DNA from: Zygnema circumcarinatum SAG 698-1b
Lineage: Eukaryota; Plantae; Zygnematophyceae
Length of the DNA: 64,000 nt
Direction of reading: 5' to 3'
Assembly: GCA_037447605.1 (NCBI GenBank)
Contig: CM074804.1
Coordinates: forward strand, 5,743,909 to 5,807,908
The first letter of the stretch is position 1, and each line of letters begins with the position of its first letter. The position numbers were made by a program, and so were the translations under genes. The notes beneath the pieces are model-generated. The model had not been told where the DNA came from and searched no databases. It saw nothing but the letters and a program-made list of their open reading frames with translations. This document shows positions 1 to 64,000 of this stretch, in pieces.

Positions 1-3000
1 GAAGGCGGAACTCCTTGCTGAGCTGAAGGTCAGCAATACCCTTCTGCTGCGTGCATCTTGATTCCGGAAGCAAGCAACTTTTCTGATTCCCTCTGAAGGC
101 AAACTTTAGTTCCTCCTACGGCAACTGAAACTGAATTCTGGCTTTTACAGGAAAAGAAGTTCAATCCGATGCCGGTTGGGACTGCGAAGAAGAACACCAA
201 TGACCCACCTGTTGCTGGCGCTTCAGACGAAAATGATCAGGACGAGGACGATGCTGATGACCTTCCAACAGACAAGGGGATGTCCAAAGGGGCTTACGAT
301 TACCTCTTGGGTATGCCTATCTGGAGCCTCACTCTGGAGAAAGTTCAAGAGCTTTGCCGAGAGAGAGATAACAAGGAAGCAGAGCTTCAGGCTCTATTGA
401 AGACGGAGCCGAAAATGATCTGGAAGGGAGACTTGGACAAGTTCCTTCTAGCCCTCGAGGTAAGGACAACAATACTAATGATAACAGGTCTTGTGAATTA
501 CCATCTTTGTGACAAGGAGATTGTTAGATGAAGTCATCAGGCATTTTGTAAGGGAGGTCTCGCCATGTGCAGGAACCACTCCTCCAGTTATTATACAGGA
601 CAATATAAATGGTGAAACGGAATCTGAACATTCTCGCAGCTTAGTCGAGAGGCAGACATGCTTGGAGTAATGCATGATCACGAAGGCTGATTGGAGCTGG
701 AACTAGCAATGCTTGATTGTGACGTTTACACTGCAAGAAAAAATCTTGAAACTTAGTGCAATAATCGACCAATGACGTACTAGTTGAGACGTATTGGAAA
801 CGGAAACGAAGACATTTTTTTATTTCGATTCCTCGTGCGTTATAGAGGATGTCCTGCAAATATGATAGTGACCTGAAACGACCCAGTACCAAGCTTATGG
901 AGTTTTGGTATGTCAGTAAGTTAGGCTCATCATTAGAGGCGGAATTATCCTCTAGTCAAGGATTGGAACAGCTTCAGTACAGTCAAGCGGAAAGTTTCAG
1001 TAGTCGTATGTTTATCCGTGTTGTATATTGGTGTATTCGTATATTTGTTCATTGGCTGCGGTGACGACTCCTCAAGCCAGAATGCTGATGCTTGCCTGAT
1101 GGCCTTCACCTACAGAATCCTCACAAGCTATATCAATCATGTGGAGCTTGTCAACTCTCAGAAATGCCTTTCTCCTCTCCAATGAGTCTTGGATGAGCGT
1201 AATGGCCACCTATCTGCTTATAGGATGTGCAAGTTCCTGCTAACAGACTAGTGCTGATTTTTTTTGGCCATTCAGGCTTCTGAACAGGAAGCTGATGAAG
1301 AGCGGAAAAATGAGCCTAAGCAGCAGAGACAGGCCAAGCTGCCCAATAAGGGGAAAAGCAAGGCCTTGGACGATGAAGATGAGGATTTTACTTTTGGAAA
1401 AAGTAAGGCTTCAACAACCTTGTGCACATTGACTATTTGCACTGCTTGTAAAGTAAGGAATGAATTTATGGCAAATTTCCGTTGGTGATGTTTTGGCCTT
1501 TTCGATTCCAGGGAAGAAAGAGACTGCTCCTTCCACGACGAACCCTGATGCAGCGTCCAAGAAGTCTGCAGGGGCTCCCAGCGAAGCTACAAAGAAAGTA
1601 AGTTGCAAGAAGGAGGAGAGAGTAGGTGGGACATACTCTTGTACATTCAAAAAACGCATGCCCTTCGTGGCTTCCTTAGGATGCAAAAAGCTCATGGAAT
1701 TATCTGTTGGTCTCACGACTTGTTGGCGCAGAAAGGGAGGCCTGCAAAGAACACATTGCCATTAGAAGTGAGGCAGTTAACGAAGCCCACAGCAGCAGCG
1801 AATCGGTACCCGGCTCAGGTACACTCTCCACTGGCGTCGCCACTGGCATCATATCGCCGCAGAATGTCAGCAGTTTAGGCAGTTGATGTGCGTAGACCTA
1901 TTTAACGCAGTCATGTTATATAGCAATTTTAACTTCAGAGCATTCATGGTTCATCTGTAAATCTCAGGAGTTTGACATTGATGAGGAGATCGGGGAACTA
2001 TCCCTAGCGGACAAGATCGCCTTACGGAGTATGGAAGTGGAATCGGACATTGCTGAGCCCATGCAACCTGCCGTTTTTCCAAGTAAGACTTTGACGATTC
2101 CAAATGACTTCGAGTCAAGTCTCACTGGCTGGCTAATGTGCTGTGCGTTTCAAATTGGAAAATTTGGTTTCAATATTTCACATGAACATCAACATGAATT
2201 GTAGGCAAGGCATCAATCAGAGTGGCCTGCAAATCTCAGGCTGGCAAAGATACTCTCAATGGTTGTTTGTCGAAAGGCTCAAGTGGAGACTTAAGTGCTG
2301 GGAATGTCGTTCCCAAATTTCGATCGCACGCGTGGATGCTATAGGATGCTCAGATGCTCGGACTGTCTGTTCTTGAACATAAATAGATGGTCGGGTCCTA
2401 GCAGTGCGGGATGACGGATGTTAGGCACCTCACCCCTGGCTCAGATCATGCAGACATTGATAAGCTAGCTGCCAAGGATTATCGTCCCTTTTTTATTACC
2501 ATTACTATTTTGTCTATTTGATTTTCTTCTTTCAGTAACATGAAGGCTTTCGTTTTTTACACAATGCCCGCATCATTACAGGTGGAACGGCAAAAGCTGC
2601 CGCAGCGGGAGTGCGTCCTGTGACTGGCAGTACAATCTTGGATCTTCATGAAGATATCGAGCAGGGAGATTCGTCCTCGCTTATGAGCTCTGAACTTAAG
2701 GACGAGTCAGAACTAACTGCATCGAGGAATGCAAGAGGAGCCCCCAAAGGCAGACGAGCAGCAGCTCCAAAGAAAGACAAACCAGCACCAGAAACTGGTC
2801 GCGGGCAAAAGCGCGGAAAGCAGGTCAGTTGGTCTCCCATACAGAGCTCAGATGTGGTATTCACTCTTCTTTTGTGCGCGTAAATTCATTCAACGTAACG
2901 ATTGACAGAAAATGAAATGTCTCGCAATAAATTGTATGCAAACTACCAATCGAATTAAGCGGCAACAAACTTTTTATGCGCACAACTCAAACTCGGCTTT

Positions 3001-3394
3001 GTAGTTTTTGGACAAACAGGCACTTTTTGACAGGCACATTTTCTGTCTACATGCTACTGCTGCGCAGGTTTCGAGCAAAGGAAGTACGCTTGATGCGCCA
3101 GATGTCAGCTTCCCTTCCAGTGCAGCACACTCCACTATATCTGCACTTGCAGCACAGTCCTCCGAGGTGAACTCTCCGGACAAAAAGGTGCGACGGACTC
3201 AGAACCAGCCATTCACGAAGAGTGTCAACATCAACATCAGTCTGTCAGACGAGGAAGACACCGCTGTTGTGGGGCGAAGGCTTCCAGCGAGGGCTACTCG
3301 CACCAAGAAGGTTGTCTACAACCTCACGAGCGACGAGGATGAGGAGACAGGTGGCAGCGATGCGGAGATATTCAGTGAGGAAGACTCCGATTGA
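1..3394 (+). CDS. TOP2: DNA topoisomerase II, 3' portion (gene starts upstream of the window)
   Basis: Spliced exons at about 1-28, 151-459, 1276-1402, 1511-1597, 1968-2082, 2582-2823 and 3068-3394 with GT-AG borders. The translation contains KAELLAELK...YDYLLGMPIWSLTLEKVQEL...KMIWKGDLDKF, typical of the eukaryotic TOP2 C-terminal core, followed by a low-complexity K/D/E/S-rich CTD. Stop TGA at 3392-3394. Confidence 0.93.
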
Positions 3395-4089
3395 TGGCGG
3401 GGACTGTAAATCGCCCTCTTACAGCGTGTTTGGTTGGTTATTCGTCCTAACTGTGTCTAAATCAAACATGAAGGATACTGTTCGTATCATTCCATTTATT
3501 ATGCTTATCCTGTGTTGACCCTTTGCAATCACCTCACTTGTAGAGAGCAAACTGTCTGCACTCGTTTGCTCCTACGAGTCCTCGTGGGTGGACGTCCGTG
3601 CATGTCATTTACAGTTGCTAGCCAGGAGCATAGCTCAGCAGTCTACAGTACAATTCACTGTGCGTCGTACTTTGGCTTGTTGTCCATCTGATTCTTTGTC
3701 CATTGCGCTACATTGTAAATAAATATACTTTTGTGAATGAGTACGCATATCAAACTTTCATCAGCTCTCGTGGACATGGAGATGCTCTTGCTTGTTCCAC
3801 CGGCACAGTGGAGCATAATGTGGAGGATACCTTGAGAACAAGGTCCGACCGACACGGCTGCAACATGCAAGGGTGCTTCACATGCCCCGTCACGAAGGAG
3901 CTTAACAAAATAAAAAATTTCCTGTCGTTCTTTTCCGCAAACTGTGGGTTTGGGGGACAAAATTGGTGCAACACTCTGTAAGCCGTCTACTCAGCAGCCA
4001 ACTCGTGGGATGCATAAGTTATAGGAGCCTTGTGGCATCTTCCTCTAGTGTACAACACAGCTGGTCATATATGCCAGGTGAGGCAGTGT

Positions 4090-7000
4090 TCAGCGGCCCA
4101 GCTGGCTTTCGATCCAGTTGTCGATGAGATTGCGCATGCGCAGCGTCTGCTTGACATCAGCCCCCACCATCCACAGCCAAGAGGGTGCAGAGTGAAGATT
4201 GTTGTCAGCGTGGACCACTTGAGTTACGCATGCTCAAAAAATTCTACAGTCATTTGAAGACAGAATTCTGCGACAACTTAAAAAATATTCGTAAAACGAA
4301 AAATACGAAAGACACGCAGTACAGCGATGGGGGGAAGGGGGGCGGCGTCAATTGAGCATTGTTTCACATGGAAGCCGAGGAAAACGAGAGAAGGGGGCGC
4401 AGGCCGCACCTGGTCGTGCAGCGCCATGTGGCCCGCAGAGAGCACCGTGACGTGCGTGAGGTTGCTGTGGCGTTTCATGTAGCCTGCCAGCTCACCGTTC
4501 ACGCGCCAGATCTGGTGAGGCGCCTGCATCCACTCATCCTTGCCTGACCAGTCGAGCGTCTTTATCCAATCCTCTGTGCTCGCAGGGCCCTCCTTCAGAT
4601 CCAGCTGGCCCTGCATCACCCACTCCTAGGATTTCTCGATGAAATTTATCTCCTACCCACCTATTTTCAACAGGTTTCAGTTGGCCAGGAGGACAGAACG
4701 AGAAAGCACGAGGCTTCTGGAGGAGTTCGGCAAGCGGCTATTCACAAGGATGTCACCATTACAACAGTATGCCAAAATTCTCATGTTGGGCCCGTACGAT
4801 CCCCTATGTCGGATGAGAAATGTAGATAGCCAGAGCTTAAATGACTCTTCCGCGACCCATCCACACAAATGAGAAGGTATCAAGTCTAAGCGAGCTTTAA
4901 ATTTGCGTTGGAGCGCTTTTCTCGTTGCTACGGTGGTTTTACTAAGCTGATGTGTACGATTACATCGTCGTAGAGTCCACACAAACGTACGAAGGTGCAG
5001 CACTTTGTATACAAAGTGCAACGCAACAAGCGAGACACCATCAGGTGGAAGGGCAGAGTGCAGGCAGCAGTCACTTGCCCACCTGGAACAGCAATACTGG
5101 GAGGGTAGTCAGGATTTCGTTCACCATCCAGCGGACACTCTTCATCAGATCGGCTGCCAGCTTGTTGCTCACTTGCGAGCTGCACGTCTCAAAGTGTTGA
5201 TTGCGTCTCAGATTTACATTAAGCTTTTTCTGAACATCTCCCCTGTTCAGTAACTGCAAAAAGCCATTTTCCACAAGTTTTATCAAAATTCCAAACTTCG
5301 CAGAGACAAGTTTCACGCAAGCAGACGTATTTCCATACAAGAATTGCAGAGAGGAGCAGGGCCACATGGACCGACCTCCTCTAGGATATCTGCACCATCG
5401 AGTGTTTTATGATAGTCCGCGGGACGGCGAGTGTTGAATAAAGTGGCGAGGCCTGTGACGTTCTGAAGCCACTGCAGCAATTGGCGCCTGCAAAAAAAGC
5501 AGTGCACGGGTTTGAAATTCTCTTGTGACGCGAAACATTAAATCAGCTTCAAAACTAGCCATTGACGAATGTATTTTTCACCAGCATACAACGGGTTCTG
5601 CCTTCGCACATTCCTGTGAGTGAAACACGACTGTCACTGACCTCTGCCGTGCTGCATCCAGCCACTTTTCGTCATCGATAAGTTGTACAACTCGCTTTGA
5701 CCAGTTCTCAATCTGCATGACAGAGGCCCATAGAACATCCCTTTCGAATCAACCGAAGAGATATGCGTTAAATCTCTGCATAGGAAACGCGTGAGGACAA
5801 ACTCCGAACTTATGAAGTTGGCAGGCTCCTTGAAAGGTATCAACTCTTTTGAGCTTGAGGTTCCATAGGCATGCAGTCAGATAAGGCCACATACGTGCCG
5901 CTTCTGGTGGCCGTCTATGTATCCGAAGTAGTAGAAGAGCGGCCCCATGAGAGGAAGCATTTCACGCGGGTCTGTCATTCCGTTGCCGACCACGAGGCCA
6001 TCCAACCTGAAGGGGTGGCTCCGTTGTGGTTCAGCGTGAGAATGGCTGTTCAGGTCCTCCCGCCATTTCAAAGTGTAATATCCGAGGCTTGGGACATATT
6101 TTCCCGCATAGCTACACAGAAAAATACCGATGCCAATGAAAGTGAAGTGGTTAGTCTATGCCGAATTGCCTTTGAACTTGAGCGAGCCCATGACCTATTT
6201 TTGTGCCTCGTGCCCGTAACCTACCTATTACCCATGCTGCCTTGACATAGAAAAATTGTATGACGTTTACCTCATTACAGATTATCCAATAGAAATGTCA
6301 CCCCCTTGAAAGACCATCCTGGCTGGGCCTATTAAATAAATATCCTATACAAAAGAACACAAAATAGCTTATTTAGCTTTTTAAAGGCACAAGTGTTGCT
6401 TTAGCCTGAAGACCACTAAGTATAACCTAGTTTCACTTTAGTGCCGAGACGCTTTAGTGGACGAACTTAACTGGGCCATCCATCTGGCTCTATGAATCGA
6501 ATTTATCTTCTTTGGATGGACCCGGACTCGGAGACCTCAACTCGAGACTATTGGCGCTAAAGTGTAATGACCGTAAGTATGTTACTTTTAGCTATGATAA
6601 GTATGTACCGAGTCGCAAGAACCAAAGTTTAATCAAGCACGAGAAATGTTTTGCCAGCTCGAAAGCATCAAGAAGAAATGGCCTCAGTTGAGGAAAGAAC
6701 GGGACAGGATGGAGGAAAACTTACCTCTCGCCCGCTATATAGAATGGACGGTCCTGCACGACAGCATCCAAGAGAATACGCAAACCCGGGAAAGACAAGA
6801 AAGTCTGCATTTTGTTAGTAAGAAAGGTATGGACACGACTTAGCAGAAGCTCTGGTGAAAAAGGCGACTTTACGTTTTCGAAACCCATCGCTGAAGGCTA
6901 CAGATATGCACTAGTTTTTTCCTGTTGCTTTGCTTTTGAATACGCCAAGCTTTTTCATGTGTAGTTTACAACAATTCCCAGGGATTGCACTTGCTGCGGG

Positions 7001-8132
7001 GAAAAGCTTCGTGCATACTTTAAAATATTCCGGAGCATGTTTTGTAAAGAAAGTCGTGATGGCCTTATACAATGCTGTCGCCACACTTAACTCCCCATTC
7101 GGTATGGCATCAGGGTCATTCACCGTACTGTTAAAACCATGTTAAAAAAACATAGATCAGATACTTCAGAACTAGAGTTAGGGCACTCCTTTGAGCCATT
7201 GGCCTCGGTGCAAGCACCCAGATTTTTGTAATACTTTTCATCCCTTCAAGCGCTATTATACGTCTGCAACTCTGCGACTTGCTGCTTTCCAAGCTCGTTA
7301 AGAAGTCGTTAGGATGCTTCTAAATCTTCGTCATAAACACAGACTAGTACATGGCTGGTTTTAAGGATCCCTTTGTGGCTGCATTGTCGTAAAAAATTCC
7401 CAGATACATGCACACACGAATATCATCAGCTTCCAATATCCATTTTTGTAACATTTGACGGAATTTATTCTGCTAACCATCTCCTAAGAGACATAAAACA
7501 GCGGTTCGTCAACATTGGCCTCTTTTGTATTGCCAAGAACTACCAGTGCGGAAATTAGAGGAAGAAATACTTTTTGTTGAATTCACAAACCTGAACCCAA
7601 CGCCGACAGGATTGTCGATGAAGAGGACCCCGTACGCATCCGTCCACGCTCCTTCATTCTTTACAAGTCTGGGAGGAATTTCTTCAATAATATTGTAAGG
7701 TCCAATCTCGTAAAACATCCCCACCATGCTAGAGCACCCAGGACCCCCCTGAAGCCACAAAATAATCGGAGTCTCTTTCAAACTCCTCTTCGGCTCTCTT
7801 GCCTCGTAGTATGCAAAATACATTTCTGCACCTGCGGAAGCATTGATCGAAATGTAACCTGACATATCAGGCCAAGCGTCTTCTGGCAACACTGGGAGTC
7901 CCGCTGAATTATCTCCTCCCTTGCCTTCCTCCTTCCTAGCATTAAACCCGCTAGACTTAGAGGAAGGCAGCTTTAGCTCGCTTCTTTCTGTGACATAATC
8001 TGAGCTCCCTCCTACTACCTTTGCTCCTTCCTCTTCCCAGGGGCCATAGCTCACTGAGTGGGGCCGCGCGTGAATGAGAGCAGCCGAGAGCAGCAGCGCG
8101 CCAAGCGAGAAAAGGCGCTGCGTGGAAGCCAT
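4090..8132 (-). CDS. Serine carboxypeptidase-like protein (S10 family, SCPL50-like), secreted
   Basis: ATG at 8132 with signal peptide MASTQRLFSLGALLLSAALIHA. Motifs: WLQGGPGCSSM...FYEIGP and FIDNPVGVGF (exon 8132-7591), DRPFYIAGE|SYAGKYVP catalytic Ser (mini-exon ~6753-6725 plus ~6110-5890), GNGMTDP, QGQLDL (catalytic Asp region), AGHMALHDQ (catalytic His). Last exon TLRMRNLIDNWIESQLGR*, stop at 4090-4092. Confidence 0.93.
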
Positions 8133-8237
8133 GGACGCCGCCCTTGCAACGACCGCTCGCCTGCAAGGTCCGGCCTTTATACTGCAGGCGCTGGTCGTCC
8201 AAACCAATAACAGCTTGCCACGCTATAATATTTTCAT

Positions 8238-8450
8238 ACGTGGCAGTCCGTGATTGGTTGTGCCCGCGCAATGTTTAAAAAGGGTGGCCCACCCCTGTCG
8301 AAACCTGCTGCCACGTCACCCTATCCGCTGATCGGAGCGCATGATCGCGCTGCATGCTCGCCACGTGGACAATACGGGCGTTACAACTGCGCTACGTGGC
8401 ATAGAAGCCCCAAGTGATTGGCTCAACCCCACGGCGGAGGACCACGTGGC
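8238..8450. promoter_or_regulatory. Cluster of five ACGTGGC/G-box (ABRE-like) motifs in the SCPL/ATG18 divergent promoter
   Basis: ACGTGGC at 8238 and 8394, GCCACGTCA at 8310, GCCACGTGG at 8360, CCACGTGGC at 8442. A TATAAA-like box lies on the minus strand near 8175-8180, upstream of the SCPL ATG. Confidence 0.55.
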
Positions 8451-8676
8451 GGCCCCGGAAGGAGCGTTATCCAAATGGGGGAGCCGCGTGGCAGGCGGTA
8501 GCGGCGGCTGACGGCAGCGAGCCGGAGCCAGCCCGTCAGCGCGCGCGCGCGCGGGCGGGCGGGCGGGCGGGCAGTTCCATGGAGCCCGCCAGTCCCGTCG
8601 GCCGTAGCGAGGTCGACGTGCTATGTCGCGCAGTTACCGCAGGTCGCGCGCGGGACGGACGGTCGGACGGACTGCG

Positions 8677-8718
8677 CGGGCGGGCGGGCGGGCGGGCGGG
8701 CGGGCGGGCGGGCGGGCG
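8677..8718 (+). repeat. (GGGC)n microsatellite (second copy near 8552-8572)
   Basis: Directly visible tandem gggc units. Confidence 0.9.
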
Positions 8719-9181
8719 GCAACAGGCAGCGCGACCTGCCCCCCACGAGGCCATCGGCCATCGCCTCCTTCCGAGTGAGCAAGCAAAGATAGGCTGTGGC
8801 ATTGACCTCATTGATGCGCCGCAAGCGCCTCCACTCAGGTCAAATGTCCTGTACGTGGCGCCTCGATGGCATCCTCGTGCGACTGCATTCCATACCATAC
8901 CATACCATAGCGTGACGTCCGGCTGTCCTGGCACGCCCCCCCCTGTCAATGTCCCCCTGCAGGCAGGCCCTGCGTGGGGGGGTGCGTGTGTGAAGCCTCC
9001 TGCTGCCAGGAAGGTACCGTTCTCCCGCCTGCTCGAAGCTGTACGGCACCTGTTGTTGAATTGGCTTCTTTAGCCAAATTCTCCTGAGCTTCGGCAGGCG
9101 GCCATGGATGTTATGGACGGACGTCGCCTTAGTGCTGGGAGGCTGTGAGGACGAGGTGGAAGGTTTTAGAAGGCTGTACTA

Positions 9182-12100
9182 ATGAGTGCCGAGCGGATCT
9201 CCCCTCGGGGAGTTTTTCATATATCTTTTAATCAAGATAATACGTAAGCTTTTCGTGTTCGTTTTTTTTTTTACTTGCTACATGAAATACAACGGTTGCC
9301 TCTTTTCTTGATGTTATTCTGAAAGGACGAAGGCTAAATATCGTGTAAGGTAGAAGGAAGAGCAAAGGAAAAAAGACAAGGAGTTGTCGGTGGCTTATCA
9401 ACGGATCTCGTCTACTTAGCTGCAGCGTCTGAATCGAGATATCATTTTGTCTGTTTATTCATATCAATTTGTCGATTTGGTTTTAGCGCAGTCAGTGTTT
9501 CACCATTGCACAGCGATTATAGGTTTGGACAGCATTTCTATCTGGCATCGTGATACATGGCAGGGTCATGCACATCCGATCGTCACTAGATTGCATGTAA
9601 GATGTTGGAGATCCAGAACTATGCAACTTGATTAGTTGCTGGAGGATTTCAAAACCATATGCACGAAAGGGCGCAAGCACGATCCTTAAACCGGGAAGCA
9701 TGACCTAATTATTCATGAACAATGTTTAAGTGATCAAAATCTCCAAAGTACTGTTCAAGGGCATGAGAAGGTGTCCTGTAGAACCGCAGTTTCGAGCAAA
9801 ATTTTAAGGAATTTTGATGTAGGCTTTCCTTTTGTGAAGCATTCTGGTCTTGCATGATGACATTGCATAGCAAACAGTCGCTTCTCATACCATGAACAAA
9901 TGGTAATGTGTTCTGAGTTTAGGCCATGGAGGCATTAGATCAGTTAGCTTGTTCTATGTGTATATGTGCCATGTTTGCTCCTTGCTTAATTGCAACAAGT
10001 ATTTTGACGCTTTGCTCACTCTACAGCTGCATTTCCGTGGCCACTCGCGCTGGCTTCAAGATTTTCAATTGTGACACCTGTACATGCGTGTATGACTACT
10101 GTGAGTGTCTGCTTAACTTTTGCAGCTCCATGCGTGTTCGCTGTATTAGACCATCAACATAGGATGGAGCCATAGACACTAAACCACTAAACTAATACTG
10201 GCGCTAACCTCGCGGGGCATCGTTTATGGCCTCATTTTCTTGTGATGTTGTGCAGCGGGCGGAGCAATTCGCATTGTGGAAATGCTTTTCTGTACGAGCC
10301 TGGTTGCACTTGTGGGAGCTGGCGAGCAGGTCTTATTCCAGCCATCTTTGTTTTCCTTAAACCTCGGCCTTTTCTCGCTTGTTTTTGTCACCATCTGATC
10401 TCCCCAACTCCGCTGTATTCTACGAGGACTTTATCTCTGAGACTCATAGTTACTTTATTCCATCTTTTATCCACCGCCTGTTGTTCTTTCAACTTTGAAA
10501 CAAATAGTCAGAGATAGTAGTGTAGCGTATATTTAGAGATGAGCTTACAATTGAATTTGCTTCCTGCGGCACAAGTTAAAGGTGCTGCATTGCTGGCCCG
10601 TGCAGCCGTCCTTGTCCCCCCGACGCGTACAGCTGCTGAATACAAACGCGACGGCAGACACTCCGCCTGCTGAGCTCAGCTTCGTCAGCTCCATCCTTGC
10701 TGTTCGCCTCAATCGGAAACGGTATGCCAGCACTTCACAATTTGAACAATCGCTAATGGAGGCTGGACGAACGTATGACTCTATTCAAGACTAAAGTTGC
10801 ACATGACCAAATGTATGCATAAATGACGAAGTACATTCTCTGGTTTTGAATGGTTGTGCCTTCAATTTGATTTTTCTCCACATTCTGTATACTTCCTATC
10901 TCATTCCAGTGGTAGTTGGTGACTTCGTTATGTCAGGCTTATAGTTATTCTTGACAAGAAGGCCTACATCCATGACCTTGCTGAGCTCATGCTTTTGGAC
11001 ACACTGGACACCTGCCACAATCCTAGAGGTAAACCCTGTGATTATACGCTGGAATGGCCATTGGTTTTGGATAGGAAGGTTGTGCCCTGAATTTACAATT
11101 TGAGGGTGTTGCAGCCTAAAAGTGAAGCACGCGTCTAGTCATCTATCTGAATGGCGGAATGTCCTTCTGACGTTCAGTTCTGGTTGTTGTCAAGGGGCAC
11201 CTGCAGTGAAGCATGCATGTCCATGGCTTCTACACAGGCGGTCTAAAACGTGGTGTTTGCAGAGGGGGGCAGGAATATGTGCACTCTCCCAGAACCCTCA
11301 GAACTGCTTTTTGGCCCTTCCGGGAAGTTCGGTATCGGGGGCTGTGCTCATCTATGATGCTTTGAACCTCCGCACGCTGTGCCAGGTATCACGAAAGTTA
11401 AACGCTGGAATGAATGGAAGGCCACGAAGAAAGGAAGGGATGCTGCCATGAACTTGGCTTCTTTGATCACTGAATTGGGGATGAATGGTTTTCAGAAAGG
11501 TATATGATGGCAGAAATGCGTTGCAATAAAGATTCTTGCTGCATTAGAAATGTGACGGTGAGCTTTCGGCGTGATGTCAGATTCAAGCCCATGTGGCTCC
11601 TATCACTACTTTGGCATTCTCTCCAGACGGTTCGATGCTCGCCTCTGCATCCGAAAGGGGAACTGTGGTTCGAGTGTACGCTATCCCTCAGGCCGCCAAG
11701 GTGGGAGCTTGAAGGCCATTGGAAAACCGGATGTATTTTTCCAGACTTAGGTTTATATTATAATTGTTTGGAAAAGCAATGAATACACGGCAGTCAATGG
11801 CAGTGAAAGAATTACACCACGACTGCGCTTCCGCCTGCTGTTGAACCCGTAGGATGTGGACTGATGATGCAGGTTTACACGTTCCGGCGTGGAACATACC
11901 CGGCCACCATTTATTCCCTTGCCTTCTCCCCTTCCCCATCTTCGCTGCTCGCCGTCACCAGCGATAGTGGGACTGTGCATGTGTTCCGGCTCACCACATT
12001 CGCGAGGAAAAGGCAAGCTTACACATCCTTCAGATAATGAGTTTAGGTCTTGACAAAGCTGTTCGTTTTCGTCGTACATTGTCTGCTCGAAGACGGATGG

Positions 12101-12867
12101 ACTTCCTTTCCCTGTGGAACGTGCAGGAGTTTAGCTGCCAGTCTGCTCGCCTCCATGGCTCCTGGCTCCATTGCAGATGCTGTGGACTCTGAGCGTTGCC
12201 TCACAACGATTCATAATGGGTCGTCACGCATTCCAAGGTACGTATTTATCCATTAGAAAAGCACAGGCTTTGTCAATGGGCAGTGATGTGTTCCGTGTCT
12301 GGGTGTATTATGCATCTCTTGCAGCTTGTACGCCCTTCGGCGTTCTGCTGTTTGACCTCGCCGTTGGAACTCGTATCTCGTATGCCATCCCATCTTCGTT
12401 ATAGATGTGGATGCAAGCATGAATTTCACTGGTTTATGGAAAGAAGATTGGTTTCTGAGTGGCGCCCATTAGTTGGCAGCTATTGTGCAATCGTACGCTG
12501 CACTGCGGAGGCGTCGGGCAGCGCTCAGCAAGAAAGGTGTGCTTGCAAATGTCGAGCCTCACACTAGTGTTCCATTTGCCTCCCTTTCTTTCTTTGTCCA
12601 AGTTTGTGTTTCATTGGGAGAAACCAAAAGACTGACAACGGCTTAGCTATCAGGTTGTTTTGTGCGTCTATTCCCTTTCTGCCAGTCAAAACCACGTTTT
12701 TGAATTGATGCGCGTGCAGAGTGCGAGTGCTTGTAGTAAGCGCTGACGGATTCTTCAACGAATACAGTGTGAATATTGGTCCCTCCGGTGACAGCACTGC
12801 CGTTCTCGAACGAGAAAGTACGCTAATTGAAGGTGCTTCTCAGCAGATCTCTGCGAAGTTTGTATGA
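9182..12867 (+). CDS. ATG18: Autophagy PROPPIN WD40 protein, ATG18b-like
   Basis: Exons from 9182-9243 (MSAERISPRGVFHISFNQDN) through 10027-10100 (CISVATRAGFKIFNCD), ~10256-10329 (IVEMLFCTSLVALVGAGEQ), ~10605-10720 (PSLSPRR...SILAVRLNRKR), ~11581-11700 (AHVAPITTLAFSPDGSMLASASERGTVVRV) and 11872-12012 (TFRRGTYPATIYSL, the phosphoinositide-binding FRRG motif) to the last exon ending SAKFV* at 12865-12867. Confidence 0.93.
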
Positions 12868-13584
12868 CATTAGACTTTTGCAGCTTTCGCAGGCTGCAAA
12901 AGTCAAGGCCTTCTGTAGCATTGTGTGTGATTGACTGCGTGACGATTTTTTTTTTCGGGCTCTGCAATTCCGTCAAATTCTAGTTTGGTTCATGAGTTTG
13001 AGGGAAGGGCATACGCATGCAAGCCTGTGAACGAGTTGCATTGTGGTTGGCGGAAGATTTACAAGACCAACCAGTATCATATTGAGCGCGGCCTTGATCA
13101 AACGATTTGTCAAAATCTATTTGGACTAAAGGAGTTTCTCCATGTGTTGAGGGTTTGGAATTGCGCTGATGTGTCAAAATGCACATGCATTCCCTTCTTA
13201 TGCGTTTTGATTGTGTTTCGTATAATTTGGCTTTCATGCCAAACCGATGCCACGTGAGACTGGTGATGTTGAGTTTTTTTGCATGTTGTGTTTGAATTGG
13301 CCATGTGCTCCTCCTCGAATGTACGTTTCAAATTTCTTAACATTTGCTGCCCCCATTCAACAAAGTAAAAAAAAGTTCAAATTTCCCAACCTGTTTGGTG
13401 TTACACGGTACCGGTATTCCCAAATCGGAAACTTTATCACGCTCGTCGAAAATTGTTCAAGCCTGAATGCCGCCTTCAGCGATGGCGCTCGTCCAATCCG
13501 TCACCTCTGCGACAGGACATGTTTCAGCTTGCCTACGCCCGCGCCCACTACTCCAGTGAGTCCAGCCAGTTTTGCGGCAGTTTG

Positions 13585-13750
13585 GTTGTCCAATGGTTGC
13601 CGATCCAATGCTTTAACCTGTGCAGCGTAGGTCGGACCATTGGATCAACCATTGCGATGGTTGCCAACCATTACCATCAGCAAGACAACCAACCATTGCC
13701 AAAGGTCGCAACCATTGGACGTCTAACCATTGCCATCCAATGGTTGCCGA
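13585..13750. repeat. Dispersed copy of the AACCATT/AATGGTT palindromic repeat family
   Basis: Multiple aaccatt/aatggtt motifs. ggtcggaccattg-tcaaccattgc-atggttg-aaccatt aligns with 25707-25800. Confidence 0.75.
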
Positions 13751-13850
13751 TCCCTCCTTGGTCCGACTCCTGTGCTATGTTGCAGCTGTTTGCGCCCGCC
13801 CGCGAGACCGGAGGGACCGCCACGATCGCGACAGCATTCACTCCTTCCCG

Positions 13851-14744
13851 CCGTACCGTACGGATCGCGGCGACCGAGGCTCGGACTCGCGACTCCCGAC
13901 TGTCCCGAGCCGGACCGTACACGTGAGGCGGTCAACGGCTCAGACCGCGAGCGTTGAAAATCAACCGACGGAGCAGTGCAGTCCGCGGGCCCACTTGGCC
14001 CGCGCATGTGCCCGCCCGCCCGCCCGCCCGCCGGGGAGGGGGAGGGCGGGCCGCCGGCCAGGGCGGTCGGTCGCGGGCCGTTCACAGTTACCGTACGTTT
14101 CGTACTGTAACGCGAAAGGGGTCTCAATCTCGGGAGAAAACCGTAGAAATCGAACTCCGTACATTGCATCTTTGGTTTCACATACTGAACACTACCAATT
14201 CCAATTTCAAACGTGTCCCGCACCGCATCGCGATTCGCGAAAGCTCAGATCGCTCCCCCCCGCCCCCCCGTCCCCGACGCGCATGTAGGAACCCGGCGCG
14301 GCGAGCAGGGCCGTACGGTACGGCCGCGCGGCCCGCCGGTCCGGGCCCCCCCCAGCGCGCATTGCCCGGCGGGGCGCGCGGGCGTAACGGCGCGGCGGGC
14401 GGCACGTGTCAGCGCCGCGCGGGCCGTTGTGCGCCGCCGCCCCCGCCCGGCTGCGGAGGCTGGCACTCGCCGCCCGGCCGTACCGATACTGTACGGCCAC
14501 AGATACGCCAGCTGGAAAGGCCGATACCGGCGGCGGAGCGGCGCCCGGGGGGCCTTCATTGGCCGCAGGACGCGCCTCATTTGTCTGTTTGCATCCGGAC
14601 GCGGTGGATAGTGATGTCATGCTGACGCGTGGTGCGGCGAGAGGGACCGGCTCGCAGCGTCCGACGGCCACGTCACCCCCGGGCCGCCGCCCCGCGTGGG
14701 GAACTGGGGGGGGGAGGACCGGCTCGTACGGTACGGTACGGTAC
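13851..14744. promoter_or_regulatory. Cluster of 14 GTAC cores (mostly CCGTAC/CGGTAC), SBP-box/CuRE-like
   Basis: GTAC at 13853, 13858, 13917, 14093, 14102, 14159, 14313, 14318, 14480, 14491, 14726, 14731, 14736 and 14741, immediately upstream of the orphan ORF. Confidence 0.45.
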
Positions 14745-14909
14745 GGGACTGCCGCGCCTCCGGAATTTGTGCCGCCTCTGCGCCGCGCCGCGACGGAGGG
14801 AGGGGACGGGAGGGGAGGGGAGGGGAGGGGAGCGGAGGGGGCCGAGGGCGAGGGAGAGGGAGGGCAGATGGAGAGGCGCGCTGGGGAAGAAGGGGGGAGG
14901 AAAGGCGAG

Positions 14910-15845
14910 ATGGCCATGGCTCCGGCGTTCTGCTCGGGGTGCGGTACGGAGAGGGGGCCGAAGCAGGCGGTGTGCGCGCGGTGCAAGAAAGACTTCAGGT
15001 ATCTGACAGAGGTGAATGCATACCCCTTCATGGTGGCGCTGCGGCGGCACCTCCTGCGCGGGCTGACCCCCACGCCCAGCGGCGTGCTGACGTTGGTGGA
15101 GGAGAACGTGCCGCTGGAGGTATTCGAGGCGCTGTTCGCCAAGTTTGGGCGCGAGGCTGAGGGCCTCACGTGGGCCACGCCCGCCATGGCGCGCAAGCCC
15201 TCCATGGATTTCAGTGGCAGCGGCGCGCAGCCCAGTCCGCGCGGCGGCGCAGGCGAGGGCGTGTCCGTGTCCGTGACGCGCGTGGTGTGGCGCAAGACGG
15301 AGCTGGACGCCATCTGCAAGTTCCAGTCCGTGGACCCCCAGCGCGCGCTGGGCGCCGCGCTGCTCTTCCCGGAGGCGCTGGGCTGCGCGGCGGTCATCCC
15401 GCCCCTCTTCGTCACGCACACGCGCTGCGCCGACGGTTCGCAGGCCATGACGGTCCGCTTCAGCCACGCGTTCCTCAACTCCGCCGCGCGCATCTTCCAG
15501 CCGCCCGAGCACTGCCTGGACCTGGCCGTGTGGGGCGCGCCCTCGGTGGTGGCGGACCCGCAGAGCTACATAGTGGACAGCGTCGCCGCGTACCCCTCCG
15601 AGCTGCGCGCGCGGGGCGTGAGCGTGCCCGAGCAGGTGCTGCGCTCCGCCACCGCCATCCTCAACTCGCGCCACCGCGCGCCCGACCCGCAGCAGGAGCA
15701 GCAGTTCAAGGCCGCGCTCGACATGTGGGCCGCCAAGGCCAAGACCGCGCACGCCTCCTGGGACCACCGCAAGGCCGCCAGCCCCGCCTCCTCCTCCTCC
15801 TCTCCCAAGTCGCTGGACGATAGCCCCCGGGAGGTCCTCTGCTAG
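14910..15845 (+). CDS. Intronless uncharacterised protein (~311 aa) with N-terminal CxxC-x10-CxxC zinc ribbon
   Basis: Long open frame (track ORF 14406-15845) with strongly C/G-ending codons. Likely start MAMAPAFCSGCGTERGPKQAVCARCKKDF at 14910, with an alternative ATG near 14868. No family recognised. Confidence 0.7.
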   Translation: MAMAPAFCSGCGTERGPKQAVCARCKKDFRYLTEVNAYPFMVALRRHLLRGLTPTPSGVLTLVEENVPLEVFEALFAKFGREAEGLTWATPAMARKPSMDFSGSGAQPSPRGGAGEGVSVSVTRVVWRKTELDAICKFQSVDPQRALGAALLFPEALGCAAVIPPLFVTHTRCADGSQAMTVRFSHAFLNSAARIFQPPEHCLDLAVWGAPSVVADPQSYIVDSVAAYPSELRARGVSVPEQVLRSATAILNSRHRAPDPQQEQQFKAALDMWAAKAKTAHASWDHRKAASPASSSSSPKSLDDSPREVLC

Positions 15846-16809
15846 TTAGGCCGGCAGGGTAAAGGCAGCCATGGAGCCGCGCACGGGCCGGCCGGCGCGT
15901 GATCGCGCGGTAGGTTTGGAGATCAGAGGGCGCAGGGCTGCGAGCGGAGCGTGAGAGAGATGGCGGCATCGCCCTGCTGTCCTCCTCCTCCTCCTCCTCC
16001 TGCGGGCGGTGCTGCGGAGAACAGAAGCGCGGGCAGCTCTCCTTCTGCAGCGCATGTACCGCGCCGTAGCAGTGCTGGTACGGCGGACCTGCAACTTCCC
16101 GCGTTCGCTTGCTTGTGTTTGCTTTGCTTTGCTTGCGGTTCTGCTTGCTCGAGTCGTCGAGTGACTAAGTAAACTCGTTTTTGTTTTAGAATGGACGCTG
16201 ACATCGGGAACTTGCGGGGGCGTGCAGGAGCTGGCACGTGGCTGTGTGCTGGAACCTGGACATTTTTTCATGCCTTCATCCATTTTTTTTGAGTCAAGCG
16301 AGGCAGACGGATCCTCGACCGTAATAACTAGTTATGTGACGAGGAGAAAGCATTTTATACCGTTCAAGCTCTGTTATCTATCCCATTTTTTTTTTGTCGG
16401 CGGGAGAAGAAATGCTCTAAGCGCAAGCAAAAGGACCATGCATGATGATGTACATAGGCCCGTGTGTATGCAGAACTTTTGTGCATGAGGTTTAGTCTCC
16501 CGTCAAGCTTCAATTATAGCTGAATTTTGTGGGCAATTTACTAAATTAGGCTTGTCGCCTGTGTATCATAATACCTCATTCATTTTAGTGGCCAGTACGC
16601 AGCGCAATAAGCGCTTTTTCAGGCAATGAAAAGCATTAGCCAGACGCCATTGCGTAGTTTTGAATGTCATCTCCAGTGGTGTCCTTGAACCATGCTTGCG
16701 CGCGCGCGTGTGAGGGCGAGGTCCAGGGCTGCAGTCGCAGTCCACGTTGTTGCCACGTGTCAAGACGAATTGAGATGAATTTTCAATCCCCCGTTTTGCA
16801 ATATCAGAA

Positions 16810-17345
16810 GTTGGCGAGACTGTCGGTGCTCCCATCATCCCTGCGAACAACAACACGGGTCGTAGTCTGCTGGGGCTTGTGCGCCACGACCGCATGTGCT
16901 GCTGCGCCATCGTGCCATGGCGACTCGCGAGTCGCCGTGTCTCGCACACCATGTACAGTTGCGACACGGGTTCATTTCCATGGCCATTGAGATTGTCAAT
17001 TGCCCCACCGCCCGTTTCGATGCCTCTCTTTGGCCGTGCGCCCGTCGCCCCTTGGCGATGCACGCGCGGCCCGGGAAGCAACCCCCCTCTGGCCACGCTC
17101 AGAACCTTTTGTCCCCTTCCGCCGCACTACAGCGTCGCCTCGCTCGCCTCGCCTCGCCTCCCGTCTCCTTCGACGCGCCTCGCTCGGTGGTTGTTGGGGA
17201 CCGTCCGGTGACCTTCGCGTCGTCGAGCCTAGAAGCAAATTTGAGCGCATAGCTTTTTCCTTCCGCCCTGAGGTCCGCCCTCTGCGACCGGCTGGTTCCT
17301 CGTGGTTCTCCATGATGAGCCTTTGGCGGCATCGCGATGGCGATT
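16810..17345 (+). mobile_element. Degenerate 3' fragment (RLE end and 3' UTR) of the CRE-like retrotransposon
   Basis: FISMAIEIVNC matches FVPMAIEIFGC at ~27285. The DNA segments gtgcgccc...gatgcacg...cccgg-aag, cggtgaccttcgcg and ctcgtggttc are collinear with 27340-27660. Confidence 0.65.
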
Positions 17346-17729
17346 AGCGCCCGGCGCCAATCCTAATCCTGCCCCTTCGGCCGCGCCCTTCAATGTCGCG
17401 TCGCGTCGGTCGCAGTTTTGGATAAAGGCGCCAGCGGGCCCGCCCGCCCGCAATCCGTGCACGTGCGCCGACCGTACCGCCCGTCGGATCCACCGCCCTC
17501 CCCCGTACGGGCGGGCCATTATGGCCGTGTACAGTACGGCAGTGCCATGCTCGCTCAACTGGTACAAGAGCAGTTCAGAGCGACGGGACGGACACCCCAT
17601 GGAGCTCGAGCCGCGGCGTCGCCCGCCAAGCGCCAACGCGGACGGTGCGCATGCGGCACGAGCGCTCCCCTCCAGGTGCCACGTGGCAGGCGGCGGGGGC
17701 ACTCCTGCAGCCTCGCCTGGGAGGGGCGT

Positions 17730-17760
<31 letters not shown>

Positions 17761-17797
17761 CCCGCCTGCATGGCATGCAGGGCCGGCGGGCCGCGCC

Positions 17798-20339
17798 ATG
17801 GCGTCTGCCCGCGTGGCGCGGGGCCTTGCGCTGGAGCCGCCTGGAGCCGTCCAGCAGGAGCGGCTTTCCTCGATCTTGGACGGGGCAGCGATGTGCGCCG
17901 TCGTTCCTTCCTTGCAGCGGCGGGCGGCATGGCTTGCCGGCGTTGCAAGGCCTAGCTATGCGCGGGAGCTGCAGGACACGCGCGCGTGCTCGAGTGGAGG
18001 TTGCAGGACGCTGGCAGGGTGGAAGAGTGGCATTGGAGGCCCAGAAGGGCGATTCATTTGGTCGCCAATATTGAGAGGGTACAGCGCCAGGCCGAAAAGC
18101 ATGCAGGCGGGCTGCGCGACTCCTCAAGGCACTGAGAAGTATGCGAAGAAGTTTGAAGGCACCGCAGGTTGGAATCCGGCCCTTCAATCGCTGTGACAAG
18201 CAGCTGAACATGCAGACTGCTCGAATGTGTTCACGGCTTCTCCATCCGAAACATGGGATCAAAACAGCAGCCGAAGCAGGACGCCCCTCATATAGTGGAC
18301 GAATAGGATGTCTCACTGTGAAATGCTCTTTCTAATTGTGGAAAGCGACAGCTTTGACTTTGGATACGTCACAATGAAGCAGTCAACGCATTATAAACAT
18401 TGTATTCTCATTTTTTAAATTCGAGCTTGTTTGGGAAGGAAGCGAGGGAATGGCAATGTCAATGTTGTGAGGCGATGGGACGCCGAGAACACTTCCCCTG
18501 TGTTCAGAGGTCGCATTGCGCAAAAAAATAAAAAAAGACACCCCTGTTGATGTTTGTCATCTAGGTTTTGCAGTTGCAGTCCAAATGAGACGATTTGCCT
18601 TCCTTCTCTGATCTTTTCTCTTTGCAAATAGAGTTCACTGACCTTCACAGGTGAAACTAGGTAAAGCTACTTCAAGGCATTAACCTCAGTAGGTTATAGG
18701 TTTCAATAACGCTGATTCTGCAGCCTTGATTGACCCCTAACTTACTTTCATCCTGAATATTGAGTTGCACACAGGGCCAGAACAGTTTCGGAAGCTTTGG
18801 TCGCCCAAGGCGGATGGGACGCTGGCTATGTCCTCGGTGGGGATGGGAACCTACCTGGGTCCCGACAGCGATGAAGCAGACAAGGAATATGAAGCGGCAG
18901 TCACACGTTCCTTGGAAGTCGGCATTAACGTTCTTGACAGGTATGCGCTTGCACTGATTTATGCACCCGCTTCTCAGAAAGCATTGTAATTTGCCAGTGG
19001 AGCGGGTAAACCTCATGAAACATTACTGCAAACTAAGTTTCAATTCTATGTTTGTGTCTGGTTATGGGAATTGCGTTCAGTTCTATTAATTACCGAAACA
19101 TGCGATCGGAGCGTTGCATTGGGCGAGCGATTCGTCGGCTTTTTGAGACCAACATGGTGCAGCGAGAGCAGGTGGTGGTCTGCACAAAGGGCGGTTTTCT
19201 TGCTTTTGAAGAACTACAACCGCGTCATCCCGGAAAGTGGATCGAGCAGACTTTTGTAAATACTGGGATCATGCAGTGGTCCGACTTTGCAGCCGGCTGC
19301 CACTGCATGGCACCCCTATATCTTGCAGACCAGGTGATTTTTGCAGTCGTTATTTCCTCAGGTTATTTGCTGTTTGCTCGTTCAATGGCGTTATTGTTGT
19401 TGCTCTGTTCTGATGCATGTACAGAGCGCATGAGCCTCGGGATTTATTGAAAGAAAGTCATGTGGAGTTAGGTACGGATGACGCAGATTGAGCGCAGTCG
19501 GAAGAATCTCGGCCTAGACACCATTGATGTGTACTACATCCACAATCCAGAAACACAGCTGTCGGAAGTGTCTAGTACGGAGTTTGAATCACGGCTGCAC
19601 AAAGCATTTGGGGCATTGGAGGATGCCTGTGAGAAGGGCAAAGTAGGAGTGTATGGAGTTGCAACATGGACAGGCTTCCGTGTACGACCTGGTGCTCGGG
19701 AACATCTATCTCTTGAAAAGCTTGTGGAAATAGCACAGAGTGTCGGTAAGTTCTTGATACGTGATGTAAATTGGGCGCAGATTTTCAGCTTTTTTTTTCT
19801 CAGTCGTTTGTATAACCCGTGAGTCTTTTCATGATTTCGCCCAAGTGCAGGAGGGGACAATCATCATTTTCGTGTGATCCAGGCACCATTCAATCTGGCC
19901 ATGCCGGAGGCGGCTCGTGTTGCCACCCAAGTGGTGAATGGCCATGAGATGCCCCTTCTGCAGGCTGCAAAGGAGTTGGGGATATACTTTGTAGCATCTG
20001 CTTCACTTATGCAGGTATCCGCCAAAAAGTCCTTGTAGACGTGCGTGTGTAGTTCTGCTACCGTGGTTTCCGTCTAGTTCTCATACACGTTTAGCTCCCT
20101 CTTTGTTGGAGCAGGCACGGCTCTGTAGAGAGCTCCCTCCTTACGTTCGGTCCGCCTTCATGGAGTTAGGAGCATCTGCAACCAATGCACAGGTAGCACT
20201 GCAGTTTGTGCGGACTACCCCGAACGTTGGCACGGCGCTCGTGGGAATGCGTCGCCTGGCAAATGTCAATGAAAATGCCGCGCTAATTGTCAGCCAGCCT
20301 GCAGACTACCGCAACTACCTAAGCCTCCCTCCCACATGA
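17798..20339 (+). CDS. Aldo/keto reductase, prokaryote-type subfamily, with N-terminal transit-peptide-like extension
   Basis: Six exons at about 17798-18167, 18775-18940, 19081-19333, 19484-19746, 19848-20013 and 20113-20339. Motifs: GCATPQGTEKY, SSVGMGTYLG, GINVLDSSINYRNMRSE, VVCTKGG, SRKNLGLDTIDVYYIHNPE, YGVATW, IQAPFNL, ALQFVR...TALVGM. The exact start is uncertain (17798 or 17891). Confidence 0.88.
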
Positions 20340-20819
20340 GGGGGTTGGGGGGAGTGTGCGGCTGGAACGGTCAATGAAAAGAAGGGCATTGATAGCAGTT
20401 GGTTGGGACTGGAGTGCCAGAACTGTGTACTGTATATGTAGCCAGACAACAGAGGTTGAATTCCTTCGTGAAGGACAGTAGGCCTGTAAGGCAGTGGCTT
20501 TTGAGTATGGCTTGTCTTGGCTTTTTTGTGGCTCATCACGAGACGCCCAATGAGTTTTTTGTTGTGAGTATACGCATTATGACAGCACGCTTGCACAAAA
20601 AGACAAGAAAGAAATGGCAAGTAGAAAACGCACCACGAACAACTCGTAGCAGAATTGCTATTAGCCAATTGCCTAACAGAGAACGCGATTGCTTGTCGCA
20701 GCGCGATGACAAATGAATGGTGAGGGTGGCGATCCACGCATTGATTGCCACTGTTGCCGCGTGCCTCAGCCTGCCTTGGCAAATGTCCTTCGTTTTAACA
20801 ATCTCCGGCGGCTGCTGGC

Positions 20820-23800
20820 TTACTTTAAAGCCTTCACCCACGTGAGCAAGGAGAACACGTCCCGCCGCTCTGAAATGCGCTTGGCAAAGGTGGTGCTGTC
20901 CTTAGGAAGGAAGAGAAGCGTTGGAAAGCTCTTCATCTGAAGGTTGGCCTTTGCAAACTCCTTCTCGTCCTTGTCAGCCTGCCATCCTCCAACATGCCCG
21001 AGTTCCAAACGTCTCATAAATTACTGCAGGTGGAACCCATGTATCCACAAGGTTGCAAAAAGTGGCTGCGGAGAAAGTAAAGAACTCTTTGGGAAGGAGA
21101 GCAAGAGCTCAATTCAGAGAATGATCTCTCAATTCAAGTCTTGTTGGGTTAACCCCGTCCTCCCCCCCCCCTTCCGCCCCTTCACCCTTTTCCTCCTCTC
21201 TCCCATACACGTGCAAAGTTGTTCACCTGGAACTTGGCAACACGGACACCAGAACCAACCAGTTGTACTGCCACTTCATTGTAGGACGCCTCCATCGCCT
21301 GACAATAGGGGCACCAGGGTGCATAAAGTACCTGTAAAAACAGGTTTCGCAACGGTTTTTAGTAAAAACGGTACTGCCACTAAATAGTGCTTCCTAAGTT
21401 TACAACTTTATGTGAACTATCGGCCCAACAGCAGAAGAATGAAGCGGGACGAGATGAAACTGAAACTTATTATTCGGAGTAAACGGGTTTCGTGGAATTT
21501 CTGTTGTTTCGAGTTCATGTTGAGGAGATGCCAATGAATTTGGCAGTCTTTGGACTGAGAGGGAACAGGTGCAGGGTGCATAAAGTACCAGCAACCACGA
21601 TTCTTCACGTGGCTCCGCTGAAAGAACAAGCTGTGGGACACACAAAAATAAAACGAGTTGTTTATCCGGCGCAACTGATAAGAATCAATGGGTAGATTGG
21701 GTTGCAGATTTAAACGTTACAACGGTAACAAACAATAGGCGATACATCAACATTACCTCAGCGATAAGCTCTCAATCTCCGTAAGTGCAAGTATGCTATG
21801 CTCGATTACAACCCTTTTGACAAATTCCCTGCTTGTGTCCACGTAGACTGGCTTTCCTACCATGAATAATAGCGAACCATATTGCTGCCGCAATATTGCT
21901 CTACTCCGTGGACTGAAAAATTTACGACTGACGATAGGACTGAACGTTCACGTTTAGAAAACCAATTCAACAAATATTGCACGCGTCCAGATTGGGATCG
22001 CCTGGAACGGAAAGTGGCGGCCGTACTTGACTTGCTGGTTAACTGGTTGACCACGCAATGGGTGTTTGTAAGGTGATGTAAAGCTAGCAATACAGAGGTA
22101 CATACCTCCTCAACATCTGCACGAGAAAGTTTAGTGACTGCAGGGTCCTCGAAAAGATCCCGAAGCGCAATCCCTTCGTTCTTGTCAGCAGAGCTGCTGT
22201 ATCCCACATCTACTGAGGCACTATCTGAGCCAGGCTCTGAAGAAGCCTTATGCAAGCCACACTCCTTCGCAGTGGAGTCCTCCCACCACCACCTGCATAC
22301 TCAGGATGACTCAGGATTAAACACCTTCGTTGCAACAGTCCTAACCACCTTGAGCAAATTTCGACTCATTCTCAATAGACATGGATAGGTCCAACGACGA
22401 TCTTTCCATGCGAGAAGCTCGAGATATACTAAAGTCCACAAAATGGCATATCAACCTTACCTGCAAGCTTCATCAACTGTTTTTATCAGCCCTAGTGACT
22501 CGCTACTTTGCAATTGACTGCGCTTTGCTCTAACCAACATATCAAAAATGTATGGTAGTTCAGTGAAGCGGCAACCATGTTTTTAAAAGCAAGAACCGTC
22601 CAATTTTTTTTTACCTGCCTTCTCTCTCGTGTTGGTTAGGAAGCACCGCCTTTGTGCAGGGCTCACAGCCAATTGAGATAAAGCCTCGCGCGTGCAGCTC
22701 GTTTGTTGGTACCTCCATTGTCCTCAAAAAATCCCACACTTCGAGGCTGCTCACATTAGCCAGCGGGTTGAACTTGACCAGGCTCCCTTTGCCACCGTCC
22801 AGCCCCTCAAAGGCCGGATCCACTTGCGCCACGGGAACGTTCGCCCTCGTGCCGGGGCTCTGGTCCTTGCGCTGCCCCGTGATCCACGCCCTCAGGCCCC
22901 GCAGGGCCTTCTGCACAATGCAACATGGAAACGAGAGGCGACTGGTATAGTCAGACCTGCTCTCAGAATGGCCTGCTGCAATCATACCACTCATGTTATA
23001 TCAGCAATTACTAGGGAGTTTCAGTTATACGAGAGGTTGTCAAAAGAAATAGTGTAGTTGGAAGACAATGTTGGCCAGTGCAAAAAGGTAAGGACGCAAG
23101 CGAACAAGAAGGAGCTAATAAGACGTGTCAAAATGCTTGCTGCAATTTCATTCGTATGCCCACCTTCAGAGGCTGCACTTTTCGAATGCCGCAGCACTCT
23201 TGATGACCATCCTCATAGAAGGAAAACATGCCCTTTTCACGAACAAGGTTTTGTACAGCTGTTGCATCTGGAAATGTATACTGCCCATAAAATAAGCCAG
23301 CATAGAGCATGTGAGTCTCCATGCACTCATCAGGCTAAGACTCAACAAATAATTGCAGTGTAGAAATTATTAAACCGAAATATGTGTAACTAGACACGAG
23401 ACTCCACGTGGACTAGCCCAGACAAACCCAAAATTAGCCGCGTCATTGAGCAGACATCACATACTCGCAAACTAGGATACGAACGAAAACTCCCTTCAAT
23501 AATTGACCAAACAGAAAGTAATGCTCTGAAAAGCTGAACACTATCCACAAATGTCTGCACTAATCTCATGAAAGCGACGACTCGGTAGGTAGTAAAAAAA
23601 ACCCATGGAGGCCATTCCATTTGCTACTTTTATTCAAGAAAGCAATAACTCACCTCAATTCTAATGCCATAATGCTGCTCAACCTGCACACAGCACAAAA
23701 AAATGGATCGTAAACTTTACTTGAGTAAATCAATAAATCAAATATCTTTCCCGAAAAGCGTTGAATTTAGATGCCTAGCACAGAAAATCTAATTCATTGC

Positions 23801-24557
23801 TAATGCGACGTAATTGCTGAGTACCCGTCAAACTGTTTCAAAAGGTTTGAAAAAACGGCTGAAGCGAGAAAAAACTTCAGAACAAGCATGTCTGCCTTTT
23901 AAGGCAAGCGACGAAAGGCCTCCTCACCTTATCAAATAGCTGGTAGGTCTCTGGGTTAAGTCGCCCTGTGTCAAGGCTGAACACTCGAAATGGCCGTCCA
24001 GTGAGCTTAGCATATTCAATAAGTGCAACATCCTCCGCACCGCTGAATGCAATAGCAACATCATCTCCGTACAACTCAAGAGCCTGCAAGACGGCAGCTT
24101 TAAAGTCAGCCAATGAAAACAACCAAAAGTGAGAAGACGGATAGAGAAGGCAACCGGACAGGCAGCGGGAGATGCATGTCAGTGTTATGATAAAATATGA
24201 GCTCCTGTATAAAGGGAGAGAAGACTACACAACCTAATCCTATTCTCAGACCTTATTCATGATGGCGAACGGAGACTCGTTCTGCAGCTCCAAGCTGAGC
24301 TGGCTGATGTCAGGAGCTGCCACTTCCGTAGCCACCGCGCACACGACGGCGCTTCCATTGCTATTCAAGCGTAGCTGCCGCCCTTTGCTCCCTTGCGCAG
24401 GCAAACTCCCCCTCCGCAAACCATGACCGCCGAGAGTTTGGAAGCTGCCTAGAAGAAACGAACTCCGCGCGGAGCCCCCTGCACAAGCGCTCCGATGAGC
24501 GAGAGAGGATGACGACGCGGTCGCCGCTCCAAACGCGCTACGTATCGCAGCCGCCAT
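20820..24557 (-). CDS. APR: Adenosine 5'-phosphosulfate reductase (plant type, Fe-S reductase domain plus C-terminal thioredoxin-like domain), plastid-targeted
   Basis: Transit peptide [10 protein letters not shown]. Motifs: [33 protein letters not shown] (CC), [24 protein letters not shown] (CxxC), HEREGRWWWED, ECGLH, and Trx domain [13 protein letters not shown]...SFPT. Stop at 20820-20822. Confidence 0.96.
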
Positions 24558-25799
24558 GGCCTATGCTCCGACGGATGGCAGAGCCTTGTACACTACAGGA
24601 GTGAGGAGCGACTCTGCGGGAGGAAGGACCCACTCCCCTCTCCTGCCCTCTCCCCTCCTCTCCCCCCTCTCCTCTCCACTCCTCCCCTCTTCTCCCTCTC
24701 CTCCCTCTCCTCCCTCTCCTCCCTCTCCCCCCCGCGGGCGGCCGTGTCTGCTCGTGGCGGGGAGCGGAAGGCGCTGCGGGCCGCACGCTGCGGATGGGGC
24801 CGCGCCACGCCGCTCCGTGTAACGCTGCCCAGTTGCATGGTGGACGGAGCAGCAGCCATGGAGCGGCGCCTTAACGACGGCCGGCCGACGACAGTAACCA
24901 TGCTGTGCGCGCAGGGCCAGTTCCGTAACGCGTGGGGCTCCTCGGTGCCACCGTTCTGTGGGCAGTTTTACCGTACAGTACGGTGCCACGCCATAGAAAA
25001 CGAGGTGGCCACTGCCATCACGCCATGCCATGCCATGCGGAATGAACATGGACGAACGTGGACATGGAGGAATGAATGGAGGGAGGCGAGGCGAGGCGAG
25101 GCGAGGAACCAATGTGGATCGAAAGAAAAGGCTGAAGGGAGCCGAGTTGGAGACCGTCCGTGTCTTTGTGGTGTTCTTCGGCCTAGAAGCAGCTCGGCTC
25201 GTACAGGGGCGGATCTGCATGTGCAAGTTGGATGGGCTTATTCCCCCCTTCAGGTTTAAAAAATCAACTTTTTATTTTATTTTATCTAACTACTCGATGT
25301 AGTTGTTCCTGGATCCTTGATCCACCACAGCGCTTACAGCCTTTCTTTCATTCTCAGGAAGGGATGTGGCATTGATCTCACGATGGCGATGCCATGATAT
25401 GTACGTGGACAAAATTCATCATGGGGAACCACGAAGAGCTGGTCACCAAGGACCCAAGCACAAAGGAAAAAGGCGAGGAGCGGAAAGCCACGCCTCGGCT
25501 CAACACCGCTTCAGGCCCTCCCTCGAAGCAGCCGCGACGGTCACCGATCGCTGTGCGGCACATCGCATGCCATCGCGCGGAGTGAACAACTACTGTAACT
25601 GTAACTGCACGAAGCGGTCGGCGAAGGAGGCTGTACGGCGCTGCAAAGCCGGAGCCGCCGTACAGGGAACAGGCGAGGGCGATGGAATACAGTACCACAG
25701 GTCGGACCATTGCGTCAACCATTGCAATGGTTGCGAACCATTGGATCGCGGGCCAGCCAACCATTGCCAATTGTTCCGAACCATTGGATGCAATGGTTG

Positions 25800-25960
25800 C
25801 ACATCGGTGACTTTCGCGGCTGCCTCTTAAGTAGGCTGCGTTGTTGAGAGTAGGAGTAGCTTTCCGCTCCTAAGCTTTATTGTTTCGACCTAGGTCCTTT
25901 GCGACCATTTCCTCGTGGTTCCCATCTCCACGTACATTTGATGCAATCGTGAGATCAATG
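25800..25960 (+). mobile_element. 5'-truncated CRE-like retrotransposon 3' end (copy A)
   Basis: cacatcggtgac-ttcgcggctgc...ggtccttt-cgacc...tcgtggttcc...atcgtgag-tcaatg aligns with 27540-27712. Confidence 0.75.
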
Positions 25961-26258
25961 CCACTTCCAGATTCCGAACCATTGGATGGCAATGGTAGCC
26001 AACCATTGCCGCCAAATCGAAACAACCATTGCCAATCGTTCGAGAGTTTTGTAATTTATGTTTGATTTTCATATCAAACATTGTCGCGACTTTGTGATAT
26101 ACTATGGCTGGAGCACGTCTTTCCATACATAATTATATAGTCGTGAGTCCGAATCCGGCTATCGGAGAAGAAAATTTTGCGTTTTTCTCTTTAATGGTTC
26201 CAACCACTTTAATGGTTCCAACCAATGGTTGCGAACCATTGAAAGTGTTGAAGCATTG

Positions 26259-26387
26259 GACCGTGTTGGTGGACTTCCGCCGCTCCCTCCTCGCGATATG
26301 CCTCACATCGGTGACCTTCGCGGCTGCTTCTAGGGGCTGCGTTGTTGTGCCTAGGCGTAGTTTTCCGCTTTTAGCTTCGTTCTATTG
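26259..26387 (+). mobile_element. 5'-truncated CRE-like retrotransposon 3' end (copy B)
   Basis: Near-identical to ~27496-27622 (gaccgtgttggtggacttccgccgctccctcctcgcga...tagcttcgtt-tattg). Confidence 0.85.
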
Positions 26388-26563
26388 CACAGTTCGGACC
26401 AGTGGATCGGCAACCATTGGACAACCATTGGATGGCAATGGTTGGACGTCTACTGGTTGGCAACCAGTCGAATGGTTGTTTCGATCTGGCGGTACTGGTT
26501 GGCAACCAGTCGAATGGTTATATCCATTAAATCAAATGGTTGGCAACCATTTGATCGCGATCC

Positions 26564-27715
26564 ATTTTTCGCGAGTTACGAGAGGCCCCTGCACCGATTG
26601 CGTCCCTTTTTCCTTTTGTGCGCACATTTTATTCTCGTTCGAGCCCGCTCCTTTTTCCTCTTGGCGATGCATCTGGTGGAGTGGCGACCTTGGAGTCTGC
26701 GACCGGGACTCGCCAAGGCGACCCTTTAGGAGGTCCTTTGTTCGCTTTGGCGCACATTCGTGCGCTTCGAGCTTCGGCACAGGCTTTTCCAGGCTGCCTT
26801 TTTCCATCAGTGGCCGACGATACTCATATCATTGGCCCTGCTGACCAGGTCGTTGCCGCGTTTACTGATTTTACTACTCGATTGGCCGCTATGCGTTTGA
26901 CGGTAAATTTGTCGAAGTGTTTTGCTTGGTCTCCGGTTGGTATCCCTTCTACCCTTTCGCTCCCTTGTGGTATCCAGACTTGTGCTGATGGAATTGGTAT
27001 TCGTGTTTTAGGCTGCCCTTTCGGCGTTGCATCTTATGTTGATCGTTTTGTTGATGATGCTTTGGTTGAGGATACGTCTCAGGTCGATGAGCTTCCACAT
27101 CTTTCAGATCCTCAGGTGGCTTTTTCTTTGCTTACTCGTTGTTTTGCGTTGCGTCCGTCATACCTTTTGCGAACTCTCCCTCCTAACCCTGCTTTCCTTG
27201 AGTCATTGCGATCTTTCGATGAGCGTTTGTTTTCTGTATGTCATCGCCTTTTGGGTCCTGGTATTTNNNNNNNNNNCGGCCGACGAGTTTGTTCCTATGG
27301 CTATTGAGATTTTTGGCTGCCTCGACACCTGTTTGGACACCTTCCTTTGCCAGTGCGCCCATCACTCCTTCGAGATGCACGGCCCCGGAAGCCCTCCTCC
27401 GGCGATCTTGGCTACCTTTTATCGACAACGTATTTCCGTCGCCCTTCAGCGTTGCCTCGCTTCTACGCTACTTCGGCGTGCTGCAGTTGTTGGTGACCGT
27501 GTTGGTGGACTTCCGCCGCTCCCTCCTCGCGACGTGCCTCACATCGGTGACCTTCGCGGCTGCTTCTAGGGCTGCGTTGTTGTGCCTAGGCGTAGTTTTC
27601 CGCTCCTAGCTTCGTTTTATTGTGTTTCGGTCCTTTCTGACCAGTCCTTCGTGGTTCCACATTTTGCCTTTATCCATGTAAATTTGATGGCCTCGCCATC
27701 GCGAGTTCAATGAAA
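26564..27715 (+). mobile_element. Non-LTR retrotransposon, CRE-like clade with restriction-like endonuclease; 5'-truncated, with assembly gap at 27267-27276
   Basis: RT motifs IFRELR...LFPFVRTFY, GTRQGDPLGGPLFAL, SVADDTHIIG, LTVNLSKC and VLGCPFG. After the N gap comes the RLE tail FVPMAIEIFGC...FYRQRISVALQR, with stop at 27567-27569 and a 3' UTR to ~27715. Confidence 0.88.
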
Positions 27716-27904
27716 GTTTGCGCCGAGGCGTTGGCAACCATTAAATCACTAGTTGTAGCGAACTGAACGCTACAGCTACCAAAATGCCGTAGGCGTTTCG
27801 GAGAAAACTATTACGGTTCGGCCGTACAGAATCCCCGTACAATCATACGACTCGGCTGTACGAATCCGTACGCATCTGTACGCATCAGGCTTGTTACACT
27901 AGTT

Positions 27905-28335
27905 GTCAACGGTTGGCAACCCACCAAAAAACACATATGACCCATTTTTGCAATTTTTTTTTTAATTTCAGAAATTCAATGGTTGCCAACCATTGGATCA
28001 CTGGTTCCGAACCAGTCGAATGGTTGTTTCAGTCCTGCGCCACTGGTTCGCAACCAGTCGAATGGTTGTTTCGATCCGGCGGCACTGGTTGGCAACCAGT
28101 CGAATGGTTGTTTCGGTCCGCAACCACTGGTTGCCAACCAGTCGACTGGTTTGTCTAATGGTCCGATCTGTGTTCTATTGTGCTTAGGTCCTCTGCGAAC
28201 AGTCACTCGTGGTTCCCAATCTTGCTTTGGTCCATTGATGGCTTCGCCATCGTGAGTGCAATGAAATTTCCTCTAACGTATTGGATCGTCCGACCATTGC
28301 CAAGCAATGGTTGTCCAATGGTTGCCGACGCAATG
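27905..28335. repeat. AACCATT-family array with a 42-bp tandem unit (x3.5) and a fourth CRE 3'-UTR remnant (~28171-28266)
   Basis: Units start at 28010, 28052, 28094 and 28136 (aaccagtcga-tggtt...actggtt-gc). Each junction forms ACTGGTT-nnn-AACCAGT. Confidence 0.85.
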
Positions 28336-28363
28336 GTCCTACCTGGGGAGTACTTGTCCATGG

Positions 28364-29542
28364 ATGGCGGGGAGAGTGGCGGGAGGAGAGAGGACGACGG
28401 CGGGGAGGAAAGCTTCTAACGAGCACGAGGACGAAGAGATGAACGACCTGGAGGAAAACCAGGAGGAGGAGGACGAGGGAGACGACGACCTGGAGGGTGA
28501 GGAGGAGTTGGAGGCAGGGGAGGACGACGTGGAGGGTGAGGAGCAACAGGAACAGGAGGAGGAGGAGGAGGAGGAGGAGGACGTGGAGGGTGAGGAGGAG
28601 GAGGAGGTGGAGGAGGAGGAGGAGGAGGAGGAGGAGGAGGAGGAGGAGGAGGAGGACGAGGAGGAGGAGGACGAGGAGGAGGAGGAGGAGGAGGAGGAGG
28701 AGGAGGAGGAGGAGGAGGACGTGGAGGGTGAGGAGGAGGAGGAGGTGGAGGAGGAGGAGGAGGAGGACGTGGAGGGTGAGGAGGAGGAGGAGGTGGAGGG
28801 GGAGGAGGCGGAGGACGTGGAGGGTGAGGAGGAGGAGGACGACGTGGAGGGTGAGGAGGAGGACGACGTGGAGGGTGAGGAGGAGGACGACGTGGAGGGT
28901 GAGGAGGAGGTGGAGGGGGAGGAGGAGGAGGACGTGGAGGGTGAGGAGGAGGAGGACGTGGAGGGTGAGGAGGAGGTGGACGTGGAGGATGGTAAGGAGG
29001 AGGTGGAGGAGGACGACGTAGAGGGTGAGGAGGAGGACGAGGAGGAGGACGTGGAGGATGGTAAGGAAGAGGCGGAGGAGGAGGCGGAGGAGGACGACGT
29101 AGAGGGTGAGGAGTTGGAAGAGGTGGAGGGTGAGGAGGAGGAGGTGGAGGGGGAGGAGGAGGAGGAGGAGGAGGAGGAGGAGGAGGAGGAGGAGGAGGAG
29201 GAGGAGGAGGAGGTGGTGGTGGAGGTGGAGGAGGAGCAGAAGGAGGAGGAGGAGGAGGAAGAGGAGGAGGAGGACGTGGAGGATGGTAAGGAGGAGGTAG
29301 AGGAGGACGGCGTAGAGAATGAGGAGGAGGAGGAGGAGGAGGAGGAGGAGGAGGAGGAGGAGGAGGAGGAAGACATCGATGAGGAGGACCAAGAGCTGAG
29401 GGAGGAGGGGGAAGGTGGGCCGCTGATTGATGAAAGGCGGTTGGTGGACTACCCGAAGGTGCACCTCCTTATGACTTGCCAGGCCTTGATGAGAAATATC
29501 TTCACCAGCGAGCATGAAGTTCGGCTTCGTAGAAGGTGGTGA
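28364..29542 (+). other. ~1-kb (GAG)n-based repeat with an open poly-Glu/Asp frame (DVEGEEE units); coding status uncertain
   Basis: Track ORF 28307-29542, with ATG at 28364 (MAGRVAGG...). Unique tail DQELREEGEGGPLIDERRLVDYPK. Followed by an AT-rich (TTA)n tract at ~29650-29760. Confidence 0.5.
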
Positions 29543-30344
29543 CAGTTTTGCCCTTGTCCATGACTTTATGGGCAATCAATTATAGAAGATGGAAGGAGGG
29601 AATCATGCCATTTTTGAAGGAAAGGAGCTGCATAGGGAATTTGTATAGTGATTAATATTAAATATAATATTAATAATAATATAATATTTATAATATTTAT
29701 TATATTATATTATTATTATTTATATTTATTTGTATTATTATTTTTATTATTATTATTGTGATATTCCCTCAGCAATGACACAATACTAAATTAAGCGAAA
29801 TGCTAGCTACCAAAAGAGAAGTCTAACATCCAGTTCCTCCTTAGTGCCGTTGGGTCCACTGTCAAATGGTTTTGAGGATCTTCTGAAGTGAAGACTTTCC
29901 GTTGAATGGATGGCTTTCCGTTGTATGGATAGCTGAAAAGTACCAAAGATTGATTGTGGAATAGAGGTCCAATGCATAAGAAAGACTATACAGCAACTTA
30001 CAGCGTTCTCCTGTTCTCCAGAGCTTCAATTGCGAGCACACCTTCTTGTGTAGCTACAGTAGCGCATTAAGCCACTTAAAAATATGCTGAGTAGACCGCG
30101 CGGCAAGATTTTGGGTTCAAGTCACAATCGGCGCGGGTATGGTTTAGATGTTCTATTTTCTTGCACGCTTCTGTACCTAGATGTGGCATACCACAATCAA
30201 TCTTAGAAGAAGCTGAAGGTTTATACTGCAAGCAGGAATCAAGGGCTGTTGCATTGCTTGGGATGGAATGGCTTTGGTGTAGAACTTGGAGCAGTATCAC
30301 TCCTTGCTTGGCCCATGGACCGCTCGGGGCCTGAGTTGTAAAGG

Positions 30345-32770
30345 CAATCAGTTTTGGCTATCGTGCTGTTCATTCTGACAAACGTGCCTCATTCTGGAAG
30401 CCTACTGATTCACATAACCTTGTCATGGAATGTGTGGCTCGTGGCAATGCGAATGGTGGGGCAGAATGGTGAGTGGTTGCTGGCCACTGAGACCATTGGC
30501 GCGGAAGGAGCCGTTGTTACTTCACGAAAACAAGTTGGTATTTCACAGCGTCCCTTTTTGAAAGTCATCCATTAGCTTCACGACTTTGGCTTGTTACTTA
30601 CGTGGAGGTGGAGGCGCTTTTTCATGTACCAGTATATATGCCTTTTAGAATGTTACCATATTTGAATTCTCTCGAATTTGTTACTCATTCTTACAGATGC
30701 TGCGCTACCATTTCCCATCGTTAGCTTCTGTATTCAATACACATTGAATGCGGCACACTGATTGCAAGTCTAAGATTAGCCCGCGTTAATTAATGCATTA
30801 TACAAGATGCGTTTTTGGATCCAGCATTGCTGTTGTTGTGGAATGATCTATAGCTGCCAGGCCTGGCCTGACCCGCCCAACTTCTGGAAATGAATTTTTT
30901 AGTTGACATTTTTTGCACAGGGAAGGCAAAGTGCAGGTATAAGCTTTACTTTGGGTGGCATCAAATGCAGCGAGTGCTTTACTTCATCTAAATGATGGTC
31001 TGCATGTAACACATGCTCGCACTCAGACAAGTCTGTTGGTGCATTGGTTGGTATATTGCTTTATGACAGGCCAATCATGGAGGAAAGGATACTTCGTCGC
31101 GAGAGTAAGGTGGTTGCTTTAAACTTTTCCTTGTATTTAGGGTGAGTTGAATCAGCTGCTGTGAAATTTTGGTTGTGCGGTGTTGCGAGCAATCGGAGGT
31201 AATATATGTTTGAGGCTTGTTGGGTTCATGCATTTCTCATGATTTGAAAGACCTACTGCCATAGCTGTTTGTCGCAAAAGTCTTGAGCGAAGGTAGAGCA
31301 CCTTATGGCCTGGTATTCTTTGAGAGGAGTTGGAATTTTTTTTAACAGTGGGACGGCGAATTTTATTCGGTACGAGATAGCTCTGTTATTGTTTTGAAAT
31401 GCTGATTACATGTGAAGCACTAGAAACCTTCGCAGATTTAATGTGTATGGTTCCCACGTATGATTCAAGATAGGACACCCTGAAGAATTAGGTCTATGCT
31501 TCGTTCGAACTCATGTTCACCCATTGAAAGGGTCGGAGCGCTTTTGTTTCACAAACAATCAGGTGATGCTTTTGGGCCTTGGCGGGACAGTTTTATCTGG
31601 AGCTCCTCAGGGCCGTCGAAGAATCTGCAAAAAGTTATTCGGTCCGCCCTTCTGCCAAGTTTGTATTAAGGACAACAGTCGATGAAGCTTTTGAGGCGGC
31701 TCTTGCAGTTAGTAGCCACGTGCAGCAGATGGTATTGGAGAGAATGCGTGAAGGGGGCCGTAAAGCTTCCGAAGTAGCTCCGAAGTTGGACGATTCCAGG
31801 AGCTTTCAGAAATGGAACGAAAAGGTGGGGGATCAGGTTGCTCTTGCAGCGTGGGCCTTGGTCGGCCGGCTACTTGCGGCAGACTTAAGTGAGTGCACAA
31901 ATATCTCTTATCTTGATGCAGAGCACATTTGCTGCAAAGTGTTCCTTTAGGGAAACAGGAAAAGAGCAAAATGTTCCTGTCCTCTAGGCACTCTGGTTTA
32001 CAAGGGTCAGTCTTAAGTGGAACCAGATTTCGAATGGTAATGGCAGTGCTTGAGAAAGTCTGTTGCTATATGGCAGAGTCAGGAACGAAGAAGCGGAGGC
32101 GTGACGACGAAACAGGCGAAGTAAACGACCTTGCGGATTTATGCGTGGATCTGCCTAATGTGTCGGTCAGGTGCGTAAAAGCATATGAGGCAATTGGTAA
32201 ATGCTCAACGGAGCGTTCTAGATTGAAAATTTTAGAAGTTTATGATACTTCAAGAATGTAGTGTGCTGTCTTTAACAAGTGCTCTGAGGCTTGTTGTTTG
32301 AGAGAGTCAGGTGACCAGAATACAAGAGTGGGCATAGAGATTAAGAGGTAAGTAAAGTTTTTTGAAAGGTAATAGCTGGAACGCAGGAAGGGGACTTCCG
32401 GGTTATGAGAGACTAGCCTCTAAACCGAGCAACTTGTGATTCAGGGACTGCATAGTTATGATCAATTGTTTTCATTGCATTGGTGTGGGACCTCTGGGCT
32501 GGCGGAGGGCGCAGAGTGACTGCAAACCTGAGACGGCGGATAACGACTCTTGCATCTGTGGACTAGACACCGCGCGGCCATGTATTGGTGCCTCTCGCAG
32601 AAAGGTCGGGTCGGGTGTTTCTGCAGAGCGAAGTAGTTGTAAGAGGCGTCCCTCCCATGCAGTTTGCAGTCCACACCGGTTTGCAGAGATGCATTTGCCC
32701 GCCGCCATGCTGCCTTGCAGCTGTGGATTGCTCCGGTCCGGGCTGTGAGAATAGATGTGTCCCATGATGG
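30345..32770 (+). pseudogene. Degenerate coding remnants of unknown family (possibly transposon-derived)
   Basis: Protein-like fragments at ~30347-30470 (AISFGYRAVHSDKRASFWKPTDSHNLVMEC, ending at a GTGAGT donor), 31579-31950, 31929-32261 (frameshifted relative to the previous one) and Cys-rich 32460-32770. No continuous frame and no family recognised. Confidence 0.3.
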
Positions 32771-33780
32771 GAGTTTTACAAGGGCCTATATATGGTCATG
32801 AGGGCATTCCTCTCCGTGCCTTTCAAATGGGAAAAGAGTATGAAAGTATCGGCTTGCTTGGGGCTTGGGACGTTGGAAGTAATTGTGAAGCTGGATGGTT
32901 TTTTCACTCGATATTTTTGTTTACTTTCAAATGAGCTGTTCTCGGACGTATGACTCGGCCTGTGGTGATGGCATGATTCATAAACTGAACCAATTCATAA
33001 CACTGTTTGGTTGTCGACTGCCAAAAGCTTGGCTAGTTGAGCTTTACTTTATTCCAGCAGTAACAAAACTTTTGATACTTCTTCAGATAACTAGTAGAAC
33101 TTCGGCAATGGAAACAGTGAGGGGCTAAAAACACCATGTGTTCTATGTGGTTCAGACGCCAAATTCGCAAAAGTTTTGCACAGCAGTCAGAAAAAAGCAT
33201 TCTAAACTCATGGTATGGTGAAGCAAACCACCAGTGGTGTGCTTACCTAAATCTTACTGAAGGAATTGCATTTAGCGAGAAAAGAAGTGGAAACAAATCA
33301 CATTCCACAGATTTGTAACTCTAACTTGCCACTTCAATCATGTCGCATGCCGAGTCGCGGTGATATTTTTTCCTTTCCCAAGCTCGAATTTCTAAGTAGC
33401 AACAGGCGATAATGAGAAGAGAAGCCACTTGGCGGGCATAGAGGAAGGCAGTCGTAGTGACAAACATCCTAAACCACTTCCAGCTGGCAAGTTCAATGCC
33501 TCGTCTTACTTCCAATGATAGGAGCAAATTGATCAAATTAAGCTTAGAATCAATATTGTCCACGACATGAAAAGATTGTGCACCCGTAGCTTCGCCAGTT
33601 AGAATTTGGATGACAAGCTAAAAATGCGCTTGACATAATCATCAGCACGAGCTCGTCTTGAGCCCTTAAAGACTGACCCAAAAAAAAATGAAAAAAAGCG
33701 AATACCACTGATAACATGTATACAGCGATCATTTCCTGAAAAATGGACATGCGGCCTCTCCTACAACTCTACGATGACTA

Positions 33781-34215
33781 TCACCTCTGGTATCCATCCC
33801 CCGGGGCATCATTGATGTGGTAGCTTTGTCCCATAACATAGTATTTTCCAGCGACGGGAGGAAGCTCCTCAGTAACCTTCTCGGCGTTCTCTGCCGGCGC
33901 TTCTGAATCCGGAGCAGCAGCAGCTGCAACCTCTGCTCCTTCCGAAGGGAAGTGCTCTAAAGATCGAGGCACGTCTGCCCTGCGGTTGTCCCGCGTGTGG
34001 TAGGCGATGCGGTAGACATTGTCAGGCTCGGCCTGCGGGACGAGGACGCGCAAAGTTTGCGAGGCCGGCGCGATAGGACGGTAGGTTCCGGCTTGAGAGA
34101 CGGACTCCAGAAAGTCAGAGGCGACGACTGGACCTGTGATCTTCCATGGCGGCTTGAAGAACTTGCCGACCTCCTTGGCGACGCGGGACAGCCCCGAGAG
34201 AGCGGAGGACGCCAT
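33781..34215 (-). CDS. NDUFA7: Mitochondrial complex I subunit B14.5a (NDUFA7), plant type, intronless
   Basis: MASSALSGLSRVAKEVGKFFKPPWKITGP...YRPIAPAS...VPQAEPDNVYRIAYHTRDNRR...GDGYQR*. This matches the plant B14.5a pattern (KPWxITGP...EYR...P...VYxIxYxxRDxRR...GGY). Confidence 0.85.
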   Translation of the reverse strand: MASSALSGLSRVAKEVGKFFKPPWKITGPVVASDFLESVSQAGTYRPIAPASQTLRVLVPQAEPDNVYRIAYHTRDNRRADVPRSLEHFPSEGAEVAAAAAPDSEAPAENAEKVTEELPPVAGKYYVMGQSYHINDAPGDGYQR

Positions 34216-34797
34216 GGCGAGTCGCACTAACACCCTTCTCCCCCTCCTCACCTCCTAACCCTAAAACGCCACCTGCGCTGCAGCCTGCAGACTGCAGAGA
34301 GCAGGCCTGCAGGACGCTCCATGTGTCGTCCAGTCCCCAGCATCCCGATTTCCGCAACTACGCTGAGACTGGAACTGGCGTCTCATGACGTCCGCGACAC
34401 GTGTCAGTGCTTTGGCGGCATAAGCGGAGGTCGAGTTTTCACACGTGTGAGAGCGGACCTCTCGCACGTGCGAGAATCGCAGCCGCTCTCCACCCGCCAC
34501 GTCAGCGGCGCCGCCCGCTGGGACGGGACAGGAGGGGCGGGCGGCCCTCCCTCGCTGCGCGGCCGTCATTGGGCGGCGCCCGTCGGCCGGGCCAGTCATG
34601 GGATACCACGTGGACACCCTGCATTACGTGGCAGTCTGTGATTCGTCCAGTTCAGAGCAGAGTCACGGAGGCCCGCCCTCGCCGGGCCGCGGCCCCGTGC
34701 ATTGAGCGTTCTGTTGCTCTCGCGGAGGGGAGGGAGGGAGAGAGAGCGGTCCTTCGTCTGCTGGTGCTGGTGCTGGTGGTGCTTCAAGAGGGAAACT

Positions 34798-37700
34798 ATG
34801 GCGGACGAGGCAGTGCGCGCGCCTCTGCTGGACGCGCGGGCATGGCTGCAGGAGAGCTGGGGCGCGAGGGCGCAGGAGCGGCTGGTGAAGGACGTGGGCA
34901 AGGGAGCGCAGCTGGCGGAGAGGAGCGCTCGGTTCTGGACGCGCTCAGTCGGAATTTACGCGTCCTATAAGGTGAGTTTCCTGGGGATCTGCGAATGCCA
35001 GTGCCTGCGGAGCACTGGCTCTAGTTTGAGTTGATGCAAGGTCAATGGAGGAGTCAGGGGAACAACAGAGTAGTTTCTGGATGGGTAGGGCCTACACGCC
35101 GGGCTCTCTTATAGGGGAAAGTAAATGAAATAGGCGCATTTGCCATTGGATAAGCACGGTGCAGGTTCTGGTGCCGCATTTTATTTGTTGGAGCTTCAGC
35201 CAATTGCTTTGAGATTAGGAGAAAAGGGAACATGCGAAATATAGTAGTTGTTTCTTAGTCTCATTACAACACGTGTTATATGGTTTAACTGCTATGGTGG
35301 ACGAGAGGCTTTACTTATTCATCTGCAACTTAACGTTTCAATCGAATTCATGGTTTTTCTTGAGAAGTTGACGCTTAAGTTCCTCATTGTGACAAGATAC
35401 CCCTTGAAGCCGTGTCAATATTCCATGTTGGAGTTTAACTCACAGAATTGGAATGATAAAGGCAATTTTTACTCAATTCCAATATTTTCGGTACAATTGC
35501 AGCTGTATGTGAGCTTCTAATCGCAAAATCTGATTCAAACATTTTAAAGAGTGATTGGACTATGTCTGCCTCGCACCTTCAGTTCTGATTTATTTGTCCT
35601 TTCATGCTTCCGAAGACATGGATAATCTGCTTTCCGATTTCATAAGTGCTAATGTGTTTTTTCCAAATTCAGTTAATTTCTTGTTCTTCCAAAAGGAAAA
35701 TTTACTAGTTAAACTCATTTTATCATGGAATGCGTCAGATTAAGAAATTTAATGGGGCAAGTAATGACACAGATTTTTTATGAGATCGTCTTTCTACTAC
35801 TTCTCTCAGTTTGTTGAGAACATGGAGCGTCGTTTGAAACTTGGCCAGAATATAACCACCTTTTCTCCTGTACACTCTTCCTGTGAAAGCTGACTCGGAG
35901 ACCGCTTTTCTTGGTTGTAAGAGAGCTTTTTGTTTTTTGAACTGCCAAAGATAGTCTGAAGGACCTTGTCCTGCTTACAATGGCAGGTCTGTCAGCTTCG
36001 AGCGCGGATGGTTTCAGATCCCAACGAGCGAGATCGCATTTGGGAAGAGCATCACGAGGCCGCAGCAGACCGCATTTATCGAATGTGCGTCGACTTGGGA
36101 GGCTTCTTCTTGAAGGTGAACTCTCCGGACTGTCTCTTTAGAGCCATAGATGCGAGCTGCGCATACTAAAAACTTAAATAACGTGAATGCAATCGCCACA
36201 AACCGAGACTTGTTCAAGGGTCGTCTGCAGTGGAGTGTCTGTCTTTCCCGTCCTACATCTCTCACTCCTCCCATCCACCATTCCCTCCTTTTGAAGCCCC
36301 TCTCCCTCTCCTTCTCCCTCTCCTGGGCGGGCAGGCCGGGCAGTTCCTGGCGAAGCCCGACCTTGTCCCCGCGGCGTGGGTTCGCCGCCTCTCGGTCCTG
36401 CACGACGCCGCGCCCGCGGACCCCTTCCCGGCCGTACGGACCATCCTGGAGAGGGAACTGGGGGGGGACCTCGCCCGCTTCTTCGACTCCCTCGAGGAGA
36501 GACCCATCGGGTCGGCCTCCATCGCGCAGGTCAGCACTGGGACTCCGCAGGCAGGGGAGGGGGGAGGGGGGAGGGGGGGGGGATGTTCTGGGATGACGGG
36601 TTTTGCCGGCCACTTCCTTGTTCGTTTATGGAAACGTTTGTGAATGCAGATTCGCAGGTGTCAGATGCAAACTCTCTCTGCAGCAGTGCTAAACCTCAGA
36701 GTTCGTGCACGTGCTCTGTATTTCAGTTGGAGGGGGGTGACCTTTTATGTCAAATAAGAAAAGGGCACGTGCGTGAAGTGTGCCCGTTATGTGTAAATGG
36801 CGGCTGATAGAGCTGGCAGCTATAGTTTCTTATACAGTCCGCATTTCGTTAAACCCAACTTTACATTTACACTCTGTCAACGTACGGGGGCTGATATGAC
36901 CAACGGGAGATTTTGGGCTATCAGCAAGTCATTTTTTTGCGCTCTTTACATAACGGCCTCTGTTAGTGTTTCTGAGTTGTATTTGCATGTTTGTTCGGTG
37001 GCAAAGATTCGCCTGACTGAGTATAATAAATTCCTGATATTCTACTGCAGGTTCATCGCGGTCGATTGAAATCAAATAAAAAGGAGGTTGCCGTAAAGGT
37101 GAGTCTTACTCACCTCGTCCATTGAGTCCTGACGACTGTGAGGATTATGCCAGTCATAAGACAAATCCTGCGATGTTGTGCATCAGTAGGGAAGTTCACA
37201 CGGACCTGCCTCAATGTGCATGGCAGGTGCAGCACATGGGCATCGAGCCTCTCATGATGGCGGATTTGACAAATTACAAAGCATTCGCCGCATTCTTGCA
37301 AAAGGTGGAGCTGCCGTTCGACGTTCTTTCCATCCTAAACGAGCTGGAAAAGCAGGTCCGAAGTCCGGCCATCATTTCCCGCAGAACGGGTTCAGGACAT
37401 AGCTACCTCTTCTTTCGCCTTGTAATTCCGTAAGGGAGGATGAGGTTCTGAATCTGCAGATGTCATTCCTGTCCTCTTGACGGAAGATATTCTTTCCTGT
37501 CTCTCTTCGCTGAACCTTTGACCAGGTCAAACACGAGTTCGATTTTCGTTTAGAAGCGCAGAGTATGGTGGAGATTGGAGATTCTTTAGCGCGTGGAGGC
37601 GTCAGCAAGCCCGGCAATAAATCTTCTAAGGAGCGCAGCTACTCGCCAATCATTGTCCCCCGCCCTGTGCCCGCCATGGTCACCCGGTAAGCTCACTCTC

Positions 37701-39059
37701 TGCCCACATGTGGCAGAACTTAATGACTTTTGACTAATTACTAATAATGACTAATGGGTCTGTTCGTCGAGAAGCTCATTTGATGCATGTGTGCGTTATG
37801 AGCCATGGCAGGCGCGTGCTGGTGATGGACTTCGTCAACGGCGTGCAGATCATGCGACTCGGAGACGAAATGAAGAAGCGAGGTATCAGTGCGGATGGCA
37901 GGATCGCCAAAATAGCACAAAGGTAAAGTGTCTTTAAATCGGTGGCGCCTTTCCAGCTCCCTTCGTTCCCCTTTTCTCAAAAAATATTGGCTTGAGTAAG
38001 AGAATTGGCGACGTTACTTCTTTACGTAAGGTGTTTGTGCAGGTACAGCCTCTGCATGTGAGCGAGCACTCTTCACATAATTTCTCTGCAGGTGACTGTG
38101 CAGAAATATTTTGCGCGACTTGGGAGCAGCGTATGGCCAAATGATATTGCGAGATGGGCATTTTCAGGCCGACCCCCACCCCGGAAACATTCTCGTTTGT
38201 GAGGGAGGGAAGGTGAACACAATGCATTCTCTTGTCGGACACTCATTGTCGTTTTCACGGCTTGTTGGAGGGCGAGGGGGTCCGCAGACAATGAGTAGTT
38301 CGGCCCGCACTTGAGAGCAAACGGCCATGGTTTTGGTTGAAGGAGGGATTGTGACAGCTGCTTGCCTGCTGTCCTGCCAGGTGGCCCTACTGGACTACGG
38401 GCAGACAAAGAAACTTTCCCCAAAAATGAGACTCACCTTCGCAGAGCTGATCATTGCCATTGCGGACGACAACACAAAGGAAGTTGGCCGACTCTTTGGG
38501 TGCGCACTTGCTTCCCCCTAAATCTAGCGTTTTTCTATTCATAACGTATCCTACTATCCTATCCTATCATATCCTATCCTATCCTATCTTATCCTAAAGA
38601 AAGATACGAACGAAGGTGGTTTTCTTTGTCTGGGAATCCACGGTCACAGAGAAATAGGCATTGAGACAGAAAAGAACGTGCAGCAGGCGCCTGCCAGCTT
38701 CCGCAGAATGGGCATCCTCATGTTTGATACCAAGACTGTGGGCAACATCACATCCAGTAATCCTTTTGCGGCCGAGTCTTCTCTCAAGGATAACGGCGTC
38801 AAGGTGCGTCTCGTTCCCTCTGCGCCTGCTTCCGAAGTGTCTTACAGTGGGACTTCAAACCTTAATCTTTACTGTAAGAGTCCCCTTGTCCCCCCCCCCC
38901 CCCTTGATACGGCTGCAGACGTTCCCAAAGGACCTCGTCTTTGTACTGCGCACCACGCAGCTTTTGCGGGGGCTCACAACGGGTATGGGGGTCAACTTCT
39001 CCGTCGCGGAGCAGTGGCGGCCAATGGCAGAGGCGGCCCTTGCGGCGGCAAAGCGGTGA
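34798..39059 (+). CDS. ABC1/UbiB atypical protein kinase (At5g50330/At4g24810-like)
   Basis: Spliced motifs: ERSARFWTRSVGIYASYK, MCVDLGGFFLKAGQFLAKPDL, PIGSASIAQVHRG, VAVKVQH, EFDFRLEA, VLVMDFVNG, FQADPHPGNIL, ALLDYGQ, FPKDLVFVLRTTQLLRGL...EQWRPMAEAAL. Stop at 39057-39059. Confidence 0.93.
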
Positions 39060-41017
39060 CAGGGGGGGGGCGTGCTGCCAGTCTTCCGGAACATTTTCCC
39101 TCGAGCGGAGGGGAGGATGGCGCGTTGACCTCCATGAAACGATCAAAGGGGGGTCAACAAGGCTGATGATCTCTGCCATTGCAGCTTATGCGGACAGAAG
39201 TGTTCAACCGGTTGGAGAATGTAAGTACGCTCGAACGCAATCGCTTGGAGGGGAGGTTTGATAATGACCGACGAGACCGGGCAGCAGCAGATGTCTGAGT
39301 GCCTCCCAAAATCTGTATGTAGTAGGAATTCCTTCAAGTAGGTACTATTATTCAACTGTATTCTCATTGTTTTGAAGAATCCGTTCACACGCCGATGTAT
39401 CGGCTTTGTTTGTGACTTTTTGCACTTCTTGTAAAGAGACTTCAAAAGTATACTTCGCAGGGCCTTTTGACCAGGTTTGTTTTTACTTGTTTTTTTTTAC
39501 AAACAATTTGGGCTCTATTTCGTTCATTGCTAGAATGGGCATAGATTTTGACGTCCTTTAGAAGGTCATCAAAGTGCTGTACTGGCGAAATTGTTGACAC
39601 TTCGACGAGGTGTTCATGGATGAGTTAAACGACAAACAAATGTCACACGTGACTGCTTCTTGAGATTCACCGGCTGTCGCATCACGGCTGCATCCACTTT
39701 TAATAAACCCACAAGCAACAACAACCATGAACAACATTTACGGATCTGGGACTGCAGCGACCAATTCAATGCCAGATGCAGCTCCCTGACATGTAAACAT
39801 CCTACGAGACACTACTGAATTCGCACCATCAGGCAGCAACTACCTTGCATTCCGAGGGTCATCGGATTGTAAGTGAGGGGCACAAAGCAGCTTGCCTCAG
39901 CTCACATCTCCCACAGGGAAAGGTCGACAAAGATCATCAGGGTCCTCCTGGAGGAGAAAACCACCGCCTCGTGAACCAGGTGGAAGAAAGTACATCGATC
40001 AACACCGCAACCTCGTACATGGGAAAAAGACGGGAAAGTAGATGATCTAGAGGATTTGGAAAGCAGGCTCCAGTAGAGATTAGTTGAGGAAATGTAGGCA
40101 TAAGAAAGGAGATCCAATAGTGCCAGAATAATTTCAACGGCGGTGAAGGCGGCGGAGGACCGATTGAATAGAGAATGCGAGACACTTCGCATCTGCTTGC
40201 TGTGAGATCGTACAAGCGCACATATATTCCCAAAACAGTCCATAAAAAGATTAATCACCAGGTCCTTACTCCGATTAGCCAAATGGTTGCATTTGGATAT
40301 GGACCGTGAAGAAATAAAACCCAACGGCGGCATAAAAGTCAGAGGCATACAGTGTTAACATCAACCCGCAGGCCTGCATTGTGCGCAGGCCTCCTCGGGC
40401 AGGCCTTAAAAATCAATGAATCTCCATCGGGCCCTTCCACTCGAAATAGGCAACAAACTTTACAACATCGGAGATGACCCTGCAAGCTGAAGACTTTGAC
40501 ATATGGAAGTGATCTCGCAGAGCGGGCAACAGGGGTACAGCTCAGCTAGGGCGACGTACAATATGGTTGCGGAAGGACTAGAAACAACGTTACAGATTGG
40601 AGATTCATTGCCTTGCACAACCAGGCCATTCGAGATTTCATCTTCAAGCTATTTCTTTGTCAAGGAGCGGCAAAAGCATACAATTGTGCTTCAGTGTATT
40701 ATAATTCTCATTACGATATCCTAAGTCTAAACACAGCGCCTCGCCGTCAGCACAACAGACGAAATGAAGAAAAATTGCAGATGCATGCACCAACAATGCT
40801 TCTTATTTGTAGTCAAAGAATGGAAGCAAGCAACAAAAGGTTGCCTGCTTCACAGGATGCATAGTAGGTCTCTACGTTCCAATTCACTAAAGCCGCAGCC
40901 GTTGTACTCCACTAGTTATTGCAAGATCGAGTTTCAGAAATTGGAAGTGTCACGGCATCACTACGAGGCATCACTACTAGTCCTCTCTACTCAACAGAAA
41001 CAGCCATCCGTACATAT

Positions 41018-42178
41018 TCATAAGTACGGGAAGGCGGCCGCCACCAGAGCCGGCAGCAGGACCGCCATTGAGAGGGAGAGGGAGAGGGCCGGCGCGCTGC
41101 TCGGAGGAGAAGCGGCCGGCGGCGGCGAGGAGGCGATGGCGCTCCCGGGAGGAGGCGGCGCGCTCGCAGCAGCGGGGGGGGGAGGGGCGGCGGCGCCCGA
41201 AGGGGCGGGCGCGGGGGCGGGGGCGGGGGTGGGGACGGCAGTGTCAGCAGGCCCGAAAGGGGGGAAGACAGTCGTGAGGGGAGGGATGGCGTAAAGAGGG
41301 GGAGAGGGCGGGAGAGGGGGAGAGGGAGGCGCAGGAGGGGGGATGAGGCTGTTGGGCAGAGGGCCCAGGCTGCCGTTGATGATCACCTGCAGAGGAAGCC
41401 CCACACTCAGCCTCAGCAGTGGCTACAATACCTTGTAGAAAGGCCTAAGGAGGTCGGAAAAACCGCAGCTGGGGAGGAGGAAGGAAATGCTCGCAACGGG
41501 AAGGTGCAGAGGCGGGAAGGTATGGAGAAGACAAAAAAGAGTGGGAGGAGCCGATACAAAAAACTGACAGTTGCCGCTTTTCCACGGCCACTGCCGACAG
41601 AGGGAGGCCCTAAAAGGAGGGTAGAGCGATGCTCGCTGGGAAGGGCAGGCGGAGCGAAGGCCCACCTTCTGGCCCGCCTCGCAATGGCCGAAGATCATGC
41701 AGCCGAGGTACTTGGGCTCCGCCGTGACCTCCAGGAAGAAGCCCTCCCCCACGCCCGCCGTGTCGTTGGCGATGAAGTTCACATTGTTGTAGTCGCAGAT
41801 ATCGAATGCGTGCAAGTCGGGCAGCTGCCCCACCAGGTGGTAGTGCAGCTTGTACTTGAATACTGCTCCCGCCCCGCCCCCGCCCCGCCCTGGCCCGTGT
41901 CAGCACTTGCCCCTCTCTCCCTCCCTCCCTCCCTCTCTCCCCCCCTCCCGCCTGCCAAGGGCGCACAGCCAGCCACACCCCCCCCGGCCCTGACCCGCTA
42001 TGTCGCCCACGTAGAGCGGGTTGTCGATCGTCCACTGCGTGTAGTTCACGCCGATGTGCGTCCACGGCGACTCCGCCGTCGGGTCACCCACGATCACGTA
42101 CCGCGCCTGCACGTCCGCGGCTGCCGCCAGCACCGCCACCACCACTGCCACCGCCAACATGCGCCCCTTCCCGGCCAT
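41018..42178 (-). CDS. Phytocyanin (stellacyanin-type cupredoxin) with Pro/Ala-rich AGP-like linker and probable GPI signal
   Basis: Exons 42178-41995, 41862-41666 and 41386-41018. Signal peptide, VGD..W...NYTQW...VGDIAVFKY...H, C-x4-H-C-x3-GQK ligand loop, AP/SP-rich tail and hydrophobic C-terminus. Confidence 0.88.
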
Positions 42179-44159
42179 CGCTCCTGACCCTCAACCCTAC
42201 ACCTCCGCAGCCCCTCTCACTCTCTCTCTCTCGTTCTCTCTCCCTCTCTCTCTCGCCCTGAGCGATTGTCCTTCCCGCTAGCCTACCCTCCCTCCCTCCC
42301 TCCCTCCGCCGACACGCCCTTTCCCGAAGATGCCCCGCGGCATAAACAGCGCGGGGAATCTCCCCCGCGGGATTCCCCCCCCGCGCTTTGGCGCCAACCC
42401 GCCCGGCCGCCGCCCGGCCGCCATACGGCCCGGCCAGGAACAATGCACCGGAGCGGCACCATTTTGTCGCGTAGCGGCAGCCGCCTCCGGCCGGCCGCGC
42501 CGGACAGTCGATGCGCATCGCCGCCGACAACGCGCGGCGGCGACCGTACGAAAGCGCTGGACGTGGCGCGCCGCGAGTGGTCGACGGGCGGGGTACGGCA
42601 CTGGGCAGGGGGGGGCCGCCTGTCCAGGGGGCCGCAAGCGCCGACTGGATCTGGCGGCCAGGCCAGATTCGCACGCGTGAGTGCCAGCTGGCAGAGTGTG
42701 GTCGGCGCCGCGCGTGCGAGTGTCGTGTCACGTCATCTGAGGCGGCCGCCCTCGCCCTCGCGGTCGCAGTAGCGTCCAGTCGCCGTTCCCGTCACAGTTC
42801 ATCAGTGTTGTTCTCGCCGCCACGCGTCAGTTCGTGGCAGAACTCGCCGCTGCCTCCGTCCGTACTCACATGCCGCGAGCAGGTGACGTCAGCAGGGGAC
42901 CGTGCAATGTCCGTTCCGTTGGCCACCGTGACGTCACCGGCAGCCGCGTGCGTGCGGGAGAGGGAGAGGGAGAGGGAGAGGGAGAGGGAGCGGGAGCGGG
43001 AGCGGGAGCGGGAGAGGGAGAGAGGAGAGAGGAGAGAGGAGGGAGGGCGGGGGAGGAAAAGACAGACATCAGAGGCGCGGACAGACAGAGAGAGCGAGTG
43101 AGGGAGAGAGAGCGAAAATGGGAGGGAGAGAGGACGAGAGCAGCGGCGGATACTAATTGAATACTCTATGTTCAGTTGCTTTAGGAAATTTACGAGCCCT
43201 ATTCGGAAAACCTAGCTTGGACATTCTAGAAACCCTCATGGATTGGAATTAGCTGTCTGGAAAGACTGGGAAGTGGTTATGTGGAAATGCTAGAAGTCGG
43301 TCCTCGCCTGTTGTCGATGCCGCCTTCTCGAGTCCCGCACACAAACTGAGGATGAGGGTTCAAGGTTCAGAATGTACCGTTCAGGAATTTACGTTTCCCC
43401 AGTTCACCGTCTATGTCTGTTTTCAAATCTTGGGCGGGAGTGGGCTCGAGGGCGGGCCCAGGCCTCGGTCGGCGTCTTTGTATGCGAAAGGATCCCAAGG
43501 GCGCCATTCAAAGATATGTTTACTTATTATTTTCGGCTGAAAAAAAAAATAAACTTCTCATACATTCTGCGAAGAAGTCCGCCGGACTCTCCTCCAATGC
43601 AGTTGCGCATGCTTCAATGTTCCTTTTTAGTTTCAATTTCAGTTTCAGTTCCAATTTCAGAAAAGCATTGGAATTGGTTCTAAGATGACCGCGTCGCACG
43701 TACGCCCTTTTTTCGCTGGTCCTCAATCGCGTGTAGAGCTTGGCTTCCTCGCGGTTTCGCATAGCTGCGGAGGGGCGTAGTTCGCAAAATTGTTGCACGG
43801 CGCTGAACCCTTACAGCAACATTCATACCTTAAGGAAAAAACCCGCAAATTGCTTTTTTTTTTAAGGTTTAGCATCGGTCTGTTTCAGGAACAAAAGAAT
43901 TTCCCTCTGAACTTCAATTTCGCATTCTCTGATCCGGATAAACATTATTGTGAAGTGACTTCCACTTCCGCTGATACAAATGTACCAGGGAGAAGAGAGG
44001 GGGGCGGGGGGAGGGGGCGCATTTGTCTCCAGAATCAGTAGCGAGCGAACCATCCTAAATATTGTGAGCTTCTCTGTACAGGCCCGCCTGCGAGTGCTAT
44101 TCTCAATCTCAATCTCAACCTCAATTCAATACAAAGTCTCCGGCCGGTCCGGGGGGGGG

Positions 44160-44194
<35 letters not shown>

Positions 44195-44221
44195 GGCCGC
44201 CCACTGCGGTTAGTGAGTGAG

Positions 44222-47200
44222 TCAGGCGGCGGCGTCCATGTAGTCGAGGAGGAGGTCCCGCACGGTCCCGCGGTCGGGCATGGTCGCCGCCGCGCCGTAG
44301 ATCGGCGCGAGCCCGCCCTTCAGCGCGCCCGGCCCGGCCTCGCGCACCTGCAGCAAGCAACACCCGCAAATGTGTCCTCGGTATATTCTTCTACCTTGCA
44401 GGTGCTCGCATATGTAGAAGCATTCATTCATTCATTCCTTCATTCATTCATTCCTTCCTTCCTTCATTCATTCATTCATTCGGCGCAGCAAGCATGGGGA
44501 GGAAGCTGCACCCACCGTGCACACCGCTGCCTCCAAATCAGCCAAGAACGGCTGCACAGAGTCCACGTGCTGCAACGTCACGCACATGTGCACGCTGCGC
44601 ACACACCGCCTCGCAGCATCAGATCAGATCCTACTCTCTCTCTGCCTCTCTCTCTGCAGTGATCTTACCGTGTCAGCCACTTCCACTGCTCACCGATTCA
44701 GGAGAACTTGTAGCTGACATCCACGGCTTTGTAAAGTCACCACTCACCAGATGGCATTCAGATCGAGTTGATAGATTATCACAGTGACTTAGTCTGAGGC
44801 TTGGTTTGAACTAGCTGACTAATTGCCTGACTGAATAATCTGCTTTCAGCATCCGTGCGGTAGTGCAGGGCGGTGCGTTGTGCACCTGGCGGGCCGCTGG
44901 AGAGCACTCAGACTCCATCCTTTGGAGGCCATCACGTCGTTCACTTTGTAGATGTCGACTTCATTCGACCCGAACGCCACCACCGTCATGTGCGGCTTCC
45001 CAAGCACGTACAGGCCGTCAATTTTCTCGATTCTGAACGACCAAACCAACCATCTTGTAAGGTGGAGAAAACAAGGCGAAAGAGTCGTCTTGATCTGCCA
45101 TCACCTGTTTTACATGAAACAGCGAAATCCTCTTCCTCTCCAAGCAAGTGGTTCTTAGAACGCTATTCAAATATCCCGCAAAAGCTACAAAACGTTGCGT
45201 ATAGGCCCTAAATGATCCAAAGCAGACAGCAGCCATCATCTCATGAGGAAGTAGCGCCGACAACCGTACCCCTCGATGATCGCCTTGGCTGCTCCCATTA
45301 TGGCTCGCGTAATTTCCAAAAAGCCTAGAAGAAGAGAAGCACCGCCATAAAAAGGTCTCACATTGTAACTGTGTCCTTGCAACACCCAACGGCCACTCTT
45401 TCTTCCCTTCCATGAAGCACAGACAGCTCCACGCTCTCAGTTAGACCCAACAGCATGGAACATGGGAGCGCGGTCCGTACCGTCCTCCCCCGTGGACACA
45501 AGAGCCGCCCACGCGGCGGCGATGAGGCCTCCGGGGCGACTGCCCGCCGCAGAGGGCGACACGTAGAGGCCGCCGGACCACTCCGTCACTGCCACGTGGC
45601 AGCAAAACAGGGCACCAAATCAACACGCGGACGCGCGTGAGGAGTGCTCATGCATGGACAGCAGGACCGACTGAACTAGTTTTGGAGGGAACAGGATTTC
45701 AGACACAGATAGGATGGTTTATCAATTGAGACAAGATTGTCCCCCATAGAGTGAAGCCTGAAGTGCGCACGACGCGAAGAGGTAGGACTCATACCAGCAA
45801 CAAATTGGTGCTGAGAGTCGCAGCAATGCCGCGGAAGTTTCAAGAAGCCAATAAGCGCATCAAACAGCACAGAAAACCAATCAGTGTTCTCCTCTGACCC
45901 CCCACAAGTCATCGCCATGCTGCAACTCACGGCTAGCCATGCATGTCTCAATCATTTGTGAAGAATTTCCAACACTTCTATCTCCCAGCCACGTACTCTC
46001 ACGCTTCTCTCTCTAAGGACTTGGCCATGAGTTGCGTACCCGCCGGAGCTCGTGGTTTCGGTAAAGGACAACGCTGCTGCCTTTGGGCCCCAAACCGTAC
46101 TTGTGGGTGTCCACCGATATGGAAGTAACTCCGGGGACTTCGAAATCAAAGGGAGGAATGGAATACCTGAAGTTTTAGGCTCCATAAAAACCATTCATTT
46201 AAGGGAAGCCGGCACCGCTATGCATATGCATGCGCAAGGAACAGTTGACAGAAACTGCAGCACGGAATTGACAACTTCAGTTGCACATACCCCAACAGTC
46301 GTGCAAACGGCAGAACAAATCCTCCAAGGCACAGGTCCACGTGGAAGCAGATGCCCTTTTTCAGCGCTAACGCTCCCAGCTCCTGCTCCCAGCAAACAAA
46401 CTCAAGCCAAAGTTATTCGTAATTTCCGGCCTTTAGAGTTCAACAATACTCGGAGAATAAAGTTCTGTGAGAACAAAGACCACAAAGTAGCATGGCTAAG
46501 CAAGTTCGCTTTACCTCAATTGGATCAATAACTCCATGCGGATACCCCGGAGCCGATCCCACAATCTACACAGCAGCGCAAAACAACAGATACCGATGGT
46601 GATTTTTTCCAGGCTCTCACAAAAACATCAACTTGTCATTATGACCACGCTCTCAAGTGCATGTACCGATGATGCCTCCCATGCCCCTGTGTTATGCTCA
46701 AGGCTTCCTACCAAAAACAAGGGAAAACGGGCTAATAGAGTAACAGCAAAAACAGAGTAAGTCCGATTCTAAAGATCAGACTTCCATCACTCCTCCGTAC
46801 GAACCATAATGGTGTTCCGGTTGACGAGTCTCCCCATGGCCTGGACATCTGCGCGGTAGTCACTCCCCACCCTTGCTCGCCTCAACCGCACTCCAAAGTA
46901 CTCCGCCGCCTTGTCGTACGCCGAGTGCGCAGACTCCGCGATGACCCTAACACAGACCCAAAACAACCACGCTCCGAGGTCAGCACATTCATGCCTCCTC
47001 CCCTCCCCCCCATGCCATGCCATGCGGACCCATCCCATAGCCCCATCCCCCCCCAGAGGCCAAAGGGGGGGGGGTGGGCGGCCCTCACATTTCGGGGTTC
47101 ACAATTCCGCGCGCGGCGCGCAGGCAGTCCCTCGCGGCCTTGACCGCCATGAGGATGCTCTCGGACCCGCCGCTGGTCATGGAGCCGCAGACCTGCCCGC

Positions 47201-49226
47201 CCGCCGCCTTGGACTGTGCGCCCAGCAGGGAGCCGGTTATGGCCACCACCTCGGACTCGAACTGCACAACGCTTGGAAATAAGCCGGGATGGATGGGGTT
47301 TGTGTGCGAAAACCTACGAAAGCGAAAGGAAATTGAAAAAAAGCGCAGGGAGGGGGGGGGGGGAGATTAGTTTCTCGCAGGAGATGGCTGTTCCGGGTAC
47401 TTGAACACAAACCAGGCATGAAATCAGGGTCATCAAGGTACATGCTGGATTGTCACATATAGACGAAAATTGGTAACCGTGTAAAATGAATACAGTGAAG
47501 TCAAATCACGCCGAAAGGGCCACGCTCGCTGCTTCCAAACGAGATTGAATGTTGTCGAGCACTGAATAGGACCTTACACAATATCGGGTATCGCAAGAGG
47601 AAACCACTTACAGCCGGTACGCGGTAGTCACTCTCTCCACATGTTGCTCAAAATCTCTCCCACCCATGTACCTGCACACCCCTCTCCCTCAGCTACTTGT
47701 TCCAGCAGCATCCATAGACGACCGCTCCACCCTCACTCTTAGCTCGCATCACATCAATTCATAGAGGCTATCTCCCCATCTAAACCAAGCAGATTCTAGA
47801 TGAGAAAAGGCAGGAACGAATTTGTAAATGCAACCTCTCACTGACAGTAGCTTACACAGTGCCGGAACATTTTCCCTGCCACTGCTTGTCCTTCGCATGG
47901 ATGTCCTTGAGAAGGCCAAGCACGCCGTCCTTGAGACCGACTTTTGGAAGGTGGCTTAGTCGCTCAGACTGTGGGCGGCCCACAGAAGCTCTGAGTTGAT
48001 CGATTGTCTGAACCAAGCAGTTATAAAAGGAGCGAGCAGCTTTCAGTGGATTATTGATGGGCGGCATCCCGATGTTTGAATCTAATGCTCGAAATCTCTG
48101 GTTCAATTAACCAGCGGCAAAGAAAATACCTCCTTCACATTGTTCTGTATTGTGAACTCCATAGCAGAAAAAAAGACGCATAATGGGATAAAGGTAAAAA
48201 GCTTGCTTCTAAATATTAGGACAGAATGTATCACGACGACCACGATAAAGTCACCGTAGACGAAATAGGAATTGACAAACCTCAAGAAAAATGGTAAATT
48301 GACCAATGACTGACATGTATCTCTTCAACCATGACATCGCCCTGTTCCAAGTTTCTAGTGTGATCCACTTTCACACTGCCCCAAAAAAAATCGCCAGAAG
48401 TATTGACTCTACCTTTTTTTTTTCCTTTTGAATATAAGAATCGACTCGAGGAAGAAACCTGCGCATGATGCGACAGCGTTCGTTCAGGCGAGTCTACGCT
48501 ACCGTATTAATATGAACAACACATTTCAGTTATTTATGACCCAAAAAGGAAAGAAAGGCTGCTTGCAATCCTCAAATAAACATTTTTCACACGAGGGTCA
48601 CACAATCATTGCATTCCTAATCATCTTTTTCCGTTCATTTTCAGCGCTAAATGTAGTCGGAATGCAAGATAACGTTAAGGGTAATCGAATTACTTTAATA
48701 ATTTGAAAAGGAGGGCGGAAATTAATCCCTTCAAACCTGCAATAATGAGAATGAAACGAATTCATACTCAATTAGAGCACAAAAAACTGGCGCAGTAATT
48801 GCGTCAAGGAATAAACTACAGAAAAAACAGCCTATGCTTGATTTATTGATGGAACCTTGCCATAAAAACTGTTCGGTATAGCTGTTTAACCCAAAAATTG
48901 AGTCTCAGATTAAAAGAAATAAAAAGAAGTAATATAAAACAAAGAATTTTTTTTTTGTAATGCCAGGCATTGTCCTGCACGCAGCGGCGACAGCGACATG
49001 TGAATGACGCAAGGCGGCAGCGGCAGCACTTGCCGTGCTTCTCCACGCTGGCCGCGGCGTCCCCCGCGAGGCGCAGGAGGCTCGCGAGCAGCAGCGCGGC
49101 GAGGGCGGAGGCGAGCGCGAGCTGCAGCGGCTCCAGCGCGGCGAGCTGCGCGTTAGCGGCGCCGCGAGCGGCCTGCAGCCGGTGCAGGCCCTCGCGCGCC
49201 CACTCCCCGGACGCCAGCGCCGCCAT
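44222..49226 (-). CDS. DPL1: Sphingosine-1-phosphate (long-chain base phosphate) lyase
   Basis: Spliced motifs: [100 protein letters not shown] (PLP lysine), W.GGLY.SP..AGSRPG, last exon [25 protein letters not shown]. Start at 49226 (or 49232). Confidence 0.95.
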
Positions 49227-49509
49227 GGACAACCCTCCGCCTGCCCTGCCCTGCCCTGCCCGGCAATGCCTCGCCCCTGCTCCTGCTCCTGCTCCTGCCT
49301 GCGCTTCTCCCTCCCTCCCTCTTCAGCATCCGCCCGCCCGGCCGGCCGCCCGCCCGCCCAGTCAGTCGGTCGGTCCGCCATCGTCACGCGCTCGCTCGAA
49401 AGCGAAGGGCCGCAATGCGTCACGTCACATACCGTCATGGTACAGTACGTCAGCGAAGCGCTGTCCGTACAAAGGAAGGCCCTGCGAAGGTGCGCACACC
49501 GCCGAAGGA

Positions 49510-49613
49510 GCCACGTGGCAGGACGGCGCCATGTGACAGGATGGTGCCACGTAGGCAGGACGGCGCCATGTGGCAGGACGGTGCCACGTGGCAGGACTGT
49601 GCCACATGGCAGG
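49510..49613. promoter_or_regulatory. Tandem 18-bp repeat (~6 units) built on the palindromic G-box GCCACGTGGC, ~290 bp upstream of DPL1
   Basis: Units at 49510, 49528, 49546, 49565, 49583 and 49601; consensus gccaYgtggcaggacggY. Confidence 0.7.
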
Positions 49614-49662
49614 CTTGCGAATGCGGGGTCATTCGGCCTGATCGCTCGCTCACAGCCGCTGA

Positions 49663-49790
49663 CCTGACTGAGTGACTGACTGAGTGACTGACTGAGTGAC
49701 TGACTGACTGACCGACTGACTGTCTGACTGGCTGGCTGACGGATGGACGGATGGACGGACGGATGGACGGACGGACGGACGGACGGACTG
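49663..49790. repeat. Compound tetranucleotide microsatellite (CTGA/GTGA)n-(CGGA/TGGA)n
   Basis: Directly visible. Confidence 0.9.
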
Positions 49791-50210
49791 CCCTCAACTC
49801 CAACGCCCGCCCGCCCGGCCGCCCACTGCCAGCTTTCGCGCGACCCATACAAAATGAAGCGAAGTTTTGAGTCCGAATATCTTTACATGTGACTTGTGCC
49901 ATGAATGCTTCTCAGCGCCGCGTCTGAGTGCAGGCTGTTGCGTGCTATGGAACGGATCAATAATGATCATGTGTGGAGAAACTACTTTCTGCTATAGGGC
50001 CACCTTCCTTGTGCGCTTTCTGGTACGACCTCCTGTTACGAACAAGTGCCTAAACGTTGACTAAACTTAAGCTGCTATTATTACTCATAACATGAATATA
50101 ACTGCCCAACTCCAGTGCGCGGGAATAGAATTTGACTACTTTACAGACGATCCATCCAGTCCCCTCCTGCAACAAGGACTACGAGACCAGCCCTCAATAG
50201 CCGGCCAACC

Positions 50211-52809
50211 TCAGCCTGGTCTATAATAGTCCATTTTGTCAAGCGGCAAGTTCACAATGTCCGTATCCACCTGCACAAACCACGCGCTAGTTTGAATTAG
50301 GCTCAAAAAGCCTCCAAGTTCCGCAAACTCCTCACCACTGCAGAAGATACAACACACAAGCGATACGCCGATCCAACCAACCAGCCTGCCAGCCCTTCCT
50401 CCGTTAGAACAGGCAGCATGTTCAGCTGCTTACCTCCTCCTGCGGAACGAACACAAAGGGCGCCATTCCGCGACTGTGTGAGACAGCCGGCACGTCCGGA
50501 TTGTGGCTCTCATTATCGTCCCAACCCTCCACAGCACACAGAACATCGTCTGCATCTCCAGGGATCTCTGACTCGTTGATACCACTCGTGACCAAGGAAA
50601 GCAAGTCCAGGCGGTTGTTTGCGCCTTCACAGGTTCCTCGCAGTCTGCACAGTCTCACAGCTATCCATGTCACTTCTGCTCATCCACCGCTGTCTGCTTC
50701 CTGTCTGCAGCGAGATAGTGAGACAGAATACCTGGCACGAATTCGCAGAACAGTGGGACGCAACCCTGAATAAAGCACAGCAGCCTCCACCTGCCAAACT
50801 CCCCTGTACCCCACATTAGTTGCAATTCTTCCACACATTTGTTTGAACGCTTAAGTGCATCCGCGCAAGTGCTCACACAAAATGCTGGTTGCTCGAGGAC
50901 CCTGTCTCTCAGTGGAAGTAGCACCACACAACGTGTGCAGAAACGGTGTGTCCTCACCAGACTGTCTGTGAGGGTGTAGCGCCCCACCAGGACTCCATCC
51001 GCCTTTGCAGCGGACGCTCGACCAGACATGGATTTTGCCACTTCCCTCAAAAACTGTGGAGAAACCTGTTTAGTACATAGCAGTGGCTGGACCAGTCTGT
51101 CAGTAACTGTGTGTCTAGGCCAGCATTCGCACCTCCAAAATTCTTTGCCAGCACTACCCGAATACAATCGCGCTCACTTAAAAGAAGCAGAGTTTTCTTT
51201 AACTACAACAAAGAGCATTGATTCTGAAGCCATGACTAACCTTGTAGTATACTTTGCCATTGGGTAGAAAGCGCAAGTATCGAAAATAACACACCTGCAG
51301 GAAACGAACTATCGCCGTTCTCATACTGAATACTTTTCATCACTCTGCAGTGATCGTCTCCTTCTGCATTCTCCCCTCAGTTATCCAGTCTAAAAGCAGT
51401 CTTCCTAAATCATTCTTCTGGTCTGTGATCGACAACTACTATCGAACCATCAAACGTGTTAAATTCAATCGTCTCCAAGGCGTTGACAACAACAAGCAAC
51501 CTCGACCATAAAAGGGCATCTCACGCATCCTAACCATGTGCACGGGATTTGTCGTGGTCCACTCCACAATGCCACAGCGAATGTAGGTGTTGCGGCTCAC
51601 GTAGATACCTGTCAAAGTCACCCTCCAGCTTCTTAAGTCCCAGCTCAGGGTGTGATCAGAGAAAGTCCAAACCTGCCCAATATGCAGAGGTCGCCCACCT
51701 TCTGTGAGCAACCGGGGACGGCAGACCCACATGCGCCGCCATGAGCAGCCGTAACTACGCTTCAGCAGAGCTTCCTGCTCCTCTTCACTGCCAGCCTGGA
51801 AGGTGTTCCCACCCAGACTACCATTTTCTGTCAAAACTCTGCTTCATCAAAAGCACTACCAGCAAGCAGGTTGACTGGGCGGTTCTTATACCGGCCAGAC
51901 GCTGAGGCAGGCACTCTGCCATAGGCTTGGAGTCCTTGCCATGTACCGCCATTTCCGGCAAACGCAGGCAGCACGACCGAGCGTTGCAGGGCGCATATGC
52001 TGGAAAACCTGCAGAGGGATCAAAGGAACCTTCAATCGAGTTTAGGACGACTGCTACTCGAACTGCTGTGCTCCCCTTTCTTTCCTGCATTCTTCTCTAA
52101 TCACTTTCTCTAGAATACTCTGTGCGGTAGCGATAGCCGTTTACAACATAGTCCACCAGTTGCCTGGCTTTCCCTTAAACTCTATTCACGGCTACTCTCC
52201 GTCGATTTATCAATCCCTAAGAGAAATGTCAAGTGGATAAAGAGTGAACAATACACAGTGAAAGTGGACATAAATGAAATTCAGCTACTTTCACAATTCT
52301 GCAAAGGTCAGACCTGTAATTCGTTTACTGTAATGGCATATGTCAAACCATGCAGTGCAATATACACCCATGGCATAAATGACATTGCCTAATAGAGGAA
52401 TTCTTAAAGTGGGGAGTATTCTCATTTCAACAATCCACTGAAGTACGGAGATGCCCAACAAGACGTTTCTTAAACTGCATCATGAACGTGATACATGCCA
52501 CTTTGACCTCGGCCGGATTGAAAGGTATACCATGAGCAGAAGCTCATCAGGCAGCATGCGATGCAGAAGCGCAGTGTCCTCTATTGGCTGTCTGCTGGTA
52601 CTGCCAGGTGGTGCCACTGGGCGCACACGCATGCCGTAAAGACCTGCACAGGTGTGTTCGAATGTACTTAGAGTTCAAAACGTTATGGCTTCTCCTCTAT
52701 ACGCAGGATGCTAAGTGATGGGCTTACTCATCCATGGCCGGTCTAAAAACGTTGAATCCTGCATCGCCTGTCTCCGCCTGCTTGATTCCAGTGATGTGGT
52801 AGGGGCCAT
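50211..52809 (-). CDS. FBP7: F-box protein 7 (FBP7/SKIP32, FBXO9-like)
   Basis: Exons 52809-52728 ([27 protein letters not shown]) and 52643-52531 ([20 protein letters not shown]...LPDELL), then [74 protein letters not shown]...[14 protein letters not shown], and last exon [13 protein letters not shown] with stop at 50211-50213. Confidence 0.93.
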
Positions 52810-52965
52810 CGTCCTCTTTGCTCTGCCATGGAACAACGTTTTCCTGATGAGCGCACGAAGCCAAATCGATCTTGGTTTCTGCACAGTAGCTTCTGCCCCT
52901 TTGTTATCTTTATCTGCAAATTTTAGCTATGATTACAGGTACTGCTTCACTTACCTGTCAAGATA

Positions 52966-53722
52966 TTAAAATCGAAGGGTCAGCTGAGCCAATAAAAGTG
53001 CTAATTCGTCTTCTTGCTCCTTCTGCTCCCTCAGCACTTTCCAGATAACAAATAAGGCATAAAATGATAAAAGGGCAACAACCAACAAGACTGGGAAGGA
53101 TCTTCTGAAGAGGGAGGGGTTCGAGGGCTGAGAGGACATCTTGAAGGCATTTACATTCCTTACAAACGAAGTAACCAATCAAGCCAAGTAACTTCAAGTT
53201 GCCGAATTTAAGTTCCAAGGAGTGGTGAGGATTTTTTTTGTATCCGGAAGGGTAGTGTTGGCAATTCGAGAAAATCAATCGAAAGTTCTGCACGGCTACT
53301 TCTGGTTTCTCTTTGGTAAATGTAGCCATAGGTAGAGTACTTCGTTTCTCATTTACCCTCAAGTACATACGGTGGAGGACGGCAATACGACGCTTATTTA
53401 CTCTGCAGTTTTATTTGCTTCGACAGTCATGGGATGTCATCTTGTGAACCTTAATCATCTGGTTATGTTCGAGATTCAGTGTAGGCCGGCCAGTGTTTCC
53501 CGGTTCGGTTTCGGCCGGTTTACATCGTACAAACCCTTTTACTTTAGGGTCTGGACGGCATACCCTTGCGAGCTGAGACTGTGCAGAGTGCAGCAGGAGG
53601 AGCGCGCGGTGCACGACCCGGAGGCGGTGCGCAGCGTACGCAGAGGCGGGAGGGAGACGCTCGAGCCTCCGCAGCTCCTCGCGCAGCGCGGCCTCCACCT
53701 CCCCCGCCCCCGCCCCCTCCAT
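52966..53722 (-). CDS. 71-aa two-exon micro-ORF directly upstream of FBP7 (candidate conserved uORF or first cistron)
   Basis: Exon 53722-53564 (MEGAGAGEVEAALREELRRLERLPPASAYAAHRLRVVHRALLLLHSAQSQLAR) plus exon 53022-52966 (KEQEDELALLLAQLTLRF*), GT-AG, phase 0. High-GC codon usage in exon 1. Confidence 0.7.
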
Positions 53723-54242
53723 GCACCTCCCCGCCTCCTCCACTCCTCCCTCCCCTCTCTCCCGCAGCAAGCAGCAAGCAGCGCAATGCAGGGCCAGGGC
53801 AGGGCTCTAATGGCGGGCCTCTCTCGGCGCGGGGCCGTCACATGCACATGGAAACGACGGCCTGTGGAACTGTCGTAAAACAGTCGCATGTGACCAATCG
53901 GGAAAAGGAAGCAGCCCTAGAGCTGGGCCTGGCTCGGGCGTCGGCCAATCAAATCGCGCAAATGTGCACACGTGGCGAGTCCTGACTGGTTCGAGGACAG
54001 GCCAAAAATTAGCTCCAACCGTAGTGCAAAAGACGCCGCCCGGAGACGATCTATGCGCCATCCTGTTCAGCGTCGAGCGTTGTCCTCTCACCGCTCCATG
54101 CCACAATGTTGTGAATTGGTTTTGCGGAACTGCAGCTGACGTGAAAGGAGGCACAGGACGGGCGGTGGGGGCAGTGGGAGGGGAGTTTGGGCAGAGGTCG
54201 AGGGAAGGGGCGAGGATGCGCTGACCGCAGGAGAATGCAGCC

Positions 54243-56224
54243 ATGGCTTCCAGGCCCTCTCAGGAGGAGGAGGATGCGAGCATGCTGAAGCTGGGAGAAG
54301 GTGTGTCATCGCATGCATGGGAAGGAGGTCTCCTGCCGTTTGTTTCTGGCCGTGAAGAGTTGTAGGGATAGATGAAACCATGTCGGTGTTTGAGGTTGCC
54401 AGGCATTGCGGATGGGTCGTGTGGGGAAGATAGAGTGCACGATTTCCTCGTATCTGGCTACAATTTTCTCTTCTTATTCCTGTTTCGTGGATTCTGCGAA
54501 ATGTGGGCTCAGACTTTGAGAAGGCGAAATGTTTGATGAACTTCGAAGTCCTTCAGCTTTTGAAGCAGAAGCAGGAGATGAGCAAGGACACTGAAGTGCC
54601 AGAAAACCCGTAAGTGGAAGCTGCTGAGGCTAGAAGGCCAAGTATTCAACCCTGTGGTTGCTAGATTCCTCTAATTTCTCCTTGGTTCTCTAGAGTTTGC
54701 TCATATGCGACATCGTTGAACAGAACACGATGCGAAGTTAATGTGGGGCGGCAATTGAGCTGTATAAAAATGCATGTTGAGTTCTCCACGGTAAGCAGGG
54801 CGGACATTCAACGGCTTATCGGCCAGTAAGTGACCTTTTTGCGTCAATGTGCAGAGTTTTTGAGAAGTCGTTAGCATATGTCGAGCGCTTCAGTCGGTAC
54901 CAAAACCCCGAGGCTGTCACGCAAGTGCGCGAGTGAGTGCTTTTGTACCCACACGCAATATTCAAAACATGGTGCTTGCCCATAGCAGAGCATACTTTCT
55001 AGTTTTTCAGCCTGAGCTGGCTGAAAAAATCGGGAATCAACTAAGAAAGCGGCACATCGTTCAGCCTCTGGTAAGGACGGGCTGACACGCAAGATGAGGT
55101 GTAGGTTGTTTAATTATGTAGCATAGGCCACACTACCAGACGGAACTCTATGCTCGAACAGTAGTTTGTACATTTCTCTGTTTTGGCTTTTGGTGGAGTG
55201 AATTTTCGCGAATCAGTTAGCCTTGCTTCGGTATTGTTGCCTCTCAGCCTAGAGCTTGGTATCTTCACATGTTTTTCCCCTGGTTCAACATAGACCCGTT
55301 TAAAGTTCCTCTAGGTGTGCATCGTTCTGTGAACTACTTTCGTTTTTTCCCTTAATGGTGGTCCCTTGGTTGGGTTTCTTTGGCTTTGCAGACTTCTGGG
55401 AACAAGGTATAAGTTGAAGGAGTTCGAGGTATGATGCCAGCTGTTTGGTGATTTGGGCTACAACTGTGTCTGTTTAACCTCTCGATCTCTTATGATCTCA
55501 CAGTAAGATGCAGGCCCTTCTGCATGTCCGGCATGTGTATTGCAAGAGTAGGAAATGAATTCGGAAGAATAGTTGCTGTGTTCGGACTGTTTTTGCTTGT
55601 CAAGCTGGGGTAGAAGAAACCAAAATATCTTATGAACCAACTTGAGAAAACTCCCATTGTCAGTTTTCGTGTGTTTCTTCTTCAGGCATTTGATGAATTT
55701 TTTGTTACAATTGCTGCAGTCTCAGTCCCATCTTTCGTTTCTATTTTTATAACGAGTTGTTCAACGGTAACGGTTCTTCAGAACTACAGACATGGGGTGG
55801 TGCCTGCCGTGGCTCTAGGTCTGTGTGATCGGTAATCTCAACCCAGAGGGCCTTGAAGAAGTTAAGGCGCTTGTGCCGTCTCTCACGGTGAGTTGGACCA
55901 GTGCAGCAGATCCCACTTGAGAGCCTGTCTCATGGTCGTTTTACGATCATTTTCATTCTTTGAACTGGTTGTGAGCTCGACATTACCTATGTCGGACTTG
56001 CGGACCCGCGGACTCGGTCTGACAGGACATGCAAGTCTATCTAGAAAGAGCAGTAAGTCGGAAAATTTCAACCTCAGAACTCGCGGCATTTGTTTTTTTT
56101 CTTTTCTTTAATCCTTCTGGCGTGGGGGTTTGGCCTGGAGGTGCAGGTGGAGGGAAGAGATATTGATGATGAAAAAATCTACGAAATGCTCGCAGACATG
56201 GCCACCATAAAAAAGTTTGAGTAG
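54243..56224 (+). CDS. NRPB4: RNA polymerase II subunit 4 (RPB4)
   Basis: Spliced protein MASRPSQEEEDASMLKLGEDFEKAKCLMNFEV...VFEKSLAYVERFSRYQNPEAV..VRE.L...L.EFEVCVIGNLNPEGLEEVKALVPSL...DDEKI.EML.DM..IKKFE*. Stop at 56222-56224. Confidence 0.95.
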
Positions 56225-56553
56225 GTCAGCTTCGCTTCAGCTCAGGCAGAGAGAGAAGGGCCTTGCGACCTAGCTAGCCAGATCGGAGCAAAGGAAAAAT
56301 GGTTAAAGCAGTTTGGTGTACCATAGTTTTGCGCGCATTTAGATAATTCTGTAGACATAGGTTAATAAGGTTCTCCATAATCTGCACAAGCTATATTTGT
56401 TGACTTCACCTTTCTATATGTGATTACATCGCACAAAGTCACTCTGTCCTTTCCACGTTGACGGTTATCTGGTGTTGAGTTGAAAACCAGAGAGCAGGAA
56501 CTACTATGTACACAGAAGACAAAGTCAGACCCACGGGTGCGCTCCTCCTCAGC

Positions 56554-59500
56554 TTATGAGTGTGCAGCTGCCGGCCGCGGGTGCAGCGTCATGAGGAGGC
56601 CGTGGGTCATGGCGAGCGTTAGGGACGGCCGGAACTTGATGGGATGGCCCGGCACGAGCTTCAAGTGGAAGCACCGCAGAATGGCCGCGGCGGAGTATTT
56701 CATCTGCAGAACGAAAAATGACAGAGCATCAGAACATCCATATCTAATGCAGAAAGCAGCGGAGGCATGTCAGCAACACAAATCACATCAGGGCCTGCTT
56801 GCACAGGCGACTGACAACGAGATTGTAGAGTTAAACCCATTAAGTGGTCACATCAGGATCAGTGGCTTTATAGATTATGTCATTATGCGTTGTTTTGGCT
56901 ACCTGCTCTCTCGCTTTCCCTTTCCACCTACAGACTAACAACCTGCTAATGAAAAAACATGGCGAGACCCACGCCATTATAACGACAGCAGCTACAGCGC
57001 TTGGAAACAATTCATGACATAATTGTTAGGCAATTGTCGTTGAACAAACACCCTTAAAGAGAGATGCTGTCATTCTCCATGCCAGTATGGACATTCCAAA
57101 AACACTTCAGCTTAGCAAGAAATCCCGACTCGACACCTGGCGGGGTGACCCAAGTAGTGTTTGACACGTCCAGACTTTGTCAACATTTCTGGAGATGCGT
57201 CTCAAAGACTAGGCCGCTATTTTCTGTGTCGATTGTATTCAGACGAAGTAAGGTTCAACCTTTAAAATCAACGGCCTCATATCTATAATAGAAATATTAC
57301 TTCAGAGAATTATCGCACTCCCCAACAATAGTGCTAAGTGAGTGTAAGGGACTATCGTTCATGCGCTGAAGAGGAGTTACGACTTCGCTTCACTGGCCCA
57401 CGTTGGGTCCACAACTTTCTCATGACTAGATACATCTTCTTCTCTTTGCAGTCATGACTACTGTCCTTCTAGAATTTGCTGAGCCAATGCCCAAGCAGGT
57501 TACAAAGCAGAACAGGTCAGGTCATGTCCCCCACCTGCAGGTACGCCATCTCCCGGCCGAGGCAGAGCCGCGGTCCCGCGTTGAACACGGGAAACTTGAA
57601 GAGCGACTCCGGCTGAAAGTCGCCGTCCTTGAGCCACCTCTCAGGGTTGAATTCCAACGCGTCGGGCCCCCACACCCTCGCCATGCGGCCCACCGCAAGG
57701 ATCGAATACGACAAGCGCCATCCCTTGGGCACGAAGGTGCCGTCGGGGAGGGTGTCACTCTCGCGGGCAGTCCTGCATTCACCGGGGCTTGAAACTGGTG
57801 GTGAGAGAATTGGGCACAAACAAAAGTTGAGAACTCTAAGTAAATCTCTGCAAGACTTTAAGTGAAGATTATCTTCGCAAGAAGGCTATGTGTCAGGTGA
57901 ACGTTTCATTCCAGCATAGCCGCCCTGCCTCACATGATCAAAACACTAGAACATTCAAGGATCACTCTTTTCTGGAAACGCAGACAGAGCTTGCCTAGGC
58001 ATTGTATACTGTTCACTGCAATATGGGTTCATCAACGACTCGGAGTAAAATGACATGCTTTTGAAGGTACTAATGGAGTACATAAGAATACATACTCACG
58101 TGATCCAAAGTGCGTGTTCTTAAAGTATTTAAGCAGTCTCCCTTCCCACTGATCAAGAGTAGACAAGGATCTGTCTTGGGCTCACTTGATGTCTAATGGA
58201 ACCGGCGGGTAGAGGCGAAGAGATTCCGAGATTGCCGCGTGAAGATAATGCATGGATCGGAGCTCCTCAAACGTGAACGTTTCTTTGCTTCTCTCATCTA
58301 GCAATCACAAAGGCACAGGTCATTTATCGACGAACGGAGAAAAAACGACACACATGTCCGGAAAAGTCAATGTTTTGTCCCACCCATGTGCAAGTTCGAA
58401 ATTGACACCATCGACAGATTTCCATATGCAACGCTTGCCATTGTAAATGCACCATAAAAAATCGCCCTTATTTCTCACTGTGCGACGGAAACCATCAACA
58501 GCGCGCCAAGCCCTACCTGCATTGCGAGCGGAAATGACAGAGTTGATCTCTGCGAGAATGCTTTCTTCCACGCGGGGGTGCCTCGCCAGCAGCCAAAAGA
58601 AGCAGGTGAGGCCGAACGCGGAAGTATCCCGGCCGGCGAGGATGAAGTTTGTGCACACATCGCGGAGGAACGCGGGGGAGTATTTCTGCTCCCCCCCCTC
58701 CTGCCGGCCGGCCAAGATGAACCTGCACAGGGGAAAGGGCCGAGCTGCGTGTGAAAGGGGACTTTTTTGAGCTCGAAGACGAAGAGGGTACATTTTGTTT
58801 CTGGTGTGAGGGTGGAAGAAGCGTAAAAAGAGAGCGTTGTGAGTAAGCAGTAGTAGCGTTCATAGAGCAGATTTCACCTCGACAGAAGATCATGGCGCTG
58901 GTTGGGATTCGCTGAGTCCCCATCACAATCCTTCGTCTCTGCCAATTCCATTTGGCGCTTCTGGACGACCTCATCTGCAAAATCGTGAACTACCTGCAAG
59001 TTCACTCGTAATCAAGAGTAAGGAGGAGGAAGAGGACAGTACCGTCATAAACACGCATGAAGAGGGAACAACCATAAATTGGCAATTTCTGAAGGATAGG
59101 CATTTTGGATGAAAGTTGTTGAGAGACATATCTTTCGAGTGTTCCTGCCTCCAGTATTTGACCCTGAGCAACATCTCACCTTGATTGATTTAGCAAGTTC
59201 CGCTTCCCAACCGCAGTTTAGCAGTCGTAAGGTTTTCCAAAGAAATTTTGGAGCAAGGGCGCGAATGCAACTAGCCTGCTCCACCGAAAACCACGCAAAA
59301 GGAGAGCACCATTTTTGTCGTGCTTCAAGTTCAAGAGATTCCACTCTAGCGGGACAGTAGAGAAACCCAGCAAGTAGGAGCAAAAAGCGGCCAAAAACTC
59401 CCCACTCTGGACATTAAAAGGAATACAGGAACCGGTCACGCGATGGAACCACGAAACGTTTCAATGTCCCCAATCTGATTTTTGGCGGAAAACATGAAAA

Positions 59501-60816
59501 GGTGTGCGGAGTCCATGTCGTTAATGAAAGCATCGGAAAGAAATACATGAAGGAAGATGAATCTCACATTCGTGGCCTTGTCAAAGGCTTCGAAAAAGGG
59601 AACAAAGGGCAGCTCCGGTGTGAGGCAACCAGGATCAACCCCAAAGCCAATTCGGCAAATGCTGTCGAAACCCAAACGAAGCAGCACGTCCTGAACGTCA
59701 ATCGCTTCATTCCTTTCGGCCGCCTGCAAGAGCACATTGAATCGCCAGAGGTCGAATCTAAGGGAACTGACAAGTGAACTGAATATCCAGGTCTGATTGC
59801 AGAACTCGTATTATGAACACATTGTGAGAAACTGACATGCAACTGGCTGGCTGGAGGTATGAGACTGAGACCCTCCTACCCGTCGAAGTGTTGGAAGGAG
59901 CCGAGCTGAAGTTTCGTGTGAAACAGTTGTGAATATCAGACGTCGGAGTGACCCCGTTGAAAACTCGTGACTGGCCACCTTCCGCTGCTCTTTCCAGATC
60001 TCATCATCGCTGCAGAATATGCCGTGGCCCAGGAAATCTCTGAGAACCGACTGCAAAAGGAGCATTTAAGTGTAAGGTTCTACCAGAGGCATCCAATTCT
60101 CAAAAGGCTGTCGCTTCATGATTCGCAAACCACTGAACTGCTCATGAAGCCAAGGTAACCCATCGTCATGTACCTGAAATTCACAACCCTTTGGATAATT
60201 TTGAAAATTGGTCTTCAATACATACTCCAAGTTCTCTGGATTGGCCGTGACAACTTGGTTGACGCCGAGTACCTTGGATATAAAAGTGAAATTTTTTGAC
60301 CTCTGCATCAACCCAATTCTAGATTTAGTAACTTCCGAAGCTTAACATTTCACAGGCATCTTCTTTCATGAGAAATATTTCTGGGGACTTAATAAAATGC
60401 CTGAGGAAACGCCGGCAATCTCAAACTGTCAGCCTCGATAGCTGCTTGCTTATGTCTTTTCCATTCACTGAAACGTACCGCGAAACGTTCAGCTAAGCCA
60501 CCACTAGTGCAAGACGAAGCACTCTCAACATAAATTGTCACATCAAGCCAGCCCTCTCGGAATACACAAAGCTGCTCTGCTTGAATGCTCTCCTCACCGC
60601 AGCATACGGCACTGGTGCTTCGTGAATGTTCTCCAAGGATGAAATGATGAAGGGCAGGGATCCCACGAAAGGCCACAGGTGCGGGCCGGGATAGTTAGTC
60701 CCGTGCACCATGTAGTGCGCGCAGACGTAGAGCAGCAGCACGCCCGCAGCCCCCCACGCGACCGCGCTGCCCGACCATGGCCACCCGCAGAGCTCCATCA
60801 GCGAGGTGGCCGCCAT
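56554..60816 (-). CDS. Cytochrome P450, CYP86 clan (CYP704/86/94-like fatty-acid hydroxylase)
   Basis: N-terminal anchor plus GPHLWPFVGSLP. Motifs: VVTANPENLEYVLKTNFQNYPKG, DFLGHGIFCSDDEIWKEQRKVASHEF, DSICRIGFG, I-helix NFILAGRDTS, ExxR near 58200, FNPERWL, heme motif FNAGPRLCLG. Stop at 56554-56556. Confidence 0.92.
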
Positions 60817-61515
60817 ATGTTCGAGCCGCCAACTCCCCGCTGTTCCTCCCTCTCCCTCTCCCTCTCACTCTCCTCTCCTCTCCTCTCCCTTCTCCCTGCG
60901 CCGCACCGCCCCGCGCCTCTCCCTCACTCCCGGCCAAGTGCAGCCCACTTCGCCCCCACCCGCCCGCGTGGGACTGACAGCCTACTTTACTCTACCCTAC
61001 CCTAGTCTACCCGAGCCTACCCTACGCTCGAGCTGGACCTCGAGATTCGGGCACTCCCGGGACGCGGTCGTTTGGTCGGACCTGATCACGTGGCAGCCGC
61101 GGATTGCGGGAACATGCAACCGAATGCGTCCCTATGTGCTAAAACAGAAAAAACGACAGGACCGTTGACTTTGACCCCGTACGGCGCGACCGGCGGCCTC
61201 CATCCATCCGGTGCTCGGTCCTCCGTACGGTCGGACCACGGAGAGTCAGACCTTGACCATCGCCAAATCAATTTCGTAAGCCTGTTGGGCGAATTAAGCA
61301 TTGGCTAAGTACGCATTTCGGTACGGATGTGTACGGTGGAGCCGCGGATCCCGAACCGGAATTCGTACACGATAGGGGGAGTCAGACCTTGACCATCGCC
61401 AAATCAATTTCGCCAGCCCGTCGGGCCAATTCTGCTTTGTACGGCAGACCTATTTCGTCAAAAGTGGACGTTCGACAGGCTCGGGCGCCGCGAATTCAAG
61501 AAAGCAATTATTTTA

Positions 61516-62558
61516 GGAAAATGATACAGCGGCCCCACTTTTTGGATATCGGCGCCCCTTTTGTGAAAAAATGTACTTTTTTTTTTGGCTAATCACCCCC
61601 CTCCTTGGATCTTTCGGGAGGAGAGATCTTGTAGACAATCGGACCCCGCGCCTCGCGCGCAGGATCCGACCGTGCACCGACGTACGGCGCCGCGCATCGC
61701 GGCGTGGCCCGTGAGATGCGGCGAGCCTACGGAAAAGTTGTCCTCACCTGACCCTTTTGGGTCAGAGGTTGCCACGTGGCAGTCTGCCATTGGACAGCCC
61801 TGCTGCCGGTCCCCCATGCCGATACAGTGGACCCCCATAATATTTTCCACCTTGTACAGTGCGTCCCCAAGAAATTCGCCCCGATTTTGCCGAAACCACC
61901 TTTTTGTACGGTAACTCAATGTTAACGTATTAGGGGTGTTAACCTAACCTGACCTATTCTCCAATACAAAATCTGTTAATCGAAACGGATTTCAAACATG
62001 GGTCACGCTTTTGCGCTGTACGGTAAGTACGAATAAAATCTCTAAGTCGTACGGTATACGTACGGCACCAATAGGAGCTCGTGCATCTAAATCGCGGTAT
62101 GATACGATACGATACGATACGTACGAACAGACATGAACTCTAACATAATACCGCTCGCCTATTTGTAACACGGACCTTATATTTGCAAATTACAATATTT
62201 TCGCCCAGTATTTGCCGAAACCATGGCGAAAATATTGTGGGGGTCCACTGTATCGGCATGGGGGACCGGCAGCAGGGCTGTCCAATGGCAGACTGCCACG
62301 TGGCAACCTCGACCCAAACCGGTCAGGTGAGGACAACTTTTCCGTAGGCTCGCCGCATCTCGCGGGCCACGCCGCGATGCGCGGCGCCGTACGTCGGTGC
62401 ACAGTCGGATCCTGCGCGTGAGGCGCGGGGTCCGATTGTCTACAAGATCTCTCCTCCCGAAAGATCCAAAGAGGGGGGTGATTAGCCAAAAAAAAAGTAC
62501 AATTTTTCCCAAAAGGGGGCGCCGATATCCAAAGAGTGGGGCCGCTGTATCATTTTCC
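61516..62558. mobile_element. Non-autonomous Mutator-like (MULE) element with ~330-bp terminal inverted repeats and an 8-bp TSD
   Basis: Termini GGAAAATGATACAGCGGCCCC ... GGGGCCGCTGTATCATTTTCC. Arms ~61516-61848 and ~62226-62558 are near-identical inverted copies. The flanks TTATTTTA at 61508-61515 and 62559-62566 are identical. Confidence 0.85.
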
Positions 62559-62838
62559 TTATTTTAGGGTAGTGATATTTCCACCCCTTTTTTGGATCCA
62601 AACACCCCTTCCCGGCCGGGCAGATTTCAAAAGGGATTAAAAACGGAAAATGCTTTTTTCACACCTTTTTGGAATCGATACCCACCTTCTTCCGTCGGCT
62701 GATTTTATTTGTGCTAACCAAGGAAAATGATACCCCGTCACTGCATTTTGAATACTGTATCCCGCCTCCCTGAATTTTTGCGTTGCCGTAGGCAAAAGCT
62801 TAGTCATCGTTTTGATCCGTACGACGGGTTCGATTATG

Positions 62839-63221
62839 TTGTCAAAGATTAATTTAATGGAAATGGGGTATAGTTGCCGCGAGTCTGACGTTGCCACGTG
62901 GCGCGTGCTGATTGGTTGTGCGTTTCGTTGGATCGAATGCGCAGAAAATGGGGTATATCGCGTTCCCATTCTGTCATTGCCACGGGTCGTTTTCTACGTA
63001 CGACAGCGTTCGATTTTGATGTTTTATGTGGCGTACGGATTCGGTTAGGTTGTCAAAGATGGATTTAATGAAAATGGGGTATAGTTGCCGCGAGTCTGAC
63101 GTTGCCACGTCGCGCGTCCTGATTGGTTGTGCGTTTCGTTGGATCGAATGCGCAGAAAATGGGGTATATCGCGTTCCCATTCTGTCATTGCCACGTGTCG
63201 TTTTCTATGTACGACAGCGCT
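62839..63221. repeat. Two direct copies of a ~172-bp block at a 211-bp period, carrying G-box and CCAAT (ATTGG) motifs
   Basis: gttgtcaaagat...gtacgacagcg at ~62839-63010 and ~63050-63221, near-identical. Confidence 0.85.
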
Positions 63222-63549
63222 CGTTTTGAATGTTTTACGGGACGTATTGTTGTAAATAGGGTATGTGTCGCAGCATGTTTAAAGTGGCCACGTGGTGCAT
63301 TCTAATTGGTTAAGTCGCACCTCGCGCAACTGAACAGAACACAATATTAAACAGCTTATGTGTTCGATCAGTTTCCGTTTCAGTTCACTTCACATAATTA
63401 AGGTTCGAAGACATTTCTATAAAAAGGCAACGCACGAGGATCTTGATCCGCAGCCTGTTGTTTTGTTGAGGGAAAGAAATATCTGCCAGCCCGAATCCGC
63501 TCGAAGTGGAAGATCCGTCCGCCACGAGATCGGTTGCGGGTGTCCGTCC

Positions 63550-63992
63550 TTCACACGTGTGTGTCAATCGCAGCTGTCGATTCCCTCGCAGATCGCATCA
63601 CTACAGGTCACCGTTCGATCTGCAGCCGGGCTCGATCTTAGCGAATGGAAAGCGCCCACGAGTCCCGTCAAAGCCGAATCGCTCGTGCGAGTGCACGCGT
63701 CCATCGGCCCGAGATCTCGTCATTGTTAGCTTCCAGCCAATCAACATCTGCCACGTCTTACATTTTTTACGTGGAAAATTTTGATTGGTCCAAGCTCTGA
63801 ATGTACGAAATTTTGGGTTCCTCAAAGTTGCGATCGTACGACATTTGTACGGACAAACGTTTGAGGCGACTTTGCCGGGATACGTGGGCACGTGCCATTC
63901 CCTGTGACCGAGCCCGGCTGCAGATCAAATAGTGATCTGCCGTGTTGCGATCTGCGAGGGAATCGACGGCTGCGATTGACCGCACGCGTGAA
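63550..63992. mobile_element. MITE-like foldback element with ~125-bp imperfect inverted arms
   Basis: Arms ~63550-63676 and ~63867-63992 (gtcaatcgcagc-gtcgattccctcgcagatcgca...gatctgcagccgggctcg) are reverse complements. No TSD seen. Confidence 0.65.
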
Positions 63993-64000
63993 AAGAAATT

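Follow-up and report, generated by a model that had tools for sequence, protein, structure and literature searches.

A conserved microprotein gene directly upstream of FBP7 in the streptophyte alga Zygnema circumcarinatum, probably sharing a spliced transcript with it

In a 64,000-nucleotide stretch of the Zygnema circumcarinatum SAG 698-1b genome (contig CM074804.1; hereafter the window), a spliced open reading frame ends just short of an F-box gene on the same strand, raising the question of whether it encodes a protein in its own right and whether both genes are expressed from one mRNA. The original prediction placed a two-exon, 71-aa ORF at 53722-53564 plus 53022-52966, and every coordinate was recovered on the minus strand. 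Coding exon 1 (53564-53722; 159 nt, 53 codons) ends in phase 0 at the donor AGG/GTATGC and is followed by a 541-nt phase-0 intron (53023-53563, GTATGC...GAGCAG). Exon 2 (52955-53022) begins at 53022 after the acceptor GAGCAG/AAG, supplies 18 codons and the stop (TAA, 52968-52966), and continues 11 nt beyond it to a perfect consensus donor, CAG/GTAAGT (52955/52954), again as predicted. Exon 1 encodes helix 1, the motif LPP.S.YA.HR.RV and helix 2, and exon 2 encodes helix 3, ending ...ELALLLAQLTLRF. An Rfam search of 50.0-54.7 kb, intron 1 included, returned no match, and a Pfam search with long ORFs of the window likewise found nothing.

The downstream gene is of the FBP7/FBXO9 type, as had been proposed. 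Its ten coding exons lie on the minus strand between 50211 and 52809 (52809-52728, 52643-52531, 52008-51892, 51795-51699, 51608-51535, 51294-51241, 51065-50958, 50790-50732, 50644-50434 and 50270-50211) and encode 324 aa. Single exons matched the Pfam models F-box-like (E 1.2e-10) and FBO_C (E 2.8e-21), in the order F-box then FBO_C that marks the FBP7/FBXO9/Hrt3 family, and the product is collinear over its full length (aa 24-324) with Nelumbo F-box protein 7 (P0011), to which it is 64% identical. At the FBP7 start codon, position -3 is A and position +4 is G.

Judged from its sequence, the upstream 71-aa ORF is a real, anciently conserved gene for a small helical protein and not a chance ORF. 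In tblastn the window peptide matched the Closterium FBP7 locus just upstream of FBP7 (E 5e-10), and it also matched three contigs of probably bryophyte origin (L019-L021; search E 3.5e-6). The Closterium homologue lies on the strand of FBP7 and likewise has two exons, split by a phase-0 intron whose position matches that in the window; in the annotation of Closterium sp. NIES-53 it is a separate 84-aa protein (P0207) immediately upstream of the FBP7 coding sequence, placed only on an NCBI genomic contig. Pairwise identities are about 48% between window and Closterium (50% in exon 1), 39% between window and L019 and 44% between Closterium and L019. A phase-0 intron interrupts the linker between helices 2 and 3 in all three, and the C-terminal motif of exon 2 is common to these and to a further contig group, L006, also probably bryophyte. 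The window, L019 and L006 genes combine the phase-0 linker intron with a donor 7-11 nt past the stop; the Closterium gene has the first intron and lacks the post-stop donor, with no intron in its spacer.

Structure and language-model searches place the microprotein in a putative, uncharacterised three-helix family that has no Pfam model and spans streptophytes and chlorophytes. AlphaFold2 predicted three helices (pLDDT 76.6), the best Foldseek matches in AFDB were small uncharacterised proteins of 30-44% identity aligned at their C-terminal ends, and ESM Atlas searches by features and by shape agreed on clusters of 62, 83 and 154 aa from Streptophyta and Chlorophyta, the best feature match for exon 1 being the 62-aa Streptophyta cluster. 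The putative family would be marked by a core of 60-85 aa in which helices 1-2 contain LP..S.YA.HR.(R/K)V and the last helix, EL..LF..L.(L/F), runs to the stop; the three-way alignment of the window, Closterium and L019 products conforms to this, and the Foldseek AFDB matches and ESM Atlas clusters support membership. The original prediction likened the peptide to a short land-plant protein, and the motif it gave (LP..S.YA.HR.RV ... EL..LF..L.) fits the Closterium and L019 homologues. Pfam matched neither the window nor the Closterium peptide. A word-indexed protein search with the 71-aa peptide found nothing; since that method requires shared 5-mers, its result says little about land-plant relatives. 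A two-sequence exon-1 profile retrieved only the Closterium protein itself from the protein search, scanning JGI metagenomes for the pattern of the exon-1 alignment gave no confirmed match, and searches for identical copies of the 71-aa and 62-aa products returned nothing, the window's 71-aa product being absent from the protein collection. Weak, generic helical matches to NDUFA5, LTO1 and ninjurin, among PDB sequences and Swiss-Prot AlphaFold models, were rejected as non-specific.

These relatives bear on the suggestion that the ORF is a classical conserved-peptide uORF, whose nascent peptide would stall ribosomes in cis and repress FBP7 with no function as a free protein. Such a uORF would be expected to precede a regulatory gene and to be conserved between species, as is the case here, but the 71-84-aa product is predicted to fold into a three-helix bundle, conservation is spread over all three helices and not focused at the C-terminal end where stalling would occur, and the peptide is conserved beyond the leader of its orthologous main ORF: AFDB and ESM Atlas hold free-standing homologues from other plants and green algae, and in L019-L021 the gene is separate and convergent with FBP7. 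Because homologues occur as free-standing proteins, we regard this reading as highly improbable. Conserved uORF (CPuORF) peptides are usually shorter than the microprotein. The locus resembles plant CPuORFs (PMC3426882, PMC4330380) in having a conserved peptide ORF upstream of the main ORF of a regulatory gene; unlike those elements, which act in cis and are not separate genes, it encodes a predicted folded protein of 62-84 aa for which stand-alone genes occur as well. By title and abstract, the papers retrieved as citing At5g21040 appear to contain nothing on a uORF.

The association with FBP7 extends to more than one lineage. Orthologous loci were sought by an exhaustive HMMER search with an FBP7 exon. 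The window and Closterium share an arrangement in which two conserved same-strand ORFs are separated by a very short gap, the Closterium homologue lying just upstream of FBP7. The microprotein gene also neighbours FBP7 in contig groups L019 and L006, at a distance of about 2.4 kb and tail to tail. The 10 kb flanking the Nelumbo FBP7 locus on each side do not contain the gene; no microprotein ORF is present in the Logan contig L003, whose distant FBP7-like gene has a leader of 554 nt, and the hornwort-like contigs L018 and L022 gave no microprotein match. Of the proposal that the pair forms an ancient module, the antiquity of the linkage stands, but the head-to-tail order was found only in two streptophyte algae and was not kept in the L019 group, the L006 group or Nelumbo. 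One might suppose that the two proteins are functionally coupled, for example if the microprotein served the SCF-FBP7 ligase as an adaptor, a regulator or a stoichiometric partner, and that the dicistron is ancestral to streptophytes; this would explain why the genes are still neighbours after an inversion to the convergent order in the probably bryophyte lineages, though we consider it doubtful.

As to whether the two ORFs share one mRNA, the microprotein stop is separated from the FBP7 ATG by 156 nt in the window and by 203 nt in Closterium. The original prediction saw no room there for a promoter of FBP7's own, and the room is indeed very small. Other neighbours lie at about 1 kb in the window and at 2.6-6.7 kb in Closterium, a disparity that would favour a shared transcript. 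A 76-nt inter-ORF intron is predicted on the minus strand at 52879-52954, from CAG/GTAAGT to CTGTGCAG; its acceptor octamer is identical to that of FBP7 exon 9, and the exon start at 52878, 69 nt upstream of the FBP7 ATG at 52809, is the one originally proposed. CAGGTAAGT was found once in the whole 64-kb window, counting both strands, and that one occurrence is 11 nt past the microprotein stop, against 0.0012 expected in a stretch of the spacer's length. The post-stop donor recurs at 9 nt in L019 and 7 nt in L006, which suggests that exon 2 is an internal exon.

The composition of the region points the same way. A GC-rich island of GC 0.56-0.71, which we infer to be a bidirectional promoter with 5' UTR, occupies 53723-54240. 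It is flanked on one side by the microprotein ATG and on the other by a divergent Rpb4/RPC9-like gene, a plus-strand ORF from 54243 with a weak Rpb4 match. At a GC content of at least 0.62 the island extends over 53451-54000 and covers microprotein exon 1. The window has 15 such islands, roughly one per gene, and there is no GC-rich 5' island at the FBP7 ATG; this distribution favours a shared transcript. The recurring post-stop donor, the unique CAGGTAAGT and the lack of an FBP7 island together lead us to favour one spliced dicistronic mRNA, probably transcribed from the GC-rich bidirectional promoter, that carries both the microprotein ORF and FBP7.

Such an mRNA would arise by transcription of both genes as one pre-mRNA from a promoter at about 53.75-54.2 kb, followed by splicing of two introns, 53563-53023 and the short one starting 11 nt past the microprotein stop, so that at most about 80 nt separate the two ORFs. 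Translation of the microprotein would then begin at the 5'-proximal AUG, whose context is suboptimal, and FBP7 would be made by ribosomes that scan past this first AUG to the strong one at 52809. Algal bicistrons are reported to have weak Kozak contexts at ORF 1 and strong ones at ORF 2 (PMC11892635), and the same weak/strong pattern in the window, with few AUGs between the two starts, would favour a shared transcript; there is one intervening AUG in the window and none in Closterium against 1.4-4.0 expected, a deficit too weak on its own (shuffle P 0.04-0.22). Against it, ORF 1 has U at -3 in the window but a purine, G, at that position in Closterium. The predicted FBP7 leader (52810-52878, minus strand) contains one out-of-frame ATG (52829-52827, U at -3), which opens a 28-codon ORF running over the FBP7 start; lying 20 nt before the FBP7 AUG, it would interfere unless a more 3' acceptor were used. 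An alternative AG acceptor is present in the spacer at 52823/52822.

The same evidence can be read in terms of two independent, extremely tightly packed or overlapping units, in which the microprotein mRNA would be polyadenylated within or just past the FBP7 5' region, its separate 3' UTR containing an intron of the kind present in L019, and FBP7 would be driven by a promoter of its own within the 156 nt between the ORFs. The post-stop donor is retained in L019-L021, where the microprotein gene is set apart from FBP7 and on the other strand, so this donor may mark an ordinary 3'-UTR intron and not a link to FBP7. The NIES-53 annotation gives two separate genes. In Closterium the spacer consists of a CT-rich repeat; such repeats can occur close to transcription start sites in plants, and this too counts against a shared transcript. 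Streptophyte algae have been described as lacking a clear polyA motif (PMC1868727), so a polyA site in the spacer is possible. Set against two units are spacers of 156 and 203 nt where neighbours are 1 kb or more away, an FBP7 start without an island when the 15 islands come roughly one per gene, and a head-to-tail order preserved in two distant algae. We therefore judge two units rather unlikely, and take the dicistronic mRNA to be the more probable.

The original prediction further proposed that skipping of exon 2 would extend FBP7 at its N-terminus, and one could suppose that the ORF exons serve mainly this isoform, which would add 76 residues. Exon 1 joined to 52878 does read in frame and free of stops into FBP7, but an open, in-frame 69-nt leader is expected by chance roughly once in ten cases (about 0.1). 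The isoform itself is unsupported: none of 124 full-length FBP7 homologues has a microprotein-like N-extension, a median of 28 aa precedes their RPW motif, compared with 23 aa in the Zygnema protein, and the alignment of the FBP7 N-terminus starts from the ATG at 52809. The best acceptor in the Closterium spacer lies 17 nt before the ATG and is thus out of frame, offering no equivalent fusion route. We accordingly give a mainly fusion-serving role very little credence.

The dicistronic reading has a close parallel in plants. To our knowledge, few nuclear dicistrons with two real proteins have been described in the plant lineage besides CDC26-TTM3, and we know of no other that is well established. 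CDC26-TTM3 (Lorenzo-Orts et al., 2019, cited in PMC11892635) is a proven single mRNA, reported to be deeply conserved and also present in Chlamydomonas (PMC11892635). As there, a small ORF that is conserved in its own right stands where the 5' leader of a larger conserved gene would be; the two genes are biochemically unrelated, lie on one strand and are separated by a short spacer, and the upstream ORF is a real protein and not a regulatory peptide. Unlike CDC26-TTM3, the microprotein/FBP7 pair is one for which we infer co-transcription, its head-to-tail order is seen only in two streptophyte algae, with convergent genes in the probably bryophyte contigs and unlinked ones in Nelumbo, and its upstream protein is uncharacterised. 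Chlorophyte polycistronic loci have been surveyed systematically and defined by Iso-Seq and proteomics (PMC7896298; PMC11892635). The locus shares with them a small ORF 1 and a short inter-ORF gap; the weak and strong Kozak contexts of the window and the scarcity of AUGs ahead of ORF 2 may be further resemblances, as leaky scanning would have it. It differs in being a streptophyte locus, in being known here from sequence and synteny, and in its apparent inter-ORF intron. The supplementary files of PMC11892635 list no F-box partner, and a literature search for nuclear polycistrons in streptophyte algae found no paper.

With the microprotein and FBP7, the algae related to land plants would provide a second case of a microprotein and an enzyme linked since ancient times. 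The series from tandem genes about 150-200 nt apart in two algae, through convergent neighbours in probably bryophyte contigs, to unlinked genes in an angiosperm shows how such units can be dismantled. Our analysis also draws attention to a plant microprotein that is widely conserved yet uncharacterised, with FBP7 as a candidate partner. The locus is relevant to genome annotation as well, as one Closterium annotation appears to merge the microprotein exons into an unrelated gene upstream.

The microprotein gene upstream of FBP7 is, in our judgment, very likely real. On the minus strand of the window, its first exon runs from the ATG at 53722 to 53564 (53 codons, ending in phase 0 at an AGG|GTATGC donor) and is followed by a 541-nt intron with a GAGCAG| acceptor at 53023/53022; the second exon, from 53022 to the TAA at 52968-52966, adds 18 codons for a product of 71 aa. 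A CAG|GTAAGT donor lies 11 nt 3' of this stop, and the acceptor CTGTGCAG| gives an exon start at 52878, with the FBP7 ATG (52809) 69 nt on. Re-reading of the minus strand bore out every coordinate of the original prediction. The 71-aa peptide matched nothing in Pfam or in a word-indexed protein database, and because these peptide searches were empty, we fetched FBP7 loci of other organisms and searched their flanks with the microprotein. In Closterium sp. NIES-54 (locus L002), tblastn revealed a 39-aa match at 56% identity (E 5e-10), immediately upstream of FBP7 and on its strand. Read from the DNA, the Closterium exon 1 spans L002:9359-9553 and also ends in phase 0, and exon 2 ends with the C-terminus ...ELEALFASLSL and a TAG at L002:9797, with the FBP7 ATG at 10001. 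At this locus the DNA of the sister strain NIES-53 is almost the same, and its public annotation contains the exact microprotein product as an 84-aa protein (P0207) directly upstream of the FBP7 coding sequence. In the NIES-54 annotation (L002:1-9797, CASDOD010038592.1), a 456-aa DAGK_cat model of an upstream gene stops exactly on the microprotein stop codon. NIES-53 has the microprotein as a gene of its own, with the end of DAGK ~6.7 kb upstream of it. The NIES-54 model probably represents a spurious fusion of two genes.

For P0207, a protein located on a genomic contig only, the AlphaFold2 prediction shows three helices (pLDDT 76.6, pTM 0.60). The nine best Foldseek matches among AlphaFold-DB clusters are small uncharacterized proteins of 62-145 aa with 30-44% sequence identity, each aligned as far as its own C-terminus. 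Searches of the ESM Atlas by language-model features returned Streptophyta clusters of 80 and 83 aa, and searches by shape returned an 83-aa Streptophyta, a 154-aa Chlorophyta and a 62-aa Streptophyta cluster (rmsd 1.2-1.7 Å); by features, window exon 1 alone matched the 62-aa Streptophyta cluster best. These small proteins substantiate the short land-plant protein to which the original prediction had likened the peptide. Swiss-Prot models and PDB sequences yielded nothing specific, and neither the 71-aa window product nor the 62-aa product described below occurs in the protein collection. The microprotein thus belongs to an uncharacterized family that has no Pfam model. A weak likeness to its core elsewhere in the window (12988-13107, minus strand, ..NLPPTTMQLVHRL.., tblastn E 0.004-0.02) is probably due to chance.

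Outside the two algae, the arrangement of the two genes differs. On three ENA metagenome contigs (L019-L021), where a plus-strand FBP7 gene stops at ~L019:8930, a homologue of the microprotein gene lies on the minus strand (exon 1, L019:12138-12010; a phase-0 intron of 560 nt; exon 2, L019:11449-11390) and encodes 62 aa, matching the Closterium peptide at E 5e-7 and the window peptide at E 3.5e-6. The genes are therefore convergent, with stops ~2.46 kb apart. Judging by the 62-aa product size, shared with a Streptophyta cluster and an AlphaFold-DB entry, these contigs are probably from bryophytes. A second contig group (L006/L009) shows the same convergent placement for a segment resembling exon 2 (...DQLEILFANMCF plus stop), the contig ending before exon 1 is reached. 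Nelumbo has no microprotein match within 10 kb either side of FBP7, and the search was empty on a hornwort-like contig (L018) and on L022. Pairwise identities are 48% (window/Closterium), 39% (window/L019) and 44% (Closterium/L019). The linkage is unusually old, passing from tandem to convergent to unlinked over the lineages sampled. The suggestion that the ORF is a conserved-peptide uORF acting in cis is unlikely, given a product predicted to fold and a free-standing gene in other organisms. No structured RNA family (Rfam) was found in the region.

Our FBP7 model comprises 10 exons encoding 324 aa, with exons 8 and 9 set by comparison with orthologues from an exhaustive HMMER search queried with a single FBP7 exon. 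It is 64% identical to Nelumbo F-box protein 7 over its whole length, and single exons match the Pfam families F-box-like (E 1e-10) and FBO_C (E 3e-21). Alignment with homologues begins at the ATG at 52809, and 23 residues precede the RPW motif versus a median of 28 among 124 full-length homologues; the main ORF therefore needs no upstream coding exon. The original prediction had also proposed an N-terminally extended isoform made by skipping exon 2. Exon 1 spliced straight to 52878 does keep the frame without a stop, though an open in-frame leader of 69 nt would arise by chance in about a tenth of cases. None of the 124 homologues carries such an extension and Closterium has no in-frame route, so the isoform is unsupported. 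On a separate contig (L008; JGI 3300052650, Ga0496031_000352, 6497 nt), an AhpC-TSA_2 gene appears as a single 434-aa ORF and the first ~170 FBP7 residues as another, unlike in genomic contigs L006/L007, where both are intron-split; L008 seems to be a read-through or metatranscriptome contig, spliced in part, that links FBP7 with the gene next upstream.

Judged from sequence, the microprotein and FBP7 are fairly likely to be co-transcribed. In favor is the spacing between microprotein stop and FBP7 ATG, 156 nt in the window (nearest other gene ~1 kb off) and 203 nt in Closterium (nearest others 2.6-6.7 kb off). CAGGTAAGT occurs a single time in the 64-kb window, both strands counted, at the post-stop donor, against an expected 0.0012 per spacer length, and good donors also follow the microprotein stop in L019 (CAAG|GTAATG, 9 nt past) and L006 (GAGG|GTAAGA, 7 nt past). 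These donors imply that the short last coding exon is internal in all three lineages and that transcription has to run on past it; the sole candidate downstream of exon 2 in the window is the FBP7 start exon. In the convergent L019, however, the donor can only define a 3'-UTR intron, so a donor alone is no proof of a link to FBP7. Composition also speaks in favor: GC-rich islands number 15 in the window, about one per gene; one spans microprotein exon 1 up to the divergent Rpb4/RPC9-like gene, and the FBP7 ATG has none (local GC 0.47). Counted against co-transcription are the lack in streptophyte algae of a clear polyA motif by which a site in the spacer could be excluded (PMC1868727), the CT-rich repeat that forms the Closterium spacer, and an out-of-frame ATG (52827-52829, minus strand) 20 nt before the FBP7 ATG. 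This ATG opens a 28-codon ORF overlapping the FBP7 start, and would be spliced out with an inter-ORF intron extending to the more 3' AG at 52823/52822. Leaky scanning has been described for green-algal bicistrons (PMC11892635). In the window, position -3 is U for ORF 1 and A for FBP7, whose position +4 is G, and AUGs between the two starts number one in the window and zero in Closterium, a depletion not significant alone (P 0.04-0.22); start contexts and AUG counts together would fit such scanning.

Among known systems, the plant CDC26-TTM3 dicistron comes nearest, and polycistronic loci of chlorophytes (PMC7896298, PMC11892635) come second. The supplementary tables searched for PMC11892635 list no F-box partner, and our literature search turned up no work on nuclear polycistrons of streptophyte algae. 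To these systems the locus adds an uncharacterized conserved microprotein linked to FBP7.

The window holds several further features. The divergent gene at 54243-54613 (plus strand; exon 2 ...NFEVLQLLKQKQ..., weak Pfam RNA_pol_Rpb4 match, E 0.03) probably encodes an RPC9/Rpb4-like subunit and would share its GC island with the microprotein gene. The 15 islands (GC at least 0.62, CpG observed/expected ~0.7-1.1, ~1 per 4 kb, against a 51% GC background) coincide in several cases with gene 5' ends, and may serve as start-of-gene markers in the Z. circumcarinatum genome. At 49500-49800 (minus strand), in the GC-rich promoter region upstream of the ATG at 49226 of the gene downstream of FBP7, ~21-nt tandem repeats each carry a G-box-like core of CACGTG or CACATG type, with (GTCA)n and (CCGT)n microsatellites after them. 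Cytochrome P450 exons lie at 57520-58800 (minus strand; heme-binding region FNAGPRLCLGREMAYLQ, Pfam p450 E 6e-14).
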